Source: a candidate division WOR-3 bacterium (GTDB lineage: Bacteria > Hydrothermota > Tepidihabitantia > Tepidihabitantales > Tepidihabitantaceae). From it: a stretch of DNA of 64,000 nt. Position 1 is the first letter of the stretch; every line of letters starts with the position of its first letter. The DNA is taken from assembly GCA_965649295.1 (NCBI GenBank), contig CBFGKH010000003.1, forward strand, positions 64,001-128,000, in the 5' to 3' direction. This document shows, one piece after another, positions 1-64,000 of this stretch. The translations under genes were made by a program, and so were the position numbers. Below the pieces are notes generated by a model, which was not told the DNA's origin, did no database searches, and saw nothing but the letters and a program-made list of their open reading frames with translations.

Positions 1-759
1 CGCGAGATCGTCTGCGAGCACGTTGACTTTGCCTATGACGGCCAAGAACTGGTTCTCCGCGACATCAGCCTGACAGTTCGTCGCGGCGAGAAGGTAGCAC
101 TGGTGGGTGAGACCGGTGGCGGCAAGACATCCATCGTCAACCTGCTGCTCAAGTTCTACCTCTACCAGCGCGGTCGAATCCGCTACGACGACGAGGACCT
201 GGCCACGATCGACCGGAAGCGACTACGCCAGGCAGTTGGATTTGTGCCCCAGGAAGTACTGATGTTCCCGGGCACGGTCCTCGACAACCTGCGCATGTTC
301 GACGAGACCGTGCCCCGCGAGCAGGTGATTGCCGCGGCCAAACGGGTAAGGGTGCACGAGGCGATTGAACGATTTCCGCAGGGCTACGATTCAGTATTGA
401 CTGAGGGCGGCGCCAACTTCTCCTTGGGCGAACGCCAACTGCTGGCATTTGCCCGGGCCCTGGTGCGTGACCCCCAGCTCCTCATCCTCGACGAAGCGAC
501 CTCCTCGGTTGATCCGCATACTGAACAACTGATTCAGGCTGGACTCGCCGAACTGCTCGCGGGACGGACCGCCATCATCGTTGCCCATCGGCTGGCAACG
601 ATTCGGATGGCCGACCGCGTGGTCGTGATTCACAAAGGCCGGGTAGCCGAAACCGGCACCCACGATGAACTTCTCAGTCGCAACGGCATCTACGCGCGAT
701 TGTACCGACTGCAGTACGTCGGACAGGAAAGTGCCACCGCCAGTGGCGAAGCAGGCTAG
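1..759 (+). CDS. ABC transporter ATP-binding/permease protein (MsbA/MdlB-like exporter), 5' partial
   Basis: Frame open from base 1; Walker A GETGGGKT, signature FSLGERQ, Walker B LILDEATS, H-loop AHRL. Confidence 0.95.
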   Translation, partial: REIVCEHVDFAYDGQELVLRDISLTVRRGEKVALVGETGGGKTSIVNLLLKFYLYQRGRIRYDDEDLATIDRKRLRQAVGFVPQEVLMFPGTVLDNLRMFDETVPREQVIAAAKRVRVHEAIERFPQGYDSVLTEGGANFSLGERQLLAFARALVRDPQLLILDEATSSVDPHTEQLIQAGLAELLAGRTAIIVAHRLATIRMADRVVVIHKGRVAETGTHDELLSRNGIYARLYRLQYVGQESATASGEAG

Positions 760-766
760 TGACCCG

Positions 767-2542
767 ATGAAGAAACAGCCGACAAGAGAACCAGCAACTC
801 ACCGGGCCAGCATGGCCAGCCTAAAGATTGTCTTCGACTTCTGGCGCGAGCGCAAAGCCTGGGCAGTGCTGCTCGTGCTGGGAATGCTCATCGCCACCGG
901 CCTGACCCTTGCCTTTCCCTATGTCCTGCGACTGATAATTGACGGCATCAAACGCGGCATCACCCAGCGACAGCTAATCCGCTACGTGCTGATGCTCGTC
1001 GGTCTGGGCGTGCTGCGGGTTATCGGCGATGTGCTAATGCCGTTCCTGCGCGGCCGCATCAACGAACTCTACGCCTGGAAAGTGCGCTCAACGGTGTTCA
1101 GTCGCGTGCTCGAAATGGGCCACACTTTCACCACCAAATATCCCACTGGTGACGTAATGGAGCGGCTTGACCACGACATGAACGAGCTTTCCTTCTTTGC
1201 CTGCTCGGTGATATTCCGATTCATCGGCTCATTGTTCATGGTCGTCTTCTCGCTGGCGATAATGCTGCGGATGAACCCGCTCCTGACCCTCATCTCGATT
1301 CTGCCGGCTGGGCTCGCACTTTGGGGTTGGCTGCGCATCTCGCCGCGGATGTACTCACTATTCATGCAATGGCGGAAGATGATATCCGAGGTCAACAACC
1401 GGCTGGAAGCGGCCTTCACCGGCATCAGACTGGTAAAAGCCTACGTCATGGAATCAAAGCTTGGCCAGCAGTTCCGTCGCACCCTTGACGAACGAGTGGA
1501 CGTAGCCGTGCGCGAGGCCCGTCTCGAAGCAGCCATTGAGGTCTTCTACACCGGTATCGCCGAGATTGCAACCCTGCTCGTCCTCTGGCTCGGCGGCTGG
1601 CAGGTTGTCCAGCACCATCTCACCCTTGGCCAGTTCGTCGCCTTCAACGCCTACATCCTGATGCTTCTCGGCCCAATGTTCGACATCGGCCGGCTCTTTG
1701 TTTCTGGCCGCCGCGCCCAGGGCACCGCGGAGCGGATTCAATCGCTCCAGAACCATCCGCTCGAAATCACCACTCCCGCCCGACCCGCCCTGCCCGAGTT
1801 CGGTGAACTACGACTGGAGAATGTCACCTTCCGCTACGCCGACCGACCGGCACTGAAAAACGTCTCCATGAGATTCGCCCCCGGCCGCAAAATTGGCATT
1901 GCCGGTACGGTTGGCTCGGGCAAAAGCACCATCTTTCGCCTTCTCTTTCGACTGGCTGACCCGCAGCAGGGCCGGGTGACACTTGCCGGCAGAGACATCC
2001 GCGAACTTGACCTTGCTGCCTATCGCCAGCTGTTCGGGTATGCACCGCAGGAACCGATGCTCTTCTCAGACACTGTCCGCAACAACATCCTCTTCGGCCG
2101 CGAGGGCGTAAGCGAGGAAGAGCTGCAACGCATCATCGCCGGCGCCGAACTCGACCAGGACGTGGCCGCGTTTCCACAAAAGCTTGACGAGATGCTCGGC
2201 GAACGCGGCACCCGGCTTTCGGGCGGACAAAAAGAACGAGTCGCTATTGCCCGAGCCCTGGTTGGCCGACCGCGGATACTGGTCTTCGACGACGCCACCT
2301 CAGCGCTAGATGCCGAAACCGAACGTGACCTCATCAATCGGCTGATGACCGAACTGCGCGACACTACTGCGATACTCGTCTCGCACCGGCTATCGGTGCT
2401 ATCAGCCTGCGACTGGGTTTACGTGCTCGACGGCGGCGAGGTCAAAGAAGAAGGCACACCCGAGGACCTCCTCGCCCGCCAGGGACTCTACTGGAAACTC
2501 TACCAGCGCCAGCTCATCGAGCAGGAACTAGAACAGCTGTAA
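767..2542 (+). CDS. ABC transporter permease/ATP-binding protein (heterodimeric exporter partner)
   Basis: N-terminal TM helices; GTVGSGKS, LSGGQKER, VFDDATS; start placed at ATG 767 after the upstream stop. Confidence 0.93.
   Translation: MKKQPTREPATHRASMASLKIVFDFWRERKAWAVLLVLGMLIATGLTLAFPYVLRLIIDGIKRGITQRQLIRYVLMLVGLGVLRVIGDVLMPFLRGRINELYAWKVRSTVFSRVLEMGHTFTTKYPTGDVMERLDHDMNELSFFACSVIFRFIGSLFMVVFSLAIMLRMNPLLTLISILPAGLALWGWLRISPRMYSLFMQWRKMISEVNNRLEAAFTGIRLVKAYVMESKLGQQFRRTLDERVDVAVREARLEAAIEVFYTGIAEIATLLVLWLGGWQVVQHHLTLGQFVAFNAYILMLLGPMFDIGRLFVSGRRAQGTAERIQSLQNHPLEITTPARPALPEFGELRLENVTFRYADRPALKNVSMRFAPGRKIGIAGTVGSGKSTIFRLLFRLADPQQGRVTLAGRDIRELDLAAYRQLFGYAPQEPMLFSDTVRNNILFGREGVSEEELQRIIAGAELDQDVAAFPQKLDEMLGERGTRLSGGQKERVAIARALVGRPRILVFDDATSALDAETERDLINRLMTELRDTTAILVSHRLSVLSACDWVYVLDGGEVKEEGTPEDLLARQGLYWKLYQRQLIEQELEQL
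2470..2542 (+). repeat. 3' end of ABC gene; copy 1 of direct repeat
   Basis: 2502-2542 matches 3138-3178 at 37/41 nt; 2470-2488 also resembles 3115-3132. Confidence 0.85.
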
Positions 2543-2644
2543 AGAAGAGGATTCTGCTGCGCCCGACGCAGTTCCTTGGTTCCTGTGGCCTACCGACCCC
2601 GGCCTTCGGATTGACAGAATGTGCCCTGTAGCTAGTCTATGAAT

Positions 2645-2881
2645 GTGATGAAGACCACTCGCTACTTTGAAGAGCAGGTCCTACGCAAACGTCCGTACAT
2701 CAAGCGCGAGTGGTGTCAAGTAGCATTAGCTAACCCTGCTCGCCGCGAAGTACAGCCCGACGGGCGCGTTCGCTACTGGCTATTTGTCCCTGAACTGGGA
2801 CGCTTCCTGAGGGTGGTTACGCTGGCTGATGGCGAAACCGTTCACAATGCGTTCCCTGACCGGGATTACACGGAGGACTGA
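2645..2881 (+). CDS. Small putative toxin (DUF4258/RelE-like) of a TA pair
   Basis: Basic protein of about 78 aa (KTTRYF...GRVRYW...LRVVTLADGETVHNAFPDR) abutting a DUF2283 gene; promoter TTGACA 2611 / TAGTCT 2633 favours GTG 2645 or ATG 2648 as start. Confidence 0.7.
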   Translation: MMKTTRYFEEQVLRKRPYIKREWCQVALANPARREVQPDGRVRYWLFVPELGRFLRVVTLADGETVHNAFPDRDYTED

Positions 2882-3103
2882 ATGAAGTTGCGCTATTATC
2901 CTGAAACCGATTCGCTGTACATCGACCTGTCCGAAAAAGCGAGTGTGGATTCACGCGAGGTCGCCCCTGGCGTCGTTCTCGACTTCGATGCCGACGGCAA
3001 ACTCGTCGGCCTGGACATCGACCACGCAAGCAAAATCGCCAGTCTGTCTCGCATCGAGGCCGAGGCCTTGCCGCTCTCGAACCTCGTCCTCAGCGGCACC
3101 TAG
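2882..3103 (+). CDS. DUF2283 domain protein (putative antitoxin)
   Basis: MKLRYYPETDSLYIDL...GVVLDFDADGKLVGLDI is the typical DUF2283 pattern. Confidence 0.85.
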   Translation: MKLRYYPETDSLYIDLSEKASVDSREVAPGVVLDFDADGKLVGLDIDHASKIASLSRIEAEALPLSNLVLSGT

Positions 3104-3114
3104 GCCTGCACGAC

Positions 3115-3178
3115 CTCGCCCGTCAAGGGCTCAGGTCACCAGCGCCAGCTCATCGAGCAAGAACTTGAGAAGCTGTAA
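3115..3178 (+). repeat. Degenerate duplicate of ABC gene 3' end (copy 2)
   Basis: Encodes QRQLIEQELEKL* versus QRQLIEQELEQL* in the gene. Confidence 0.85.
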
Positions 3179-3281
3179 CCCGTCAGCAAGCTGGTTGTGT
3201 TCGCACCGGAATAACCGCGCAACGCCATGAATGCACAGTATACCTCATCTATTTGGTATTGTGTCCCCGTATGGCCGGGGT

Positions 3282-4748
3282 CTACTGGGCATCAATCCTT
3301 AGACGCTCGACCCTTTTATTACGACAACGGCAGGCCCAGTTGGCACGCCCCTCGGCGAGGTCATGACGTTCCACCCAGCTGTGGCAGACGTTACACCAAA
3401 CACAATTAGCCAGGTTCAGTACAGCTTCGCCGAATTGCCGTGCCTCATGCATTGACAGGCCCATGGCCCACTCATTGTAGTGTGCTCCCGCAATGTTGCG
3501 CAGGTGTATCCAACGCTGCACGGCTTCCGCAAAATCTTTGGCCGTCGTCCTCGACAGAACCTTGTACACACCCGGCCAGAGGTCGCCCAGAGTGTATCGA
3601 TCACCCCTTCTACGTATGACCGATGTAGGCAAAGCCTGGCTCATCTCGTGACAGACCAATTCCACCAGCAGATTAGCTCGCGCGCAGATATCCGATACGC
3701 GTCCGCAATCCAGCGCTTCAGTGAGGGCCTGGTCGACATTACGGTCACTGCCTGCCAGGATTGGCCCATTGTGGTAACTCCAATGCGAGATGGTTAAGTC
3801 CAGAAAGCGGTGCGCACGCTGACGCATCAGTGCGCGCAACTGCTCCTGCCAGAGCCGGTCGTGTGCGGTGAACACAATCTGCCAATCATGGAAGCGATCA
3901 ACAATATGCTCCGCCAAACGCTGACGGACAGGAGCATCGACACTCTGTAGTGTATCATCGAGTACGAGCAGCTTGGACTGCCCTCTCCGGGAAGCTTCCT
4001 CCACGAAGGCAAGATACACAAGCAGTGCCAGCAGGTCCAAATTGGCCTCGCTGAAGATCTGCTGCGGCGGCACGACTCTGCCTCCCACAAGATGAACGTT
4101 GAAGGCGAGGGTCGTCGACGTAGGTCGCTGATAGAGGAGCTCTATGGCCACGACATGCTCTGAAGCGGCAGAAAGTTCTCGAAAAGAATCAGTGACAGCA
4201 GCGCCGAGAGAGTTGAGCACACTCTGGACTGCACATTGCTTCTCCACTGGACTCTTCGTTCCCGGTCTCAGGAAGCTGTCGAAAGCAATCTGCCTCTCGT
4301 GGTCTGGCGTTTCCCAGAACCTCGTGATGTCGCTCCGGCGAAGCACGAACGGCGAGATACAGAAGCTCCTGTGTGGGCTGGTATCTCGCCGCCATTTGCC
4401 TCTGGTGTCGGGGGTGGCGCCACGTGTGAAGGACGTGCCATCCGCGAAATCGACAGTCGTCGCACTTTCAGTCGCCGCAAACAACGAGTAGAGGGGTAGC
4501 CAACGACCGCGGACGTTACCACGCAGAGCGTACTCCAGCGCATCGACAATTGTCGACTTGCCCGTACCATTGTCGCCGCAAATGAGGAGAGAACTTGGTG
4601 TGCCACATTTGTCCCTGAAGTCGACCACCAGTTTGTTCGGTACCCCCCTGAAGCCGTCGATCACGAGTCTGACGATTCTGGTATCGCCGACCGGTTGACA
4701 AGGGACGTTTCCTAGTGTCGGTTCAGTCAACTCGTTACCTCGCGGCAT
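3282..4748 (-). CDS. SMC/RecF-type ABC ATPase with C-terminal HEPN-like RNase motif and Zn ribbon (RloC/PrrC-like defence candidate)
   Basis: Walker A GDNGTGKS, signature FSEAN, Walker B LVLDD, H-loop TAHD; RNIAGAH motif; terminal CxxC...CxC. Confidence 0.8.
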   Translation of the reverse strand: MPRGNELTEPTLGNVPCQPVGDTRIVRLVIDGFRGVPNKLVVDFRDKCGTPSSLLICGDNGTGKSTIVDALEYALRGNVRGRWLPLYSLFAATESATTVDFADGTSFTRGATPDTRGKWRRDTSPHRSFCISPFVLRRSDITRFWETPDHERQIAFDSFLRPGTKSPVEKQCAVQSVLNSLGAAVTDSFRELSAASEHVVAIELLYQRPTSTTLAFNVHLVGGRVVPPQQIFSEANLDLLALLVYLAFVEEASRRGQSKLLVLDDTLQSVDAPVRQRLAEHIVDRFHDWQIVFTAHDRLWQEQLRALMRQRAHRFLDLTISHWSYHNGPILAGSDRNVDQALTEALDCGRVSDICARANLLVELVCHEMSQALPTSVIRRRGDRYTLGDLWPGVYKVLSRTTAKDFAEAVQRWIHLRNIAGAHYNEWAMGLSMHEARQFGEAVLNLANCVWCNVCHSWVERHDLAEGRANWACRCRNKRVERLRIDAQ

Positions 4749-4754
4749 AGGCCG

Positions 4755-4782
4755 ATGGTAGCAGAGCGAGGTTATCTGTCAA
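4755..4782 (-). promoter_or_regulatory. sigma70-type promoter, leaderless
   Basis: TTGACA-16-TACCAT-6 nt-ATG(4748). Confidence 0.65.
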
Positions 4783-4820
4783 GGTCGTCAACGTGGACGA
4801 ACGCGGAGGCGAGATTCCCT

Positions 4821-4883
4821 CGACTACCATCGGTATGACAATACCCATCACGTCATTCCGAGGAGGCCTGGCGGCGAGGAATC
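4821..4883. repeat. REP-like palindromic family (GTCATTCCG...GAGGAATC and GATT/ACCCTCGACT...TGAC arms)
   Basis: Same arms recur at 35458-35824 and 61102-61177. Confidence 0.7.
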
Positions 4884-5096
4884 GCCGCAGCCGGCGGTAG
4901 TGGCCGCTCGCTAGCGTTAGAACGAAAGAAGGAATGTGGCTACGAGGATGAACACGAGAAACGGAAGCTCCTAGGAACGAGAGAACCACAGGTTGCACAG
5001 CCGAGGTCGCCGAATTGCGTCCTCAATGGGTTATACGCACTAAGACCGAATCTCGTGCAGGAATTGTAATCCGGGGCACGCTTCCCCAGACCGGTT

Positions 5097-5116
5097 TGTG
5101 TACTTGCAAGTACACA
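5097..5116. promoter_or_regulatory. Perfect 20-bp palindrome TGTGTACTTGCAAGTACACA
   Basis: Direct reading; related palindrome at 35202-35229. Confidence 0.8.
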
Positions 5117-5188
5117 GAGGAGCACGGACGAACTATCGCGTAACCGCAGAGAATGCCGTGAGTTATAGTCTATCAGCCGCTTCCCGAG

Positions 5189-5482
5189 ACCCCACCCCGG
5201 GGACTGTCCCGGGAGTGGTTCGGTAGAGTTGTGGCGAGACTGCTTAGAGAGATGCTGAGGACACCATCTGCCAATCGGCTGGAGGTTGCGTCTGGGCAGG
5301 TCTTGGCATATGGGCTTCGAGGAGAAGTATCGGACGTGCTCCCCAAGCCAAGTGCAGGACTCTTCTCGGCGCTGCTACTGGGAACGTCTGCAACCCGGTT
5401 ATGGACTAGGCCTGCGGCAGCACTCCTGCTGCCCTCTCCCAAGACCCTGCTGCCAGAGCCACTCATGATGTCTTGGCCAGGC
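5189..5482 (+). repeat. 12-nt-phased degenerate array A with 33-bp anchor (5189-5221)
   Basis: 24 consecutive 12-mers from 5195, 21 starting with two pyrimidines; anchor identical to the reverse complement of 35102-35134. Confidence 0.8.
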
Positions 5483-5622
5483 AGGTCGCAGTTCTGGTCT
5501 AGCTCAGACGACGCGCAGCCTGAGACCGGCATTGACCTCTGGCCGGTCAGTTTCTAGACTGGAATTAGTTGAACACCAAGGAGAACCGGGCGGAAAGATT
5601 GTTGCTCGCGGAAAAGGAGTGC

Positions 5623-6306
5623 ATGAAGATGAAGAAATCACTGTTGTTACTGATTGCGGCGCTGGTCCTGCCGGCTGCCGGAGTGAATATTGTGCTGAAC
5701 CCGTCGTTTGAGACCTGGCTATTGGGCGTGCCGGTTGGCTGGCTGACATCAGAGGCACTGTCGCCAGGCTCGGCAGTGCGAGACTCGAACAGCCACACCG
5801 GTTCCTGGTGTGTACGGCTGGAGGCAGTGGACACGAGCGCCTTTGTAACCTCGGCAACGCTCGTTCGGCCTGGACTGAGCTATGAGTTTGCCGGTTGGGT
5901 GCGATCACCCGGCGCGGTGGCCGGTTCTTTCATCCTCCAGTTCACCAAGCTCGATGCTTCGCCGATCGGTTCGCCGACCTTGATTCCAGCCTACTACTCC
6001 GGAACAAACTATCGTGAATATCGGCGCTGGGTAACAGCACCAGACTCAAGCGTCTTTCTCTCGATCACTTTTGCAACGCTGGCCGGACTCGTTGCCTATG
6101 TTGACGATGTGACGCTCGATGATACCAGTTTGACCGCGGTAGCCGAGAGAGCACCGGTTCGGACCGAGCGGGTTCGCGGTCTCGGCAAGTTTGTCTCCTG
6201 CGGCAGTCAGGTGCCGATGCCGGCGCAGCCGGTGTATGACGCGCTGGGCCGCCGGGTGAGTCAGGCCCGACCTGGCCGCGGTGTCTATTTTCTGCTGCCG
6301 AAATAG
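5623..6306 (+). CDS. Secreted protein, carbohydrate-binding-like (CBM4/9-like) domain with short C-terminal sorting domain
   Basis: AAGGAG RBS, signal peptide MKMKKSLLLL, NIVLNPSFE start and YVDDV end of the domain, C-terminal VYDALGRRV...GVYF. Confidence 0.75.
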   Translation: MKMKKSLLLLIAALVLPAAGVNIVLNPSFETWLLGVPVGWLTSEALSPGSAVRDSNSHTGSWCVRLEAVDTSAFVTSATLVRPGLSYEFAGWVRSPGAVAGSFILQFTKLDASPIGSPTLIPAYYSGTNYREYRRWVTAPDSSVFLSITFATLAGLVAYVDDVTLDDTSLTAVAERAPVRTERVRGLGKFVSCGSQVPMPAQPVYDALGRRVSQARPGRGVYFLLPK

Positions 6307-6522
6307 ATGGCCGAGATTGAGTTTCTGGTCCGGCGACTGCGAGGTGGCGGCTATTCAGCCCAAGCGCAGGGAGCCGACATCTTCACCGAAGCTGACTCCC
6401 TCGCCGAGCTGCGCAAGAACATCTGCGAGGCAGCCTGCTGCCATTGTGAGGAATGCAGTCGGCCCGACGCGGTCGTCCTGCGGTTTGGCCGGCACGGTCG
6501 GACCGAGCGCATCGAGTTGTGA
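6307..6522 (+). CDS. hicB: HicB-like antitoxin
   Basis: GGYSAQA..IFTEADSLAELRKNICEA pattern; GTGA overlap with hicA. Confidence 0.75.
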   Translation: MAEIEFLVRRLRGGGYSAQAQGADIFTEADSLAELRKNICEAACCHCEECSRPDAVVLRFGRHGRTERIEL

Positions 6523-6770
6523 AGCTGGCCCGCGACATTGCCGGTACCGAACTGGCCCGGCGTTTGCGCCGTTACGGTTACCGCGTCACCCGGCAAGTCG
6601 GCTCCCACATGCGGCTCACAACCGAGCAGAACGGCGTCCATCACGTAACCATTCCGGCCCATCGCAGCCTGCGTGCCGGCACCCTGGGATTTGTGCTAAC
6701 CAGTATCGCTGCCCATCTCGGACTGGAGCGGAGACAGTTGGCCAAGGTGCTGCTGGCCGCAGCCGACTAG
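6519..6770 (+). CDS. hicA: HicA family toxin
   Basis: GYRVTRQVGSHMRL...VTIPAH...LRAGTL. Confidence 0.88.
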   Translation: MKLARDIAGTELARRLRRYGYRVTRQVGSHMRLTTEQNGVHHVTIPAHRSLRAGTLGFVLTSIAAHLGLERRQLAKVLLAAAD

Positions 6771-6799
6771 CCGCTGCCCGGTTGACAGTCAGCGGCTAG
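6767..6799. terminator. Inverted repeat between convergent genes
   Basis: CTAGCCGCTG...CAGCGGCTAG 10-bp arms; no clear U-tract. Confidence 0.4.
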
Positions 6800-6822
6800 C
6801 GTCTAACCATGGTCAACTCCGG

Positions 6823-7392
6823 CTAGCGCAGTTCGGTGTAGCGCGGTTTGGCAAAGACGACCCGACCGACATCAGTGTCAAGAGCGCCCTGAATCACCAC
6901 CTCAAGGTCGCTGCCGACTGCAGCTGCGCCGTTCTCCACGACCACCTTGATACCGCCTTCTAGGTAGCCGATGCCCTCGTTCTTCTCCTTGCCCTTTTTG
7001 GCAATGCGCAGCCGCAGCTCAGTACCAGGCAGATACTGGGGCTTGAACAGATTGTAGATGTCGGTGGCGGTGACAGCATTGCCCGGGCCAGCCAACTGCT
7101 TTAGTTCAGGGTTGGTGGTGATGAGCGTCGCCTTATGCTTGCGAACTGCTGCCAGCACTGCCTCGCGACTGGCCAAGGAACGGTCGAGCTTGACCGTCAG
7201 TCCTTTGACTGTTTTGAGCTTCTCGATGGCCTCACGTGCGCGCCGGTTGGCATGGTCGTTCGGGCCGCTCGGCTCAACATCGGGCAGCAGCAAGCGGCCA
7301 GTGACGAGGCCAAAGGCCAGGAAATCGGCAATGCGTGGGTCGGCCAGACTCTGATAGTCAACGATGAAAGTCTTCTTGGCTGGGAAAAGCAT
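6823..7392 (-). CDS. PIN/TRAM domain protein (YacL-like, no membrane domain)
   Basis: C-terminal GKEKNEGIGYLEGGIKVVVENG...GRVVFA TRAM motif; follows radA. Confidence 0.8.
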   Translation of the reverse strand: MLFPAKKTFIVDYQSLADPRIADFLAFGLVTGRLLLPDVEPSGPNDHANRRAREAIEKLKTVKGLTVKLDRSLASREAVLAAVRKHKATLITTNPELKQLAGPGNAVTATDIYNLFKPQYLPGTELRLRIAKKGKEKNEGIGYLEGGIKVVVENGAAAVGSDLEVVIQGALDTDVGRVVFAKPRYTELR

Positions 7393-7467
7393 CTAACCTC
7401 CAATAACAGGCTGCCGGGATGATACCGGCCTTAGCTGGTAGGCGATAGCGAACCGCCGAGCTTCTGG

Positions 7468-8832
7468 TCATTGCAGGCGGGCGAGTTCGAGCGCAGCCCG
7501 AACCGTCGGCACTGGGAATAGCTCTATCCCAGAATGACGGATGCGGCCTGATGCGGCCGGTAATGCCACCTTGCGAAAGCCGAGCCGCGATGCTTCGGCC
7601 ACGCGCGCCTCGGTTCGCGCAACCGACCGGACTTCGCCGCCCAACCCAACCTCACCGATGAAGACTGCATCCTCAGGCAGCGGCTGATTGCGAATTGATG
7701 AAGCGATGGCCGCAACCACTGCCAGGTCGGCGGCTGGTTCGACAATCTTCAGTCCGCCGGCAACGTTGATGAAAACATCCTGGCCGGCTGCTGAGACCCC
7801 GGCCCGCCGTTCGAGCACAGCTATCAGCATCGCCAGCCGCCGACCATCAAAGCCGGTGGCAACGCGCTGCGGCAGGGCAAAAGGTGTGGCCGCGGCCAAG
7901 GCCTGCACCTCAACCAAGAGCGGCCGGGTGCCCTCGATTGTCGCGACCACTGCCGAACCCGAGACATCAGCACGGCGGCCGGAAAGAAAGAACTCTGACG
8001 GATTTGAGACCTCTATCAGTCCCGACTCGGTCATCTCGAACACGCCAATCTCGTTCGTCGAACCGTAGCGGTTCTTGGCCGCCCGAACGATTCGATACTG
8101 CTGGTAGCCCTCGCCCTCAAAGTAGAGGACCGTGTCAACCATGTGTTCAAGCGTCTTCGGCCCGGCAATCAGACCATACTTGGTCACGTGGCCAACAACA
8201 AAGGTAGTGAAGGTGCGGCTCTTGGCCAGCCGTAGCAGCTCGGCCGTGCATTCGCGCACCTGACCGACACTGCCCGGCGCACTGGTCAGGCTCGAACGAT
8301 AGACTGTCTGAATCGAATCAACTACCAGCAGCGACGGATTCAACTCCTCGACCGCCGTGACGATTTCGTCAATATCAATTGTGCAGAGCAGGTGAATCCC
8401 ATCAGCGAGCGCACCCAGTCGCTCAGCCCGCAACCGTAGTTGCTCGGCCGATTCCTCGCCAGTGACATAGAGTACTGGCCGGCCAGCTTGGGCAATCCGC
8501 TGACAAACCTGCAGGGTGAGCGTTGACTTGCCGATGCCGGGTTCGCCGCCAATCAGGAGTAACGAACCTGGGACCAGACCGCCGCCCAGCACCCGATCCA
8601 GTTCGCCAATACCGGTTGCCAGTCGCTGTTGGGCCTGCGGCGCGATTTGGCTCAACCGCACCGGTCGCGCGCCAGTCGTGCCACTACGACTGCGTTCGGC
8701 CGGTGGCCGGGTTGGCCGCAGCTCCTCGACCAGCGTGTTCCAGGCCCCGCAGCCCGGACAATGACCAAGCCAACGCGGAGACTCCTGTCCACAATTCTGA
8801 CAGACAAAGACCGAACGACTCTTAGCTGGCAA
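7468..8832 (-). CDS. radA: DNA repair protein RadA/Sms
   Basis: C4 Zn finger, GGEPGIGKST, KNRYG, Lon-like C-terminus. Confidence 0.97.
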   Translation of the reverse strand: MPAKSRSVFVCQNCGQESPRWLGHCPGCGAWNTLVEELRPTRPPAERSRSGTTGARPVRLSQIAPQAQQRLATGIGELDRVLGGGLVPGSLLLIGGEPGIGKSTLTLQVCQRIAQAGRPVLYVTGEESAEQLRLRAERLGALADGIHLLCTIDIDEIVTAVEELNPSLLVVDSIQTVYRSSLTSAPGSVGQVRECTAELLRLAKSRTFTTFVVGHVTKYGLIAGPKTLEHMVDTVLYFEGEGYQQYRIVRAAKNRYGSTNEIGVFEMTESGLIEVSNPSEFFLSGRRADVSGSAVVATIEGTRPLLVEVQALAAATPFALPQRVATGFDGRRLAMLIAVLERRAGVSAAGQDVFINVAGGLKIVEPAADLAVVAAIASSIRNQPLPEDAVFIGEVGLGGEVRSVARTEARVAEASRLGFRKVALPAASGRIRHSGIELFPVPTVRAALELARLQ

Positions 8833-8856
8833 GTTTGGCCCCTCGTAACCTGGCGC

Positions 8857-10263
8857 TCATTCGGGTAGCTCGTCCTCGTAGTCAATGCTCGGTTCCGGCT
8901 GCTCTGGTGGCCGACCGACATACGGATTCTCGAACCGCATACAGTGGCCCAAGTAGGTGAGCCGGACAGTTCCGAGCGGGCCGTTCCGCTGCTTGGCTAC
9001 CATCACTTCTGCCTGACCGCGCACACTCTCGTCATCAGGATTGTAGAACTCGGCGCGGTAGAGCATCAGGACAAGGTCGGCATCCTGCTCAATCGCACCC
9101 GATTCGCGCAGGTCAGAAAGCTGGGGCCGACGCTCTCCCCCGCGGGTCTCCGGTGCCCGCGAAAGCTGAGAAATGACCACCACCGGCAGATTGAGCTCCT
9201 TGGCCATCGCCTTGAGGCCGCGAGTGATTTCCGATATCTCCTGCTGCCGGTTGCGCTCACGGCGATTCGTCTGATGCGACTCCATCAGTTGCAGGTAGTC
9301 AATGACGATTAGCCCAAGCTGTACCTCAGACCGGAGCCGCCGGGCCCGGGCGCGGATATCAAGCGCGCTCAGGCCAGGCGAATCATCAATGTAAAGCTGG
9401 GCCTCGCTCAACGGGCCGAGAACGTTTGCCAGTCGCGAGTGCTCCTCCCGGGTCAGTCGGCCAGCCCGCAGATTCTTCATCGAGACCCCGGCCTCCGAAC
9501 ACATCAGCCGCTGGACCAGCGACTCGGTGGACATCTCCAAGCTGAAGATGGCCACTGGCAGACCAGTACGGGCGGCCGCGTTGACCGCCACGTTGAGAGC
9601 AAAGGCGGTCTTGCCCATCGAGGGCCGGCCGGCCACAATCACTAGCTCGCCTGGCTGCAGCCCGGACGTCATTTCGTCAAGCTCATGGAACCCGGTCTCA
9701 ACCCCGGTAATCAGCTTGCGTTGCTCCATCGCCCGATAGACCCGCTCCATCTCGGTCATCAGCAGGTCCTTGACCTTGACAAACCGTTTGCGGGCCCCGG
9801 CCTCCCGAATCTCAAATATCTTCTGCTCCGCCTCCTCCAGCAGCTCAGCCGCGCTTCGTTCTTCGTCGAATCCGGCCTGGACAATCTCGGTGGCCGTCTG
9901 AATGAGCTGACGCTGGATTGACTTTTCGAGCACAATTCGGGCGTGCTCCTCGCAGTTGGCCGTGGTCAGCACCGAGTCGAGTAACGCCGAAAGAAAAGCC
10001 GGGCCACCGACCGCATCCAGTTCCTTGGTTCGCTGCAGTTCGGCAGTCACGGTCACAATGTCGGTCGGCGAGTTCTGCTCGAAGAGCCGCAGTATTGCCT
10101 GATAGACACGGCGGTGAGCTTGCAGGTAGAAGTTCTCGGGCCGTAGCAACGCAATCACTGTCGGCACGGTGCGGGGCTCAAGCAGCATCGCCCCGAGCAC
10201 TGCCGCCTCGGCTTCGAGTGACTGCGGCGGCTTGCGAACGCTGTCGGTCGAATCAGCCGTCAC
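8857..10263 (-). CDS. dnaB: Replicative DNA helicase
   Basis: PPQSLEAE, GRPSMGKT, IDYLQL, SDLRESGAIEQDAD. Confidence 0.98.
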   Translation of the reverse strand: MTADSTDSVRKPPQSLEAEAAVLGAMLLEPRTVPTVIALLRPENFYLQAHRRVYQAILRLFEQNSPTDIVTVTAELQRTKELDAVGGPAFLSALLDSVLTTANCEEHARIVLEKSIQRQLIQTATEIVQAGFDEERSAAELLEEAEQKIFEIREAGARKRFVKVKDLLMTEMERVYRAMEQRKLITGVETGFHELDEMTSGLQPGELVIVAGRPSMGKTAFALNVAVNAAARTGLPVAIFSLEMSTESLVQRLMCSEAGVSMKNLRAGRLTREEHSRLANVLGPLSEAQLYIDDSPGLSALDIRARARRLRSEVQLGLIVIDYLQLMESHQTNRRERNRQQEISEITRGLKAMAKELNLPVVVISQLSRAPETRGGERRPQLSDLRESGAIEQDADLVLMLYRAEFYNPDDESVRGQAEVMVAKQRNGPLGTVRLTYLGHCMRFENPYVGRPPEQPEPSIDYEDELPE

Positions 10264-11534
10264 GATGTGACCCTTCCTTTCCGACTACTGGCAGCTCGGG
10301 CCTGCCACAACTTGGCAATCGTCGCCACCAGTTGCCGGGCAAACTCCTCTTTGGACATTGCTGGCAGCCGGCGCGACCGGCCGTCAGCAGAAAACAACCG
10401 GGCAGTAATCTCCTCGGCACCGGCGGTGCGGAACGGATTAGCAACAATCAGGTCGAGCTTCTTGGCAGCCAGCTTGGCGCGAGCGCGTGCCTCGGAATCG
10501 TCAAGGGAGAAGCCCACCACCAGACCGGGATGAGGCCGCGCTGCCACAGCCTCAAGAATGTCCGGCGTTCTGGTCAATTCGAGCGTCAGTCGGTTGTCGT
10601 GATACTTGGTCGGGCTGAGTCGCACCGGCTGATAGTCGGCAACCGCCGCGCACATCACCAGCACATCGGTCTGCGGCAGCAGCTTGAGCACAGTCTCCTT
10701 CATTTTCCGGGCAGCGGGCGCACTGGTCGTCGGGATGTGCTCTGGTACTGGCACCGAAAGAGCACCAGCAACCAGCCGCACCCGGGCACCAGCCGCCGCT
10801 GCGGCCTGGGCAATGGCCAGGCCAGTGCGACCGCTCGAACGATTGGTGATGATCCGCGCCGGGTCAATTGGTTCCTCAGTCCGACCAGCAGTGACAACGA
10901 ACCGAACGCCCGCGAGCGGTCGGCACTCAGCACCGCTGGCTCGGCGCAACAGCGCCGCCTCACCGGCCGCAAAGATAGCCGCTGGCTCGGCCATCCTACC
11001 CGGCCCGGTGGTGCCACAGGCCAGCTCTCCAGTGCCAGGCTGAATCAACCGGTAGCCGTATTCAACAAGGCGGCTGATGTTTGCCTGCACCGCTGGCTGA
11101 TGCCACATGTTCGTATTCATTGCTGGTGCCAGCAGCACCCGGCCAGACCTGACCACCTCAGCCGGTATTGCCAGAAGAACGGTTGAGAGAAGGTCGTCAG
11201 CAATGCCGTTCGCCAGCTTACCGATAATATTGGCTGTCGCCGGTGCGACGATAACCAGGTCAGCCGAACTCGCTAGGTCAACGTGCGGGATACGGGCAGA
11301 GTCGCGGTTGGTTTGCGGCCGAACCTTGGGAAAGAGGTCAACCGCAACCGGGTTTCCGGTCAGCGCCCGAAACGATTCCGGCCCGACAAAACGGCGCGCA
11401 GCACGAGTCATCACCGCGGTGACATCCCAGCCAGCGCGTTTCATCAACCGGACAAGTTCAAGCGACTTATAGGCGGCAATACCGCCGCTTATCCCGAGCA
11501 GAACGCGGTAGGAGGAAACAGTCCGCTGCCTCAC
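10260..11534 (-). CDS. coaBC: Phosphopantothenoylcysteine decarboxylase/ligase
   Basis: GISGGIAAYK, APATAN, PAMNTNM, GELACG, ITNRSSG. Confidence 0.96.
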   Translation of the reverse strand: MRQRTVSSYRVLLGISGGIAAYKSLELVRLMKRAGWDVTAVMTRAARRFVGPESFRALTGNPVAVDLFPKVRPQTNRDSARIPHVDLASSADLVIVAPATANIIGKLANGIADDLLSTVLLAIPAEVVRSGRVLLAPAMNTNMWHQPAVQANISRLVEYGYRLIQPGTGELACGTTGPGRMAEPAAIFAAGEAALLRRASGAECRPLAGVRFVVTAGRTEEPIDPARIITNRSSGRTGLAIAQAAAAAGARVRLVAGALSVPVPEHIPTTSAPAARKMKETVLKLLPQTDVLVMCAAVADYQPVRLSPTKYHDNRLTLELTRTPDILEAVAARPHPGLVVGFSLDDSEARARAKLAAKKLDLIVANPFRTAGAEEITARLFSADGRSRRLPAMSKEEFARQLVATIAKLWQARAASSRKGRVTS

Positions 11535-11568
11535 GCCGGACGCACCCGCGACTGGCTAAGAGCGAAAC

Positions 11569-11850
11569 CTAGAGCAGCGGCTGCGGCCGGACGAATGGTC
11601 TTGGCATTACTGGCTCGTCAAACGTCGCCCGCGCCATGGCCTCGATATCGGCCTCGGTCAGCTTTGCCCACTTTATCTCGCCGGCAAGAGCACGCTCCAG
11701 CGCCAGCTCGTATGGATTCTGGTTGAGCTGGACCTCGTCGCGGTGCATCCCTTCAATGAGCCGGCGTGCTTCGAGGGCAGCCACATTGATCGCCAGATAC
11801 TTGTTCTGATAGCGGGCAGCCAGTCGTTCCGGTGAAATCAGCTTCATCAC
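11569..11850 (-). CDS. rpoZ: RNA polymerase omega subunit
   Basis: NKYLAINVAALEARRL; gmk-rpoZ-coaBC synteny. Confidence 0.85.
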   Translation of the reverse strand: MMKLISPERLAARYQNKYLAINVAALEARRLIEGMHRDEVQLNQNPYELALERALAGEIKWAKLTEADIEAMARATFDEPVMPRPFVRPQPLL

Positions 11851-12512
11851 TAGTCTCCTTTGGGTTGGCGCCGGGCCAGGAGCCTCTTCATTTCCGGACT
11901 CATTCGCGATGTCCGCAGCCGCTCGGCGCGGATTATCGCCATCACGTCGCGGATTGCCTGGTCCAGGCGATCATTAACCACCACATAGTCAAATTCGGGC
12001 ACTGCTGCCAGTTCAGCATCGAGTTCCGCCTCACGACGCCGGATTACCTCGGTTGAATCGGTACCCCGGCTGCGCAGCCGTCGGGCCAGTTCGCGCCGAC
12101 TGGGCGGAACGATGAAGATGCCAACAGTTCCCGGCAGGGCCTGCTTGCAGGAACGCATGCCCTGAATGTCGAGATCGGCAATTACGTCGCGGCCGCGGCG
12201 AAACTGTGCAAATACCGGCCGCTTCGGCGTGCCGTAATAATAATCATAAACCCGGGCGCTTTCCAGCAATTCGCCACGCTTCAGCAATTCCTGAAACCGG
12301 GCCGGCGAGTAGAAGAAATAGCTCTGACCGTGGACTTCGCCGGGCCGGCGCGGCCGAGTCGTCGCCGAAACCGAGTAGGCAACGCTGGAATCAGCCTTAA
12401 CCACACCCCGGCAGATGCTGGTCTTGCCTGCTCCTGAAGGTGACGAGAGCACGACCAAGAAAGGCTGGTGCCGCCTAACCAGCCTGGCAGCACTTCGGCC
12501 ACTACTCGACAT
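11850..12512 (-). CDS. gmk: Guanylate kinase
   Basis: SSPSGAGKT, SATTRPRRPGE, YYGTP. Confidence 0.97.
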   Translation of the reverse strand: MSSSGRSAARLVRRHQPFLVVLSSPSGAGKTSICRGVVKADSSVAYSVSATTRPRRPGEVHGQSYFFYSPARFQELLKRGELLESARVYDYYYGTPKRPVFAQFRRGRDVIADLDIQGMRSCKQALPGTVGIFIVPPSRRELARRLRSRGTDSTEVIRRREAELDAELAAVPEFDYVVVNDRLDQAIRDVMAIIRAERLRTSRMSPEMKRLLARRQPKGD

Positions 12513-13377
12513 TCCTAACCTGTTCCTTCAGTTTCTCGATCTCGCCCTTGATCTCGATGGCGCGACGCGAAATCACCATGTCCCGGGCTTTGGCCGCAAG
12601 CGTATCGGTTTCGCGCAGCATCTCTTGGGCAATGAAGTCGAGTTTCTTGCCCGAAGTTGCCGACGAGGCCAGCGCCCGGGCAAACATCGTGCAATGTGAA
12701 CGAAGCCGAACACACTCCTCATGGATATCCACCCGTTCGCTGATGAAGGCAACTTCCTCCAGAATCCGCCGCGAATCGGCCTCGATGTTCAAGTCTTTGA
12801 GCTGAGCAAGCAGGTTCTCGCGCCGCTCCCGCAACCGCTCTGGCACTCGACGTTCGATCGCTTGCACCGCCCGCTTGATCCGACCGATGCGCTTGCGCAA
12901 ATCACGCACCAGTGCTGTCCCTTCGGCCCGCTGCATCTGGACAAGATTACTAAGAGCCTTGACAATAACCTTGCGCGCCTGGCGCCAGAGCCGGCCACGA
13001 TTGGCATCCGGCTTCTGGGATGTCACAATCCCCGGATAGCTCAAGACGGTGTTGACATCAAGCTCGCCGGCGATGCCGTGCTTGGCTATAAGCTCTCGGG
13101 CAAGCCGCAGGTAATCGCGCAGTAACCGGCGGTCAAGAACCAACGTTGGCGCTTCGGCGTTCTCGTCAAGACTAACCTGCAACTGAACATAGCCACGTCG
13201 CACTCGGCGGCGGACAAGGTCGCGGATTTCGCTCTCATAACCGGCTAGGGCCGGCGGTAACCGCGGTACCAGTTCCAGATACTTATGGTTGACCGAACGG
13301 ATATCAACAACAATCTTGCTGTTCCAGGGAGGCAGCAACGCCTCAGCCCGACCCACACCGGTCATGCTCTTTATCAT
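12502..13377 (-). CDS. yicC: YicC/YloC family endoribonuclease
   Basis: MIKSMTG, SVNHKYL, GKKLDFIAQE, EQVRNVE. Confidence 0.95.
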   Translation of the reverse strand: MIKSMTGVGRAEALLPPWNSKIVVDIRSVNHKYLELVPRLPPALAGYESEIRDLVRRRVRRGYVQLQVSLDENAEAPTLVLDRRLLRDYLRLARELIAKHGIAGELDVNTVLSYPGIVTSQKPDANRGRLWRQARKVIVKALSNLVQMQRAEGTALVRDLRKRIGRIKRAVQAIERRVPERLRERRENLLAQLKDLNIEADSRRILEEVAFISERVDIHEECVRLRSHCTMFARALASSATSGKKLDFIAQEMLRETDTLAAKARDMVISRRAIEIKGEIEKLKEQVRNVE

Positions 13378-13842
13378 CTAGACAACTCCCTTGCGGTCAT
13401 CGGCCTTGGTATCAAGAATTAGAGTTACCGGTCCGTCGTTCAGCAACTCAACCTGCATGTGCGCTCCGAATCTGCCTGTACGGACCGGCACCCCTTGGCA
13501 GGCAAGCTCAGTCACGAAACGGTCAACCAACTGCCGGGCACGATCCGGCGGACAGGCAGCGGTGAAGCTTGGCCGCAGCCCCCGGCTCGTATCAGCCAGC
13601 AGTGTAAACTGCGATACCACCAGGGCCGAGCCGTGAGTGTCCAGCAACGACCGGTTCATCTTACCGGCGGCATCCTCGAATATTCGCAGTCTGGCAACCT
13701 TGGCAGCGAGAGCTGCGCAATCCTGCTCGTTATCGCCGTGACCAACACCAACCAATAGCAGCAGACCGTTGCCAATCTCGCCGACCGTCTCCGCGTCCAC
13801 TGTAACGCGGGCCCGACTCACGCGCTGGAGCACGACCCTCAC
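13378..13842 (-). CDS. dtd: D-aminoacyl-tRNA deacylase
   Basis: [19 protein letters not shown]. Confidence 0.97.
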
Positions 13843-14480
13843 TTCGACCTTGAGCGCGAAAACACCAACCGGGCCACGGCCTGGGCAAAGCTACGGGCAT
13901 CCTCAGCACGAGCAGCGGTGACTATGAGATTGTCGGTGACAACCGCTCGGTGACTATACCGAGCTCCGTGCTCACGGATGTACTGGACCGCATAGCGGTC
14001 GCGAGCAACCGTGGCTCGACGATTTTTGAGCACGCCAGCCCGGGCAAGCGTTATCGGTGCGGTCCCAATTCCAGCTAGCACGCGGCCGGCTGCCGCAAAT
14101 TGCCGGCAGACAGCATGCAACAAAGTGTCGTCCCAGTAAAGAGTCTGGCCCGGCCCGCTGAGCAGTACCAGCCCGGCAAAATCGCCAACAACGACATCAC
14201 GCAGGGTCAGGTCAGGAGCAACGACAAGCCGATTGTCACGGTTAGTGCTAACGCAGACTCCAGAATCCGCTGCCAGTACCCGATAATAAATGCCGGCACG
14301 GGAAATTGTGCCAGTAACCTGTTCATATTCGCTGGCATTGAACAACCGCTGGGGTACAAAGAGGAGCACAGTGTTGCCAGCTCCGGACGGAATGTCAGTA
14401 TTGGTAGGCCTTGGTACCACCGGCGGTTGAGCAATGGCTGCAGCAACAACCAGAACCAGCACTGTCAGCGGCTTGCGCAT
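13839..14480 (-). CDS. DJ-1/PfpI family protein with signal peptide
   Basis: DJ-1 fold motifs ([21 protein letters not shown]); ATG 14480 lies just downstream of TTGACT-16-TATCCT. Confidence 0.8.
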
Positions 14481-14573
14481 ATGGTAGCGTAGGATATCCG
14501 CTGCCGTAGGCAAGTCAAGCAGCCAGCCCTGACCGGCCATTGACCGATGCTGGTCACAACTCTATCCTACTCC

Positions 14574-15419
14574 GTGCCTGAACTGCCCGAGCTCGAAGTG
14601 ACTAAAGACCGGTTGCGCCTGGCACTTGCTGGTCGGCTGATTGTCGGCGCCGAAGTCCGCTCGCCGGTTGCTCTCAAGACGGTCACGCCGCCGCTCGAGG
14701 CGCTGGCCGGCAAGCACATCCGCTCGGTCACTCGACTCGGCAAGGTCATCTGCATCGTCTGCGACGAGAAGCTGCACCTCTGCATTCACCTGATGCTTTC
14801 TGGCCGCTTCGCCTGCGGACCGACCAAGGCACCGCTGACACACCTCCACGCATTTGCCCTCCATCTCGACCAGGACGAGGACCTGAGCATCATCGAGGAC
14901 TCGACCCATCACCGCCTCAGTGTCTATGTCGTCACCGACCCGCAGCAGCTCGACCTCGTCAGCCGGCTTGGCCCTGACCCGCTCACCCCGGAGTTCACGC
15001 TGGTCCGGCTCCGCCAGTTGCTCAGCCGCCGCTCGCGCACGCTCAAGCGCTTTCTTACCGACCAGTCGGCCATTGCCGGCATCGGCAATTGCTTCTCTGA
15101 TGAGATTCTGTTCGAGGCACGGCTCTCGCCATTTGCCATCTCAACCGCTCTCAAGCCCGAGGAAACGATCCGGCTCTATATGGCAACTAGGAAAACGCTA
15201 CAGAACGCTATTCTTCACCTCCGCAAGCTCAACCGTCTGCCCGAACAGCGTGACCGGACGTTCCTACGAGTCCACGGACGCCTTGACGAGCCCTGCCCGG
15301 TCTGCGCCACGCCAATCAAACGGGTGAGCTTCGCCGAATCTACGCTCTACTACTGCCCGCAATGCCAGACCGGTGGCAAGGAAATCGCCGACCGCCGTTT
15401 CTCCAAATTCCTCAAGTGA
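14574..15419 (+). CDS. mutM: Fpg/Nei family DNA glycosylase
   Basis: N-terminal PELPE, HLMLSG, H2TH GIGNCFSDE, C4 Zn finger; GTG 14574 puts the catalytic Pro at position 2. Confidence 0.9.
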   Translation: MPELPELEVTKDRLRLALAGRLIVGAEVRSPVALKTVTPPLEALAGKHIRSVTRLGKVICIVCDEKLHLCIHLMLSGRFACGPTKAPLTHLHAFALHLDQDEDLSIIEDSTHHRLSVYVVTDPQQLDLVSRLGPDPLTPEFTLVRLRQLLSRRSRTLKRFLTDQSAIAGIGNCFSDEILFEARLSPFAISTALKPEETIRLYMATRKTLQNAILHLRKLNRLPEQRDRTFLRVHGRLDEPCPVCATPIKRVSFAESTLYYCPQCQTGGKEIADRRFSKFLK

Positions 15420-15564
15420 CAGGCACAATGGCCGGACTCAACACAAAAACACTAAGACCACAATTACACAGCCGAACTCTCAATCTGGGTCAGACGCCAG
15501 TCACCTCCTCACTTCTATCTTCGATCGCTTGGTACCTTTGTATCTTGGTGGTAAATCCTCTCTG

Positions 15565-16692
15565 ATGCTCACGTCGGTCTGCTCCGAGATTGGCCGCGGC
15601 CACCCGGCCTATCTCGATGCGGTGCTGGCTGCCCTTGACCGGCTCGCACCGGACGCCCTGCCAAACAAAAGACGGTTCTCCGTGCTCGACCTCTGCAGCG
15701 GTGTTTCTGCTCGCGCTTGGCGTGCAGCCAAATCGCTCTATTATCTCGGAGCCAGGGGCGGTGTGCTGTTGTCGCTCTACAACCGCTTCCGCCGACCCGA
15801 CTCGGTCCCTTCGGCCCTGCAACTGAACCTGCTCGGTTCGGACCTGCGCCGCCACTTCGCTGGATTCACCGGCGTCTGCATCGTTGACCACCCGCTGCTT
15901 GCCCGCATCCTCGCCCCAGTCTGCCGCGTCGCCTACGTCCACGGCGAATTGAGCGCGCCGCGCGTCGCCGCCGTCCCCGGTGCATGGCGTATCTTCGTAC
16001 CGGTGGAATCGACTCGCGAGAAACTGCTGGCTGTCGGCGGAGAGCTGTCGGCCATCCGTGTCTCCGGACTTGTCATCCATCCCGCACTGACAGCGGGCGT
16101 TGAGTCGGCGTTCGTGAATCGCTGCGGCCGGCTGCAATCCGATGCCCCGCTCACGGTCGGGTTCTTCACCTCCGGCGCCTATCCGAAACCGCATATGGAG
16201 CGACTGCTGGCCGCGGTCGTCTCGGTCACTCGCGCCGGTCACCGCGCCATTATCTTCTGGGGCGCGGGCTGGCTGCGCGCGGCCAAAACTCAAGCAGTCC
16301 TGCGCATGCACGCAGTACCTGACGACGCTGTGCAGATGGTCTGGGCACGTGACCGTCAGGCCGAAGCGACCAAGGTCGCGGAATTGCTGCCTAGTCTTGA
16401 CGTGATGGTTGCGGCGGCGCACGAACGCACCGTCTGGGCGCTCGGACTTGGCTTACCGCTCTTTGCCCTATTTCCCCACATCGGCCCGTTCGCCTACGAG
16501 AACTTCACCGTCGCGCTGGAGCACGGCGTCATCGAACCAATCGCCAAGTACGAGAATGCACTCGGTCTTGCCGATACCCTCGGCCAGTTACGCGCTTCTG
16601 GCCGCCTTGTGGCAATGGCCCGCGCCGGCTGGGGCCGGTATTCGATTGCCGGCGCCGAAACCACCGCTCGGGAGCTACTAACAGCAATCTAA
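15565..16692 (+). CDS. Hypothetical protein, possibly glycosyltransferase-like fold
   Basis: Long ORF with normal codon usage; start uncertain. Confidence 0.6.
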   Translation: MLTSVCSEIGRGHPAYLDAVLAALDRLAPDALPNKRRFSVLDLCSGVSARAWRAAKSLYYLGARGGVLLSLYNRFRRPDSVPSALQLNLLGSDLRRHFAGFTGVCIVDHPLLARILAPVCRVAYVHGELSAPRVAAVPGAWRIFVPVESTREKLLAVGGELSAIRVSGLVIHPALTAGVESAFVNRCGRLQSDAPLTVGFFTSGAYPKPHMERLLAAVVSVTRAGHRAIIFWGAGWLRAAKTQAVLRMHAVPDDAVQMVWARDRQAEATKVAELLPSLDVMVAAAHERTVWALGLGLPLFALFPHIGPFAYENFTVALEHGVIEPIAKYENALGLADTLGQLRASGRLVAMARAGWGRYSIAGAETTARELLTAI

Positions 16693-16757
16693 CCGGGGTA
16701 CAAGATAATACTTGACAGCCCAGCCCATTTTGGTATTCTAGTGCAGGATTACTATAT

Positions 16758-17198
16758 ATGAGCAACAACGGTTCCTCAAACCTGTTTCGGGTCTCCGAGG
16801 CGGCCAACCTCGCGCTGCACTCGATGGCGGTCCTGGCTGGCGCCGGTGATGCGCTGGTCACGACCCACGAAATAGCCCGCCGGCTGCGGGCGTCTGAACA
16901 TCATCTGGCTAAGGTGCTGTTGCAGCTCGAGCGCGCCGGTCTTGTTCAGGGCGTGCGTGGGCCGTCTGGCGGATATCGCCTGAGACGCTCGGCAGACCGC
17001 ATCAGCCTTCGCGAAGTATTCGAGGCCATCGAGGGGCCGATTCGCATCAGCAAGTGCATGTTCGGCACACCAGTTTGCGGCGGCAAAAAGTGCATCCTCG
17101 GCGGTTTCTTCGAAGACATCAACCAGCAGGTCGCGGACAAGCTAAACGAGACCAAGGTATCTGAAGTCATCCTTAGAATGGAGGCCAGACGTGGGTAA
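16758..17198 (+). CDS. Rrf2 family Fe-S transcriptional regulator
   Basis: HLAKVL..LERAGLV..VRGPSGGY wHTH; three C-terminal Cys. Confidence 0.93.
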   Translation: MSNNGSSNLFRVSEAANLALHSMAVLAGAGDALVTTHEIARRLRASEHHLAKVLLQLERAGLVQGVRGPSGGYRLRRSADRISLREVFEAIEGPIRISKCMFGTPVCGGKKCILGGFFEDINQQVADKLNETKVSEVILRMEARRG

Positions 17199-18006
17199 GA
17201 CAAGGAAGATAATTAGCGTCAACGAAGAGCTCTGCACCGGCTGCGGTAACTGTATCCCGAACTGCCCCGAGGGTGCCCTGCAGGTGATTGACGGCAAGGC
17301 CCGACTGGTCTCGGACCTGTTCTGCGATGGACTAGGCGCCTGTGTCGGGCACTGCCCGACCGGTGCGATGACAGTGGTCGAGCGCCCGGCCGAGCCATAC
17401 GACGAAGCCCGGGTGATGGCGAACATCGTGAAAGCGGGCCCGAACACGATCGCGGCCCATCTCAAGCATCTCAAGGACCACGGCGCCTGCGCCTACTACG
17501 ATGAAGCGGTTGCCTACCTAAAGAAGAACGGCATCCCGGTTCCTGGCGAGCAGAAGACGCTGGCCTGCGGTTGCCCCGGTTCGGCCGTACGCAACCTAAG
17601 CCCCGCGTCCGAATCCGACGCGCCGTCCGGTTCTCGTCCGTCCCGGCTGCGCAATTGGCCGATCCAGCTGATGCTGATACCAGTCTCGGCTCCGTACTTG
17701 AAGGACGCCGACCTGCTCATCGCGGCCGACTGCGTCGGCTCATCGCATCCCGACTTCCACGAGGAACTGGTGAAAGGCCGCGTGCTCGTCATCGCCTGTC
17801 CGAAGCTCGACGATGCCGACCACTACATCGAGAAGCTGACCGAGCTCTTCCGGGCGTACGTCCCGAAGTCGGTGACGGTCGCGCACATGACCGTCCCCTG
17901 CTGCTTCGGCTTGGGCCAGATTGTGAAGCAGGCTATCGCTGATTCCGGCCGGACCATTCCCTATGCCCAAATCACGGTGGACGTCAACGGCAAGGTAGCG
18001 AAATGA
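17191..18006 (+). CDS. 4Fe-4S ferredoxin-like protein
   Basis: CTGCGNC..CP, CDGLGAC..CP, WPIQL, ACPKLD, VPCC. Confidence 0.9.
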   Translation: MGKTRKIISVNEELCTGCGNCIPNCPEGALQVIDGKARLVSDLFCDGLGACVGHCPTGAMTVVERPAEPYDEARVMANIVKAGPNTIAAHLKHLKDHGACAYYDEAVAYLKKNGIPVPGEQKTLACGCPGSAVRNLSPASESDAPSGSRPSRLRNWPIQLMLIPVSAPYLKDADLLIAADCVGSSHPDFHEELVKGRVLVIACPKLDDADHYIEKLTELFRAYVPKSVTVAHMTVPCCFGLGQIVKQAIADSGRTIPYAQITVDVNGKVAK

Positions 18007-18347
18007 GCATCTGTCGCATCACGCCGGAGAGCGCGCCGGCCGTCCCCAACAACGTCGGGCTCGACGCCCGTCGGCTGCACAGCACTGAACACGTTGAGGT
18101 CGTCCATATATCACTCGCACCCGGCCAGAGCCTGCAGCGCCACGCCTCACCGGTTGATACCGCCTTCCTCATCGTTGAGGGCAAAGGAACTATTGAGTCG
18201 GGCACCGATCAGGTGCCGGTTCAGGCCGGCGAACTCATCCCCCACCCGGCCCGACAGATGCACCGAGTAATCAACAACAGCGCGGCCCGGCTGCGGTTTC
18301 TTGTCATCAAGACGCCACGGCCGACCGAGCCGCCGATATTCGAGTAA
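18003..18347 (+). CDS. Cupin domain protein
   Basis: H..P....IVEG and P....H cupin motifs. Confidence 0.85.
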   Translation: MSICRITPESAPAVPNNVGLDARRLHSTEHVEVVHISLAPGQSLQRHASPVDTAFLIVEGKGTIESGTDQVPVQAGELIPHPARQMHRVINNSAARLRFLVIKTPRPTEPPIFE

Positions 18348-18372
18348 TGACTCACCTGAAAGGAGTCCGAAA

Positions 18373-20022
18373 GTGAGTATGTTCTGCTACCAGTGTGAGC
18401 AGACCGCCCGCGGCACCGGCTGCACGGTTCAGGGCGTCTGTGGCAAAGACGAGAAGACTGCAATTCTGCAAGACCTGCTAATCTACGCGACCAAGGGCGT
18501 GGCCCAATACGCGCACCGCGCGGCCCGGCTCGGCGCGTTCGACCCCGAGGTCAACGTCTTCACGATTGAGGCGCTCTTTACGACCGTCACCAACGTTGAC
18601 TTTGACCCCGAGCGCCTGCACGGTTGGCTCCGGAAAGCGGCCGAGATGCGCGACCGCGCAAAGAAGCTCTACGAGGACGCGGCGAAGAAGGGCGGCAAAC
18701 CGGTGGAGACCCTGAGCGGCCCTGCGACCTGGCAGCCCGCCGCCGACATCGACGGCCTCGTTGAGCAGGGCCGCGACAAAGGCATCCTCAAACGTCACGC
18801 GGACTGGGGCGACGACACCGCAGACCTGCACGACCTGATTCTCTTCGGCCTCAAGGGCGTGGCTGCCTATGCCGACCACGCCCACGTCCTCGGCAAGGAA
18901 GACAACGCCATCTACGCTGAGTTCTTCCGCCTGCTCGACCTGATTGTTGACGCCAAGGCCAACGCCGACAAGCTGCTCGCAGCATCACTCGAAGTCGGCA
19001 AGCTCAACCTACAAGTCACCGAACTTCTTGACGCGGCCAACACCGGCGCGTACGGACACCCGACTCCGACCCCGGTGCGCGTCACGCCGGTCAAGGGCAA
19101 GGCCATTCTCGTATCCGGTCACGATCTGAAGGACCTCGAAGAACTGCTCAAGCAAACCGAGGGCAAGGGCATCAACATTTACACCCACGGCGAGATGCTG
19201 CCGGCCCACGGCTACCCGAAGCTCCACGCTTACAAGCACCTCGTCGGCCACTATGGCACTGCCTGGCAGAACCAGCAGAAGGAGTTCCCCGAGTTCCCGG
19301 GCGCGATTCTGATGACGACGAACTGCATCCAGAAGCCGCGCGACTCGTACTTCAAGCGCATCTTCACCACCGGCCTCGTAGCCTGGCCCGGAGTGGTTCA
19401 CGTCACGCGCGTGGACTTCGGCCCAGTCATCAAGGCTGCAATCGAAGCCCCGGGCTTCGCTACCGATGAGCCAGAGAAGACCATCCTCGTCGGCTTCGGC
19501 CACAACGCGGTGATGGCCGCCGCGCCCAAGGTCATCGAGCTGGTCAAGACCGGCAAGATTCGGCACTTCTTCCTTGTCGGCGGCTGCGATGGCTCGAAGC
19601 CCGAACGCAACTACTACACCGAATTCGTCCAGAAGACGCCCCAGGACACGGTCGTCCTTACCCTTGCCTGCGGCAAGTTCAAATTCAACCGGCTCGACCT
19701 CGGTGACATCGAAGGCATTCCGCGCCTCTTGGATGTCGGCCAGTGCAACGACTCCTACTCCGCGGTCCAGATTGCAATCGCGCTCGCCAAGGCGTTTGGC
19801 ACCGACGTCAACTCGCTGCCCCTCTCACTCGTCATTTCGTGGTACGAACAGAAGGCGGTCGCCGTCCTGCTGATGCTTCTCCACCTCGGCATCAAGAACA
19901 TCCGCCTCGGCCCAAGCCTGCCCGCGTTTATCACCCCGAACCTGCTCAACATCCTCGTCCAGAACTTTGGCATCAAGCCGATCACCACTGCTGACGCTGA
20001 CCTCAAAGCAATCCTCGGCTAG
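18373..20022 (+). CDS. hcp: Hybrid cluster protein (hydroxylamine reductase)
   Basis: MFCYQCEQ..GC..GVCGK, SGHDL, THGEMLP, GQCND, SWYEQK; AAGGAG RBS. Confidence 0.97.
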   Translation: MSMFCYQCEQTARGTGCTVQGVCGKDEKTAILQDLLIYATKGVAQYAHRAARLGAFDPEVNVFTIEALFTTVTNVDFDPERLHGWLRKAAEMRDRAKKLYEDAAKKGGKPVETLSGPATWQPAADIDGLVEQGRDKGILKRHADWGDDTADLHDLILFGLKGVAAYADHAHVLGKEDNAIYAEFFRLLDLIVDAKANADKLLAASLEVGKLNLQVTELLDAANTGAYGHPTPTPVRVTPVKGKAILVSGHDLKDLEELLKQTEGKGINIYTHGEMLPAHGYPKLHAYKHLVGHYGTAWQNQQKEFPEFPGAILMTTNCIQKPRDSYFKRIFTTGLVAWPGVVHVTRVDFGPVIKAAIEAPGFATDEPEKTILVGFGHNAVMAAAPKVIELVKTGKIRHFFLVGGCDGSKPERNYYTEFVQKTPQDTVVLTLACGKFKFNRLDLGDIEGIPRLLDVGQCNDSYSAVQIAIALAKAFGTDVNSLPLSLVISWYEQKAVAVLLMLLHLGIKNIRLGPSLPAFITPNLLNILVQNFGIKPITTADADLKAILG

Positions 20023-20133
20023 TCAAGCACAAGCCCTCCTGTCAGGCCACGCCAGCGCGCGTGGCCTACTTTTCTGCTATTGACACTTCTCAGTCAGCAG
20101 CTAGCATTGCGATAGGATTCGACAGGAGGCATT

Positions 20134-21546
20134 ATGAAACCAAGTCTGAAGACCGCCACGGCATTAGCCGCCATCACTCTAGTGCTGGCTACTGGCTGTC
20201 AGCAGCCGCCGGCTGCTCCCGCCGTACCAGTCGGCCCGACCAGCGTTCGCAATGATAGCCTCTGCACCTACAGCGCTACTGCCGCTGACCCCAATGGTGA
20301 CAACGTTGCCTATCGCTTTGACTGGGGCACGGGCGACACATCAGATTGGACCGACTTCGTGGCCAGTGGTCAGCCCGGTTCCCAACAGTATGTCTTTCGT
20401 CACCGCGCCGGCACATTTCAGGTTCGTGCCCAGGCTCGCGATGCCAAGGACGCGCTTTCTCCCTGGTCAAACCCACTTACCGTCACGGTTACTAATCCCT
20501 ATCATCCCGTGCTCTGGCGCTATCAGACCGGCGCCTGGGTTCATTCGTCACCGGCCATCGCTCCTGACGGCACCATCTATGTCGGCTCATTCGACGGCTA
20601 CATGTACGCCTTCAATGCCGACAGCACGCTCAAGTGGCGCTTCCTGACCGGCAACTTCGTCCACTCGTCGCCGGCCATCGGCCCGGACGGAACGGTCTAC
20701 TTCGGCTCGTTCGACAACTACTTCTACGCCGTCAATGCCGACGGCACGCTCAAGTGGCGCTACCAGACCGCGGCGGGCTGTTGCGCTTCCCCGGCCATCG
20801 CCACGGATGGCACCGTCTATGTCGGGTCCCGCGACGGTTACCTGCACGCCATCAACCCGGACGGCTCGCCCAAATGGAACTACCAGACTGGCAACTGGGT
20901 AACATCCTCGCCAGCGATCGCTGCCGATGGCACGGTCTATGTCGGTTCCTACGACAACTACTTCTACGCACTGAATCCGGACGGCTCGCTCAAGTGGCGG
21001 TATCAGACCGGCGACCGCGTTCATTCTTCACCTGCAATTGGAGCCGATGGAACTGTCTTCGTCGGTTCGTTCGACGGCCTGCTCTATGCTTTCAATCCTG
21101 ACAGCACCCTCAAGTGGAGCTACGCGACCGGTGGCCCAATCATCTCCTCGCCGGCCATCGCGCCCGACGGCAGCATCTGCTTTGGCTCCTGCGACTACTA
21201 CGTCTATGCGCTTACTGCCGACGGCACACTCAAGTGGCGCTACCAAACAGACAGCGTCATCACCTCTTCGCCAGCCGTTGCTGCCGACGGCACTATCTAC
21301 ATTGGCTCCGGCGACAAGCGGTTTTATGCCTTCAACGCAGACGGCAGTCTGAAATGGAACTACCAAACCGGCGACTACATCGAATTCTCGTCGCCAGTTA
21401 TCGGACCGGATGGCACGGTCTATGTCGGCTCGAACGACACTTATCTGTACGCCTTTGCCGGTAGCTCACCGACCGCCAGTACGGCTTGGCCGACCTTCCG
21501 TCACGACCTCAGGCACACCGGCCGAGTGGGCGGCAGTGCCAAATAG
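20134..21546 (+). CDS. Lipoprotein with PKD-like domain and PQQ/BamB-like beta-propeller repeats
   Basis: Lipobox LATGC; about eight ~40-aa repeats SSPAI..DGT.Y.GS.D...YA.N.DG.LKW. Confidence 0.9.
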   Translation: MKPSLKTATALAAITLVLATGCQQPPAAPAVPVGPTSVRNDSLCTYSATAADPNGDNVAYRFDWGTGDTSDWTDFVASGQPGSQQYVFRHRAGTFQVRAQARDAKDALSPWSNPLTVTVTNPYHPVLWRYQTGAWVHSSPAIAPDGTIYVGSFDGYMYAFNADSTLKWRFLTGNFVHSSPAIGPDGTVYFGSFDNYFYAVNADGTLKWRYQTAAGCCASPAIATDGTVYVGSRDGYLHAINPDGSPKWNYQTGNWVTSSPAIAADGTVYVGSYDNYFYALNPDGSLKWRYQTGDRVHSSPAIGADGTVFVGSFDGLLYAFNPDSTLKWSYATGGPIISSPAIAPDGSICFGSCDYYVYALTADGTLKWRYQTDSVITSSPAVAADGTIYIGSGDKRFYAFNADGSLKWNYQTGDYIEFSSPVIGPDGTVYVGSNDTYLYAFAGSSPTASTAWPTFRHDLRHTGRVGGSAK

Positions 21547-21564
21547 CGACAAACGACGATTGTC

Positions 21565-22974
21565 ATGAATCGCTGCACTATCCTGTTGGTCCTGACTGCC
21601 GTACTCACGATTGGCTGCGACCGGCCCAATAGACCACCCAACATCCCTAACGCCCCAAGCGGGCCAACCAGTATCCGCAACGATAGCCTTTGCACGTTCA
21701 GCGCCATGACGACCGACCCAGAGGGTGACAGCATCAGCTATCGATTCGACTGGGGCACCGGCGATACGTCGGCGTGGACAGACTGGGTTACAAGTGGTCA
21801 AGCCGATTCGCAGCAGCACGTATTCCGTCATCGTGCTGGCACGTTTGCGGTTCGTGCCCAAGCCCGCGACAAGAAGCTCGCCCTGTCTATGTGGTCTGAA
21901 CCACTGACGGTGTCTGTCACCAATCCCTACTTCCCCAGAATCTGGCAGTTCGCAACCGAAGGCCCAGTCCAGTCTTCCCCGGCTATCGCCCCGGATGGCA
22001 CCATCTACTTTGGTTCCGCTGACAGACACCTCTATGCCCTCAATCCTGACAGCACCATCAAGTGGCGATTCGGTACTGGCGGAGTGATAAGCGCGTCGCC
22101 AGCTATTGGCAGCGACGGCACCATCTATTTCGGGTCACACGACAGTTTCTTCTATGCCCTCAACCCCGACGGCACGCTACGCTGGCGCTACCAGACCAGC
22201 GCCCCTGTCCAGTCCTCAGCCGCAATTGGTCCAGACCGTACCATCTACTTTGGTGCTTGTCTCGACACCCTCTATTACCTGCTTGCCCTCGGCCCCGACA
22301 GCATTCTCAAGTGGCGGTTCCGGACCGGCGGCTGGGTTCACTCCTCGCCGGCAGTTGGCGCTGATGGCACGATCTACTTCGGCTCAACCGACAGCCACAT
22401 CTACGCCCTCAACCCCGACAGCACCCGCAAATGGCGCTACCAGACCGATGGCATCGTTACTGCTTCACCAGCAATAGGAGCTGACGGCACAATCTACATC
22501 GGCTCGGGTGATGGCGGACTCTATGCGCTAAACCCAGACGGAACTCTTCGCTGGCGGCTCCCTACCTACGGCAGCATCACCTCCTCAGCTGCTCTCGGTA
22601 CCGATGGCACCATCTACTTTGGCTCCTACGACTTCCATCTCTACGCTGTCAGACCTGACGGCACTCTGCGCTGGCGCTATCAAACCGGCAACGGCATCTA
22701 CTCCTCACCAGCCGTGGCAGCCGACGGCACAATCCTCTTTGGCTCCTGGGACGGCTGGTTCTATGCTCTTTCCCCGGAAGGCAATCTGAAATGGCGGTAC
22801 GGAACTAGCGAACGGATATTCTCATCACCGGCCATCGCTGCTAATGGCACAATCTACGTTGGCGCCAACGACCGGAGCATCTACGCGCTGTGTGGTACGA
22901 CTCCGCTTGCCCACTCGGCCTGGCCCAAGTTCCGCCACGACAATCAGAACACCGGCAGGGTCACTGCTAAGTAG
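21565..22974 (+). CDS. Paralogous PQQ-like beta-propeller lipoprotein
   Basis: Lipobox LTIGC; same architecture as the upstream gene. Confidence 0.9.
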   Translation: MNRCTILLVLTAVLTIGCDRPNRPPNIPNAPSGPTSIRNDSLCTFSAMTTDPEGDSISYRFDWGTGDTSAWTDWVTSGQADSQQHVFRHRAGTFAVRAQARDKKLALSMWSEPLTVSVTNPYFPRIWQFATEGPVQSSPAIAPDGTIYFGSADRHLYALNPDSTIKWRFGTGGVISASPAIGSDGTIYFGSHDSFFYALNPDGTLRWRYQTSAPVQSSAAIGPDRTIYFGACLDTLYYLLALGPDSILKWRFRTGGWVHSSPAVGADGTIYFGSTDSHIYALNPDSTRKWRYQTDGIVTASPAIGADGTIYIGSGDGGLYALNPDGTLRWRLPTYGSITSSAALGTDGTIYFGSYDFHLYAVRPDGTLRWRYQTGNGIYSSPAVAADGTILFGSWDGWFYALSPEGNLKWRYGTSERIFSSPAIAANGTIYVGANDRSIYALCGTTPLAHSAWPKFRHDNQNTGRVTAK

Positions 22975-22979
22975 CTGTC

Positions 22980-24734
22980 TTGAAACGCCATGCCAATGCA
23001 GTCCGCCGTTCGCTTGTGAAACTTTCAGAGACTATTCTCAGCCTACTTGTTTGCCTATCCACTGCCCAAGCTTGGTTTGCTTCGGCCGCTGCATTCCGTG
23101 ACCTCTGCTGGTCGCCGGATGGCCGACGGCTTTGCTTTGGCGTCCACTCCTCGGTGGAAGCGGATGGCGAGGCTGAGCTGGGCAATGACCTCGTCGCAAT
23201 CGTCAGTATTGACAGCCCGTCGGTGCGCTGCTTGCTACCGGCAAGATACGAGCCATATCCGACTCCATTCGGCAACCGGCTTGCCCTCAAAGCAATCGGT
23301 GGCCTGTATCTGCTTGACATCGAGTGTGGAACACTCATCCAGCTAGCCCAACCGTTCACACCTTACGTCGAACCGGACCGCTACGCCATTGACAACATTG
23401 CCTGGTCAAAAGACGGCAACAGCCTTATCTTCTCAACCTGGCGTGACTATGAGTGCCGTTCAGAACTTTGCCTTGTCCGACTGCCCGACTACAAGAAGAG
23501 TCTGCGCAAACCTGCCAGCGGGATTATTGATACCTGCGGTCGGGTACTGTCACTATGGTGGATTGGTCATGACGAAATCGCACTCTGCTGCGGGTCATCT
23601 CAGACTGACAGCACGTTCTTCAGAATCAACGTTGCCACCAACACAGTGCAGGAAACCGACCCCGATGAGTACGCAACCAAGCCAACACCGCGCCCAGCTG
23701 TCCGACTAGCCCGCGACACGATTGTTACGGCATGGGTGACCGAAGGCCTGGGCCAAGAGAAGACTCGGCTAGTGCGTGACACACTTCTCGACTATGTAAT
23801 AGTTCTAGAATTCCCCGATGGCGCGGCACGTGCCATTCGACCAGCAATCGTCGGCATCACCAGTGTCACTGGCGAGGTCTCGGCCGACGGCAAGCTAGTG
23901 TACTTTGAGTGGTCACGAGAAGGTGCTGACGTCGAATCGTGGGGCACGACCCGCAACGTCCCGGAGTTCTACTGGCTCGGCCGTGGCCGCTATCAGGGAT
24001 TCGGTCCGGTTACACCGCCAGTTTGGCTCAAAGGCGGGAATCGATTGCTCTACTACGACGCCCACAACTACGGCACTGTCAACACCGATGGTACAGGCAG
24101 GCTGATACCGGTCCGCGACTCGATTGTATCAGTGGCCCTGTCGCCCGATAGCACGCGTGTGGCACTGGAACTGCAGGGCCAGTTTGGTTTCTCGGTCGGC
24201 GTAGCCCATCTCGAATCCACTCGCTACACCCGTGTCGCTGATGTCCGCTCACCACTCTGGCTGGCTGACGGCAGCCGACTGCTCTGTCGCAGCGCCGATG
24301 GTTTTGTGCTCCTCAGTAACACCGGCCAGTTACTCGCTCGAGTTCCGTTCACAGCCAACGGCTATGCGCCCTTTTGGATTGCGGACAGCATCATTCTCTT
24401 CCGTTCTGGTACCACTCAACGTTGCTGGATCGGCGACAGCTCAGAGATGGTCGGTGACGAATCAGACCCGGTCTGGCAGTTCAACCTGCTGTCCGGCAAG
24501 TTGGCGCCAGCCACACAAGAACTAGCTGACCGCTACCATGCTCGTCAGTCCCCACCCCATGACACACTAGTATCACCAGACGGCAAGTTGATCGCTTGGC
24601 TAGAACAGAAGAAGCAGACGACCCGCGTCTGGCTGTCGAATGCTGACGGCACGAATCGGCGGCTGCTGGTCGATGCCTGGTCTAACTACAACCGTCGCCT
24701 CGACAGCGACGACCCAACCAGTGGCGGCGAGTAA
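22980..24734 (+). CDS. TolB/WD40-like beta-propeller protein
   Basis: WSPDG, WSKDG, LSPDS and VSPDG repeats; signal-like N-terminus. Confidence 0.7.
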   Translation: MKRHANAVRRSLVKLSETILSLLVCLSTAQAWFASAAAFRDLCWSPDGRRLCFGVHSSVEADGEAELGNDLVAIVSIDSPSVRCLLPARYEPYPTPFGNRLALKAIGGLYLLDIECGTLIQLAQPFTPYVEPDRYAIDNIAWSKDGNSLIFSTWRDYECRSELCLVRLPDYKKSLRKPASGIIDTCGRVLSLWWIGHDEIALCCGSSQTDSTFFRINVATNTVQETDPDEYATKPTPRPAVRLARDTIVTAWVTEGLGQEKTRLVRDTLLDYVIVLEFPDGAARAIRPAIVGITSVTGEVSADGKLVYFEWSREGADVESWGTTRNVPEFYWLGRGRYQGFGPVTPPVWLKGGNRLLYYDAHNYGTVNTDGTGRLIPVRDSIVSVALSPDSTRVALELQGQFGFSVGVAHLESTRYTRVADVRSPLWLADGSRLLCRSADGFVLLSNTGQLLARVPFTANGYAPFWIADSIILFRSGTTQRCWIGDSSEMVGDESDPVWQFNLLSGKLAPATQELADRYHARQSPPHDTLVSPDGKLIAWLEQKKQTTRVWLSNADGTNRRLLVDAWSNYNRRLDSDDPTSGGE

Positions 24735-25893
24735 TCAACCCCCTACCGGACACAAAGTCTGGACGTTGCTGCTGTTCATCTCTTGCAGTCTCGTCACAGC
24801 CACTCCCGCTGACTATGTGTTCCGGCCGGTTTCGATCACACTCTTCCCGTTGATTTCGACCAATGGCCGTGATGCCACGCGAATCAACTCCGCCCTCTCC
24901 CTCAACATCATCGGCGGCTACCAAGGTCGGCTCACTGGCGTCGAACTTGGCACCGCCTTCAATGTCGAACTCAATGATGCCCGCGGCTATCAACTGGCAG
25001 CCGGCATCAATGTGGTCAGTGGTAGCTTCTACGGTGCCCAGCAGGCCGGCCTAATAAGTATTGTCGGCCGCGACCTGTACGCGCTCCAGCAGTCAGCCAT
25101 ATTGAGCGCCGTTGTTGGCCAACTGCGTGGCGCCCAGTTTGCCGGCGGCGCAACCATCACTCTGGACGACGGTGTTGGTTTGCAGGCTAGTGGCGGTGCC
25201 AGCTACTGTGGTGGCTGGCTGCGCGGTCTGCAGATTACTGGTGGTGCAAGCATCAGCCGCGACCTGACCGGCGCTCAACTGGCTGGCGGCGCCAACATCA
25301 CCACCAGCCGTATTGACGGGCTTCAGCTTGCCGGCGGTCTGAACTACTGTAGGGAACTCCGCGGCTGTCAGCTTGGCAGCGTCAACATCACCGGCCAGAG
25401 CCGGGGAGTCCAGCTTGGTTTGGTCAACATCGCCGACGACGTTGACGTGCCGATCGGTCTCGTCAGTATAATCCGCCTCGGCCAGTTTCATCTCAACGTC
25501 TGGGCAAGCGAGATTGCCGTCGTAAATATCGGTCTCAAGACCGGCTCGCGACGCATCTACAGCACTATCAACCTCGGTCTACGGCCGCAACGCGACTCAT
25601 CACTGCTGCTCACCGGCCTCGGCATCGGCTGTCACATTCCGCTCGGCCGGTTCTTCCTTGACCTTGACGGTGGCGCAAGCAGCGCTTGGCGCTGGCCGCA
25701 CTGGTTCCAAACGACCTCAGCAAAGGACTACGGGTTGTTCAGCACCCTCCGTGTTACTGCCGGCTGGCAGCTCGGGGAGCGAATCGCCATCAGCGTCGGC
25801 CCCACTGCCAGTGTCTGGCTAACAACTGTCAGCCCTTCGCCTTTTGGCCAGACAGTCTGGCCTGGCTTCACCATCGGGCTACAGCTACTCTAG
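24721..25893 (+). CDS. Surface protein with G-x-Q-L-A-G repeats (LA_2272-like) and C-terminal barrel-like region
   Basis: Repeats GYQLAAG/GAQFAGG/GLQITGG/GVQLGLVN; start uncertain (GTG 24721 chosen). Confidence 0.7.
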   Translation: MAASNQPPTGHKVWTLLLFISCSLVTATPADYVFRPVSITLFPLISTNGRDATRINSALSLNIIGGYQGRLTGVELGTAFNVELNDARGYQLAAGINVVSGSFYGAQQAGLISIVGRDLYALQQSAILSAVVGQLRGAQFAGGATITLDDGVGLQASGGASYCGGWLRGLQITGGASISRDLTGAQLAGGANITTSRIDGLQLAGGLNYCRELRGCQLGSVNITGQSRGVQLGLVNIADDVDVPIGLVSIIRLGQFHLNVWASEIAVVNIGLKTGSRRIYSTINLGLRPQRDSSLLLTGLGIGCHIPLGRFFLDLDGGASSAWRWPHWFQTTSAKDYGLFSTLRVTAGWQLGERIAISVGPTASVWLTTVSPSPFGQTVWPGFTIGLQLL

Positions 25894-25943
25894 CCTTCTG
25901 CCCAGAATCATCCAGCCACGAACAACCAAGCGAGACTAGCCTG

Positions 25944-26558
25944 CTACTCCAGACTGAATCGGAACGGGATTGAGACTTGTACCGGCACTGGCCGGTCGTT
26001 CTGGTAGGCAGGCACGAACCGAAACTGCCGGGCCGCAGTCAGTGCTGCTGCGTCCAACAAGCTGTTGCCCGAAGATCGTAGCACAGTCGCACTGGCGACA
26101 AGACCGTTGGTATCAACGACTGCTGCGACAACAACGCTCCCTTCAATTCCAGCCCGGCGGGCCAGTTCTGGGTATTCGGGCACGACCGAGCTGACGAGCA
26201 CTGGCTTGCGTTCGACCTTCCAATAGGGCAGCGGTTCGAGCACCGGCTCAGTCAGCGGCCGCTCAACTTCGTTGAAAGTATGTCTGCCGATGCTAGGGTC
26301 AGTGGCAGGGCCGTCTGGCGACGGCACCGGTATCGCGCTGCGCCTTGGCACCGGCTGGTCTGGCACCTGCGGAGCGAGCAGTACCGGCTCAATGCGCACA
26401 GCCTGAACAATCGGCCGGCGCAGTTCGTAGGCATGAACCTCGGGCTGGGGTGCGAACCGAAAGACAAGCACCATCAGCCCAAGCGCCGCAATCAGCGCAA
26501 GACGCAAGTCAAGGCCATACTGCTGGTCATGGTCGTAGCTCCGGACAAGGCTGTTCAT
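25944..26558 (-). CDS. tonB: Energy transducer TonB
   Basis: N-terminal TM, Pro-rich linker, PEYPELARRAGIEGSV...FVPA...IPFRF. Confidence 0.9.
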   Translation of the reverse strand: MNSLVRSYDHDQQYGLDLRLALIAALGLMVLVFRFAPQPEVHAYELRRPIVQAVRIEPVLLAPQVPDQPVPRRSAIPVPSPDGPATDPSIGRHTFNEVERPLTEPVLEPLPYWKVERKPVLVSSVVPEYPELARRAGIEGSVVVAAVVDTNGLVASATVLRSSGNSLLDAAALTAARQFRFVPAYQNDRPVPVQVSIPFRFSLE

Positions 26559-26669
26559 ACTTACCTCCGGTTGTCATAACTGACTTACCCCTGACTAGCC
26601 TGGCCCATTCCGTTACCGTTGAAAGAACACGGCGGCCACGCGGCCGCCGCTAATGACTGCTGCCGACAG

Positions 26670-27785
26670 CTACTTCTGCTGCTCGGGCTGCAGTTTCTTT
26701 GCCGGGTTGAACTTGAACTTCTGCTGCACTATGCCGGTCACCGGCTTGCCGTCCCTAGTTGCCGGTGCGAAGATGGCTTCGAGCGCGGTGCGTATCGCAA
26801 TACTGTCAAGGAGCGGCTTGCCACTGGACCGCGCCAGCTTGACCGAACGCACCCGTCCCAGGGTATCGGTGACGAGCGTGAGCATGACCGTGCCCGTATC
26901 CTCTTCTTCCACCTCGGGCAGCTTAGGCATGGCAATGAGCCGCGGTTCAGTTGAGCCGACACGGACCGGCTGGCCAGTTGCTGCTTCCTCGGCTGGCCCG
27001 TGTTCTTCTTCCGGACGAGCCGGGGCCGGTGTCGGCTCGCTACGCGGCTTGGTCTGACCGCATAGCTCTTCAGCCGGAATCTCCCGTCGCTCCGGCTCTG
27101 GCTGAGCTGCCACGCCGACTGCTGTACCGCCGCTTGCCGGCTCGTGCGGCCGCCGTGGCCGGGTCGTACTAGCCCGCTCCCGCCCATCAATTTGAGCCTG
27201 TTCAACGAGCTCGTGCGGTTGCTCCTGTGCGGCAGTAACGGCTGGCGCTGGCAACGGAGTCTGCTGGCCGGTGGTCCCTGGCGACGGTTGCGGAACTCGG
27301 GCAACCGCCGGCCCTGGCGCAGGTGCGGGCCTGGCCCTGCCCTCGGGTTGAACCGGCGGCTCGACTCGCTCCTTCATCTTTTCGAGTGCCGCCTCAACCT
27401 GAGCAACCCGTCGCGATGTGTTCAGACTCGAACGAATCGCCTGCCAGCCGACAACTACAACAACCAGCGCCACCACCAGCCCGCCAGCCAGTGTTGCCAG
27501 TCGCGGAAACGAGAACGTCGGCCGCCAGGTCTGCTGCCGAGCTGGCCGCTGCTGGCGAATGCGACGCCAAACCCGGGTTCGCTGCCAGTCCCAGAAGTCA
27601 TCCGGTTGTGACGGCGGCTCAACCTTCCGCACCAGCGCGTGCAACTGATTGAGTGCTGCCAGCTCATCGCTGCAAGCCGAACAACCGGCAAGGTGCGCCT
27701 GCACCTGCGCAGTCTGTTCTGGCCCCAGCTCGCCATCAGCGAACGGCCCAAGTAGCGGACGAATGCGACGACACTCCGGCTTCAT
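26670..27785 (-). CDS. Zn-finger anti-sigma factor fused to TonB C-terminal domain
   Basis: HLAGCSAC zf-HC2 motif, TM helix, Pro-rich linker, SSGKPLLDSIA...FAPATRDGKPV. Confidence 0.85.
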   Translation of the reverse strand: MKPECRRIRPLLGPFADGELGPEQTAQVQAHLAGCSACSDELAALNQLHALVRKVEPPSQPDDFWDWQRTRVWRRIRQQRPARQQTWRPTFSFPRLATLAGGLVVALVVVVVGWQAIRSSLNTSRRVAQVEAALEKMKERVEPPVQPEGRARPAPAPGPAVARVPQPSPGTTGQQTPLPAPAVTAAQEQPHELVEQAQIDGRERASTTRPRRPHEPASGGTAVGVAAQPEPERREIPAEELCGQTKPRSEPTPAPARPEEEHGPAEEAATGQPVRVGSTEPRLIAMPKLPEVEEEDTGTVMLTLVTDTLGRVRSVKLARSSGKPLLDSIAIRTALEAIFAPATRDGKPVTGIVQQKFKFNPAKKLQPEQQK

Positions 27786-28354
27786 GACGCTGGCAGATAA
27801 TCCTTCAAGAGGACTCGCAATTTCTCCCGCGCCCGATTGAGCCGGGACATCACCGTGCCCACCGGAATCCCGAGTGTCTCAGCAATCTCGTTGTAGCTCA
27901 ACTCCTCTTTCACTCGCAGAAGGAAGATAGTCCGCTGGTCTGCTGGTAGCTTGAACAGAGCAGCATCAAGGTCGCGCCGCAGGCTGGAACCCTCAGCATC
28001 TGCCCGCGGGTCAGGTATGTCGGCAGCAGCGCTATCGCCGTCAGCCAGCGGCAATGGCTGCGTCGCCACCCGTCGTGCCCGCTTGAGATGATTGAAACAG
28101 AGATTCACCGCTATCTTCCGTAGCCAGGTATAGAACTGAAACCGCTCATCGAAACGGCGGATTGCCCGAAATGCCCGGATGAATGTCTCCTGCACCATGT
28201 CATCGGCATCGGCATGGTTGCGGACGAGTGAATAGGTAAGACGGTAGATGCTTGCAGCATAGCGTTTCATCAGCTCATCAAATGCCCCGGTGTCGCCCGA
28301 CTGGACAGCATGAATCAGCTCTCCGTCGCTGGGCCGCCCATCGGGCGCACTCAT
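27782..28354 (-). CDS. ECF RNA polymerase sigma factor
   Basis: DDMVQETF, FYTWL, SYNEIAETLGIPVGTVMSRL. Confidence 0.95.
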   Translation of the reverse strand: MSAPDGRPSDGELIHAVQSGDTGAFDELMKRYAASIYRLTYSLVRNHADADDMVQETFIRAFRAIRRFDERFQFYTWLRKIAVNLCFNHLKRARRVATQPLPLADGDSAAADIPDPRADAEGSSLRRDLDAALFKLPADQRTIFLLRVKEELSYNEIAETLGIPVGTVMSRLNRAREKLRVLLKDYLPAS

Positions 28355-28391
28355 TCAATCTACCGTTACTATCGAAAGGCTATTCCGAGAA

Positions 28392-29702
28392 TCAGGCGAA
28401 ACGCCGGCCCTGGAACTTGCCGCCTTTGACCAACCCTTCATAATGGCGCATCACCAGATGGGCCTCGATCTGCTGAAGCGTATCGAGCGCGACGCCGACG
28501 ATAATCATCAACGTCGTGCCGCCAAAATAGAAGGGTACCCGGAACGCACTCATCAGATACCAAGGCATCAAGGCCATGATAACCAGTGTCAGTGCGCCCG
28601 GCAGGGTCAGTAGCGTCAAGCTGCGATCAATGAACTCGGCAGTCTTCTCACCGGGCCGAATACCGGGTATGAAGCCGCCATACCGCTGCATGTTGTCGGC
28701 AAGGTCACGGGGATTGAAGACAACCGAGGTGTAGAAGTAGGTAAAGAAGATTATCAACGCCGCATAGAGCAGGTTGTACAGCCAGCCGCCGGGATTGAGG
28801 ATATGAACCAAGGTCTGCAGCCAGGAGACCTTGATGAACGGCGCAAAGCTTGAGGGGAACACAACCAGACTCTGGGCGAAGATGATCGGAATCACGCCCG
28901 CAGTCCAAAGCCGCAGCGGAATGTGGGTTGACTGGCCGCCGTACATCCGCCGACCGACAAACCGCTTCGGATACTGCACCGGAATCTTGCGAATCGCCAT
29001 CGTCAACTGAACCACGACCGCATAGACTACAAAGATGAGGCCGGCCAAAAATAGCAGGGCCAGCCAGGAAATCTCACCAGCCCTGACCATGTTGAAGGTT
29101 CGGCCGACGTCACCGGGCATGCTGTCAAGACAACCAACAAGAATCAGGAACGAGATACCGTTGCCGATACCACGGTCGGTAATCTGCTCACCGAGCCACA
29201 TCGCCAAAATCGTCCCGGCAGTGAGCGTGATAATCGTCAGCATCCGGAAGAAGAAGCCGGCGCCGATGACAATCGGGCCATACTGGGTTGCCGGCTGATT
29301 CTCAAGATAGACAGCGATCGTTGCCGACTGGATGATGGCGAGCGCAACCGTGGCGTAGCGGGTGTACTGGTTTATCTTCTTGCGGCCTTCCTCATCACGC
29401 TGCAACCGCTCCAGCACCGGAAACACCGAACCGAGTAGCTGGAACACGATAGATGCCGAGATGTAGGGCATAATGCCCAGGGCGAAAACCGACGCCCGCG
29501 ACAGAGCACCGCCGACAAAGATATCGTAGAGTCCGAAAACCGTACCCCGCATCGTGCCGAGCAGATAGCCGAGTGCGGCCGCGTTGATACCCGGTACCGG
29601 GATGTGCGACCCCAGCCGATAGACCACCACCATCGCTAGGGTGAACAGGATCTTCCGGCGCAGGTCCGGAATCTTGAAGACGTTCGGGATGGAGCCGGTC
29701 AA
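28392..29702 (-). CDS. secY: Preprotein translocase SecY
   Basis: ALGIMPYISASI, GIGNGIS, GGFIPGIRPG, FGGTT. Confidence 0.98.
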   Translation of the reverse strand: MTGSIPNVFKIPDLRRKILFTLAMVVVYRLGSHIPVPGINAAALGYLLGTMRGTVFGLYDIFVGGALSRASVFALGIMPYISASIVFQLLGSVFPVLERLQRDEEGRKKINQYTRYATVALAIIQSATIAVYLENQPATQYGPIVIGAGFFFRMLTIITLTAGTILAMWLGEQITDRGIGNGISFLILVGCLDSMPGDVGRTFNMVRAGEISWLALLFLAGLIFVVYAVVVQLTMAIRKIPVQYPKRFVGRRMYGGQSTHIPLRLWTAGVIPIIFAQSLVVFPSSFAPFIKVSWLQTLVHILNPGGWLYNLLYAALIIFFTYFYTSVVFNPRDLADNMQRYGGFIPGIRPGEKTAEFIDRSLTLLTLPGALTLVIMALMPWYLMSAFRVPFYFGGTTLMIIVGVALDTLQQIEAHLVMRHYEGLVKGGKFQGRRFA

Positions 29703-30136
29703 GCGATAACCTCGGCTTTGCCGCCGGCCTTCTCAATCTTCTCTTTGGCGGTCTTGCTGAAGGCATGGGCGCTGACGGCGACGGCCCGTTTGAGCTCGCC
29801 ATCGCCCAGGACCTTCACTGGTCGGCCGCGCCGGACAAGGCCGCGTTCCCGCAGCAGCTCCACAGTCACGCTCTCGGCATCAAGCCGAGCCAGGTCGGCA
29901 ACATTGACCACCTCAAACTCGACCCGGTTCGGACTGGTGAATCCACGCTTGGGGATCCGGCGATAGAACGGCATCTGGCCGCCCTCAAACCGGGCATCGT
30001 GCCGCGGTGCCGAGTGCTGGCCAGCGCCCTTATGGCCCCGGCAAGAAGTCTTACCATGACCTGAGCCAACACCACAGCCGACCCGCTTACGCCGTTTCTT
30101 GGCCCCTGGTTCTGGCCGCAGTTCGCCCAGTCTCAC
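29699..30136 (-). CDS. rplO: 50S ribosomal protein L15
   Basis: GSGHGKTS.RGHKG, FEGGQMP. Confidence 0.97.
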   Translation of the reverse strand: MRLGELRPEPGAKKRRKRVGCGVGSGHGKTSCRGHKGAGQHSAPRHDARFEGGQMPFYRRIPKRGFTSPNRVEFEVVNVADLARLDAESVTVELLRERGLVRRGRPVKVLGDGELKRAVAVSAHAFSKTAKEKIEKAGGKAEVIA

Positions 30137-30312
30137 AGCTCCTCCACTTTGACAAGGTGCTTGACCTTGAAAATCATCCCCCGCGCGACCGGCCCATCAG
30201 CATGGATGCGGCTAGCACCAATCCGCCGCAGTCCAAGTGCCCGACAGGTGCGCTTGATGGGCTCTTTCTCGTCAATCAGACTTCTAACCAGCGTTACTTT
30301 CAACTGCTTCAT
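30133..30312 (-). CDS. rpmD: 50S ribosomal protein L30
   Basis: MKQLKVTLVRSLI...LGLRRI...GMIFKVKHLV. Confidence 0.93.
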   Translation of the reverse strand: MKQLKVTLVRSLIDEKEPIKRTCRALGLRRIGASRIHADGPVARGMIFKVKHLVKVEEL

Positions 30313-30835
30313 GCTTGTGCCGTCTCTCCACGTAGTGACTAATCGGCTTGTTGCGAGCCGCTGCCACCTCTTCGATTGTCCGGCAGTTGGCCAGGGCACG
30401 GATTGCTGCCCGTGCCGTGTTGTAGGCGTTGCGCGACCCCAGCGACTTGGACAGAGCGTCGGAAAGCCCGGCCGCTTCGAGTACCGCCCGCACCTGCGGG
30501 CAGGCAATCAGACCGGTTCCCGGTGCAGCCGGCTTCACCAGCACCCGACTGGCACCATACTTGCCACTCGTCTCGTGCGGAATCGTCCTACCCTTGATTG
30601 CCACCCGAATCATATCCTTGCGGGCGCGGGTCGTTGCCTTGCGCACCGCGGCGGCAACTTCAGCCGCCTTGCCGTGCCCAAGCCCAACCTGACCCCGACC
30701 GTCACCAACCACGACCGAGGCGGAGAGGCGCATCCGCTTGCCGCCCTTCATCACCTTTGAGACGCGCTTGATATTGATGACGCGCTCGATTAGTTCCTGC
30801 TCAGGCAGGCCGGTTGTAGCCTGTTCGTCCATCAA
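30284..30835 (-). CDS. rpsE: 30S ribosomal protein S5
   Basis: RVSKVMKGGK, VVGDG.G.VG.G.GKA, PAAPGTG. Confidence 0.97.
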   Translation of the reverse strand: MMDEQATTGLPEQELIERVINIKRVSKVMKGGKRMRLSASVVVGDGRGQVGLGHGKAAEVAAAVRKATTRARKDMIRVAIKGRTIPHETSGKYGASRVLVKPAAPGTGLIACPQVRAVLEAAGLSDALSKSLGSRNAYNTARAAIRALANCRTIEEVAAARNKPISHYVERRHKHEAVESNAG

Positions 30836-31179
30836 AACTGCAATCCTCCCTCACGGGCGCCGTCCGCCACTGCCTTCACGCGGCCGTGATAGCGGTAACC
30901 GGCCCGGTCAAATACTACCTTGCTCACCCCGAGCTCCTTGGCTTTAGCTGCCATCAGCTTGCCGACCTCGCGGGCGGCATCGGTTCGCTTCAGCTTCTTC
31001 TCCCTTATCTCCGACAAAAGCGAGGAGACGCCGGTCAGCACGCGGCCCTTGCTGTCGTCAACCAGCATCGCGTAGATGTAGTTGTTACTCCGCTTGACGC
31101 AGAGTCGCGGCCGTTCCGCAGTTCCGGAAATCCGGCGTCGGATACTAAGGTGCCGTCTGATACGCCTATCAATAGCCAT
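30832..31179 (-). CDS. rplR: 50S ribosomal protein L18
   Basis: GTAERPRL, VVFDRAGYRYHGRVKA. Confidence 0.97.
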   Translation of the reverse strand: MAIDRRIRRHLSIRRRISGTAERPRLCVKRSNNYIYAMLVDDSKGRVLTGVSSLLSEIREKKLKRTDAAREVGKLMAAKAKELGVSKVVFDRAGYRYHGRVKAVADGAREGGLQF

Positions 31180-31186
31180 TCCGTGA

Positions 31187-31214
31187 ATACTATTCAGCTG
31201 AGGCGCACTGTCAA
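31187..31214 (-). promoter_or_regulatory. Promoter of the rplR block, leaderless
   Basis: TTGACA-16-TAGTAT-7 nt-ATG. Confidence 0.7.
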
Positions 31215-31232
31215 GCTCAGAGCCACCGCTGG

Positions 31233-32180
31233 CTAGACCAGCGCATCGGCCAGGATCCGGAATATCATCTCGTCGTAGGAGATACCGGCCGCCTGCGCCT
31301 GCGCCGGCAGGTCCGAGATATCGGTGAGGCCGGGCAGGGTGTTCAACTCCAGCACATACGGCACCTTGCCGCCCTTGATGATGAAATCGGTGCGGGAGAA
31401 CCCGCGGCAGCCGAGCAGGCGGTGGGTGCGCATTGCCAGCTCTTTCACCTGCGCCTCTACCTTCACATCAAGTCGCGCCGGAATGACAAAATCGGTCTCG
31501 CCACGGGTGTACTTCGCCTCGTAGTCATAGAACCGCTGCCGCTTCGGAACCAGTTCGAGCACCGGCAAGACCTCGTCAATCAGGATACCGACCGTCGCAA
31601 TCATGCCGGGGATGAACTGTTCGAGCAGGACATCGCCGAACCCGCGCCGCACGCGCTCGCACCGGTCCGCTGCTCCCCGTCGCCCTTCCAGCAGCTCAAT
31701 CCCGACGCTTGAACCTTCGGCCCGCGGCTTGGCAATCATCGGGTAGCCGAACCGTTTCTCGGCCTCGGCCAAGCCGGGCAAGACCTCACTCCGCTGCGTG
31801 ATGACAACGTAGTCAGGAGTCGGAATCCCAACCCGCTCCATCAACATCTTGGTGATAACCTTGTCAATCGCACAGGCCGAGGCAGTGATGCCCGAACCGG
31901 TGTAGGGAATGCCCAGCAGGTCGAGATAGCCCTGAATCGAGCCGTCCTCGCCCGGCCGGCCGTGCAGGATGATGAACGCCAGGTCAATCTTGGCCTGCTT
32001 GATCTGGTCATTGAAGCTGCGCGTGATGTCAATCGCGGTGGCATGGAAGCCCTGGTCCTTGAGCGACTGCATCACCCGCTGCCCAGAGAGCAGCGATATT
32101 TCGCGCTCGCTCGACCAGCCGCCCATCAGCACACCAATCTTCCGCTTGCGCAGCCTGCGAACGATATCACTTCTGCTCAT
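31233..32180 (-). CDS. ddl: D-alanine--D-alanine ligase
   Basis: GGWSSEREIS, LHGRPGEDG, EGSSVG, YDYEAKY, ELNTLPG. Confidence 0.97.
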   Translation of the reverse strand: MSRSDIVRRLRKRKIGVLMGGWSSEREISLLSGQRVMQSLKDQGFHATAIDITRSFNDQIKQAKIDLAFIILHGRPGEDGSIQGYLDLLGIPYTGSGITASACAIDKVITKMLMERVGIPTPDYVVITQRSEVLPGLAEAEKRFGYPMIAKPRAEGSSVGIELLEGRRGAADRCERVRRGFGDVLLEQFIPGMIATVGILIDEVLPVLELVPKRQRFYDYEAKYTRGETDFVIPARLDVKVEAQVKELAMRTHRLLGCRGFSRTDFIIKGGKVPYVLELNTLPGLTDISDLPAQAQAAGISYDEMIFRILADALV

Positions 32181-32218
32181 CTAACACCTCGATTCCGGAT
32201 GCCAAATCCGTCCTCTGG

Positions 32219-32246
32219 ATTCGCCATTCGTCATTCGGAATTCGTC
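32219..32246. repeat. Heptamer tandem repeat (ATTCGNN)4
   Basis: attcgcc attcgtc attcgga attcgtc. Confidence 0.7.
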
Positions 32247-32248
32247 TC

Positions 32249-33646
32249 TCACCAAACGCCGGTCCGCAAATACTCATCAATCGAGTTAGCGGCAATCCGG
32301 CCTGCACCCATCGCCAGAATCACCGTGGCCGCACCGGTAACAATGTCGCCGCCGGCAAATACGCCGCGCTTGCTCGTGCGGCCGGTCTTCGGGTCAGCGA
32401 CAACATTGCCCCACTTGGCCACTTCCAGCCCCGGGGTTGTCTGCGGTATCAGCGGATTGGGGCTGTTACCGATTGCGACGACCACCGTGTCAACCGGAAT
32501 CCGGAACTCGCTCCCTTTCACCGGCACTGGCCGCCGCCGGCCGCTCGCGTCCGGTTCGCCCAGCTCCATCCGCAGACACTCCACCTCACGCACCCAGCCC
32601 TCGCTATCAGCGATGTATCGGACCGGATTGGTCAGCAGGTGGAACTCGATACCTTCCTCTTCGGCGTGGTGAATCTCTGCCTGCCGGGCCGGCATCTCGT
32701 CGCGGGACCGACGATAGATTATCATTGACTTCTCCGCGCCCAGTCGCAGCGCGGTCCGGGCAGCATCCATTGCCACATTGCCCCCGCCAATCGTCGCCAC
32801 CCGCTTGCCGCGCACAATCGGCGTGTCATACTTGGGAAACAGGTAAGCCTTCATCAGATTCGACCGGGTCAAATACTCATTGGCCGAATAGACCCCAAGG
32901 TAGTTCTCGCCCGGAATCCCCATAAAGGTCGGCAACCCGGCGCCAGTGCCAACAAAGACCGCATCAAACTCAGCCAGCAGCTCGTCCACGGTGCGCAGCT
33001 TGCCCACGACGTAGTTCAGATGAAGCGTCACACCCATCGAGCGAATGAAGTTCACCTCGCGCTCGACAATCGCCTTGGGCAACCGAAACTCCGGAATGCC
33101 ATAGACCAGCACACCACCCGGCTTGTGCAGTGCCTCGAAAACCGTGACCGAATGCCCGAGCTTTGCACAGTCGCTCGCTACTGTCAGCCCGGCCGGCCCA
33201 GCGCCCACCACCGCTACCTTCTTGCCGGTCGGCGGCTGCATTTGGCACATCACACATTCGCTCTGCTCAGCCTCCCAGTCAGCGATAAACCGTTCCAGAT
33301 TGCCAATCGCCACCGGCTCCATCTTCTTCGCCAGCACACACTCGCCCTCGCACTGAGTCTCCTGCGGACAGACCCGACCACAGATTGCCGGCAACGTGTT
33401 CTTCGCCTTCATTATTTTCATCGCTTCCCAGAAGTTGCCCAGCGCAATCTGGCCGATGAAGCCCGGGATATCAATGTTTACCGGACATCCCTGCACGCAG
33501 CCCGGCTTCTTGCACGCAAGACAGCGCTTCGCCTCCTCAACCGCCTCTTCCGGCGAATAGCCGTAGGGCACCTCGTCAAAATTGCGGGCCCGAACCTTCG
33601 GGTCCTGCTCGCGCATCGGCGTCTTCTTCGGGCTTGGCTTAGGCAT
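32249..33646 (-). CDS. nfnB: GltD-like NADPH-dependent oxidoreductase, large subunit of bifurcating transhydrogenase (NfnB/SudA)
   Basis: CLACKKPGC, CGRVCPQE.QCE, GAGPAG, GGGNVAMD; paired with nfnA. Confidence 0.9.
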   Translation of the reverse strand: MPKPSPKKTPMREQDPKVRARNFDEVPYGYSPEEAVEEAKRCLACKKPGCVQGCPVNIDIPGFIGQIALGNFWEAMKIMKAKNTLPAICGRVCPQETQCEGECVLAKKMEPVAIGNLERFIADWEAEQSECVMCQMQPPTGKKVAVVGAGPAGLTVASDCAKLGHSVTVFEALHKPGGVLVYGIPEFRLPKAIVEREVNFIRSMGVTLHLNYVVGKLRTVDELLAEFDAVFVGTGAGLPTFMGIPGENYLGVYSANEYLTRSNLMKAYLFPKYDTPIVRGKRVATIGGGNVAMDAARTALRLGAEKSMIIYRRSRDEMPARQAEIHHAEEEGIEFHLLTNPVRYIADSEGWVREVECLRMELGEPDASGRRRPVPVKGSEFRIPVDTVVVAIGNSPNPLIPQTTPGLEVAKWGNVVADPKTGRTSKRGVFAGGDIVTGAATVILAMGAGRIAANSIDEYLRTGVW

Positions 33647-34508
33647 TTCGGCACTCCTTGTGCGCACCGCAGCAACCTGCAGCTCGCTGAGCCTCGAACT
33701 GCTCCAGCGACAGCTTCTCCTCGGGCAAGTAAGTGCGGAGCCGGGCCATCAGCAGGTCAAAATCAACCTTGTGCCCGTCAAACTCTGGGCCGTCAACGCA
33801 GGCGAACTTCGTCTCACCACCGACATCAACCCGGCAGACACCACACATCCCGGTCGCGTCGAGCATGATTGGGTTGAGACTCACTGTTGTCGGAATACCG
33901 TATGGCCCGGTCAGCTTCGAGACCATCTTCATCATGATTACCGGGCCAACCGCAAAGAGATGACCAATCTTCTCTCCGCGGTCAATCACGGCCTTGAGCA
34001 TATCGGTCACAAACCCCTTCTGACCATACGAGCCATCGTCGGTACAAACAATCAGCTCGGTAGAAGCCGACCGCATCTCTTCTTCCATCAACACCAGCTC
34101 TTTTGAGCGAAAACCGATGATGGAAATGACCTTGTTACCGGCCGCCTTCAGGGCCTTGGCAACCGGATAGACCTCGGGTGTGCCCACGCCGCCGCCAACA
34201 CAGACCACAGTCCCGTAGTTCTCGATATGGGTTGGCTGACCGAGCGGACCAATCAGGTCTAGGATGGTGTCACCAACCTCGAGCGTGCCCAGCAGCTTTG
34301 TTGACTTCCCCACCTCTTGGAACACGATAACCAGAATCCCCTTATCCGGATCGGTGTCAGCCACGGTCAACGGAATCCGCTCACCCTCCTCGTTCACCCG
34401 TAGAACAACAAACTGCCCGGGTCGGGCCTTGCGGGCGATTTCCGGCGCGTCGAGGTCAAAACGTTTGATAACCGGCGACAGCACCTGCTTGGCGAGAATC
34501 CTGGTCGT
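33639..34508 (-). CDS. nfnA: PyrK-like FAD/NAD/2Fe-2S subunit (NfnA/SudB); probable ACG start
   Basis: PGQFV, GERIPLT, GGGVG, DATGMCGVCR, CVDGPEF; first canonical start is GTG 34484. Confidence 0.9.
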   Translation of the reverse strand, partial: TTRILAKQVLSPVIKRFDLDAPEIARKARPGQFVVLRVNEEGERIPLTVADTDPDKGILVIVFQEVGKSTKLLGTLEVGDTILDLIGPLGQPTHIENYGTVVCVGGGVGTPEVYPVAKALKAAGNKVISIIGFRSKELVLMEEEMRSASTELIVCTDDGSYGQKGFVTDMLKAVIDRGEKIGHLFAVGPVIMMKMVSKLTGPYGIPTTVSLNPIMLDATGMCGVCRVDVGGETKFACVDGPEFDGHKVDFDLLMARLRTYLPEEKLSLEQFEAQRAAGCCGAHKECRNA

Positions 34509-34816
34509 AAGGCCTCCTTATGGATGATGTTGTCCAGATTGAGCAGCCGGACTACCTGCAAGGACCCGGCAGCGAACTCGGGCCCCGAGATTGGTCTGAA
34601 CCGGCTCCAACTGCCGTTCGCAACAGCCATAAGCATATAGACAAATCAGAATTAGTCAAGGGACTGAAAAACGATACCAAGCTCCCTGCCTGCCAAGGGG
34701 TTACAGCCGTTTCCCGCAAACGACCGAGCTACTACCCTAACACGCTAACCGATTGACAACAGAGAGAATAGCAAGGCCCGCCCCTAACCCAAACCACCCT
34801 GGCCGGCTTCACATTA

Positions 34817-35134
34817 TTGGCTCTCCAGCTCACCAGCCAGAACCCGAGCAAGGCCTATTCGAGGGAGTGGCAGGAACAGACCGCCAGACCACTTGGGCAA
34901 GCCTGTGCCCAAGGCCAAGGCAGGCCCATCTCCAGACCGCAGGCCAAACAGCCCGAGCAAGAGCCGCCCATACACAATAGCAAACAGCCTTCCCAGCTCT
35001 GGTCAGAAGAGCTGCCCGGACATTCTGCCCAACCCCGCCACCAGCTTATCCATCAGTAGTCCGACCCGCACCTTACCAGACAGCCTCACCAAGGGTTCAG
35101 GGAACCACTCCCGGGACAGTCCCCGGGGTGGGGT
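34817..35134 (-). repeat. 12-nt-phased degenerate array B with 33-bp anchor (35102-35134)
   Basis: 26 consecutive 12-mers on the minus strand from 35128; all start with a pyrimidine, 24 with two. Confidence 0.8.
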
Positions 35135-35201
35135 ATACAGAAACGCACTACACACCTAACTGGCTGTCATGCAGAGACTTGCACCAAGAGCCGGGCGCAG
35201 G

Positions 35202-35229
35202 TCTCTGTGAACTTCAAAGTACACAGAGA
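35202..35229. promoter_or_regulatory. Imperfect palindrome TCTCTGTGAACTT-CA-AAGTACACAGAGA
   Basis: 12 of 13 arm pairs; homologous to 5097-5116. Confidence 0.75.
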
Positions 35230-35249
35230 GCACGGGCGTATCCTTGGCT

Positions 35250-35362
35250 AACTCGTATCCACCATTAGGCCCTTCTCCATTCAGGCTGAACAAATTCCGA
35301 CCGGCTGGCACCGGCACTCCAACGGAACTCGTATCCACCATTAGGCCCTTCTCCATTCAGGC
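35250..35362. repeat. Two identical 37-bp direct repeats separated by 39 bp
   Basis: AACTCGTATCCACCATTAGGCCCTTCTCCATTCAGGC at 35250-35286 and 35326-35362. Confidence 0.9.
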
Positions 35363-35457
35363 CCTGGCTCGGATTCTAACCAACCAAACCCTACAGACGA
35401 CATCCGTAAGGCAAGAAGCCACCATGACTGACAATTAGATGCAAACACCGTTTTCCC

Positions 35458-35824
35458 GTCATTCCGAACGAGCAGAGCGAGTGAGGAATCGCCGGACAAC
35501 GAACAACGAAGACCCTCGACTGCGCTCGGGGTGACGTGCGGGTTCTTCGCTCGGTTCAGGGTGACGTGATAGGGTCTTCTCTCCGCTCGGGATGGTATGA
35601 AATGCAAGGTAACACGAGAAGGCTTTGCCACGTTCGGTTGACTGGTGACCCGCCGGACACCCAGATTCGTCTCCTCCCTGTCATTCCGAGCGCAGGTCGC
35701 AAGGCCGGAGTCGAGGAATCGTCGGCAATAAGGGACAAAGACCCCTCGACTATGCTCGGGGTGACTTGATGGGTCTTCGCTCCGCTCGGCATGACATGAA
35801 GGCGGCTTTGTCACGCTCAGGGTG
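35458..35824. repeat. Cluster of REP-like palindromic elements
   Basis: Two GTCATTCCG...GAGGAATC...ACCCTCGACT..GCTCGGGGTGAC units plus extra right-arm copies. Confidence 0.8.
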
Positions 35825-35874
35825 GTATAGCCGTAGCATACCTTGCCCGGCCATCATCGTATCGTTCCGACTCC

Positions 35875-35902
35875 TTGACCGGCCCACCGACCCATCTAGA
35901 AT
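35875..35902 (+). promoter_or_regulatory. uvrB promoter, leaderless
   Basis: TTGACC-16-TAGAAT-6 nt-GTG. Confidence 0.65.
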
Positions 35903-35908
35903 CGAACT

Positions 35909-37942
<2,034 letters not shown>

Positions 37943-37961
37943 ACTGCGGTTCTCGGCGACG

Positions 37962-39050
37962 TTAGCGACCAAGAAGATTCAGTAACAGGCTCTGCAGCGG
38001 GCTCGGCACTGAAAATGCGTGCTCGGGGCAAAGCTCGGCGCAGCAGTAGCAAGATATGCACTTGCGCCGGTCAATCTGAGGATACGGACTCATCGCAATT
38101 GCCTCAGCCGGACAGCTCTCTGCACAGCGCTGACAGCGGATACATCTTGACTTGGCAAGCACCGGTGGGTGACGTCCCAGCCGCGAATAGATTGCTCCAA
38201 AGATTGGGCTGGCCAGTCCGGCAATCCGCTGCGATGGTAAGCGGAATCCGACAATCGGCGCGAACTCACCGACTATTCTGATTTCCTCTGGTCGCACCGG
38301 CCCCAGCCTGCGTTCGCCGGCGATGCGCAACATCGGCACATCAGTCGGCTGCGCTCCAGCCATCAGCGCCATCACGGTGTCGAGCGCAACCGGACTAGTG
38401 CTGGCGAGCAGCTTGCCAATGGCCAGCACCCGGCCGCCACTGGGCCCGTTCTGCCCATCCATTCCCCGCAGAGCGTCCATAATGTTCAGCACCGGCACTG
38501 GCACCGCCGCGTAGATATCAACCAGCAGCTCGGCAAAATCGAGCGGATTCGAGCAGACGCGATGCAGATAGGACTTGTGCCCGCCTGGTATCAGCCCGAA
38601 CAGATTTTTGACCGCGCCAGTGAGCATAGTCAGGGCATGAGTCTTGAACACGGGCAGGTTGAGAATGACGTCGGATTCAGTTATCAGGTGTGACACTGGC
38701 ACATCACTGACAAACCGCGACCTGATGGCAAGCCTCTCGGGTCGAGCTGTGCTGGTTCGGAAGGTGCCCTCGCTCGCTTCGATTACTCCGGTTCGGCCAA
38801 GATAGGTCTCAACATTCCTGGTCAGCGAGCCGCCCGGGTTGTCATGGACAAAAGGAACTGCGCCGCGTGCGCGCAGGCCGCGGACCACTACCCGGATTAG
38901 TTCGGGATCGGTAGTAACACCGGCTTCTGGCGGGTAAGGACCGAGCAGGTTCGGCTTGACCCAGACGCGTTTGGCACGGAAGTCGAATTGAAGAAAGTCG
39001 AGCGCTTCGTCAACCGCTGCCGGCAGCGCTGTAACGCGCCGCACCAGCAC
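37962..39050 (-). CDS. DUF362 domain protein with 4Fe-4S dicluster
   Basis: VKPNLL, LPVFKTH, GAVKNLFG; two C-terminal CxxCxxCxxxCP motifs. Confidence 0.9.
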   Translation of the reverse strand: MLVRRVTALPAAVDEALDFLQFDFRAKRVWVKPNLLGPYPPEAGVTTDPELIRVVVRGLRARGAVPFVHDNPGGSLTRNVETYLGRTGVIEASEGTFRTSTARPERLAIRSRFVSDVPVSHLITESDVILNLPVFKTHALTMLTGAVKNLFGLIPGGHKSYLHRVCSNPLDFAELLVDIYAAVPVPVLNIMDALRGMDGQNGPSGGRVLAIGKLLASTSPVALDTVMALMAGAQPTDVPMLRIAGERRLGPVRPEEIRIVGEFAPIVGFRLPSQRIAGLASPIFGAIYSRLGRHPPVLAKSRCIRCQRCAESCPAEAIAMSPYPQIDRRKCISCYCCAELCPEHAFSVPSPLQSLLLNLLGR

Positions 39051-39131
39051 CGTCTCGGGCTGAACCGAACCGGCCTGGCCCGAACCGCTGGCAGAGAGAG
39101 GAGTGACGGTCAGAAGAAGACTGCGACCGGT

Positions 39132-39320
39132 CTAGAGCTTTCCGGGCAAGATATAGAGAATGTTGCTCGGCGAAATATCGGCGTTCGACATTGCCGACTT
39201 CTCTTCCGGCACGCCCGGTACATCGCTGAACTTAACATCTACCGCTCGAATCATCCCTTCTTTCAGCGTATAGGCAGTGCAAGTAACAGTACCGCCAGAC
39301 TTGAGGAAAATCACCGGCAT
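39132..39320 (-). CDS. Small hypothetical protein (62 aa)
   Basis: Strong AGGAGGTG RBS; in operon behind the acyl-CoA dehydrogenase. Confidence 0.65.
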   Translation of the reverse strand: MPVIFLKSGGTVTCTAYTLKEGMIRAVDVKFSDVPGVPEEKSAMSNADISPSNILYILPGKL

Positions 39321-39332
39321 CTAGCTCACCTC

Positions 39333-40529
39333 CTATTCGGGCCGGGGCAGGTTCACGCGGGTCGGTTTGTCGGTCCGCAACCCTAGGGAGTAGTCAGCCT
39401 GGAGCAGGGTGTGAATCTCACGCGACCCCTCGTAAATCTGGGCACCCTTAGCGTTACGATAGAACCGCTCGACATTGTACTCATTGGAGAAGCCATAGGC
39501 ACCATGAATCTGAACCGCATTCGACGCGGCCCGTTCTGAGCGCTCACAGGCATACATCTTGGCAAGCGATGTCTCCCGCGTGTTGCGCCGACCTTCGTTC
39601 TTCAGCCAGCCGGCCCTGAGCCAGAGCAACCGGCTCGCCTCATAGTCAGCCACCATCTCGGCAATCATTGCCTTGATGAGCTGATGTTCGGCAATCGGCC
39701 GGCCGAAAGTCGTCCGAGTCTGGGCATACTCAACCGACGCATCAAGGCAGGCGCGAATCAGGCCGGTAGCCCCCGCGGCGACTGTGTAGCGGCCCTGGTC
39801 AATCGCAAACATCGCAATCTTGAAACCCTCGCCCTCGTTGCCTAACCGGTTGGCTGCCGGCACCCGCACCTCATCGAGCGCAATCGAACCGGTGTTGCCA
39901 GCACGGACACCAAGCTTGCCGTGAATCGTCGCGGTCGAGAGCCCCTTCATGCCTCGTTCCAGCAGAAAGGCCGACATCCCGGAGTGGTCGCGCTGCTTTT
40001 TCTTCTCGATGTCGGTCCAGGCGATTACCAGGAAGTGGTCGGCAACATCGGCAAGCGAAATCCACATCTTCTCACCGGTCAGGACATAATCGTTCCCGTC
40101 TTTGCGGGCGATGGTCTGAATACCCAGCGCATCGCTGCCGGCCGCTGGTTCGGTCAGGCCAAAGGTGGCAACCTTCTCGCCTTTGGCCTGCGGCACGAGC
40201 CAGCGTTGTTTCTGTTCTTCGGTTCCCCAACTAAGCAGGGTAAGCGAGTTCAGACCGATGTGCACCGAAAGCACGACCCGCAGCGAGGTGTCCACATATT
40301 CGAGCTCCTCGCAGGCCAGGCCGAGTGCAATGTAGTCATTGCCGGTGCCGCCGTAGCGAGGCGGTAGTGAGAGCCCGAGGATGCCGGCTTCGGCCATGCC
40401 GCGCAGCACCGCCGGGTCGAATATCCCTTTCTCATCCCGTTCCTTGATAGTGGGCGCGACCACCCGATTGGCGAACTCCCGCGTAAGTGATTGGACCATC
40501 AATTGGTCATCGGTGAAATCAAGATTCAT
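39333..40529 (-). CDS. Acyl-CoA dehydrogenase (glutaryl/butyryl-CoA type)
   Basis: FGLTEPAAGSD, GEKMWIS, QIHGAYG, IYEGS. Confidence 0.95.
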   Translation of the reverse strand: MNLDFTDDQLMVQSLTREFANRVVAPTIKERDEKGIFDPAVLRGMAEAGILGLSLPPRYGGTGNDYIALGLACEELEYVDTSLRVVLSVHIGLNSLTLLSWGTEEQKQRWLVPQAKGEKVATFGLTEPAAGSDALGIQTIARKDGNDYVLTGEKMWISLADVADHFLVIAWTDIEKKKQRDHSGMSAFLLERGMKGLSTATIHGKLGVRAGNTGSIALDEVRVPAANRLGNEGEGFKIAMFAIDQGRYTVAAGATGLIRACLDASVEYAQTRTTFGRPIAEHQLIKAMIAEMVADYEASRLLWLRAGWLKNEGRRNTRETSLAKMYACERSERAASNAVQIHGAYGFSNEYNVERFYRNAKGAQIYEGSREIHTLLQADYSLGLRTDKPTRVNLPRPE

Positions 40530-41811
40530 GCTGTCTCCTTCTGATTAGAACTGTCATCTTCAATCGCCGTGATGCGCTCAACGTTCAGCTTGCTGCCCAG
40601 CCGGCTGGTGCGAATCTCCTCGACAAGCGCCGGGAGCGGAAAGAGTTGCTGCTGTTGCAGCAGCAGGGCCAGGCCGCGCAGAGCAGCGGCCCGGCCATAC
40701 CACGAATGTCGGCAGTGATAACTTGGGCGCCGGTCTGGGGAACAGACAGTGACCGGTCAATGATGAGCGTCCCGGCCCTTAGCTGGCCTATTGTATCAGC
40801 GTAGTAGGCCAGCCCGTCGGCTGAGGTGATAACAACATAGTCAGGGACAATCGCGCCGGCATAGAGGATTGGCTCTGGCGAGAGCACGATGTCGGCAACC
40901 GAGTAACCGGTGCTGACTGTCACCGGATAGGCGCCACGTTTGGCCACGTGCAGGCCGGCCGCCATCGCGGCGCGGCAGAAAAGCTCGGCTGCGACCTGCA
41001 CCCCTTCGCCGGCTGAACCGCCAAGCGGCAGAGAAACTCTGCTGGTCAAAGCTGAACGATGGCTAGGCGTGACCGTTCGCACATCGAGCAGTGAGCCAAG
41101 AACAGACCGTTGGGTCAGGCGGAATCGCTCGGCATTGGGGCAGGTCAGGCGGCCTAGTTCCAGGCCAGCAGCCCGAATAATCTCGTCAAGATGACGTCCA
41201 GGATTGTGCTTAACACCGTAGCTCGGACATTGCTCAATTACCTCAACCAAAGCAAACCCGGGCGTTGTCAGTGCCTCGACAATCGCCGACGAGAAGTCGC
41301 CCCGGCCAATGACGCGGTAGGCACTAGCCGCGCCGGCCGAATGAACGCGCTGGAGGATATCGTAGCCGTGTAACTGGTGGCCATCCGAACAGGTGGGTGT
41401 CCGAAAACCGCAAGGCGTCAGCCCGCTGGGCTGACCACCAGTCATCCCGTAGAGCAGATTATTGTGGAGAATCGCTGTCACCGGAAAGTTGCGGTGGGCT
41501 GCCTCAATCAAATGCTGCAACCCGATGATTGCTCCGCCGTCGCCAAGGTAGGCGATTACCTTCTTAGTATCGGGCTGACAGGCAGCGATGCCCGCTGCCA
41601 AGGCGATGGCGCGGCCATGCAGTCCGTGCACGGTGTGCGTCCGAAAGTGTCGGTCAATGATACCATGACAACCGATGTCGGTAACCAGGATGACATCGAG
41701 CGGTTCGAGGCCGAGGGTTTCGAGCGCCCGCACCGTATTGCGCACAACCAGCGCATGACCACAGCCGCTGCAGAACGGTAATGGTGCGTCCGTGAGAAAA
41801 CGGCTACTCAC
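40526..41811 (-). CDS. 2-oxoacid:ferredoxin oxidoreductase beta+gamma fusion, frameshifted near 40690
   Basis: FCSGCGH, DIGC, GLHGR, GDGG, YGMTGGQ; gamma GSAGEGVQ; unshifted frame stops at 40585. Confidence 0.8.
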
Positions 41812-42913
41812 GATTGCGTACGGCGGCGATGATTTCGGCGGGCGCGATTGGCCGACCGATAGCATTGACACCAATGACACTAGCACGACCGCTTGCCCCC
41901 CACAGCAGCAGCCGAAGCTGACCGGTCAGATTCTCCTCGGCAACGATGACCCGTTGATAGCGGGAAGCTGTCGCCGTGACCAATGGCGGCAGCGGCAGTA
42001 GCGTCTTGGGAATACAGAGCGAGACGGGAACACCCGCTTCGCGCAGTCGCAAGACAGCGTGACGGGCAGCTAGCGCGGTGACATCCCAGGCAATGACCAG
42101 CGTATCGGCTTCAGCTTGTTCATCCAGCTCGACACGAGTGTAGAAGCTGAGGTTGGCAACAGCCTTCTCGTGCAGACGGCGAGTGTTGGCCAGTGCCTCA
42201 GGATCAAGGTGACGGACAATCCCATTGCGGTCATGGGTTGAGGCGTTGAGCCGCACCTGCTGGTGCGGGTTGCCCACCGGCAGAAACGCCGGTACAAGGT
42301 CCGGGCCAGGCGCATAGGGAACATACGGTGCTGACGCGGGGTGCTCAGGCCGCGGTACCGGTTTGATTGGTTCGAGTGCTGCCAGGTCGCAGTCGCGCTG
42401 GGTCATCATCATCTCTTTCGAGGTGAGGAGAATGACCGGTGAGCGCAGCCGGACCGCTGTGGCCACGGCCAGAGCTGCCAGTGTCCAGCAGTCAGTCAGG
42501 TCGGCTGGACAGAGCACTGGCAGGGCATGACCACCCGAGATTACGCCGTTGAGGAGCAGCAGGTCGCCAGCCGCCCCGGCAGTCGCTGAACCGGTTGACG
42601 GCCCGAGCCGCTGGGCCAGCACAATGACCATCGGCAGCTCCATCATGTGCACCATATTGATGGACTCAACCATCAACGCAAAACCTGGGAACGAAGTTGC
42701 CGTTACCGGTAACCGGCCAGAAGCCGAGAACCCAGCCATCCACTGCAGCGCCGTAATTTCGTCCGGAGCAGCCAGGGCGTAGGGCATCCGTTGAAAACCG
42801 TAGGCGTAGAGTAGATTAGCCGGCGTAATCGGATAGCCAACATACGTATCGGCACCAGCAAGCGCGAGCGACTCGATTACCAGCCGCGAGCCGTCAACCA
42901 GGGCAGGGCGCAT
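41804..42913 (-). CDS. 2-oxoacid:ferredoxin oxidoreductase alpha subunit
   Basis: GYPITP, DEITA, TATSFPGFALM.E, QRLGPSTG. Confidence 0.92.
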   Translation of the reverse strand: MRPALVDGSRLVIESLALAGADTYVGYPITPANLLYAYGFQRMPYALAAPDEITALQWMAGFSASGRLPVTATSFPGFALMVESINMVHMMELPMVIVLAQRLGPSTGSATAGAAGDLLLLNGVISGGHALPVLCPADLTDCWTLAALAVATAVRLRSPVILLTSKEMMMTQRDCDLAALEPIKPVPRPEHPASAPYVPYAPGPDLVPAFLPVGNPHQQVRLNASTHDRNGIVRHLDPEALANTRRLHEKAVANLSFYTRVELDEQAEADTLVIAWDVTALAARHAVLRLREAGVPVSLCIPKTLLPLPPLVTATASRYQRVIVAEENLTGQLRLLLWGASGRASVIGVNAIGRPIAPAEIIAAVRNRE

Positions 42914-44226
42914 TACGCCGGGTGCTTGACCCCAGTGGCAAGGCCGATGCGGCGGTAGGCAGCGTCAACGTGCCGAAGCAGATGACGAAGGTTTAGTGCC
43001 CTATCCAGCTCGCGGCGGCTCAGCCGGCGGACGATTGCGGGATTGGCACGAACCAGTTCCGGAAAGCTCTGGCCTTGGGCAGTGGCCTCAAACGCCAGGT
43101 CCTGAACCAGTTGGTAGGCACTGTCCTTGTCCATTCCAGCTCGAACCAGCGCTAGCATCACTGCTTGCGAGAAGAAAGTCTGACCGGACGATTCGAGATT
43201 GGCGAGCATTCGCTCTGGCCGCACCACAAGCCCGCTCAGCACGGCGGTGAGTTTGCGTACAGCGTAGTGCAGCAGGGTGAACGATTCGGGAATGATGATC
43301 CGCTCGGCCGCCGAGTTTGTCAGGTCACGCTCGTGCCAGAGAGCAATATTGTCCATGCCGGCCTGCGCATACCCGCGAATCACCCGTGCCAGACTGGTTA
43401 CCCGCTCGCAGATAATCGGATTCTTCTTGTGCGGCATCGCTGATGAACCGCGTTGCCCCCGACCGAACGGCTCACCAACCTCACCAATCTCAGTACGCTG
43501 GAGATTGCGAATCTCCGTGGCGATACGTTCGAGTCCGGTGGCGCAGACCGCCAAGGTGTTGAGCAAACAGGCATGACGGTCGCGGGGAATGACCTGAGTC
43601 GAGACCGGCTCAACCGCCAGCCCGAGCCGCCGCAGCACTCGTTTCTCAACTTCTGGACTCTGCTGGGTGTAGGAGCCGACCGCCCCAGAAAGCTTGCCGA
43701 AGCGCAGTTCGGCCATCGCTGCCTTCAGCCGTTCGATGTTGCGACTCACCTCGGCATACCAGGAGAGGGCCTTTAGACCAAAGGTTATCGGCTCGGCATG
43801 GACACCGTGGGTGCGCCCCATCATCGGTGTGTGCTTGTGTTCAAGCGCCAGCCGGGCACACTGCACCCGCAGGTCACCGAAAGCAGCAATCAGTATTTCG
43901 AGTGCCGAGATGCAGCGCAATGACAATGCCGTATCAACCACGTCGTAGGACGTAAGGCCATAGTGGACATAGCTACCGGCACTGCCCACACTCTTAGCAA
44001 CACTGCGGGTGAAGGCAATGACATCGTGGTTCGTCTCTTTCTCGAAGCGGTCAATCTCCGCGATACTGAAGGTGGCGCGCTGAATGCGACGAGCAGCGGT
44101 CTTGGGTATGAGACCGAGTTCAGCCTGAACCAGCGCCACCGTCTTCTCGACCAAGAGCCAAGAACCAAACTTGGCCTCCTCGCTCCAGAGGTTGGCCATT
44201 TCGGGCGTGTCGTAGCGACCGGTCAT
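42913..44226 (-). CDS. purB: Adenylosuccinate lyase
   Basis: HDVIAF, GRTHGVHAEP, GSSAMPHKKNP. Confidence 0.97.
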   Translation of the reverse strand: MTGRYDTPEMANLWSEEAKFGSWLLVEKTVALVQAELGLIPKTAARRIQRATFSIAEIDRFEKETNHDVIAFTRSVAKSVGSAGSYVHYGLTSYDVVDTALSLRCISALEILIAAFGDLRVQCARLALEHKHTPMMGRTHGVHAEPITFGLKALSWYAEVSRNIERLKAAMAELRFGKLSGAVGSYTQQSPEVEKRVLRRLGLAVEPVSTQVIPRDRHACLLNTLAVCATGLERIATEIRNLQRTEIGEVGEPFGRGQRGSSAMPHKKNPIICERVTSLARVIRGYAQAGMDNIALWHERDLTNSAAERIIIPESFTLLHYAVRKLTAVLSGLVVRPERMLANLESSGQTFFSQAVMLALVRAGMDKDSAYQLVQDLAFEATAQGQSFPELVRANPAIVRRLSRRELDRALNLRHLLRHVDAAYRRIGLATGVKHPA

Positions 44227-45305
44227 CGCAGTCGGTAGAGCAGGCGAATCTGCTCGCCGTTGCGGTCAATCACGATGTCAATAATCCGACCGAGTTGTTC
44301 ATAAAGCCGAGCAAACCCGGCCGCCGAAGAGACTGCCTTGCCCTGAGCCAAAAGAATCACATCGCCCGGCGCCATGCCGATTGTCTCGCCGATTGAACCC
44401 GCCGGCACCTCAACAACCACAACACCACGGCGATGGCCAAGACTGTAGAGGTTACGCAGGGAAGGAGTGATATCAGCAACTTTGATACCAAGGCCGGTAC
44501 TGATGCGAACAAAGCCAGAACCAGCAGTCCCGCGTACCTCGCGGATAAACTCTTTGGCATCGTTGATCGGCCGAGCAAAGCCAATGCCCTCAGACCCGCC
44601 GGAATGGCTAAAGATGAAAGTATTGATGCCAATGACCTCGCCGGCAGCGTTCACCAGTGCACCGCCCGAATTGCCCGGGTTGATGGCAGCATCGGTCTGA
44701 ATCATGTCGGCATACACGGCATCTCGCTGCCCAGCCTTGATGTCGCGGTGGAGAGCAGAGATAACACCAACCGTCACGGTCGGCTGAGCATCGTCAATCA
44801 TGAATCCGAAAGGATTGCCGATGGCAATCGCCCATTCGCCAATAATCAGGTCATCAGAGTTGCCGAGCGGAGCAGCGGGTAGGTCCTTAGCCCGAACCTT
44901 GAGCAAGGCCAGGTCGCGGTTCGAGTCAATCCCTTCAATCTCGGCATCAAACTCGCGGTTGTCGGGCAAAGTTACCTTCACCCGCGATGCGTTGTGAACC
45001 ACATGGGCATTGGTCAGCACGTCGCCATCGGCCGAGACAATCACGCCTGAACCCATTGACTTCACTTCCTGCCGGTACTGACGGCGCGGAAAGAAATCGC
45101 GGAAGAAATCATCGAAAGCACCGAATCCGCCAAATGGGTCGTAGGTCACGACTCGGGTCTGAGTTACGGTTACCGAGACAACTGCCGGACTGACACGCCG
45201 AGCAGCAAGCACGATGGCATTGGTGCGCGAGGCAGTAACATCTTCCCCGGGAGACGATGCCAGCAGTAGCGAACAGACAAAGATGACGACCGCCAGCTTT
45301 CTCAT
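44223..45305 (-). CDS. HtrA/DegP-like serine protease with PDZ domain
   Basis: GSGVI, TNAHV, QTDAAINPGNSGG. Confidence 0.95.
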   Translation of the reverse strand: MRKLAVVIFVCSLLLASSPGEDVTASRTNAIVLAARRVSPAVVSVTVTQTRVVTYDPFGGFGAFDDFFRDFFPRRQYRQEVKSMGSGVIVSADGDVLTNAHVVHNASRVKVTLPDNREFDAEIEGIDSNRDLALLKVRAKDLPAAPLGNSDDLIIGEWAIAIGNPFGFMIDDAQPTVTVGVISALHRDIKAGQRDAVYADMIQTDAAINPGNSGGALVNAAGEVIGINTFIFSHSGGSEGIGFARPINDAKEFIREVRGTAGSGFVRISTGLGIKVADITPSLRNLYSLGHRRGVVVVEVPAGSIGETIGMAPGDVILLAQGKAVSSAAGFARLYEQLGRIIDIVIDRNGEQIRLLYRLR

Positions 45306-45397
45306 CGGTGCGCCAGTCTAGCAGCAGGACAGAACAAGGTCAAGAAACGGAGACCAGTATCTTGACACGCCAATACCAGTGCATATCCTCAGTGACA

Positions 45398-46102
45398 ATG
45401 AAGTGGTTCATCGTCCTCTCGCTAGTTGTACCAGCGCATGCCATCCTCTACAACATTGACGCACCGGTACCAATCTCACTCGGCCATGGCGAGTATTTCG
45501 TTGCGACCCGGCTCTGGGGTGCTGGTGGAGCACTTGTCCGTGGCGGCGTCGGGCTTTTTGACCGGGTAACGCTCGGCATCTCGTACGGCGGTGACCACCT
45601 TTTGGGCAACGACTCAGTCCGTCTTTATCGTCGGCCCGAGTTTCAAGGCCGGCTCGCAGTGCTCAACGAGTCGGGCTATATCCCGGCACTGACTGTTGGG
45701 TTTGAAAGTCAGGGTTACGATGACCTTCTCGTGATTGCCGAAAGTGGCCGGGACACATCCTACCGCTATGCGGTACTGCCCCGCGGAGCTTACCTTGGCA
45801 TCGGCAAGACCATCGATCCGATTCGCACTTTTGTCCAGGTCGGGGCGAACTACTGGGGCGGATTCGACGGCTTTCTTGCCGCCAACTGTCTGCTCCCGGG
45901 TAGTGTCGAAATGATGCTGGAATATGACCCAGCCCTCAACGATCGGCAATCACTCTGGCAGGGCGGGCTGCTCAACCTTGGGATTGGCTGGACAATTGCC
46001 AACAAAGTTCGACTCGCCCTAGGCCTGCGCGACTTGCTCGGCAACCGTCGCGAAACGTTCTTCAACCGGATAATCGAGATTTCGATAAACGACCGCTTCT
46101 AG
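45398..46102 (+). CDS. Putative outer-membrane beta-barrel protein (YjbH-like)
   Basis: Signal peptide, amphipathic strands, terminal Phe; TTGACA-16-TATCCT upstream. Confidence 0.6.
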   Translation: MKWFIVLSLVVPAHAILYNIDAPVPISLGHGEYFVATRLWGAGGALVRGGVGLFDRVTLGISYGGDHLLGNDSVRLYRRPEFQGRLAVLNESGYIPALTVGFESQGYDDLLVIAESGRDTSYRYAVLPRGAYLGIGKTIDPIRTFVQVGANYWGGFDGFLAANCLLPGSVEMMLEYDPALNDRQSLWQGGLLNLGIGWTIANKVRLALGLRDLLGNRRETFFNRIIEISINDRF

Positions 46103-46113
46103 CGTCCGGCTGC

Positions 46114-46476
46114 CTACCGTAATGGCCGGGCACGAAGAGCGACGCCGTCCAGAGCAATCACCAATGTGTCAAACCCTGGTGCATCGAACGTGCGCTGAGC
46201 AATCGCCAAGCACGAATCAACCATCAGCTCTTTTGCAGTTGAATCGCTGGTTCTGGCAACAATGTTGATCACGACATTGCGAGTACGCGGACGCGGGGAA
46301 CTACTCCGAACCTGAAAATCGGCTTGCGGGTATGACTGCTGCAAGGCGGTGCGCGTCCGCTCGATGGCAGAAAATAGTCTGTTCTGCGCCGCAGCGTAGC
46401 GGGCCGTTCGCGCCAAAAAGAGCAGAACTGCACCGGTCAGTAGGACGAGAAAAACCAGCCACATCAGCCGAGTCAC
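46114..46476 (-). CDS. Hypothetical membrane-anchored protein
   Basis: N-terminal TM; TTGACG-16-TATCAT-6 nt-GTG. Confidence 0.6.
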   Translation of the reverse strand: MTRLMWLVFLVLLTGAVLLFLARTARYAAAQNRLFSAIERTRTALQQSYPQADFQVRSSSPRPRTRNVVINIVARTSDSTAKELMVDSCLAIAQRTFDAPGFDTLVIALDGVALRARPLR

Positions 46477-46614
46477 GACAGAATGATAGACTAACAGTAA
46501 GCCACGTCAAACCGCCGGCCAAGCCACCACCAATACAACGTCGTTCAAGCCTATTAGCCGGCCGGCCCTATCGCCACTGCGTTGACAGAACAAAGGGTCT
46601 CGTTATGATGCAGC

Positions 46615-47388
46615 ATGGCTCAGCTTGGTAGAGTTCGAAAGGAACGGCCGAAGAAGAAGTTTCGGCTATCGTGGGACCTCGTTCAGTGGGTAGTCGTTGG
46701 GGTCGTTGCGGCTTTCATGGGCTTCTTCCTGATCCGGGCCCTCATCTCGCGCCCAACCGACACCCCGCCGATCCCATTCCTAACACAACAACAGCCAGAC
46801 CTGATTGCCCTGACCCGCACGCTCGGCGAGATAAACCTCGACTCGACGACCCGCAGCATATTCCCGGCTGAGCTGGCAAGTCGGCTACCGACGTTCGACT
46901 CGCTGGTTGCGGAACGCCGCTTCAATGAGGCGGTCGAAGGGCTGCAGCGCCATCTACGTAAGGCGACCTCGGCTGAAACAGCGGCGATTCGGGCCTATCT
47001 TGGTTACTGTTACCTGCAGACAACAGCCTATGACCTGGCCTTGATGCACTGGCGCAAGGCACGGCTCATCGCGGTGCAGGCACTGCCCAGGTTAGTGCCT
47101 TGGCTAGACTTTGCTATCGGCTTCTTGTTCCAGTCACGCAGCCTGCCAGACAGCGCTCTAGCCAGCTATCGCCGCATACCACCAGATGCAATCGTGCCGG
47201 TCGGATATGGCCGGCCAGGTGTCTTGAACAACACCGGAGTTGCGCTGGAACTGCTGGGCGACAGCACCGCTGCGGCTCAGCTCTATCTTGAGGCCCGAAC
47301 AGCGCTCGGTCCTGAACACCTGCCGCGGGCGGCCGAAGTCATCGCTGACAATATCGGCCGGCTGGCCCGGTTTCTACCCGAGCAGTAA
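46615..47388 (+). CDS. Membrane-anchored TPR-like protein
   Basis: TM helix then helical YLGYCY / NNTGVAL repeats; TTGACA-16-TATGAT-5 nt-ATG. Confidence 0.7.
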   Translation: MAQLGRVRKERPKKKFRLSWDLVQWVVVGVVAAFMGFFLIRALISRPTDTPPIPFLTQQQPDLIALTRTLGEINLDSTTRSIFPAELASRLPTFDSLVAERRFNEAVEGLQRHLRKATSAETAAIRAYLGYCYLQTTAYDLALMHWRKARLIAVQALPRLVPWLDFAIGFLFQSRSLPDSALASYRRIPPDAIVPVGYGRPGVLNNTGVALELLGDSTAAAQLYLEARTALGPEHLPRAAEVIADNIGRLARFLPEQ

Positions 47389-49239
47389 CTAGCCCCAGAG
47401 CGGGTCAACGTCAACGCGGACACTAACGCCCGGCCGTTCGAGTTCCTTGAGCGCTATCAGTCGATCAAGTCGCTGCGGCCGGGTGAGCTTGACCAGTAGC
47501 CGTAGCCGGTTCTGGCGGCCGCGCACTGAAACCGGCCCGAGCACAGTGACTCCCTGCTCTCGCTCTAGTCGCCGGGCGATTGTGGCAGCATGCCTAGCAA
47601 CAATAGCCTCAGTCTTGCCGGTGAGTTCGACAATCGCAATCCGACTTATCGGCGCGTAGCCCAGTTCTTTTCGTGCTGCCAGTTCTGCATCCAGAAAGCC
47701 GACAACGTTGCCGTTGCTTGCATACTCGACTACCGGATCGTCCGGACGACGGGTCTGAATCAACAACTTAGCGTTGTGGGTGGCTGCTCGGCTCATCAGT
47801 GCCGCAACAACCGAGAATGCGGTTTCGGCTGCTCGAAAATCAGGTCGGCAGAGTTCACCATCCAGAACCGGGGCCAGAACCAGAGCTGTGTCTTCAGGCC
47901 AACCCATACCAAACAGCGCTGCCGTACCAATCAGGATGGTGTTATTGCTGACGGTCGGTGGCGTCCTACCGGCTTCAACCAGTGCAATTCTTGAGCTAGT
48001 CGGGAGTTTGCGTATCTCCCTTTCGACTCCCTCTAGCCCGGGCGATCGGAACTCGAACTGCAGGCCACCACAGACCTGACACTGATCGGGTGCTGGTGAC
48101 CGGTGACCGCACCAAGGGCAACAGAGTTCACCACCAGATTGGAGGGTAGCATTGACCTGACATTGGGGACAGACCAGCGGAGTCGCGCATTCAGTGCAGG
48201 CGACATAGCGAGCGAGCCCGCGACGGTTGACATAGACGACAGCGCTCTGCCCACGAGCCATGGTCTTCTGAAGCTCATGCCGAGCCAACGGCGCAAGAAT
48301 CTCTCGATAATGACGCCGCATGTCTATGACTCGCAGGTCGGCCGGCGCCAGGCTTGGCCCGTGAAGCTGACGATAGCTGCCGTTCTTGACGTGATACCAA
48401 GTCTCAAGCGATGGGACTGTGTCGCAAAGCAGTGTTGAACACCCAGCCGCCTGAGCCCGCAGAATCGCCACGTCGCGGGCATGAAAGCGGGGATACCGCT
48501 CTTCTTTGTAGTGTCGGTCGTGCTCGTTCAGAACGACGATGCCGCGGAGGTCTGGTACCGGTGCGAAAACGGCTGAGCGCGTCCCGAGCACAATCCGGCG
48601 AGAGGAACAGCGCAACTCGAACCAAACCTGCCGACGCTGGCGCAAGCTCAGCCCGGCGTGATAGGGCACGACCGAAGAACTTGCCATTCTCTCCAGCTCG
48701 CGCTGCCAGTTACCTAGGTCGGTTTCCGGTGACAGAACAATTACCGACCCCCCTGCCAGCGCACTGGCAACATAGTTGGCGACGATCGGGTTCGGGTCTG
48801 AACTTCCCGAGAAAAGCACCACGTGACCATTGGTCGTTGTCGTCTGGGCGAATGACGGAAGGCCAAAGGTCGAAGGTTGGGACTCAATAGCTGGCAGTTT
48901 CTTGCTAGTCGTGACTATCCCGCGGGGCAGTATCAGACCTAGCGTCGTGCCGATGTGACCAAAGTAGTATGAATTCACCCGCAGGGCAAGCCGGATGAGT
49001 TCAGCCGGAACTAGCTGTGGCCAAAGCAATTGCTCAACCGACAGAATACGCGAGACTGCTGGTCTAGACCCACGTCCGATAACAATAGCTCGCACCCGTT
49101 TGTTGCGCAGTCGCACAAGCACACAGTCACCAGCATCCAGGTTTGGCAGAACTGCCGGGTCGTATTGGTAGGTCAGCTCAGCGAGTCGCGTATGGGGTAT
49201 CGCGACGTCACAGTATTGTGGCTGCGCCGGTTCGGCCAT
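47389..49239 (-). CDS. priA: Primosomal protein N' with degenerate helicase motifs
   Basis: GTRSAVFAP, YKEERYPRFHARDVA, NRRG, four CxxC, IQT. Confidence 0.88.
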   Translation of the reverse strand: MAEPAQPQYCDVAIPHTRLAELTYQYDPAVLPNLDAGDCVLVRLRNKRVRAIVIGRGSRPAVSRILSVEQLLWPQLVPAELIRLALRVNSYYFGHIGTTLGLILPRGIVTTSKKLPAIESQPSTFGLPSFAQTTTTNGHVVLFSGSSDPNPIVANYVASALAGGSVIVLSPETDLGNWQRELERMASSSVVPYHAGLSLRQRRQVWFELRCSSRRIVLGTRSAVFAPVPDLRGIVVLNEHDRHYKEERYPRFHARDVAILRAQAAGCSTLLCDTVPSLETWYHVKNGSYRQLHGPSLAPADLRVIDMRRHYREILAPLARHELQKTMARGQSAVVYVNRRGLARYVACTECATPLVCPQCQVNATLQSGGELCCPWCGHRSPAPDQCQVCGGLQFEFRSPGLEGVEREIRKLPTSSRIALVEAGRTPPTVSNNTILIGTAALFGMGWPEDTALVLAPVLDGELCRPDFRAAETAFSVVAALMSRAATHNAKLLIQTRRPDDPVVEYASNGNVVGFLDAELAARKELGYAPISRIAIVELTGKTEAIVARHAATIARRLEREQGVTVLGPVSVRGRQNRLRLLVKLTRPQRLDRLIALKELERPGVSVRVDVDPLWG

Positions 49240-49248
49240 CAGGATGCA

Positions 49249-52200
49249 CTAATACCTGAGCTTGAACCGGTAACGGAGAGAATAGCGACCGTCTTCGCTA
49301 CGGCCGGCTACTAGCTCATTACGGCGGTTGAGGTAGTATTCAACACGAAAGACCGGCTGCAGGTCACCGGTGAAGCTCTGGGCATATGACACATAGAGGT
49401 TGCGACCGATGTACTTGCCAACGGTCACCCGTGTATCGCGACCACTAATCAAGCCGGTCTCAAACTCGAGATAGTCAAGACTGGCGAATGAACGGGCACG
49501 TTTGGCAGCCTGAGTCTGAAAGTAGCTGAGCAACCGATCCGAGAGAAGCCGGGTTACAGCCTCTTTCTGGTCAAGAGCGTTGAGCTCGTCCGGCGTCACG
49601 TTGAGGCTCAGATAGGACGCGATCTCTTCTGCCCCCCAGCCAGGAGGATCAGAAGCCAGATCGAAAACCGGCTGTTCCAGAGTGCCAGTAAGGGTAATAA
49701 CAATCCGTTCTGGCGTATCCGCGCCGCCGTTGCGGTGCAATGCCCGCACCGGCATCGCCGCAACGATTGCCAGGTCTGGGTCAAGTCGGTTGATATTCTC
49801 GAAACGCACAACTCCGCTATCCACGCGCAAGGTGTGGTCCAAGTAGTAAAGCGACCCCTGCCGCGAAACCAGCTCGCCAGAGTAGATCACATCGGTACGG
49901 GTCTTACGCACATTCAGGTCAATGCCAAATTCGATATCGGCGAGTTGATTACGAAGCCAGATGTTCCGCTCACCGCGAACACGAACGTCGTAAAGCAGGG
50001 TTGTGTCCGGTCGGGAAGGTGGTAGTGCGGGCCGGCCAAAGCCGTAGGCAATCAGCGCCTCGTCAACATCAACTTGGCCGGCTAGGGACAATGGTTTGAT
50101 TGGTGACCAATCAACTCGGAGTCGGCCCGAGCCGATGGCAAAAAGCTCGGGTTCAGGATTGAATGTCACACCGCTGAACTGAACATCACACTGGATCGAA
50201 TCAACGACCCAGTTCGCGCCGAGGTCAACAAACCCGTTGACAAAGACCATCCCCTTGCCCGATTCGCCAGCAATCTTCTGTAGCGTAATCCGACAGCTGT
50301 CGAACGTCAACTCGGCGGCAACGCGCTCAACCGCCAGATTGAGATCAGGCATCAGCACGCGAGCACGTGAGATTCGAGCCCGGCCTTTGAGCCGAGGACG
50401 CGTCAGCTCACCACTTAGCTGAACATCGCCATAGATGAGCGGCTGCCGGACAGCAAATGTTGGCACGAGGAAGAAAAGCGCCCACGCTCCAGGGTTACGC
50501 AAGGCGATATCAAGATCAGCCGGACCAAGTCCGAAACTACCGTTGAGGTTGAGAGCGATTGTCCCGCTGATGCGACTCGTGTCGGGCATAGTCGGATCAG
50601 CACTGATCAGGGCCAGGCTGTCAATTCTCAACTGGTCCCGGCTGATTCTGGCACCAAGTACAGCGCTGGCCAGTTCCAGACCGATTGCCGGCAGAACCGG
50701 CTGGCTAATCCTGAGCTCGACAACCATCGTATCCTGACCATTGATATCAACGTCCAGTGTTCCTCGGCACGGCTCGTTCAGTCTGAACAAGCCAGCAAGC
50801 TGAGCGATATCCAGTTGGCGAGCCGCCAGCCTTAGCCGAGGAAGTCCTTTCGCGGCCGCGGCCAGGTCGAACTCAAATCTGCCCCCAGCAATAGCAGCAG
50901 CAACTCCCTGCAGCAGAACCGAGTCGGAGAAAACTACCAGCCTAAATGGCTGAGTTGTAACCAAAGTCTCTTGTTCCGTGGAGAACCGAAAACTGCTGGC
51001 GGTCAGGTCAAGTCGGTCAAGCCTCAGCCGGACATCACCAGCCGCTAGCAGTTCGTTCTGGGGCAGTCGCAGTCTCAGGTCAAGTCGGCCACTGTCGAGA
51101 CCGATACTGGCGCGGTCAATATTGATACCAACCGCAGTCAGCGACTCAGCATCGAGCGTTAGCATCCCTAGCAGCTCTTCCTGATAACTTAGATCAAGGG
51201 CGGCCCGAGCGTGAGCAACCTTGACTCTGGCTACCGCCAGTCCGCTGGCGGCGATGGCACCGAACACCCGTGTACTGGTCTCGCCCATCACCATTGTCAG
51301 CTCGCCATCAAACTGGCCACTGGCAGGAACCGCCAGGATGTTGCCCAGCAGCCCTGCATCCAGCCGGTCAAACCGCACTTTTGCCCGGGTCCGGCCATCC
51401 TGCCATTGCCCGTTACCAGCCAGCTGACCAAGCGGACCAGCAATCGTAAACTCTTCAAGCCGTAACTGCTGTCGGTTGACAGCTCGCCGCCAGCTGACAG
51501 AAGCACGAAGACTCTCAACGCCCAACTCAGAAGCACTGGCGGCAATAGTGCAGTCAATCGAATCAATGCCCTGGCCACTAGCAACAACCCTGGCACCGAG
51601 CCGAACATTAGGCAAGTCATTGGTCAGCCTGCGCAACGCCAAGTCACGCAGTTTGGCCTCGACAGCGAAAGCCAGGGTCGTGATGTCAACACGGCCAGCA
51701 AGGTCAAACTCGCCCAGGGCAGTATCAGCACCGGCAGCGGACAGCTCGACAGTGTTATTCTGAAGTCTGAGATGGCCGGTTATCTCCGGCAGTGTGACTC
51801 GCCCAACCAGCAATCCGGTGGCCGCATACCTGCCGCTGGCACTGCGCGTCTTGTCCTCAATTCGACCCTCGCCGTGAAACCTAAACCAGCCGGGCTGATT
51901 CAGCAGCTCGGGCAAACTGACCCGCAACTCGCTGACTCGGAGACTCAGCCCATTGTCAGTCAAGCCGAGCTTAAGGTCGCCGGTGAGAACTGAAGCTGGC
52001 GTGGCGAGTTCGAAACCGATAAGACGAAGCGTGTCAGGTGTCAGTTCGAGTCGCGCCCGCATTCTGCGCACAGCCAGCTTCTTGGGCGCAAACACGGCAG
52101 TGAACGAATCGAGCTCAGCCTGCAGCAATCTGGGCCGAGAAAGGAGATTGAGTTCCAGCCCCAGCGAATCAACCAGCACCTGAGAATCAAGCACCACCTG

Positions 52201-52620
52201 GGCCTGGCTGATGCGTAGTCGCTCAATGACGGCACGCGGCAATCGGATTCGACCAGGTGGCTTGGTGCCTGGTGTTGCCGCCCGCTGAGTGGCCAAATAT
52301 ACCCCAAGACCACTGACCAGCACTTCTCGAAAGGAAAACCGGCCGCGCAACATCCCGAGCAGGTCGTAGTCGAGCTTGACTGACTCCGCCTTGATAGAAT
52401 CCGAGCCCGACACGACCCTTAGTTCATAAAGCTGGGGACGCGCAAAAATGTCGCCAGCGATTCGGCCACAGCTCACTGAGCCGTTCAGCGAACGACCCAG
52501 CGCAGCAAGCACTCGACCCAAAACAAAGCGGCCCAACGGCTGCCGGAACAATAGCAACGAAACTACTACTGCCAGCACTGCAATCAGAAGAACCAGACCG
52601 CGACTGCGCCTAGAAGGCAT
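49249..52620 (-). CDS. tamB: Translocation/assembly module TamB-like protein
   Basis: N-terminal TM, long beta-rich body, C-terminal VGKYI..NLYVSY; downstream of an Omp85 gene. Confidence 0.85.
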   Translation of the reverse strand: MPSRRSRGLVLLIAVLAVVVSLLLFRQPLGRFVLGRVLAALGRSLNGSVSCGRIAGDIFARPQLYELRVVSGSDSIKAESVKLDYDLLGMLRGRFSFREVLVSGLGVYLATQRAATPGTKPPGRIRLPRAVIERLRISQAQVVLDSQVLVDSLGLELNLLSRPRLLQAELDSFTAVFAPKKLAVRRMRARLELTPDTLRLIGFELATPASVLTGDLKLGLTDNGLSLRVSELRVSLPELLNQPGWFRFHGEGRIEDKTRSASGRYAATGLLVGRVTLPEITGHLRLQNNTVELSAAGADTALGEFDLAGRVDITTLAFAVEAKLRDLALRRLTNDLPNVRLGARVVASGQGIDSIDCTIAASASELGVESLRASVSWRRAVNRQQLRLEEFTIAGPLGQLAGNGQWQDGRTRAKVRFDRLDAGLLGNILAVPASGQFDGELTMVMGETSTRVFGAIAASGLAVARVKVAHARAALDLSYQEELLGMLTLDAESLTAVGINIDRASIGLDSGRLDLRLRLPQNELLAAGDVRLRLDRLDLTASSFRFSTEQETLVTTQPFRLVVFSDSVLLQGVAAAIAGGRFEFDLAAAAKGLPRLRLAARQLDIAQLAGLFRLNEPCRGTLDVDINGQDTMVVELRISQPVLPAIGLELASAVLGARISRDQLRIDSLALISADPTMPDTSRISGTIALNLNGSFGLGPADLDIALRNPGAWALFFLVPTFAVRQPLIYGDVQLSGELTRPRLKGRARISRARVLMPDLNLAVERVAAELTFDSCRITLQKIAGESGKGMVFVNGFVDLGANWVVDSIQCDVQFSGVTFNPEPELFAIGSGRLRVDWSPIKPLSLAGQVDVDEALIAYGFGRPALPPSRPDTTLLYDVRVRGERNIWLRNQLADIEFGIDLNVRKTRTDVIYSGELVSRQGSLYYLDHTLRVDSGVVRFENINRLDPDLAIVAAMPVRALHRNGGADTPERIVITLTGTLEQPVFDLASDPPGWGAEEIASYLSLNVTPDELNALDQKEAVTRLLSDRLLSYFQTQAAKRARSFASLDYLEFETGLISGRDTRVTVGKYIGRNLYVSYAQSFTGDLQPVFRVEYYLNRRNELVAGRSEDGRYSLRYRFKLRY

Positions 52621-54331
52621 GTAGTAATCCCAGATAGAACCGGCCATGGTCGCTGGCTGTGGCGTTGCGCAGACGCTTGCCCCAGTCCAAGCGCACCGGT
52701 CCAATCGGCGTGCGGACTCTGATACCCAAACCAGCGCCGTATTCAAGTTCGGTGAACTCGATACGGTTCGTAACCTGACCGATATCGAAGAAGACGACCA
52801 GTCCAACCCATCGGAAGAAGTAGCCGGACCGCAACTCGATGTTGGCGTTCAAAACGGTTGGGCCGTAGCGCCAGAATCCAGGTGCAGAGTCGGGTCCGAG
52901 CGAACGCTCATCGTAGCCGCGCAGCGAGTTGCGCCCGCCCAGGGTGAATGACTCATAGTACGGTGCCCGTTCAATACGCCCAAAAGGCAGCACTGCGCCG
53001 GCCATCGCCCTAGCCGCTAGAACCAGCCGCGGCCCTAACCCAGCAAAAGACCGAACCTCAGCCGTCAGTCGCCGGAAGTCGTTGTTTCCGCCCAAGACTC
53101 CGCCAGCAGCCTCAGCAGTTGTCTGCGCATAAATGCCACGAGACGGGTCGAAAATATCATTGCGGCTGTCATACTGCAACGAAAGCCCAACTGAGTTCGT
53201 AATCCCGGTGAGACTGGGACGCACGAACCGCAGCCGGTTGGCGATACCAACCACCAATTGCGGCGCTACATTGCGACTCATTCCAGTCTCAATGCTGTAG
53301 TCAATACGCCGCAGCGAATCAGTAACCTCGTAGGTAAACGACGGTCTTGTCTGAAAATCAATTCTCGTCAGTACCAGGTATGGTATCCGGTAGCGACCGT
53401 TCAGGTTCGCCCGATAGTTGCCGGTCAGGTCTGGACTGACCTCAGCTCCGATTACTGCGGTATGGCCGATGCCGAAAAGGTTGTCGTGCTCCCACTCGAC
53501 CGAAGAGAGGAGACGAATCGGTGTTGCCTCAACGCCCGCGCCGACTGAAAAACCACGATACTGCTGCTCGGTCACGTCAAACCGAACTACCACCTCATCT
53601 GCCGCCGAATCAGGCCGAAGCACAAAAAAGGCCACCCGCGAAAAGAGACGGGTACTGTAGAGCCGGCGCTGAGCAGCATAGAGTTCCCGTTGCGAAAACC
53701 ACTGGCCGGCCCGCAACTCGCTGGCACGAGTAATGATTGGTGTACGGACAGTTCGATTGCCGCGCACTCGCACTTCGCGAATCCGACAACGCGGCCCCTC
53801 AGCAATCGTGTAGCCAATCCAGACAAGCGTGTCGTCAGGCGCCGAACTCTGCAGGGACGGCTGGTCGAGAGTCACCTCCACAAATGGGTAGCCGGAGTTG
53901 AGATAGTGATTGCGGATGGCTTCAAGCCCAGCACCAAGCTGGGCGAACACGAGTGCCCCGCCCGGCTGACAAGGCAGCAATCCAAGCAGAGTAGCGGCTG
54001 GAAAGACATTAGCCCCGGCAATATCAATGCCGGCAATTTTGGTACGCGGCCCTTCCTCAATATTGAAAACCGCTACCGGCCGGCGGCGGCCCGGCACGAC
54101 CGACCGTTCAACCCGCACGTGCCTGAACCCTTGTTCTTCGTACACCCGTTCGATTGTGGCCGCATCGCGAACCAGTTGCGCATCACCGGTCGGCTTACCC
54201 GGCCGAGCGCTGACGAGCTGAGCAAGCACATGACGTGAAAGAGCCCGGTTACCATTGAAGCGAACCGCTTCGAGTGTCTCGCCAGCCGCAAACGGCCCGG
54301 CCGCAACCACCAGTACCAGCAGGGCAACCAT
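52610..54331 (-). CDS. Omp85 family (TamA/BamA) outer-membrane protein
   Basis: POTRA repeats, GGRNSLRGY, GLGIRVRTPIGPVRLD, terminal Phe. Confidence 0.92.
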   Translation of the reverse strand: MVALLVLVVAAGPFAAGETLEAVRFNGNRALSRHVLAQLVSARPGKPTGDAQLVRDAATIERVYEEQGFRHVRVERSVVPGRRRPVAVFNIEEGPRTKIAGIDIAGANVFPAATLLGLLPCQPGGALVFAQLGAGLEAIRNHYLNSGYPFVEVTLDQPSLQSSAPDDTLVWIGYTIAEGPRCRIREVRVRGNRTVRTPIITRASELRAGQWFSQRELYAAQRRLYSTRLFSRVAFFVLRPDSAADEVVVRFDVTEQQYRGFSVGAGVEATPIRLLSSVEWEHDNLFGIGHTAVIGAEVSPDLTGNYRANLNGRYRIPYLVLTRIDFQTRPSFTYEVTDSLRRIDYSIETGMSRNVAPQLVVGIANRLRFVRPSLTGITNSVGLSLQYDSRNDIFDPSRGIYAQTTAEAAGGVLGGNNDFRRLTAEVRSFAGLGPRLVLAARAMAGAVLPFGRIERAPYYESFTLGGRNSLRGYDERSLGPDSAPGFWRYGPTVLNANIELRSGYFFRWVGLVVFFDIGQVTNRIEFTELEYGAGLGIRVRTPIGPVRLDWGKRLRNATASDHGRFYLGLLHAF

Positions 54332-54471
54332 TACTGCAGCGCGGGCCTCGACCCAAAAGAGGGATGCACGCCTGATATTAGCCATGCGATGACCGAAGCG
54401 TCAAGCTCGCCGTTAGCACTCGCCCGACTGTTGACTTCGCCGGCTCGTCTTCTATTCTGTGCGTAAGAATC

Positions 54472-56178
54472 ATGGCGAGTCATCGAACAATTGTAGCACC
54501 TCGTGGCAACGGACTCTCCTGTCGAGGCTGGCAGCAGGAAGCCGCATTGCGGATGCTTTGCAACAATCTTGACCCGGCAGTGGCCGAAAACCCGGCTGAG
54601 CTTGTTGTGTATGGCGGTACTGGTCGTGCTGCCCGCAACTGGGATTGTTTCGACGCCATTGTTAGGACTCTACGGACACTGGCTGACGATGAAACACTGC
54701 TGGTACAGTCCGGCAAACCGGTCGGCGTCTTCCGCACCTGGCCCCACAGCCCGCGTGTGCTCATCGCCAATTCGAATCTTGTCCCGCACTGGGCCACCAA
54801 ATCTTACTTTGATGAACTAGAACAAGCCGGTCTCATAATGTACGGCCAGATGACGGCCGGTTCCTGGATATACATCGGCACCCAGGGAATTCTTCAGGGA
54901 ACACACGAGACATTTGTCGCAGCTGGCAAGAAACACTTCGGCACCGGTGACCTTACTGGCCGTTTGGTAGTCTCTGGTGGCCTGGGAGGAATGAGCGGTG
55001 CTCAGCCGCTGGCGGCAACGATGGCCGGCGCCACCTATCTCGGTGCCGAAGTTGACCCGGCCCGTATCGAACGTCGCCTGGCAGCGAAGAAGCCCCGCTA
55101 TCTCGACCAACGGATTGACGATCTCGACAAGGCGATTGACCAAGCACTTGACTATCGCCGCCATCGTCAGGCTCAGAGCATTGGCTGGTGCGGCAATATC
55201 GTTGACCTCCTTGCCCGACTTGTCGAACGCGAGGTGGTGCCGGACCTCCTCACTGACCAGACCTCGGCCCACGATGAACTGAACGGCTATGTACCAGCGG
55301 GAATGAGCTTCAACCAGGCGCTGGAACTGCGCCGTACGAACCCAGCTGCCTATCGGGACGCCGCGTACAAGACAATGGCCACCCACGTGCGGCTCATGCT
55401 TCGGTTGCAGGCGATGGGCGCAGTAACCTTCGACTATGGCAACAATCTCCGTGGCAAAGCACTGGAAGGCGGACATCTGGCCGAGGCAGAGATTCGAACT
55501 CCCGGCCGCGTTGGCTCCTGGAAGTATCCTGGCTTTGTGCCAGCCTACATCCGGCCGCTCTTCTGTGAAGGTAAGGGGCCGTTTCGCTGGGTAGCACTTT
55601 CCGGTGACGCGGCCGACATCACCGAAACCGACCGCATCATCGCTGAACTCTTCCCTGACAATGGCCCGCTATTGAACTGGCTCCGTAAGGCCGGTGAGCT
55701 TATTCCCTATCAGGGACTACCAGCCCGCATCTGCTGGTTGGGCTATGGCGAACGCGACCGGGCCGGACTCGCATTCAACAAGGCGGTACGCGAGGGCCGC
55801 ATCAAGGCACCGATTGTGATTGGTCGCGACCATCTCGACTGCGGGTCAGTTGCCTCACCAAACCGTGAAACCGAGGCAATGAAAGACGGCTCCGATGCAA
55901 TCGCCGATTGGCCACTGCTCAATGCCCTGCTCAATGTCGCCTCTGGTGCTTCATGGGTCTCAATTCACCACGGCGGTGGAGTTGGCATCGGCTACTCGAT
56001 TCACGCTGGCCAAGTCATTGTCTGCGACGGCACGCCAGCGATGGACGGCCGTATCCAGCGCGTTCTCACTAACGATCCGGGGACTGGTGTGATGCGACAC
56101 GCTGACGCGGGATACGAAGAGGCGTTACTCGTGGCGCGTCAGCGCGGTATCAGGCTACCGATGTACGACCAAGGCTAG
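54472..56178 (+). CDS. hutU: Urocanate hydratase
   Basis: [36 protein letters not shown]. Confidence 0.98.
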
Positions 56179-56223
56179 CCCACGCTCGGTTCGCGTTCTG
56201 TCCTCCATTCACCTGCCCGCAGT

Positions 56224-57558
56224 GTGCAGCTTGCGTTCTGCCTGCTTCTTGCCTGCTCCACCTTCAAGCCACTTTCCCCGGCGGATCGGCTGAACGCGTC
56301 CGAACGGCTCGACTATGTCACCCTGCTGGCACTGGCCCCGGATATGGCCGCAACCTTTGCAAGTCAACCCACTGGGACGGCTCGTGCCAGCTACCTGGAC
56401 TGGTTCTGGCAGAACTGGCCAGCGGTCAAAAACACCGCCCCCGACTCGCTGCGCCGGCTCTATCGCGAGCGAGCCGAGCAGGCTCGCCGATTCTACGGCT
56501 CAACCGACCTGCTCGGCGACGACCGGGTTCGCGCCTACATCAGGTATGGCCCACCACGGCGCGAGGTTTTTGCACCCCGCTTACCGGCGCAGGACACGGT
56601 CCGTTATGTTGTCAGTCCGGCTGAGATTTGGACCTATGATTCGCTCGGTCTCCAGCTCGACTTTGTCCGCACTGGTGTCAGCTACAAGCTCGTTGGCGAG
56701 TCCCGTTTTGGTGCCAGCGTTACCGTGCCTGCACTTGAACCGCTCGACCTCAGCCTGTCTCGGCCCCAGCTCAAGCCGGATGCCCGTGCGCTCGATATCG
56801 GATTCGCTCTGTATCGGTTAGGACAGCAGTCTGACTCCGTCGAAGTCGAAATCCAGTATGGACTGCCCCTAGCTGACATCAGGTCAGTTTTCCCGTCGGG
56901 CACACAACCTCGATTCTACTGCCGGATTGACTTTGATCCGCGCGGCAGGGGCCTACCGCAAACCATCATCCGCTGGGACGGCTGCCCAGCAGTCAGTGAT
57001 TCGGCTGCAACTGGCCAAGCAGTCGCTCTTGAACGCCTATACCTGCCGGCTGATGTCTATCGTGTTAGGATTGAGATTGTTGCCGGCAACGGTCGGGCAG
57101 CCGGTTCTCGCAGTGCTGAGCTCAATCTGATTGAGTACGCCAGGCGGGCTCAGCCGGCCTCTGACATCGTTTTCTACGCCCTAGCTGACTCGACCTACCA
57201 GAGTGAACAATTCCGCCGTTCCGGCTGGCTTCGACTCATTCCCAACTGCGGTCGGCAACTACGCTCCGGCAGCACTGGTTATCTGCTATACGAGCTATAC
57301 AACCTAGGAGTTGACTCAACCGGCAGTCACCGGCTTGAAGCCGACTACGACTTTATCGAGCGATCGACGCGGCAGGTGACATTTCCCGCCTCACCGCAAC
57401 GGTTCGTCACCGGTGTTGGTGCAACTGCCCGCATTGTCGAACGGATCCATACGATGAACCTGCGACCGGGAACCTATCTCATTGTTGCCCGAGCCAACGA
57501 CCTCCAAGCAGCTCGTCAGATTACGCTCACTTCTGAACTGGAGATAACCCCTCGCTAG
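56224..57558 (+). CDS. GWxTD-domain-like exported protein
   Basis: FW..., DDRVRAYIRYGPP, EIWTY motifs. Confidence 0.65.
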   Translation: MQLAFCLLLACSTFKPLSPADRLNASERLDYVTLLALAPDMAATFASQPTGTARASYLDWFWQNWPAVKNTAPDSLRRLYRERAEQARRFYGSTDLLGDDRVRAYIRYGPPRREVFAPRLPAQDTVRYVVSPAEIWTYDSLGLQLDFVRTGVSYKLVGESRFGASVTVPALEPLDLSLSRPQLKPDARALDIGFALYRLGQQSDSVEVEIQYGLPLADIRSVFPSGTQPRFYCRIDFDPRGRGLPQTIIRWDGCPAVSDSAATGQAVALERLYLPADVYRVRIEIVAGNGRAAGSRSAELNLIEYARRAQPASDIVFYALADSTYQSEQFRRSGWLRLIPNCGRQLRSGSTGYLLYELYNLGVDSTGSHRLEADYDFIERSTRQVTFPASPQRFVTGVGATARIVERIHTMNLRPGTYLIVARANDLQAARQITLTSELEITPR

Positions 57559-57559
57559 G

Positions 57560-58189
57560 TCAGCCAACAAGCCAGGCCTTAAGCCAACCCAGCCCATAGG
57601 CAACTCCGGTCGTAAGCCACGTCGGCCACTCCAGCCTTGCCCTCTCCCACTGCCACTCTTGCCGGTTCTGCCCAACACCGTCCACCTGGCATTGGGTTTT
57701 GGCCCTTGGCCTCTGGCTTTGTTCCGCCCCACCCCCTTTGCCACCGTCCGCTGCCCCCGTTTCTGCCTGCTCGCTTCGCCCGCTACTCACTGGTTGGTGC
57801 TCACTCAGGTATTCTTCCTCTGCCAAAACAATCAACGCATATTCGGCACAGAACAATACAAACACCATCGCTGCCAGCCACAGCGGCGGCAATAATGCCA
57901 GCAGCACACCCAGCACCAGTAACGCGTTGCCCAGATACAACGGATGCCTGACAAAGTGATATGGTCCAGCAACGATGCGTTCACTGCCACCGATAGTAGT
58001 AACACGCGCTCCCGTGCCGATATGGCCCATTGCCCAGAACCGCATCCCCAGCCCTGCTAGCAGCAGTGGCACCGCCCCGATTAAGCTGGCCAGCCTTGGT
58101 TCTGCCTGCCAGAAAACCAGAAAGTAGCCGATGAAACCGATCACTCCGCGCCAGCGAAACAGCCAACGGCCGAATTCCGTCAACGCCAC
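57560..58189 (-). CDS. Isoprenylcysteine carboxyl/phospholipid methyltransferase family membrane protein
   Basis: RFWAMGHIG, GPYHFVRHPLYLGN, EEEYL. Confidence 0.85.
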   Translation of the reverse strand: MALTEFGRWLFRWRGVIGFIGYFLVFWQAEPRLASLIGAVPLLLAGLGMRFWAMGHIGTGARVTTIGGSERIVAGPYHFVRHPLYLGNALLVLGVLLALLPPLWLAAMVFVLFCAEYALIVLAEEEYLSEHQPVSSGRSEQAETGAADGGKGGGAEQSQRPRAKTQCQVDGVGQNRQEWQWERARLEWPTWLTTGVAYGLGWLKAWLVG

Positions 58190-58297
58190 GGCTAATCTCT
58201 ACCCATCAACACTTGTGTCCTCTTCATTCACCGGGATTGACGGGTTGCCTTCGGTGCCGCCATTCCCGCCTGCTGGTCAAACGCCGCTGCTAGACTG

Positions 58298-59137
58298 CTA
58301 CTTCAGCCCGAAACCGAGTGAGACCGACACGGTACCGAGCCAGTTCTTGTTGTAGCCGTCGGCGCCGGGATTCTCGGGGTTGTTCTGCTGACCTTCGGCC
58401 CCACCGCCGAGGTAGCGAACGTTCAAATAGCCGTCGAGCCAGTCGCTGAAGACGCGGCCGTAGCGCACCGCCGCATCGAGGATCGCACCCTTGAAACTCG
58501 ACGTGACATTCGTACTGCCGGTGACAAACTTACCCTGAGCATAGAAACCATCAACCTCGGTGCCGAACCAGGAATGGTCGTCAATTGGTAGCCTCGCCCG
58601 AAGCCGTAGGACCGGAACCGGGCCGATGTCATTGTAAGCGGCTAGTAGGTCGCCGTTCTTAGCCGCGAAGCTGATGGCTGCGTCACGAATCTGCAGCGAG
58701 GCACCGAATGCCAGCTCGCGGTCCGGCTCAGGAAAGATGTCATACTGGTAGCTGAGCCGGTAGAAATCAAAGCCGTAGCGGAAGTTCATCGGGGTGCCGG
58801 CTGGGAAGGTAACGCTGTCAACAATCAGTGGTGCAAAGAGCCGCTGTTCGGTGCGGATATCAATTGGCTGATACAAAAAGACGATGGAATGGCGCGGCTT
58901 CAGGTGCAGTTCGGCAGCAAGACGGGAGAATGGAAACAGGATGTTCTGGCCCGCGTCTTTGACGTAATCAAACTCAGTGCCGTTGACGCCGAACTGAATG
59001 GTGTGGCTCGTAATACCGATGAAACCGATTTCAGTGCTGGCGCGCAGCTCATAGCTGCGGTCCCGGTCATTGAGCCAAGTCGCCGAGGCGAGCGAGGCAA
59101 TTAGCAGCACAGCAAGGGCAGCATGAGGATACTTCAT
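58298..59137 (-). CDS. Putative outer-membrane beta-barrel protein
   Basis: GGAGG RBS, signal peptide, alternating strands, C-terminal VSLGFGLK. Confidence 0.7.
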   Translation of the reverse strand: MKYPHAALAVLLIASLASATWLNDRDRSYELRASTEIGFIGITSHTIQFGVNGTEFDYVKDAGQNILFPFSRLAAELHLKPRHSIVFLYQPIDIRTEQRLFAPLIVDSVTFPAGTPMNFRYGFDFYRLSYQYDIFPEPDRELAFGASLQIRDAAISFAAKNGDLLAAYNDIGPVPVLRLRARLPIDDHSWFGTEVDGFYAQGKFVTGSTNVTSSFKGAILDAAVRYGRVFSDWLDGYLNVRYLGGGAEGQQNNPENPGADGYNKNWLGTVSVSLGFGLK

Positions 59138-59194
59138 TAGACCTCCCGGGTAAGTGTTATTTGACGCGAAAACCAGCCGGGCAGATTCGACCTG

Positions 59195-60037
59195 CTAGTA
59201 CTCGGCCGGGAGCTGTTTGAGCTGGGAGTAGGAGAAAACCGGGCCGTCTTTGCAGACGTAGAACTGGCCGACGTTGCAGTGGCCGCATTTGCCAATGCCG
59301 CACTTCATCCGGTTTTCGAGTGACAGATAGACGTTGTCCGGGCTGAACCCAAGCTCTTCCAGCACCGGATGGGTGAAGCGAATCATTACTGGTGGACCGC
59401 AGACGAGCGCAACCGCGTTCTCCGCGCTGGGCGCCACTTGCCTGAGCACGTTGGGCACCAAGCCTTCGGTCTTGGGCCACTGGGCTGAACCAAGCTTGTC
59501 CACGCAAAGATGCAAACTCAGGTCAGGGTTCGATTCCCAAGCCCGTAGTTCGTCTTTGTACAACAACTCGCCGGCCGAACGCGCGCCGTAAACAACGGTC
59601 AGCTTGCCAAATTGAGCGCGGCGAGCCGGGTCAAGCAGATGGACGATGGTCGAGCGCAAGGTGGTGAACGAAAAGCCACCAGAGACGATAACCACGTCCC
59701 GGCCCTGCATCCGGTCGAGCGGATAGGAATTGCCCCAGGGGCCGCGCAGGCCGATAGTCGCGCCCGGCTCCAGCTCATGTAAGGCAGTGGTGAACGAACC
59801 GACTCGCTTGACCGTGAACTTGACCAGCTCTTCGGACGGTGCTGAGGCAATACCGAATGGGGCCTCACCAACGCCCATGATCGAGAGAAACGCAAACTGG
59901 CCCGGGATGAACTCGAATGCCCGGCGCGCGGCCGGGTCGGCAAACGACAAGTCAAAGGTCTTGAGGTCGCGAGCATCGTTCTCGACCGTAATCCGTTCGA
60001 CTCTGACCGGCTGAGGCAAGTAGGGGTTGGCTGGCAT
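59195..60037 (-). CDS. FAD/NAD-binding 2Fe-2S subunit (FlxA/AsrB/HydG-like)
   Basis: PGQF, GPWGN, CGPPVM, MKCGIGKCGHC, CKDGPVF. Confidence 0.9.
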   Translation of the reverse strand: MPANPYLPQPVRVERITVENDARDLKTFDLSFADPAARRAFEFIPGQFAFLSIMGVGEAPFGIASAPSEELVKFTVKRVGSFTTALHELEPGATIGLRGPWGNSYPLDRMQGRDVVIVSGGFSFTTLRSTIVHLLDPARRAQFGKLTVVYGARSAGELLYKDELRAWESNPDLSLHLCVDKLGSAQWPKTEGLVPNVLRQVAPSAENAVALVCGPPVMIRFTHPVLEELGFSPDNVYLSLENRMKCGIGKCGHCNVGQFYVCKDGPVFSYSQLKQLPAEY

Positions 60038-61090
60038 CTACTTCTCCGCAAGACAGGACAGCAGGATGCTTACCGTTTCCCTGATGTCGATGTGGGCCGG
60101 GCACTCGCTAATGCAGCGACCACAGCCGACACACGAAACCTCGGCAATCATATCCACGGTGTATTTGAATTTATCCATCACTCGATTACGGTAGCGAGTC
60201 TCGGTCGCAGCCCGAGGGTTGTGGCCGGACGCGTGCTGCGTGTACTGACAGAACTGACAGGAGTCCCAGACGCGGATGCGAGCACCCCTGCCCTTGCGTT
60301 CTTCATCGGTAATGTCAAAACAATGGCAGGTTGGACAAAGAAACGTGCAGGCACCGCAGTTAACACAAGGCAAGCTGAGTTCCTCCCAGACCGGGTTGTC
60401 GAAGCCCGAGTCAAGGCGGCGCTTGAGGCCGGCAGTATCAATTGGCCGAGGCAATTGCTCAAGGCTCTTAGCCGCCAGCTCCTTTTTCTGTTCCAGGTCG
60501 CCGATTGCTGGGTCGGGCTGCGTGGCAATCAGTGCCACTCCCCTCTCAGTGATCGGCTCGGCCAGAAACCTGCCGCCAAGGTCGGTAAGCAGTAGGTCAA
60601 GACCACTGGTACCGAACGGCGAACCGCCGACTGCGGTACAGAAACAGGTCTCGGCTGGGGTGTTACAGGCAATGCCGACGAGCGTAGTTTTCTCACGTCG
60701 GCGCAGGTAGTATGAATCCGGTTGCCCCTGGCTGAAGAACTTGTCGAGCACGGCAATCGCGCGGGCATCGCAAGGCCGGACTCCGAGCACTATCTGTTCA
60801 TCTCCGGCCTTGGGTTCCATAGCTACAGCCGGATTGGTCGCTTCAAACCGAAGCATTACTTCCGACTGCGGAAAAAGCAGGGCTTTGGCACTAACCTTGG
60901 TGTTGACGCGGTCGAAGCAGGCCTCGGCCGCGGAGGTGATGCGGCGATACTCGGTCCAAGAAAGAAACTCTCTTGTCGGCTGACTTTTCAGGATGACACG
61001 CTGTGTCACCGGCGCGTAAACTGCGGCGTGTTTTGACCATTCGGCGACAAGCCGATCAAGCGCCTCAGCCGTGATGATACGCTCGGTCAT
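60038..61090 (-). CDS. 4Fe-4S subunit (FlxB/AsrA-like)
   Basis: GVRPCDA, CVNCGACTFLCPTCHCF, CVGCGRCISECP. Confidence 0.88.
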   Translation of the reverse strand: MTERIITAEALDRLVAEWSKHAAVYAPVTQRVILKSQPTREFLSWTEYRRITSAAEACFDRVNTKVSAKALLFPQSEVMLRFEATNPAVAMEPKAGDEQIVLGVRPCDARAIAVLDKFFSQGQPDSYYLRRREKTTLVGIACNTPAETCFCTAVGGSPFGTSGLDLLLTDLGGRFLAEPITERGVALIATQPDPAIGDLEQKKELAAKSLEQLPRPIDTAGLKRRLDSGFDNPVWEELSLPCVNCGACTFLCPTCHCFDITDEERKGRGARIRVWDSCQFCQYTQHASGHNPRAATETRYRNRVMDKFKYTVDMIAEVSCVGCGRCISECPAHIDIRETVSILLSCLAEK

Positions 61091-61101
61091 ACCGATTACC
61101 C

Positions 61102-61177
61102 TGTCATTCCGGGCACCGCGAGGAATCGCCGAATCAAACAGAGGCCATCCTTCGTCGCTGCGCTCCTGAGGATGACA
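61102..61177. repeat. REP-like palindromic element inside the flx operon
   Basis: TGTCATTCCG...GAGGAATC...TCCTTCG...GGATGACA. Confidence 0.7.
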
Positions 61178-61184
61178 CTCCGTG

Positions 61185-62021
61185 TCACTTGATAAACTCC
61201 TGCTTGTCGTCCGGGCTGAATGCAGTCAGGGCCACGGGTTCATCCGGGTTCGTGCCAGCAACCGCCCCGAACCGGTCGCGGACAATTCTCGCTACCTTGC
61301 GGTTGAACTTCATCAGGTCAATACCCATTGGGCAGGCACGGGCGCACGCCCCGCACTCGACGCAGCGTCCAGCCATGTGCAAGGCCCGCATCAGGTGGAA
61401 TACCATGTTATCCGAAAGCTGCGGTGTCTTGCCGACCCACTGGGGTAAGTTCGAGTCAACAAAGCAGACCGGGCAATAGCAGTTCGGGCATACCTGACGA
61501 CAGGCATAACAGCGAATGCAGCGGCTCACGTCCTGCGACAACTGCTGCCAGCGTTCATCGGCCGAGAGCCGCTCGAACTCGGCAAGCCGGTCGGTCTCGG
61601 GCTCGTGCTCCGGCACCCGCTCACCAATCATCTCGTCGAAAATAACCGGGTTCGGATACCGACAGGTCGTGCAGGAATCGCTCAGACTCCCATTCTCCCG
61701 AATCCCCTCGCAGCCAACACCAAGAATCAAGAGCTGCTTCCGATCGAGCTGCCGTTCCTTGACAAGGCTGAGGATTGAACGCAAGTCGCAGCCCTTGGCG
61801 ATAACCGCGACCTTGCCGCGGTGTTTCACTTTCTGCAGATAGTTGGCAATGTTATGCCCGCAGCGGTCGTCAAAGATAAGGGTGTCAGCCTGCGCCGGCG
61901 TCGTAACAAAGGCAGGCTGGGCAACGCCCAGCGCTGTCTCGCGCCAACCGACAACCATCGCCACTGCCTGCTGTTCGAGCAGCTCACGGCAGCGCTTGCG
62001 CAGGGCCTCGGTGCGATTCAC
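61185..62021 (-). CDS. 4Fe-4S dicluster subunit (FlxC-like)
   Basis: KGCD, CIRCYACRQVCPNCYC, HMAGRCVECGACARACP; GTGA overlap with mvhD. Confidence 0.88.
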   Translation of the reverse strand: MNRTEALRKRCRELLEQQAVAMVVGWRETALGVAQPAFVTTPAQADTLIFDDRCGHNIANYLQKVKHRGKVAVIAKGCDLRSILSLVKERQLDRKQLLILGVGCEGIRENGSLSDSCTTCRYPNPVIFDEMIGERVPEHEPETDRLAEFERLSADERWQQLSQDVSRCIRCYACRQVCPNCYCPVCFVDSNLPQWVGKTPQLSDNMVFHLMRALHMAGRCVECGACARACPMGIDLMKFNRKVARIVRDRFGAVAGTNPDEPVALTAFSPDDKQEFIK

Positions 62022-62479
62022 TCGAACGGCTCCTTGACCATTCGCCGATTTGGGCCGAGCTGTCGAACGCGCTCGGTCACCTCCCGCACGACCGTGGCGA
62101 AGCGCTCGCCCTCGGCCGCCGAAACCCAAGAGAAACTCACCCGGCTTGGTTCAATACCGACAAACTCAAGCAAGTCGTGCAGCACTGCGAACCGCCGCCG
62201 CGCAACATAATTCCCGGTCAGGTAATGACAGTCACCCGGATGGCAGCCTGAGACCAGCACACCGTCTGCACCATTCTGGAGTGCCTTGAGGATGTAGAAC
62301 GGGTCAACGCGGCCCGAACAGGGAACACGGATGACCCGAATGCTGGCAGGGTACTGAATACGCGAGATGCCAGCTAGGTCAGCGCCAGCGTACGAACACC
62401 AGTTGCAAAGAAAAGCAACTATCTTCGGCTCGAAACCGGTCGTGCTGGGAGCTACTGGCTGAGGCTCGCTGGTGTTCAT
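62018..62479 (-). CDS. mvhD: MvhD/FlxD-like 2Fe-2S subunit
   Basis: FLCNWCSYAGAD, VPCSGR, GCHPGDCHY, WVSAAEG. Confidence 0.93.
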   Translation of the reverse strand: MNTSEPQPVAPSTTGFEPKIVAFLCNWCSYAGADLAGISRIQYPASIRVIRVPCSGRVDPFYILKALQNGADGVLVSGCHPGDCHYLTGNYVARRRFAVLHDLLEFVGIEPSRVSFSWVSAAEGERFATVVREVTERVRQLGPNRRMVKEPFE

Positions 62480-62545
62480 TATAGAACTAAGGAACGGGAT
62501 TATAGCGGCCAGGACTGCTGCTGTCTATCTTTCCGAACCGAACTG

Positions 62546-63298
62546 CTAGCGGACGATAACAGCCTTGGTTTTGCCGCCGTCCGGCCGAACCAGGAAATAA
62601 ACTCCAGTGCCGGCAGCCGCAGTCCGACGGCCGACGACGTCAAACAAGACAGAAGACGACAGATCCTGTCCGAAGCTTGCTTTTGCCCCGCGCTGCACCG
62701 TTAGGGTACGCTCCTCAGCAATACCGACCATGGTATAGAATATCCGCAACCGCGGCATATAGTTGCGGGGAGTGCCGGTCGGTGCGGTCGCGGTAGTTGC
62801 GTGTACTGCTCGGTTGCCGACCGTGTTGTAGCCATAGACATAGACCGAGTTGTTGTCATCACCCTGCCAACGGTATTCGATGATAAGATTCTCGATCCCG
62901 TTGTAGCTGAACGGATAGTCGAAAGCAAACCCGGCCCAGACATCAATCTGCCAGTCGATTCTCATCGTATCCGGTGGCACGGCGACTGCCGGCTCGCGAC
63001 CGGTGTAGTTGTCGGCAAATGTCGCTCCCAGCTCGGTAGCAGTGGTGTGACCAAGCCAGATACCTGAGTTGTAGAAGATGCCGTGATCGTAAACATCCGA
63101 GCCGCAGAGGAGCTGAATCGAGTCAATCCGGCAAGGGCCAGGCAGCTCGGTGGCAAGTACCAGAACCTGGTACCGTGTTCCGTTGTATCAGCCGCCGCAA
63201 TAGGGTACGTTGAGCAGCAGCGTGCCACCCGCCCCAAGCTCAACGAACTCAGCTGCAGCCGGCACGACGAGTAGTAGCAGAACCAGTGCGGTACGCAT
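62546..63298 (-). CDS. Secreted protein with CxxU motif (in-frame TGA, codon 37) and C-terminal sorting domain; candidate selenoprotein, 250 aa
   Basis: ATG 63298 with signal peptide; PYCGG-TGA-YNGTRY; same frame runs on into ORF 62546-62980 ending LFDVVGRR...GVYF. Confidence 0.75.
63156..63174 (-). promoter_or_regulatory. Putative bacterial SECIS hairpin
   Basis: GGUACCAG-GUU-CUGGUACU, apical loop 21 nt after UGA. Confidence 0.65.
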
Positions 63299-63303
63299 AG
63301 TTC

Positions 63304-63373
63304 AGATTACTCCGCCGTCCGCGGTGGTCAAGATTGGTCGCAGTTTGACACCTACTCAGGCGTTCCCTATCAT
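63304..63373. promoter_or_regulatory. Divergent leaderless promoters
   Basis: Minus: TTGACC-16-TAATCT-5 nt-ATG(63298); plus: TTGACA-17-TATCAT-5 nt-GTG(63379). Confidence 0.65.
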
Positions 63374-63378
63374 TCGGC

Positions 63379-64000
63379 GTGCCGCGCGGTCTTGTGATAA
63401 TGCCCACCTACAACGAAGCGGACAACGTCGAGCGCATCATCCCGGTCGTGCTCGCGCAGTCGCCCGAACTCGACGTGCTGGTCATTGACGACAATTCGCC
63501 GGATGGAACCGGTGAAATCGTTGAACGTATGGCCCGGTCCGAACCGCGCATCCATCTGCTGCGCCGGCCTGGCAAGCTGGGACTCGGCACCGCCTATGTC
63601 CTCGGATTCCGCTACACCATCGAGCACAACTACGACTACTGCTTCGAGATGGACTCCGACTTTTCCCATCCACCTGAGAAAATACCGGAGATGATTGCCC
63701 TGCTCAAAGACTACGACCTCGTCATCGGCTCTCGCTACTCCGACGGTATCTCGGTCGTCAACTGGCCGATGAAACGCCTGCTGCTTTCGTATTTCGCCTG
63801 CACCTATGCCCGAATTGTTACCGGTTGCCCGGTGCGCGACCTGACCGCTGGCTTCAAAGCCTACCGGACCGACATGCTGCGGAAGCTGAACCTCGACTCA
63901 CTCAAGGAAGATGGCTACGGCTTCCAGATTGAGATTGTCTTCCTCATCTGGCGCAAAGGTGGCCGCATCAAGGAAACTCCAATTGTCTTCACCGAACGCC
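63379..64000 (+). CDS. Polyprenol monophosphomannose synthase (GT2), 3' partial
   Basis: IMPTYNEADN, IDDNSPDGTG, GLGTAY, MDSDFSH, GSRY, GYGFQIE. Confidence 0.93.
   Translation, partial: MPRGLVIMPTYNEADNVERIIPVVLAQSPELDVLVIDDNSPDGTGEIVERMARSEPRIHLLRRPGKLGLGTAYVLGFRYTIEHNYDYCFEMDSDFSHPPEKIPEMIALLKDYDLVIGSRYSDGISVVNWPMKRLLLSYFACTYARIVTGCPVRDLTAGFKAYRTDMLRKLNLDSLKEDGYGFQIEIVFLIWRKGGRIKETPIVFTER

Follow-up and report, generated by a model that had tools for sequence, protein, structure and literature searches.

A stereotyped multi-box leader heads about 64 tracks with a 12-bp rhythm in a candidate division WOR-3 bacterium and may be a protein-docking cassette

What is the set of conserved motifs that precedes the two 12-nt arrays in a 64,000-nucleotide stretch of the genome of a candidate division WOR-3 bacterium (contig CBFGKH010000003.1, positions 64,001 to 128,000; hereafter the window), and what might act on it? 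An initial annotation had described a common leader at the two arrays and proposed a protein-binding or recombination platform whose enzyme is encoded elsewhere. We find the leader at both loci, with coordinates and motifs as described, and both window arrays carry it, but the genome really holds about 64 such arrays. The reading that we favor, with a probability of roughly 0.45, is that the leader would be a protein-docking cassette for control and loading, composed of a class-specific operator, a promoter box like those of ECF sigma factors and a nucleation site that sets the register of the array. The anatomy, copy number and spacing of the leader, the exclusivity of its palindrome to leaders and its conservation across genera are matters of observation.

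At both window loci the same elements follow one another at the same spacing (Table 1): first a palindrome, then a two-block box (TAAC-N17-GTTA), next a CCCCA tract and last a CCCGGG anchor. On alignment of the two loci an identical run of 33 nt is found around the anchor and elsewhere only the boxes match, in agreement with the earlier statement that the sequence between the motifs differs, and a repeat finder independently paired the loci as an inverted repeat (I1, 5178-5255 and 35068-35145). The motif TAACT-N17-TTR of the initial annotation is real and corresponds to the two-block box read on the other strand (TAACT-N17-TTA at 5141-5165 in the outward reading of locus 1, TAACT-N17-TTG at 35157-35181 in locus 2). 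The position-weight-matrix score of the box is 15.6 at locus 1 (G000:C3:69137, given as genome, contig and position) and 27.9 at locus 2 (G000:C3:99185, - strand). The locus 2 palindrome had been placed at 35202-35229; it exists, but that range takes in flanks of the core listed in Table 1.

Table 1. Positions in the window of the leader blocks, tracks and neighboring promoter-like sites at the two loci, and elements that replace the class-I palindrome at other tracks
Feature	Locus	Position	Strand	Description
Block A	1	5097-5116	+	Perfect 20-bp palindrome TGTGTACTTGCAAGTACACA; class-I operator-like site
Flank	1	5117-5130	+	GAGGAGCACGGACG; common to locus 2 only
Blocks B-C	1	5137-5168	+	Two-block box GTAAC-N17-GTTAT; AAC-N17-GTT shape as in ECF-sigma promoters
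Blocks D-E	1	5180-5194	+	Pyrimidine stretch CTTCCC, then CCCCA (5190-5194); directly before the anchor
Block F, anchor	1	5195-5218	+	CCCCGGGGACTGTCCCGGGAGTGG = CCCCGGGGACTG + TCCCGGGAGTGG; two idealized 12-bp units, putatively register-setting
Anchor core	1	5207-5219	+	TCCCGGGAGTGGT
Phase-locked 12-bp track	1	5219-5482	+	24 units from 5195; profile Y-Y-t-S...R-R...G
Sigma-70-type promoter-like site	1	5532-5560	+	TTGACC-17-TAGACT; between track end and gene 5623-6306
Block A	2	35206-35225	-	Palindrome TGTGTACTTTGAAGTTCACA (- strand reading); arms differ by one mismatch
Flank	2	35226-35238	+	GAGAGCACGGGCG; on the palindrome side facing away from the array
Blocks B-C	2	35154-35185	-	GCAAGT-N16-GTTAGG; top-scoring two-block box of the genome
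Block F, anchor	2	35105-35128	-	24-mer identical to the locus 1 anchor
Phase-locked 12-bp track	2	34817-35104	-	26 units from 35128
Sigma-70-type promoter-like site	2	34632-34659	-	TTGACT-16-TATGCT; between track end and NfnA/NfnB-like genes
Alternative upstream elements				TTGCACC-N8-GGTGCAA; GAAGTATAGAGTTAGTAC; GAAGTATAGAGTTAGTACAC; no element

CCCGGG lies in the invariant core of all anchors, in the window for example at 5208-5213 and 35110-35115. The hexamer is a common restriction-modification target, and a DNA methylase gene (N6_N4_Mtase) is found at G000:C1:198782-199561. Sequences of the d(CCCCGGGG) type favor A-form DNA.

The surroundings of the two loci have features of their own. 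A flank of the form GAG(G)AGCACGGRCG stands directly to the right of the palindrome on the + strand at both loci, and it therefore points toward the array at locus 1 and away from it at locus 2, as had been described. The exact sequence GAGCACGGRCG occurs at six sites in the genome, two of them next to a palindrome, and at none of the other 16 class-I palindromes; the palindrome may have undergone an exchange or an inversion locally, of which this flank would be the trace. Just outside the locus 2 palindrome, on its array-distal side, lies a perfect 37-nt direct repeat, AACTCGTATCCACCATTAGGCCCTTCTCCATTCAGGC, at 35250-35286 and 35326-35362 (76-nt spacing). A short GC-rich element, GTCATTCCGA...GAGGAATCGCC, is found upstream of both leaders (4846-4890 and 35455-35500), has relatives at 35513-35598 and 35743-35828 that are 73% alike (direct repeat family D5), and looks like an intergenic repeat of the REP type that is unconnected with the arrays. 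Beyond the tracks, separate sigma-70-like sites precede the downstream genes at both loci: at locus 1 a gene for a signal-peptide protein with no Pfam match, and at locus 2 the NfnA/NfnB-like genes 33639-34484 and 32249-33667 on the - strand. Elsewhere in the window, a long run of 120-nt (40-codon) intragenic repeats with the motif SPAI..DGT.Y.GS.D..LYA (20395-22900) belongs to a gene for a multi-bladed PQQ-like beta-propeller repeat protein.

The palindrome is specific to these leaders. In degenerate form, with at most two mismatches, it is found twice in the window against an expectation of 0.00 from 100 shuffles. TGTRTAC-N6-GTAYACA with at most one mismatch has 18 sites in the genome, and a reversed-pattern control has none; all 18 lie in track leaders, 15 of them heading tracks among the 64 and three heading weaker tracks. 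Sites with two mismatches add two more in the genome, both unrelated. The two-block box begins exactly 20 nt after the palindrome in 16 of the 18 leaders and 19 and 21 nt after it in one leader each. The recurrence of the motifs at the same spacing in other copies of the anchor, which the initial annotation had named as a check of its proposal, is thus what the genome displays.

The remaining blocks are more widespread than the class-I palindrome. With a profile made from 16 leaders, and inspection of further matches, we obtained 28 copies with box and anchor. Among 36 aligned leaders the box columns are A11 in 36, A12 in 34, C or G at position 13 in 31, G31 in 30, T33 in 36 and A34 in 32, and the spacer between the two blocks is 17 nt, free of insertions and deletions, in all 36. 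The anchor core TCCCGGGAnTGGT is present in 55 of the 64 tracks, leaving nine with no core match, and the distance from box to anchor core across the 64 arrays is quantized, being 25-28 nt in 31, 36-38 nt in 19 and of some other length in five. Two-block box, C-rich tract and anchor core are near-universal among the tracks; within the genome the boxes are kept as sequence at fixed spacing and the DNA between them drifts.

Downstream of the leader lies a track of 12-bp units that share a degenerate profile: pyrimidine at positions 1-2 (~90%), T-rich at 3, G or C at 4, purine-rich at 7-8 and G at 12. Both 12-mers of the anchor are near-consensus units, and the downstream units are in exact register with the anchor; at locus 1 a weaker 12-nt rhythm continues beyond the track to about 5540. 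A search with the anchor at up to four mismatches gave 19 matches, of which three are reverse readings of palindromic sites, leaving 16 copies, and in these period 12 ranked first in eight, second in four, third in two and outside the top four in two. A profile scan of the 2.28-Mb genome at a score of at least 28 (the genome-wide 99.9th percentile is about -1) yielded 64 tracks, and the number of units is near-constant, at 20-27 in 57 of them. The units are not copies of one another; Tandem Repeats Finder and a repeat finder detected no array of identical direct repeats at either locus. According to our own crude gene calls (1878 genes), the gene ahead of the track has its start facing it in 41 of the 64 cases; in the remaining 23 that gene is convergent and presents its 3' end. 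The genes downstream of the tracks, which include those for a lyase, LptF/G, UDP-glucose dehydrogenase, a redoxin, a glycosyltransferase, a C25 peptidase, an enoyl-CoA hydratase and AccD, have no functional theme. Given these orientations and the lack of a common theme, the modules behave as autonomous intergenic units and not as the 5' regions of one regulon.

Two alike intergenic stretches of ~350 nt, upstream of HIT and rubrerythrin genes (G000:C10:72191 and C5:24817), each contain a palindrome of the GGGGGAGTCACCC type together with a short stretch of 12-nt units in reverse orientation, and may be variants of the module or truncated copies of it.

Tracks that lack the class-I palindrome have a different element at the same position, or none (Table 1), and relatives of this bacterium extend the pattern. 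In a sister genus of lower GC content the palindrome has drifted to GTATACTTTAAAGTATAC and is multi-copy, with 12, 6 and 1 sites in three genomes. At all seven loci inspected there, the palindrome is followed by the box, a TTTTCC tract, CCCAACCCC and a CCCGGG-type anchor. In the five of these seven loci that were parsed, the end of the palindrome lies 25 nt from the AA of the box, compared with 26 nt in the present genome, and the block span is 23 in both. A sequence-only model of the box-to-anchor segment, which finds 55 copies in this genome, was applied to relatives with stricter filters. It matched 26 of the family's 43 other genomes and none of 22 genomes of the order's other four families. 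Other genera have the same block order with genus-specific palindromes upstream, for example TGATAAC-N4-6-GTTATCA and CGCGTTATACAG-GT-CTGTATAACGCG. The tracks of some genera are much more regular, with units close to the anchor sequence, which supports the view of the anchor as the idealized unit. Four loci of one related genus (L105, L107, L111 and L132, in genomes G021, G012 and G049) consist of nearly perfect tandem 12-mers, of types that include CCCCGGGGCCGCT and ACCCGGGTGGCT, and are much less degenerate than the tracks described here, which would suit them as idealized substrates. That the geometry is kept across genera of different base composition argues for selection on a host function. 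The conservation of the boxes at fixed spacing, within the genome and across genera, likewise favors the putative protein-binding platform of the initial annotation, with the protein encoded elsewhere.

Is the two-block box a promoter? ECF (group 4) promoters of the SigE/SigH/SigR type have the consensus AAC-N16-18-GTT, with a -35 block AAC and a -10 block GT(C/T) that are 16-18 nt apart. Their cognate ECF sigma is usually autoregulated through that motif, and transcripts begin a few nt past the -10 block. The two-block box agrees with the consensus across the 36 leaders: it consists of two short blocks, invariant AA(C/G) and G(T/A)T(A), with the spacer fixed at 17 nt. As in ECF systems, the genome has additional sigma and sigma-like genes (five that clearly encode ECF sigmas, and two sigma-like genes that are divergent), and a similar box is found upstream of two sigma genes. 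Unlike an ECF promoter, the leader box has an extra conserved CAA block, and unlike an ECF regulon, which is a compact stress regulon, its ~55-64 copies precede non-coding tracks beside unrelated genes. The box is also partly a dyad, with a best symmetry score of 2.1 versus 0.96 at the next center, and may therefore be a dimer site instead of a promoter; AAC-N17-GTT is itself a pseudo-dyad, which accounts for the symmetry score. We read the box as a putative promoter-like site, directed into the array, for an ECF-like sigma factor or for some other bipartite DNA binder.

Box-like sites scoring at least 13 are found upstream of two of eight sigma genes and of one coat-like gene, compared with 1.5% of other genes away from arrays. 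The scores are 15.4 for the sigma-like operon on contig C8, 13.0 for a pair of ECF and zf-HC2 anti-sigma genes and 15.9 for the coat-like gene on C2. The ECF gene of this pair (G000:C3:56438-56965) lies ~7 kb before the window and is followed by the zinc-finger (zf-HC2) anti-sigma gene; its site, GCTAAGT...GATAGA, is class-II-like and 112 nt upstream, and the encoded protein is a candidate for the cognate sigma of the array leaders. Another of the five clear ECF genes lies within the window (27782-28354 on the - strand, G000:C3:91782-92354), and no two-block box precedes it (best score 3.4).

Other promoter classes were considered and rejected. A housekeeping sigma-70 promoter, with hexamers like TTGACA-N17-TATAAT, does not fit, as tRNA genes of this genome have canonical TTGACA/TAnAAT sites and low two-block scores. 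The sigma-28 (FliA) consensus is TAAA-N15-GCCGATAA; the genome has no FliA (no TIGR02479 match above the cut-off, the best match being the 602-aa primary sigma, below it) and no flagellin N-terminal domain. Nor do we count box-like matches away from the arrays as a regulon. At a score of at least 14 there are 51 such matches, 32 of them intergenic, with a matrix that is AT-rich; blocks D to F are absent after all of the 16 inspected, and several of the matches lie on or upstream of ordinary sigma-70 promoters, for example those of HU, topA, rimP and smpB. As the blocks are lacking in those 16 and some matches coincide with ordinary promoters or precede them, the set provides no evidence for a regulon.

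The 12-bp rhythm has a counterpart in archaeal filamentous viruses. For SFV1, 12 bp of A-form DNA per coat-protein pair is reported (PMC6105669), and the period of the tracks equals this footprint. The present genome encodes paralogues that resemble rudivirus capsid proteins, four close and three weaker. Among proteins of solved structure, these match best by sequence the coats of SIRV2 (3J9X, E 0.0024) and SSRV1 (6WQ0, E 0.009), both marginal. Of 66 genomes of the order, 65 have the coat-like family, in 1 to 55 copies each. Coat-like genes lie back to back with a leader at C2:102387, C4:8089 and C6:184733 in this genome (G000) and at loci of genomes G060 and G017, and two coat-like paralogues follow sigma-like genes (C8:6467-7138 and C5:144123-144656). 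The shared 12-bp number, this adjacency and co-occurrence point to a putative link between the tracks and the coat-like proteins. Set against it, in genus g9 the motif upstream of the coat-like genes differs from the array leaders of the same genomes, which argues against a promoter common to both, and the coat family is order-wide whereas the leader model is confined to one family, a difference that may reflect either the specificity of the model or a real mismatch. A 251-codon frame (C5:142604-143359) considered as a fusion of DNA-binding and coat parts was rejected, its N-terminal half being Arg/Gly-rich and apparently non-coding, with no Pfam match.

Adnaviria nucleocapsids (SIRV2, SSRV1, AFV1, SFV1) have the same 12-bp unit, and among solved structures the small proteins of this genome are closest by sequence to the 3J9X and 6WQ0 coats. 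What we see here differs in that the tracks are short, chromosomal, provided with a multi-box leader and found in a bacterium. To our knowledge, Adnaviria coats cover whole viral genomes with neither sequence rhythm nor leader. Our full-text literature search found no description of 12-bp phased arrays in bacteria or of bacterial relatives of these coat proteins.

Under the reading as a docking cassette, the leader is the head end, stereotyped in its layout, of a non-coding DNA element dispersed through the genome in ~64 copies. The 20-bp palindrome (block A) defines the subfamily and would be the operator of a dimeric DNA-binding protein. Exactly 20 nt further, the box cTAAsT-N16-(CAAnnn)GwTAG (blocks B-C) would be a promoter-like site for an alternative sigma of the ECF type or another bipartite binder; a T-rich tract, which is short, and a C-rich one come next (D-E). 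The CCCGGG-centered anchor (F) is itself the first two near-consensus 12-bp units, with ~23 degenerate units in register after it, and it would nucleate a capsid-like coat that spreads one way along the track in a fixed register; the upstream boxes would set the timing of coating and the subset of tracks coated. Here we infer which proteins bind, that a coat forms on the DNA and any start of transcription at the two-block box.

In a bolder version, rather unlikely as a joint whole, a nucleoprotein filament that derives from a virus capsid would assemble on the chromosome, with the leader as its origin. A dimeric adaptor specific to the subfamily would bind the palindrome and, together with a dedicated sigma-type factor at the two-block box, would open or remodel the DNA next to the A-philic CCCGGG start site. 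From there ~23 capsid-like dimers would polymerize in register along the 12-bp track. Because the palindromes differ, the cell would be able to switch one subset of the ~64 tracks separately from another.

Nucleation-and-spreading sites are known elsewhere, namely parS for ParB, the high-affinity H-NS sites and the TMV origin of assembly. Of these, parS is a 16-bp palindrome near the origin to which the CTPase ParB binds. By functional analogy, the proposed arrangement would resemble them in having a short site of high specificity at one end and cooperative one-way covering, and the anchor resembles the best version of the repeating unit. Unlike in those systems, the stretch to be covered has a degenerate 12-bp rhythm and a fixed length (~23 units), further boxes precede the site, there are dozens of copies per chromosome and the candidate coat is a relative of virus capsids.

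The main rival keeps the operator and promoter readings and makes the track an RNA: the leader would be purely the promoter-operator cassette of a family of non-coding RNAs, with an ECF-type promoter at the box, an activator or repressor site at the palindrome and the RNA 5' end at the anchor, and the 12-nt-periodic body would act as RNA, as a protein sponge or scaffold, instead of as coated DNA. We regard this as doubtful. In its favor are the AAC-N17-GTT shape with its strictly fixed spacer, the sigma-like genes adjoining coat-like genes and the box-like sites upstream of the C8 sigma-like operon, the ECF and zf-HC2 pair and the C2 coat-like gene; the center of the palindrome would be ~65-70 nt upstream of the putative start, a classical activator position; and the single polarity and intergenic siting of the modules, convergent gaps included, suit independent transcription units. 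Against it, we see no terminator-like site behind the track of locus 1, the box has partial dyad symmetry, and a rhythm equal to the duplex footprint of a coat has no obvious reason in a single-stranded RNA. Folding signal is weak and present on both strands (mean z of -0.66 sense and -0.39 antisense over 40 tracks), and Rfam gave no match at the gathering score in the window, its only match being a sub-threshold miRNA model outside the module that we ascribe to chance. The palindrome as a hairpin with covarying flanks gained no support either (3.2 vs 2.98 pairs per 10; a value as high as the first arose in 1214 of 5000 permutations). The two blocks as an RNA stem were rejected, as there is no compensation, TAAG or TAAC occurring with GATAG or GTTAG regardless. 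We thus found no support for RNA structure, and the uncovaried palindrome flanks together with the slight folding signal of the tracks fit the putative protein-binding platform.

The other part of the initial proposal, recombination or an analogy to CRISPR leaders, is not supported. Like a CRISPR leader, the module is an AT-richer, motif-bearing stretch at the end of an array and at a fixed distance from the first unit, and for a site that acquires, adds, removes or inverts array units one could cite this position, the palindromes and the opposite orientation of palindrome and GAG(G)AGCACGGRCG flank at the two loci, which could be the trace of an inversion. Unlike CRISPR arrays, the tracks have no identical repeats, no spacers and no adjacent cas genes, they lie beside unrelated genes, and the flank is private to the two window loci. 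No recombinase or cas gene recurs next to the modules, and the single Cas1 match of the genome, on another contig (G000:C5:1669-2529), adjoins none of the 64 tracks. The leader is not of the CRISPR type, as the lack of identical repeats and the near-constant number of units establish, and recombination at large is barely credible. Beside that Cas1 match (a 609-aa open frame, possibly a fusion) a peak of 12-nt power at G000:C5:481-888, which is not a track, probably represents a genuine CRISPR array with a period that is some multiple of 12. It is also very improbable that the leader is the end of a selfish element that moved like a miniature transposon or REP repeat and whose copies have decayed, its boxes being transposase or replication signals. 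Copies of such repeats align over their length and have terminal inverted repeats and target duplications. Dozens of dispersed intergenic copies, palindromes at one end and subfamilies that differ in their end sequences are what such an element would leave, but the copies share only the short boxes and the rhythm, with leaders that are unalignable between boxes (the two window copies have in common the 33-nt identical run and the boxes), we saw neither a target duplication at the tracks nor a terminal inverted repeat at their far end, and the geometry is kept across genera that differ in base composition.

If the docking-cassette reading is right, the leader would serve in cis as the "address label" by which chosen pieces of a bacterial chromosome are marked and coated, in a way that has not been described before. 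Such a coating system would use relatives of proteins so far described only as archaeal-virus coats and would amount to addressable 'chromatin' in a bacterium, built from an archaeal-virus coat protein. The leader supplies short, defined DNA probes for it, namely the palindrome, the two-block box, the CCCGGG anchor and phase-shift mutants, and the subfamilies predict distinct regulators for distinct sets of tracks. Even in the ordinary reading, as an alternative-sigma promoter with an operator, dozens of copies that drive non-coding, 12-nt-periodic transcripts would constitute a new class of bacterial RNA genes.

Follow-up and report, generated by a model that had tools for sequence, protein, structure and literature searches.

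Array A raises the question of why a bacterial chromosome should carry 24 consecutive 12-bp units that are all distinct in sequence and held in one phase. It lies in the window, i.e. the whole 64,000-nt stretch of a candidate division WOR-3 genome that was analyzed here.

Array A is a phase-locked run of 12-bp units behind a conserved leader

From position 5195 onwards, 21 of the 24 units begin with two pyrimidines and 19 end in G or C; every count given in a preliminary reading of the sequence alone (the sequence-only reading) was reproduced. The phase lay beyond that of all 5000 base shuffles. In the best phase 20 of 23 pyrimidine pairs were obtained (shuffle maximum 15), and mean identity at lags 12-48 was 0.322, compared with 0.261 ± 0.013 in the 5000 base shuffles, none of which reached this value. 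Lag 12 taken alone was unremarkable (0.272), the signal being carried by lags 24 and 36 together with the pyrimidine pair. Array A was retained without indels in a relative that is ~93% identical (X2 record 9).

The 33 bp starting at 5189 recur without change at 35134-35102 on the minus strand, where they open array B, as the sequence-only reading had noticed. Between copies of this class (pal1, see below) 8.5-9.2 of 12 bases are held in common in units 0-1. Estimated from dimer values, the B-to-A cost was lowest in the anchor (0.44-0.46 versus 0.60), and the array body was not more A-philic than other DNA (0.595 versus 0.603). The anchor is a putative nucleation site. A hairpin proposed for it does fold, but no better than shuffled sequence (z -1.68; 11 of 200 shuffles folded equally well), and Rfam covariance models gave 0 matches at E<=1 in window 4700-5700. 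When the exact anchor pattern was sought in 60 relatives, 0 matches were obtained; the anchors are lineage-specific. Anchor-like G/C runs without a full array were seen upstream of two stand-alone capsid-fold genes (G000:C2:102760-102950 and C4:7900-8089).

The element consists of a leader of ~100 bp followed by the array. A 20-bp motif is located ~97-99 bp ahead of unit 1, followed at fixed distance by two short motifs and then by the C-rich anchor; motif positions are kept while the spacers drift. The sequence-only reading was correct in describing a real, polarized element without a name, but overlooked this leader. Three kinds of the 20-bp motif were distinguished, with 17, 19 and 8 copies in the genome, arrays A and B belonging to the first (pal1), while 22 of 66 copies have no recognizable palindrome or leader motif. 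The motifs are nearly exclusive to arrays, as 34/36 (pal1), 37/38 and 8/8 of their strand-matches in the genome lie at array leaders. The palindrome of array A is the predicted operator of the HTH-capsid-fold paralog encoded at G000:C9:8972-10111, which has the same pal1 motif in its own leader, at the gene start.

The gene downstream of array A is a neighbor and lies outside the element; flanking genes vary from copy to copy. On the other side, an AAA/SMC-type ATPase with AbiEii-like matches is encoded at window 3282-4748 (minus strand). Relatives join 3178 to 4738 or have other DNA at 4895-4994; the DNA to the left of the leader thus varies and is possibly a defense slot. Just beyond the leader of array B a direct repeat of ~39 bp is found at window 35260-35360 (minus strand), and repeated inverted elements lie further upstream (35440-35800).

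Table 1. Positions of the features discussed, numbered from the first nucleotide of the window
Feature	Position	Strand	Description
20-bp palindrome	5097..5116	+	class pal1 leader motif of array A
Fixed-geometry leader motifs	5139..5168	+	TAAC-like and GTTA-like motifs ~17 bp apart; short inverted pair
119-codon open frame	5173..5532	-	chance, not a gene; stops 104 vs 108 ± 9 expected over 66 copies
Anchor of array A	5189..5221	+	C-run and first two conserved units; rich in G/C runs; 33 bp as in array B
Array A	5195..5482	+	24 phase-locked 12-bp units, non-coding
Downstream gene	5626..6306	+	226 aa, signal-peptide-like start, no Pfam match
Array B	34817..35225	-	second copy, same leader class; palindrome 35225-35206, anchor 35134-35102, 26 units

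The genome carries a family of evenly spaced copies

With a relaxed anchor search 20 oriented copies were obtained, and their units were used to build a matrix with which the 2.28-Mb genome was scanned on both strands. This yielded 66 anchored segments with 17 or more units, four further anchored matches being dropped as short or coding; beyond the 66 there are three more copies, two strong ones in which the anchor is degenerate and a weak one. The copies vary little in length, 54 of 66 having 22-25 units, and are intergenic, only four of the 66 overlapping a gene call by more than 30 nt. In each of the three leader classes the phase score was level across units 2-21 and dropped sharply at units 22-24. 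The anchor phase is held in both halves of all 66 copies, a property that is partly built into their detection. Past unit 2 the copies have no position-specific identity (3.83 versus 3.82 of 12 bases in class pal1), and identity within arrays is constant with lag, without decay. Among 1188 units a pyrimidine occupies position 1 in 91% and position 2 in 88%, and T occupies position 12 in 2%; only this pyrimidine pair and the avoidance of T are strongly kept. The units show a polar pattern, the best dyad r being 0.21.

Neighboring copies in this genome are on average 28 kb apart, with a range of about 11-50 kb and a smallest gap of 11.3 kb. The coefficient of variation of the spacing was 0.38-0.40 compared with 0.88-0.89 for random intergenic placement, and 0 of 5000 draws were as even (a stricter null was also run). 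Gaps below 10 kb were not seen, whereas ~15 of 53 would be expected at random. The even spacing persists across mixed leader classes. On one contig (G000:C8) all four arrays are of the m3 class, accounting for four of its eight copies, and the m3 HTH gene is located on the same contig, hinting at local spread. Of 24 other genomes, 7 gave a period-12 signal at the junction of array B, one of them marginally; the score applied is passed by 52 of 66 true elements and by 7 of 150 random kilobases. Array sites therefore seem to be partly inherited and partly turned over.

Arrays have the same strand as the downstream gene in 40 of 66 copies and the opposite strand in 26, on which ground a promoter or UTR of that gene was rejected. 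In co-directional intergenic regions 13 copies run along and 18 against transcription. No link to replication direction was observed in a test that is weak on a draft genome, 35 of 66 copies following the local GC skew and 33 of 66 the local gene direction.

Arrays are non-coding and change by whole units

Among 19 close pairs from other genomes, which are related and not independent, the net array indel was a multiple of 12 in all 19. These pairs contain 13 exact 12-nt indels, all at units 7-22 and none at units 0-6; the count leaves out more diverged pairs (identity below ~0.81; 12 of 31 tree edges), in which gaps have many lengths and alignments are unreliable. Three origins had been proposed in the sequence-only reading. 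Polarized growth by 12-nt additions at the anchor is not supported, given the near-fixed length, the flat phase score and the restriction of indels to units 7-22. A diversified minisatellite agrees with the near-perfect repeats at loci L022, L036 and L042 and with gain and loss of whole units, but not with the conservation of length, phase, leader and partner gene. A tetrapeptide-repeat protein on the minus strand fails because the frame is open in 11 of 66 copies, compared with 13.4 expected; the 119-codon frame exists in array A, but by chance. Coding was rejected in all six frames.

A CRISPR-like polarized array was also rejected, as there is no constant repeat and 13 of 13 exact whole-unit indels fall at units 7-22. 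With respect to insertion sequences and MITEs, there is no conserved neighbor gene, no common ends were visible by eye and the copies have no mutual identity. Nearly homogeneous 12-mer arrays of differing consensus, yet of roughly 20-28 units, were encountered in L022, L036, L042, L171, L172, G055 and G056, the last two having several near-identical array copies each.

An XRE-type HTH gene is linked to the arrays

Four copies are arranged head-to-head with an HTH gene on the opposite strand, the start of which lies at the leader motif. The three named leader classes are represented by one such copy each, and the fourth copy has its own motif, the four paralogs of this genome each heading a different leader. 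The partner proteins combine an XRE HTH with a helical tail, and HTH_31 scored above cut-off in 4 of 4. As in XRE/Cro-type regulators, the HTH is N-terminal and a predicted palindromic operator lies at the protein's own gene start; in complete copies the gene start coincides with the palindrome.

Homologs of the partner protein, where named, are labeled candidate division WOR-3, and their loci were drawn from 44 family genomes and metagenome contigs. An array was present upstream of the homolog gene at 72 of 86 loci with at least 450 nt upstream, compared with 2 of 59 full-length stretches past the gene end (control counted by hand; duplicates and five loci of this genome included). Independently of the matrix, 68 of 70 distinct homolog loci, four of them from this genome, gave z>3 at period 12. 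The unit consensus at these loci is lineage-specific and ranges from near-perfect repeats to full divergence, and the phase ends at a median distance of 412 nt from the start of the gene (64 loci; 10th-90th percentile 336-441). At the gene start, 52 of 81 loci have a palindrome with at least 7 of 8 pairs, compared with 2 of 56 shuffles, and the recognition-helix sequence varies with the palindrome sequence in at least four groups. Shared ancestry is a confounder for both this covariation and the linkage of gene and array. Linkage is looser in the order's other three families, where 11 of 18 HTH-tail loci have the period.

The sequence-only reading had suggested a search for co-occurring integrase, reverse transcriptase (RT) or nuclease genes. 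At the homolog loci no enzyme gene is conserved beside the partner gene, be it a transposase, integrase, RT or nuclease, and flanking genes differ even between close homologs. A fifth HTH paralog (G000:C4:146690-147370) has no array alongside and carries only one capsid-fold tail, which is more distant. The usual place of the HTH gene, head-to-head with an array, is taken at G000:C6:184471-185038 (L216) by a divergent stand-alone capsid-fold gene that has no HTH; the leader of this array has no palindrome.

Predicted folds and sequence profiles point to the Adnaviria capsid family

According to predicted models, the ~380-aa form of the partner protein consists of an HTH and two capsid folds, and the ~240-aa form of an HTH and one. 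A first fold search with the partner protein returned the HTH only, and Foldseek gave no match at E<=0.001. In the full model, residues 279-368 matched AFV1 ORF140 (Z 10.3, rmsd 2.0, 89 aligned) and the SSRV1 capsid protein (Z 9.8, rmsd 2.3, 85 aligned). For the middle domain folded alone (pLDDT 93.6), Adnaviria capsid chains occupied seven of the top eight rows of 48,161, the best match having Z 11.3 and rmsd 4.1 over 104 aligned residues with the long N-terminal helix included; for helical bundles, Z values of 8-11 are within the range that the tool warns can be chance. The models thus place a SIRV2-type alpha-helical fold in both tail domains. A duplication of the two domains is visible only by fold and by eye; profile alignment within the family did not detect it (E 0.23). 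Searches of the ESM Atlas returned no usable match, and weak unnamed matches, and a PHROGs search with the middle domain gave 1 of 51 members, in an unnamed family.

By sequence, a tail profile built from the other families ranked AFV1 ORF140 first (E 0.098). Within the order this profile finds a match in 65 of 66 genomes, compared with 0 of 206 in the rest of the phylum. It also finds stand-alone genes of ~124 aa, of which this genome has four typical and three divergent ones; they occur singly among cellular genes, and one is located 178 bp from an array. When the profile of the stand-alone family was compared with 177,635 PDB sequences, SSRV1 (E 0.001), SIRV2 (0.0013), SFV1 (0.0038) and AFV1 (0.013) came out on top, the SSRV1 and SIRV2 matches spanning ~108 of 122 positions. 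P0278 matched Pfam Sulf_coat_C with E 7e-5, below the curated cut-off, and gave only three matches among 50,697 phage records, all annotated as rudivirus major capsid proteins (E 0.5). Profiles of the stand-alone proteins and of the HTH tails align with each other (E 3e-13 and 7e-5). These comparisons argue for homology between the stand-alone proteins and solved Adnaviria capsid proteins, and by predicted fold and sequence partner and stand-alone proteins are assigned to the Adnaviria capsid family. A single-protein query of viral contigs, which has low sensitivity, found no relative, and as far as tested the system does not appear to be a virus.

Some loci of stand-alone genes deserve mention. 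Near rplT (G000:C5:142994-145162, L215), two or three divergent capsid-fold ORFs accompany a typical stand-alone gene and a gene whose start we read as sigma-factor-like; a similar sigma-like gene precedes the capsid-fold gene at C8:6467-7597. As a raw count, a period-12 stretch lies within ~3 kb in 15 of 36 stand-alone loci (L217-L242, L202-L211). A 3.8-kb contig of a MAG titled Cryobacterium (L220) holds a stand-alone capsid-fold gene and a period-12 track; this assignment is likely mis-binning, as an equally scoring contig sits in another bin (L221).

Discussion

Several known systems resemble the element in part. Plasmid centromere iteron arrays (tubC-TubR, parC-ParR) have phased short units and are cooperatively bound by an autoregulated protein encoded next to them. 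Phased short units and an adjacent partner gene are found here too, and binding and autoregulation are presumed; in contrast, the units are not sequence iterons, no conserved partition NTPase adjoins and there are dozens of chromosomal copies. CRISPR/TIGR-type guide arrays and REP-RAYT are characterized by a conserved head followed by variable units and by a dispersed GC-rich palindromic anchor, respectively. Both traits recur in the present element, which differs in having no constant repeat, no growth at the anchor side and no nuclease or transposase neighbor.

Phage phi29 p6 binds as one monomer per 12 bp, reads a bendability pattern indirectly and nucleates at a recognition region (PMC10899789). 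A 12-bp step, indirect readout and a nucleation region are proposed for the present element as well, but p6 is absent from the fold matches of the tail domains and acts at the two ends of the phage genome without an operator-binding HTH partner. The closest likeness is to Adnaviria nucleocapsids, for which PMC5517147 gives a capsid heterodimer repeat of 12 bp with overall polarity and 9.3 heterodimers per turn in AFV1, and 14.7 homodimers per turn in SIRV2. The 12 bp per AFV1 dimer equal the unit length here; the same fold is predicted in both tail domains, the stand-alone proteins show sequence homology, and the one- and two-domain forms mirror viral homo- and heterodimers. PMC12282232 names only archaeal hosts for Adnaviria and describes their capsid fold as restricted to these filamentous viruses, without occurrence in others, whereas the genes described here are bacterial and chromosomal, include a fusion to an XRE HTH and come with a dedicated, length-limited phased track in ~70 copies. 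A literature search on WOR-3 tandem repeats, HTH proteins or nucleoids and on bacterial Adnaviria capsids, with subscription journals and supplements outside its range, found no such system. The element is real and non-coding.

The observed anatomy, linkage, fold, homology and spacing are best read, with a probability of about 0.6, as operator-nucleated, length-limited coating of DNA by capsid-derived dimers, the binding being what we infer. The double-stranded track would host Adnaviria-type capsid-fold dimers, one per 12 bp, forming a short nucleoprotein coil of ~24 dimers. The HTH would bind the palindrome, which appears to overlap a sigma-70-like promoter of the HTH gene, and because of this overlap the protein may regulate its own expression. 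The fused capsid-fold tail would then seed assembly at the G/C-run anchor, stand-alone dimers, one for each unit, would extend along the track, and the pyrimidine pair that recurs every 12 bp could act as an indirect-readout mark that sets register and direction until the track ends after ~24 dimers. Copies without a gene, such as arrays A and B, would be served in trans. A likely job is positioned chromosome compaction or domain organization at ~28-kb intervals.

The SIRV2-type capsid homodimer is two-fold symmetric. The polar pattern of the units suits a heterodimer with polarity or a fused pseudo-dimer, one of which must be assumed instead. From the AFV1 and SIRV2 dimers per turn we calculate that 24 units correspond to 1.6-2.6 turns. 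Viral capsid proteins coat entire genomes, and the sharp end at 24 units is therefore unaccounted for under the coating model. Also counting against it are the moderate Z values of the helical tail domains, the 22 of 66 copies without palindrome, the array body that is not A-philic, the fifth paralog without array and the linkage at only 11 of 18 loci elsewhere.

The main rival, which is not exclusive with coating and which we consider unlikely, is a selfish mobile element or virus relic in which the HTH-capsid gene and its track are autonomous and the gene-less tracks non-autonomous, with spacing arising from insertion immunity or packaging starts. It would explain why flanking genes differ between loci even of close homologs, why genomes have 1-27 family matches, why the four neighbors on C8, the site of the m3 gene, are all m3, and why the gaps of 11-50 kb overlap Adnaviria genome sizes of 17.6-41.5 kb (PMC12282232). 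However, no mobility gene is linked to the element, with no transposase, integrase or RT conserved beside the gene, and a shared terminal repeat was not seen by eye at either end. The lack of identity past unit 2 speaks against a recent burst, spacing is even across mixed classes, 7 of 24 other genomes have the period at the array B junction and the capsid-fold family occurs in 65 of 66 genomes of the order. Less probable still is an element acting as RNA, in which transcription from the leader would yield a single-stranded copy of the track that is read either as a pyrimidine ladder resembling Rho loading sites or as a scaffold for the capsid fold. The strand-specific pattern, with T exceeding A in 57 of 66 arrays, and the fixed, promoter-like leader spacing agree with it, but arrays run with (13) and against (18) transcription, only 28 of 66 are C-rich, RNA structure is not in excess (mean z -0.64 and -0.35; 30 of 66 arrays), Rfam gave no match, and exact phase over 280 nt would fit a rigid lattice better than flexible RNA.

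Neutral decay of a minisatellite hitch-hiking with a regulator gene is largely refuted and very improbable. Near-perfect 12-mer repeats in some relatives, the lineage-specific unit consensus and the whole-unit indels would be expected from it, whereas arrays keep a length of close to 24 units whether they are homogeneous or fully diverged, anchor phase is kept in both halves of all copies (in part by the way they were detected), identity does not decay with lag and the spacing is even. Practically no weight is left for a hypervariable tetrapeptide-repeat protein family on the minus strand: the open frame of array A and the somewhat reduced number of stops at 52 related homolog loci (70 versus 88 ± 6.5 expected) are outweighed by interruption of the frame in 55 of the 66 copies of this genome and in 34 of 52 homolog arrays.

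Returning to coating by capsid-derived dimers, a wider form of this reading, which we put somewhat below even odds, is that this WOR-3 order has domesticated an Adnaviria capsid protein as chromatin. Fusions would choose the starts, tracks would set register and direction, and stand-alone proteins would wrap the DNA as A-form coils, perhaps over the 11-50 kb intervals, for compaction, protection or packaging. The system would be a previously undescribed form of chromosome organization. A family assigned to the Adnaviria capsids is near-universal and multi-copy in a bacterial order and is tied to a positioned DNA signal with the period of a capsomer footprint. If the coating model is true, a virus coat has been turned into sequence-positioned chromatin, or a cellular source of the coat has been revealed; the tracks would represent a natural sequence code for capsid-type DNA wrapping, and the use of A-form DNA on a cellular chromosome would become testable.

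What the first reader, a model, noticed from the sequence alone, without database searches (positions are those of the whole stretch)
34817..35134. Array B: second, inverted copy with the same anchor but entirely different units
Seen: on the minus strand from 35128 there are 26 phased 12-mers (…ttccctgaaccc ttggtgaggctg tctggtaaggtg cgggtcggacta ctgatggataag ctggtggcgggg ttgggcagaatg…). All 26 start with a pyrimidine, 24 with two, and 23 end in G/C. Identity with array A stops abruptly after the 33-bp anchor, while unit length and total length (about 300 bp) are kept. The plus frame again ends NHSRDSPRGGV but has no ATG (only ATT/TTG), and the 11 shared codons show no synonymous change. Inference: conservation acts at DNA/RNA level, and each locus acquired or diversified its units independently.
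Basis: partly seen in the sequence, partly recalled or inferred. Interest (0 to 1): 0.85.

Follow-up and report, generated by a model that had tools for sequence, protein, structure and literature searches.

The report
Phased 12-base chromosomal docking track
This stretch is one of about seventy evenly spaced, non-coding tracks in an uncultured bacterium's chromosome that keep a strict 12-base rhythm while their letters drift, most likely as landing strips for DNA-wrapping proteins related to the coats of archaeal rod-shaped viruses.

Summary
On the plus strand each unit is C-N8-RRR, and the 'anchor' is simply the last two units.

B is not a one-off twin of array A. My genome-wide scan finds 72 such arrays in this 2.28-Mb genome, mostly 23-26 units long.
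- **Not coding.** Stops per frame match what the unit pattern alone predicts.
- **Not a folded RNA**.
- **Not CRISPR-like.** Units are neither shared between arrays nor matched elsewhere beyond chance.
- **Pattern under selection.** A related population keeps B at the same locus with its phase intact. There the array has changed about twice as fast as its flanks, yet stays purine at unit positions 11-12.

The arrays are spaced far more evenly than chance (mean 29 kb, CV 0.39; 0 of 3000 shuffles as regular).

The whole bacterial order, and no other sampled part of the phylum, carries a multi-copy family with the fold of Adnaviria capsid proteins. Dimers of those proteins cover 12 bp each (PMC5517147, PMC7189273). 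Arrays often lie directly upstream of such genes.

Best reading: a DNA docking track for these proteins. Binding itself is untested.

This scan had already reached the same reading on other parts of this genome. The even spacing appears in none of the notes I retrieved.

The parts
34817..35104 (+). Body of array B: 24 degenerate 12-bp units in strict phase. Plus-strand unit over 352 units: C 57% at position 1, A 44% at position 10, purine 89% and 90% at positions 11 and 12.
35105..35128 (+).
35103..35135 (+). The 33-nt anchor. It is an imperfect G+C palindrome/hairpin containing CCCGGG and CCCCGGGG. At least 16 copies occur in the genome at up to 6 mismatches.
35156..35160 (+). CTAAC motif of the conserved module; TAAC is nearly invariant in the 16 class-1 copies.
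35203..35228 (+). Terminal palindrome CTCTGTGAAC-TTCAAA-GTACACAGAG (type P1). It closes the module about 100 nt after the array.
5183..5482 (-). Array A: 25 units, inverted relative to B, with the same anchor and module class.
5097..5119 (-). Terminal palindrome of array A's module (TGTGTACTTGCAAGTACACA).
34632..34659 (-). Sigma-70-like site for the divergent upstream gene (33639-34484, FAD/NAD/Fe-S oxidoreductase subunit). It lies outside the array.
35875..35902 (+). Sigma-70-like site just before uvrB (35909-37942). It lies outside the array and module.

Best explanation
Array B is a cis-acting, non-coding DNA track. It has 26 contiguous 12-bp docking registers, then a conserved G+C palindromic anchor and a ~100-bp module that ends in a palindrome. 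It is one of about 72 such tracks, spaced roughly every 29 kb along the chromosome and concentrated where gene orientation switches.

The most likely binder is the lineage's own multi-copy family of small proteins with the fold of the Adnaviria (SIRV2-type) major capsid protein. Dimers of those viral proteins each wrap 12 bp of A-form DNA. One dimer would sit on each unit and polymerise from the anchor/module end, possibly started by an XRE/C-protein-like HTH protein on the palindrome. The result would be a nucleoprotein segment of about 25 dimers on about 300 bp, acting as an architectural or boundary element.

Shown here:
- the phase of the array, the unit pattern and the absence of coding;
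- selection on the pattern;
- the number and spacing of the arrays;
- the fold and taxonomic range of the protein family, and gene-array adjacency.

From the literature: 12 bp per dimer.

Inferred: that these proteins bind the arrays, the direction of nucleation, A-form DNA and the cellular role.

My odds: a non-coding phased element under pattern-level selection, 0.95; acts as double-stranded DNA bound by a protein oligomer, 0.65; the binder is the capsid-fold family, 0.45.
For: 1. **Period and phase.** All 16 anchor copies, and 72 arrays genome-wide, keep one 12-nt register over 13-30 units, 52 of 72 with 23-26. The PWM score background is -57 +/- 15.6, against scores above 20 for the arrays.
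2. **Selection on the pattern only.**
   - In-phase identity between arrays is 0.323, against 0.321 expected from the unit pattern.
   - In a relative's 4930-nt contig, B has 45 changes in 329 nt, against 24/337, 25/309 and 8/172 in the flanks.
   - Its two 1-nt indels cancel within 3 nt, so the phase is kept.
   - Of the 24 substitutions the tool listed in the array, all 4 at unit positions 11-12 end as purines. These include both of B's only non-purine exceptions (unit positions worked out).
3. **Not RNA-structured and not coding**.
4. **The protein family.**
   - Six paralogues in this genome.
   - Profile against PDB sequences: the best three hits are SIRV2 3j9x (E 0.002), SSRV1 6wq0 and AFV1 5w7g.
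   - The AlphaFold model has pLDDT 86.
   - The Foldseek top 8 are all Adnaviria capsid proteins; 3j9x has TM 0.77 over 128 columns.
5. **12 bp per dimer.** Passages read in PMC5517147 (AFV1, 'as with SIRV') and PMC7189273 (PFV2).
6. **Taxonomic range.** The family is in 65 of 66 genomes of the order, and in 57 of 57 order genomes against 0 of 193 others sampled from the phylum.
7. **Period-12-specific arrays (power >= 6).** 8 per 400 kb in G004 (same family) and 12 per 400 kb in G026 (another family of the order). None in 400 kb from each of two genomes of other orders that lack the protein.
8. **Adjacency.**
   - The strongest period-12 peak lies directly upstream of the capsid-like gene in 11 of 13 loci with at least 400 nt of upstream DNA, from 6 other MAGs.
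   - The same holds in 8 of 29 order-wide loci.
   - In this genome it holds for 2 of 6 paralogues plus one weak relative, C8:92922, which is also one of the four HTH_31 genes below.
   - In G004 the order is array, HTH gene, capsid-like gene.
   - All 4 strong members of an HTH_31 family lie 48-192 nt behind an array, co-oriented.
9. **Chromosome-level layout.**
   - Spacing CV is 0.39-0.46, against 0.90-0.92 for random placement, with 0 of 3000 simulations as regular.
   - 39 of 66 arrays sit at strand-switch intergenic regions, against 31% of all gene pairs (p 2e-6).
   - All four combinations of neighbour orientation occur: 26/17/17/11.
   - Both genes flanking B have their own promoter-like sites outside the array.
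Against: - No binding, expression or structural data exist for any array.
- The four capsid-like paralogues that best match the family have no array within 900 nt upstream. There are 6-7 genes for 72 arrays.
- The unit is polar, not dyad-symmetric: the best correlation of the PWM with its reverse complement is 0.48. The SIRV2 homodimer has strict two-fold symmetry (PMC5517147 passage). A heterodimer would be needed.
- From recall, with no call behind it: viral capsid proteins are not known to prefer any sequence.
- The arrays are strand-asymmetric (A 25%, T 16%), which would also fit a single-stranded (RNA) function.
- Even spacing is shown only in this genome. There are array-free contig ends of 64-98 kb. 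The G004 sample has 9 arrays, then a 180-kb stretch without one by the Fourier detector.
- G027 (31% G+C) gave no period-specific signal.
- The reading frame of co-oriented upstream genes is biased relative to the unit phase (14/7/2 of 23). The docking model does not explain this.
- Related genomes are not independent, and only 5 genomes were sampled for arrays.
Confidence: 0.45

Rival explanations
1. The arrays are DNA docking tracks, but for another oligomerising protein. Candidates are the HTH_31 family with a long C-terminal domain whose genes sit behind arrays, or an unidentified factor. The 12-bp match to capsid-protein dimers would then be coincidence.
For: All 4 strong HTH_31-family genes lie directly behind an array. 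Their HTH is nearest to the controller proteins of restriction systems, which bind palindromic operators, and the modules end in palindromes. Most capsid-like genes in this genome are not next to arrays.
Against: An HTH would read a conserved box, not 25 degenerate units. There are four genes and three or more palindrome types for 72 arrays. Adjacency of arrays to capsid-like genes recurs in other MAGs (11 of 13 loci), and in G004 the HTH and capsid-like genes are one unit behind one array. The two families may therefore work together rather than compete.
Confidence: 0.2
2. The element works as RNA. A ~400-nt transcript (array plus module) carries purine triplets every 12 nt that titrate or guide an RNA-binding protein, as CsrB-type sponges do, or it serves as a long leader.
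For: Strong strand asymmetry and a polar unit. The orientation of the array relative to the module is fixed. The module folds better than shuffles (z -2.07, 4 of 200). Arrays lie upstream of, and co-oriented with, HTH and capsid-like genes.
Against: The array has no excess structure on either strand (z -0.13 and -0.22). No Rfam family matches. The neighbours show every orientation, including 15-17 convergent sites. Even spacing and a preference for strand-switch sites are chromosome-level properties. One-sided changes in the palindrome arms go uncompensated in several copies.
Confidence: 0.15
3. There is no dedicated binder. The phased purine triplets give the DNA an intrinsic shape or supercoil response (a writhe at 12 bp per repeat), and this itself marks domain boundaries.
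For: The units are degenerate and carry little information (about 2.3 bits per unit, summed), as rotational positioning signals do. The arrays are evenly spaced.
Against: This does not explain the conserved anchor and module, the constant 23-26 units, or the restriction to the one order that has the capsid-fold family.
Confidence: 0.1
4. It is a mobile or acquisitive element: MITE-like copies, or a CRISPR-like store of 12-nt units taken up at each locus.
For: The end module is conserved while the bodies are unrelated. About 72 dispersed copies occur, some near contig ends.
Against: There are no repeats between 'spacers'. Units are not shared and do not match elsewhere beyond chance. The same locus is occupied collinearly in a relative. 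Spacing is over-regular, which transposition would not give.
Confidence: 0.03
5. It encodes, or recently encoded, a tetrapeptide-repeat protein ending in ...NHSRDSPRGGV.
For: The period is a multiple of 3. B has an 88-codon TTG frame (34893-35159). Upstream co-oriented genes tend to share one frame with the units (14 of 23).
Against: Stops per frame equal the expectation from the unit pattern: frame F1 is stop-free in 11 of 72 arrays against 10.8 simulated, and 44 of 72 arrays have no open frame at all. All three stop codons occur in frame in single copies. Forty-three arrays have no co-oriented upstream gene.
Confidence: 0.02

Closest known systems
Nucleocapsids of archaeal filamentous viruses (realm Adnaviria: SIRV2, SSRV1, AFV1, PFV2)
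   Same: Small alpha-helical proteins of the same fold. One dimer covers 12 bp of DNA (PMC5517147, PMC7189273), which equals the array period.
   Different: Here the genes are chromosomal, multi-copy and universal in one bacterial order. The DNA carries a phased sequence pattern in ~300-bp tracks instead of a whole genome coated without known sequence preference (that last point is recalled). No virion genes were looked for.
Type II plasmid partition centromere parC with ParR (R1, pSK41)
   Same: A row of phased direct units that a dimeric protein coats cooperatively into a superhelical complex, next to the protein's own gene (recalled; also named as closest known in other notes of this scan).
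   Different: The parC iterons are near-identical, sit at one locus per replicon and have a period of about one B-DNA turn (recalled). Here the units share only 3-4 positions, the period is 12, and there are about 72 evenly spaced loci.
Nucleosome-positioning sequences of eukaryotes and archaeal histone tracks
   Same: A degenerate periodic signal rather than a conserved box. It probably sets the register of a wrapped protein-DNA particle of fixed size.
   Different: Period 12 instead of about 10. The pattern is polar, with a conserved end module. The protein fold is unrelated. This is an analogy only; nothing here was tested.
CRISPR arrays
   Same: A conserved end ('leader'-like module) followed by many equal-length, mutually unrelated units.
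   Different: There are no repeats between units and no matches of units elsewhere. About 72 loci have nearly constant length, and a relative shows ordinary substitution rather than unit turnover. cas genes were not searched.
REP/BIME-type intergenic repeat elements
   Same: Dispersed intergenic elements with palindromic modules, found in all neighbour orientations.
   Different: The ~300-bp body is not conserved in sequence, only in phase, and the spacing is over-regular.

Membership tests
Adnaviria-type capsid protein / DNA wrapping system | Protein with the SIRV2 major-capsid-protein fold | tested here: met
   In the profile search of PDB sequences the three best of 177,635 are 3j9x, 6wq0 and 5w7g. 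The Foldseek top 8 are all Adnaviria capsid proteins, TM 0.77 to 3j9x. Pfam PF12193 scores 23.4 bits, just under the 25.2 cut-off.
Adnaviria-type capsid protein / DNA wrapping system | 12 bp of DNA per protein dimer | tested here: inconclusive
   The arrays have an exact 12-bp period, and the literature gives 12 bp per dimer. That these proteins sit on these units is not shown.
Adnaviria-type capsid protein / DNA wrapping system | DNA held in A-form inside a helical filament | not testable with these tools
   Needs CD, cryo-EM or footprinting. Dinucleotide make-up (CC/GG 1.03 in arrays against 0.88 genome-wide) decides nothing.
Adnaviria-type capsid protein / DNA wrapping system | Part of a virus genome | tested here: not met
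   B lies between uvrB and an oxidoreductase gene. Arrays sit beside Rho, EF-P, MetRS, ProRS and similar genes. The protein family is in 65 of 66 genomes of the order.
CRISPR array | Identical direct repeats separating unique spacers | tested here: not met
   Tandem Repeats Finder and the repeat finder report no repeat inside 34817-35104.
Protein-coding repeat gene | A reading frame kept open across copies | tested here: not met
   The best frame is stop-free in 11 of 72 arrays against 10.8 expected, and 44 of 72 arrays have no stop-free frame.
Structured non-coding RNA (any Rfam family) | Match to a covariance model, or folding beyond shuffles | tested here: not met
   No Rfam match at gathering score in the window. 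At E <= 10 the only match is a microRNA model at 30.5 of 100 bits, outside the array. Array z-scores are -0.13 and -0.22.
Iteron-type centromere (parC/ParR-like) | Near-identical iterons at one locus beside the partition genes | tested here: not met
   Units share only the positional pattern (identity 0.32), and there are 72 loci. Partition genes were not searched.

The most novel reading that the evidence does not exclude
One bacterial order has domesticated, or gave rise to, the capsid protein of archaeal filamentous viruses as a chromatin protein. About 25 dimers assemble on each of about 70 sequence-encoded 300-bp tracks, converting them to virus-like A-form nucleoprotein segments. Placed every ~29 kb at the borders of transcription blocks, these segments divide the chromosome into domains. 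This would be a positioned, sequence-programmed 'bead' system with no counterpart in known bacterial nucleoid biology, and a cellular context for a fold thought to be exclusive to viruses.
Probability: 0.3. Interest if true: 0.95.

Novelty: categorically new. Interest (0 to 1): 0.86.

Why it matters
If the reading holds, three things follow.
- A protein fold so far described only in archaeal viruses would have a cellular, order-wide role in bacteria. That bears on where the Adnaviria capsid came from.
- Bacteria would have sequence-programmed, fixed-size nucleoprotein particles at regular chromosomal intervals. This would be a new layer of nucleoid organisation that Hi-C and ChIP can test directly.
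- The arrays show that selection can hold a register and three or four positions per 12 bp over ~300 bp while every other letter drifts. Alignment-based and repeat-finding tools cannot see this kind of element.

Even if the binder turns out to be different, about 72 evenly spaced phased tracks taking up 0.9% of a 2.3-Mb genome (20,988 bases) need an explanation.

My two literature searches found no paper describing bacterial relatives of this capsid protein or 12-bp phased arrays. I judged this from titles and abstract openings, and read one preprint's passages, which were unrelated.

Tried and rejected
- **RNA expression.** No RNA holder was listed for the stretch, so transcription stays untested.
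- **Pairing of two adjacent capsid-like paralogues.** Complex prediction gave no verdict: score 0.00, controls not run.
- **Fold of the HTH_31 family's C-terminal domain.**
  - The structure job was not accepted at the time and I did not send it again.
  - A profile-profile comparison with the capsid-like family gave probability 9%.
  - The PDB profile search hit only the HTH part.
  - The protein atlas gave nothing above 0.77.
- **Whole-genome search of relatives with a degenerate phased IUPAC pattern.** Distribution therefore rests on 245-400 kb samples from 5 genomes, scanned by Fourier power.
- **Exact anchor in relatives.** Found in 0 of 40 at up to 3 mismatches, so the anchor sequence is genus-specific although the arrays are not.
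- **Array upstream of uvrB in relatives.** Only 1 clear case (L051, G017) and 1 weak case (L028) among 29 loci from 27 genomes. Chance is enough to explain that, so I do not count it as conserved synteny.
- **Replication-strand bias.** Array orientation against flanking GC skew is 31 to 41, so none.
- **The search for related loci with the alignment.** It failed for lack of a conserved stretch and was repeated with a single protein.
- **G027 (31% G+C).** The Fourier detector is not period-specific there, so the result is inconclusive.
- **A-philicity from dinucleotide steps.** No clear signal.
- **Rfam.** The mir-1896 match at 35619-35709 (30.5 of 100 bits) is chance.

Full report
**1. What is at the coordinates**

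Window 34817-35128 (+) lies in a 1.4-kb gene-free gap. On one side is a divergent oxidoreductase-subunit gene (33639-34484, minus strand). On the other is uvrB (35909-37942, plus strand).

All 26 start with a pyrimidine, 24 start with two, and 23 end in G/C. The other eleven phases reach at most 23, 14 and 23. Tandem Repeats Finder reports nothing here, so the units share a pattern rather than a sequence.

On the plus strand the unit reads C-N8-RRR. Over 352 units from 16 copies:
- position 1 is C in 57% and A in only 5%;
- position 10 is A in 44%;
- positions 11 and 12 are purines in 89% and 90%.

**2. It is a large family, not a pair**

The anchor occurs 16 times in the 2.28-Mb, 19-contig genome at up to 6 mismatches. 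The aligned copies share:
- the G+C palindromic anchor;
- a TAAC about 25 nt further on;
- a terminal palindrome of the type TGTGTACTT-N-AAGTACACA about 100 nt after the array.

Everything upstream of the anchor is unalignable, yet all 16 copies show Fourier power of 2.0-5.1 at period 12, against 0.1-1.8 at periods 9-15.

I built a position matrix from these copies and scored 20 consecutive units across the genome. This gives 72 non-overlapping arrays scoring above 20, against a background of -57 +/- 15.6. They hold 13-30 units, and 52 of the 72 hold 23-26. Many that did not contribute to the matrix score higher than those that did.

A detector that uses no matrix (period-12 power above 3.5) finds 40 regions, 39 of which are these arrays. 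Only A (5183-5482, minus strand) and B lie in the window.

The modules behind the arrays fall into at least three terminal-motif types: P1 palindrome 16, TGCACC...GGTGCA palindrome 20, a TAACTTTATACTT-type motif 7, and 30 unassigned by my strict patterns.

**3. What it is not**

*Not coding.*
- All six frames carry stops in many of the copies whose output I saw (part of the output was cut).
- Over the 72 arrays the most open frame is stop-free in 11, against 10.8 in arrays simulated from the unit pattern.
- 44 of the 72 have no open frame at all.

*Not a known or structured RNA.*
- No Rfam family reaches gathering score in the window.
- The only sub-threshold match lies outside the array.
- The array folds no better than shuffles on either strand (z -0.13 and -0.22).
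- Only the module does (z -2.07).

*Not CRISPR-like or acquisitive.*
- Among 1461 body units, 2 are shared between arrays, against 0.94 +/- 0.91 expected.
- A and B are 33.3% identical in phase, against 32.1% expected.
- B's units match the rest of the genome 0.57 times each, against 0.64 for the same DNA read in other phases.

**4. The pattern is under selection**

One public hot-spring metagenome run holds a 4930-nt contig that covers this locus from the upstream gene into uvrB. Over 34837-35165 it is collinear: 329 letters laid on 329 positions.
- It has 45 substitutions there, against 24/337, 25/309 and 8/172 in the three flanking pieces.
- A 1-nt deletion at 35052 is cancelled by a 1-nt insertion after 35054, so the register survives.
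- The tool listed 24 of the substitutions in the array (more rows were not shown). I assigned them to unit positions.
- The four at positions 11-12 are G>A, A>G, T>G and C>A. The last two turn B's only two non-purine exceptions at position 11 into purines.

So the letters drift about twice as fast as in the neighbouring DNA, while the phase and the purine positions are held. This is one pair of relatives and a partial list, so the evidence is suggestive rather than statistical.

**5. Where the arrays lie**
- All are intergenic, and their neighbours show every orientation: 26 divergent, 17 convergent, 17 plus 11 co-directional, out of 71.
- With a cleaner gene set, 39 of 66 sit where gene orientation switches, against 31% of all adjacent gene pairs (binomial p 2e-6).
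- Both genes flanking B have sigma-70-like sites of their own outside the array.
- Orientation does not follow GC skew (31 against 41).

The spacing is far more regular than chance.
- For the 64 arrays scoring at least 30, the 49 within-contig distances average 28.9 kb (SD 11.1, minimum 11.3, maximum 50.4), giving a CV of 0.39.
- Random placement gives 0.92 +/- 0.11, and 0 of 3000 simulations are as regular.
- The result holds for all 72 arrays (CV 0.44) and for a cut-off of 45 (CV 0.46).
- A and B are 29.6 kb apart.

Caveats: some contig ends run 64-98 kb without an array. In a 400-kb sample of relative G004, the Fourier detector finds 9 arrays and then none for 180 kb.

**6. The lead from earlier notes, and my own test of it**

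Before looking, my reading was a family of non-coding RNA genes (60%). Earlier notes of this scan on other parts of the same genome claimed relatives of the SIRV2 capsid protein linked to 12-bp arrays. I tested this independently.

*The protein family exists and has the claimed fold.*
- Pfam PF12193 gives four sub-threshold hits in the genome.
- An HMM built from them finds six paralogues of 123-137 residues.
- Their profile, searched against all PDB sequences, puts SIRV2 3j9x (E 0.002), SSRV1 6wq0 and AFV1 5w7g first.
- An AlphaFold model (pLDDT 86) has as its eight best Foldseek matches only Adnaviria capsid proteins, with TM 0.77 to 3j9x over the full length.

*The footprint matches the period.* Passages I read state 12 bp of A-form DNA per capsid-protein dimer for AFV1 ('as with SIRV') and for PFV2 (PMC5517147, PMC7189273).

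*The family is order-wide and order-specific.*
- It is in 65 of 66 genomes of the order; the one miss is 68% complete.
- Matches per genome range from 1 to 57.
- It is in 57 of 57 order genomes, against 0 of 193 others in a 251-genome sample of the phylum.

**7. Link between arrays and these genes**

*In this genome.*
- Two of the six paralogues have an array just upstream.
- So does one weak relative (C8:92922), which is also one of the four HTH_31-family genes described below.
- The four best-matching paralogues have none within 900 nt.

*In six other MAGs.* The strongest period-12 peak of the whole locus lies directly upstream of the capsid-like gene in 11 of the 13 loci with at least 400 nt of upstream DNA. 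One lies downstream and one locus has no peak.

*Across the order.* Among 29 order-wide loci, 8 have such an array ending 184-385 nt before the gene. All 8 genes belong to one subfamily, judging by their N-termini.

*A second gene family.*
- An XRE/HTH_31 protein with a long C-terminal domain is tied even more tightly to the arrays.
- All four strong members lie 48-192 nt behind an array, co-oriented.
- Its HTH is nearest to restriction-system controller proteins.
- In G004, one array is followed by a gene of this HTH family and then directly by a capsid-like gene.

*Co-occurrence of arrays with the protein family.*
- Period-12-specific arrays (power at least 6, with periods 9-24 giving 0-1) number 8 per 400 kb in G004 and 12 per 400 kb in G026, which belongs to a different family of the order.
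- There are none in 400 kb from each of two genomes of other orders that lack the protein.
- G027, at 31% G+C, is uninformative.
- In G004 the units are near-identical tandem copies of a 12-mer with the same C...AAG frame, so this genome's arrays look like a drifted version.

These genomes are kin and few, so this is consistent co-occurrence, not proof.

**8. Most likely mechanism**

The array is a register of about 25 docking sites of 12 bp each. Capsid-fold dimers fill them one per unit, starting from the conserved end. That end comprises the anchor, rich in CCCGGG/CCCCGGGG, and the module palindrome, which an HTH protein may recognise. The result would be a fixed-size nucleoprotein segment.

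If the geometry were that of SIRV2, with 14.7 dimers per turn (PMC5517147 passage), 25 dimers would make about 1.7 superhelical turns (my arithmetic).

Even spacing and the preference for strand-switch sites point to an architectural or boundary role. Arrays in front of capsid-like and HTH genes could also give feedback control.

What is shown:
- the anatomy of the array and module;
- selection on the pattern;
- the spacing of the arrays;
- the fold and taxonomic range of the protein family;
- adjacency of genes and arrays.

What is inferred: binding, polarity, A-form DNA and function.

What does not fit:
- the polarity of the unit (the best self-reverse-complement correlation is 0.48), which would need a heterodimer or a polar filament;
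- the A-over-T skew;
- the bias of upstream genes' reading frames relative to the unit phase (14/7/2 of 23).

The two nearest rivals are the same track read by another protein (0.2) and an RNA-level function (0.15). I could find no RNA run to test the RNA rival.

**9. Novelty**

Two full-text searches, judged from titles and abstract openings, turned up no paper on bacterial relatives of the Adnaviria capsid protein or on 12-bp phased arrays. One preprint whose passages I read was unrelated.

Earlier agents of this scan reached the capsid-track reading on other windows of this genome. This report adds:
- the test on arrays A and B;
- the orthologous-copy comparison;
- the negative tests for coding, RNA and unit sharing;
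- the order-versus-phylum contrast;
- the tie to the HTH family;
- the even spacing and the strand-switch preference.

A word search of the scan's notes found no mention of the spacing.

Noticed in passing
whole genome (arrays listed); window arrays at 5183-5482 and 34817-35128: The arrays are spaced much more evenly than chance: mean 28.9 kb, CV 0.39 against 0.92, none closer than 11.3 kb among the 64 confident ones. They also prefer intergenic regions where gene orientation switches (39 of 66 against 31%).
   Followed up: yes
G000 contigs C9:8972-10144, C1:137513-138736, C4:31345-32091, C8:92922-93641 (loci L134, L112, L120, L133): A family of XRE/HTH_31 proteins with a long conserved C-terminal domain of unknown fold. 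All four members sit 48-192 nt behind an array. The HTH is nearest to restriction-system controller proteins.
   Followed up: partly
23 arrays with a co-oriented upstream gene: The upstream gene's reading frame is biased relative to the 12-nt register (14/7/2; chi-square about 9.5 by my arithmetic). The start frame of downstream genes is not biased (10/8/7). Unexplained.
   Followed up: partly
window 35250-35286 and 35326-35362: Two perfect 37-nt direct repeats 76 nt apart, just behind B's module. In a relative's contig 35166-35456 is replaced by 1989 other letters, and in another run 35287-35394 is replaced by 31 letters. This spacer is therefore highly variable between strains.
   Followed up: no
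window 35513-35598 and 35743-35828; also 4780-4900 behind array A: 86-nt repeats (73% alike) built from short GCTCGG...GTGACGTG-type palindromic pieces. Many unrelated metagenome contigs pile up on 35678-35724, so this looks like a separate REP-like dispersed element. A chance microRNA model match lies here.
   Followed up: no
window 20134-22974: Two adjacent genes of about 470 codons made of some 15 copies of a 120-nt (40-residue) repeat, which looks like a beta-propeller repeat protein pair. No family search was run.
   Followed up: no
L164:8833-9240 (G004:C1, about 188.8-189.2 kb): In this relative the arrays are near-perfect tandem copies of one 12-mer (GCYTGGCAAGCA type), not degenerate as here. 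Part of this array reads N (withheld).
   Followed up: partly
relatives' capsid-like genes listed: Several otherwise full-length capsid-like genes in relatives carry one in-frame TAG, TGA or TAA (for example G014:C13, G022:C217, G045:C38). These could be pseudogenes or read-through; copy number reaches 57 in one genus.
   Followed up: no
window 3282-4748 (-) and 35909-37942 (+): The genes downstream of A and B in array orientation are an SMC/RecN-like AAA ATPase and UvrB, both DNA-repair-type. Genes behind the other arrays are mixed housekeeping genes (Rho, EF-P, GreA-domain, MetRS, ProRS), so this is probably coincidence.
   Followed up: partly
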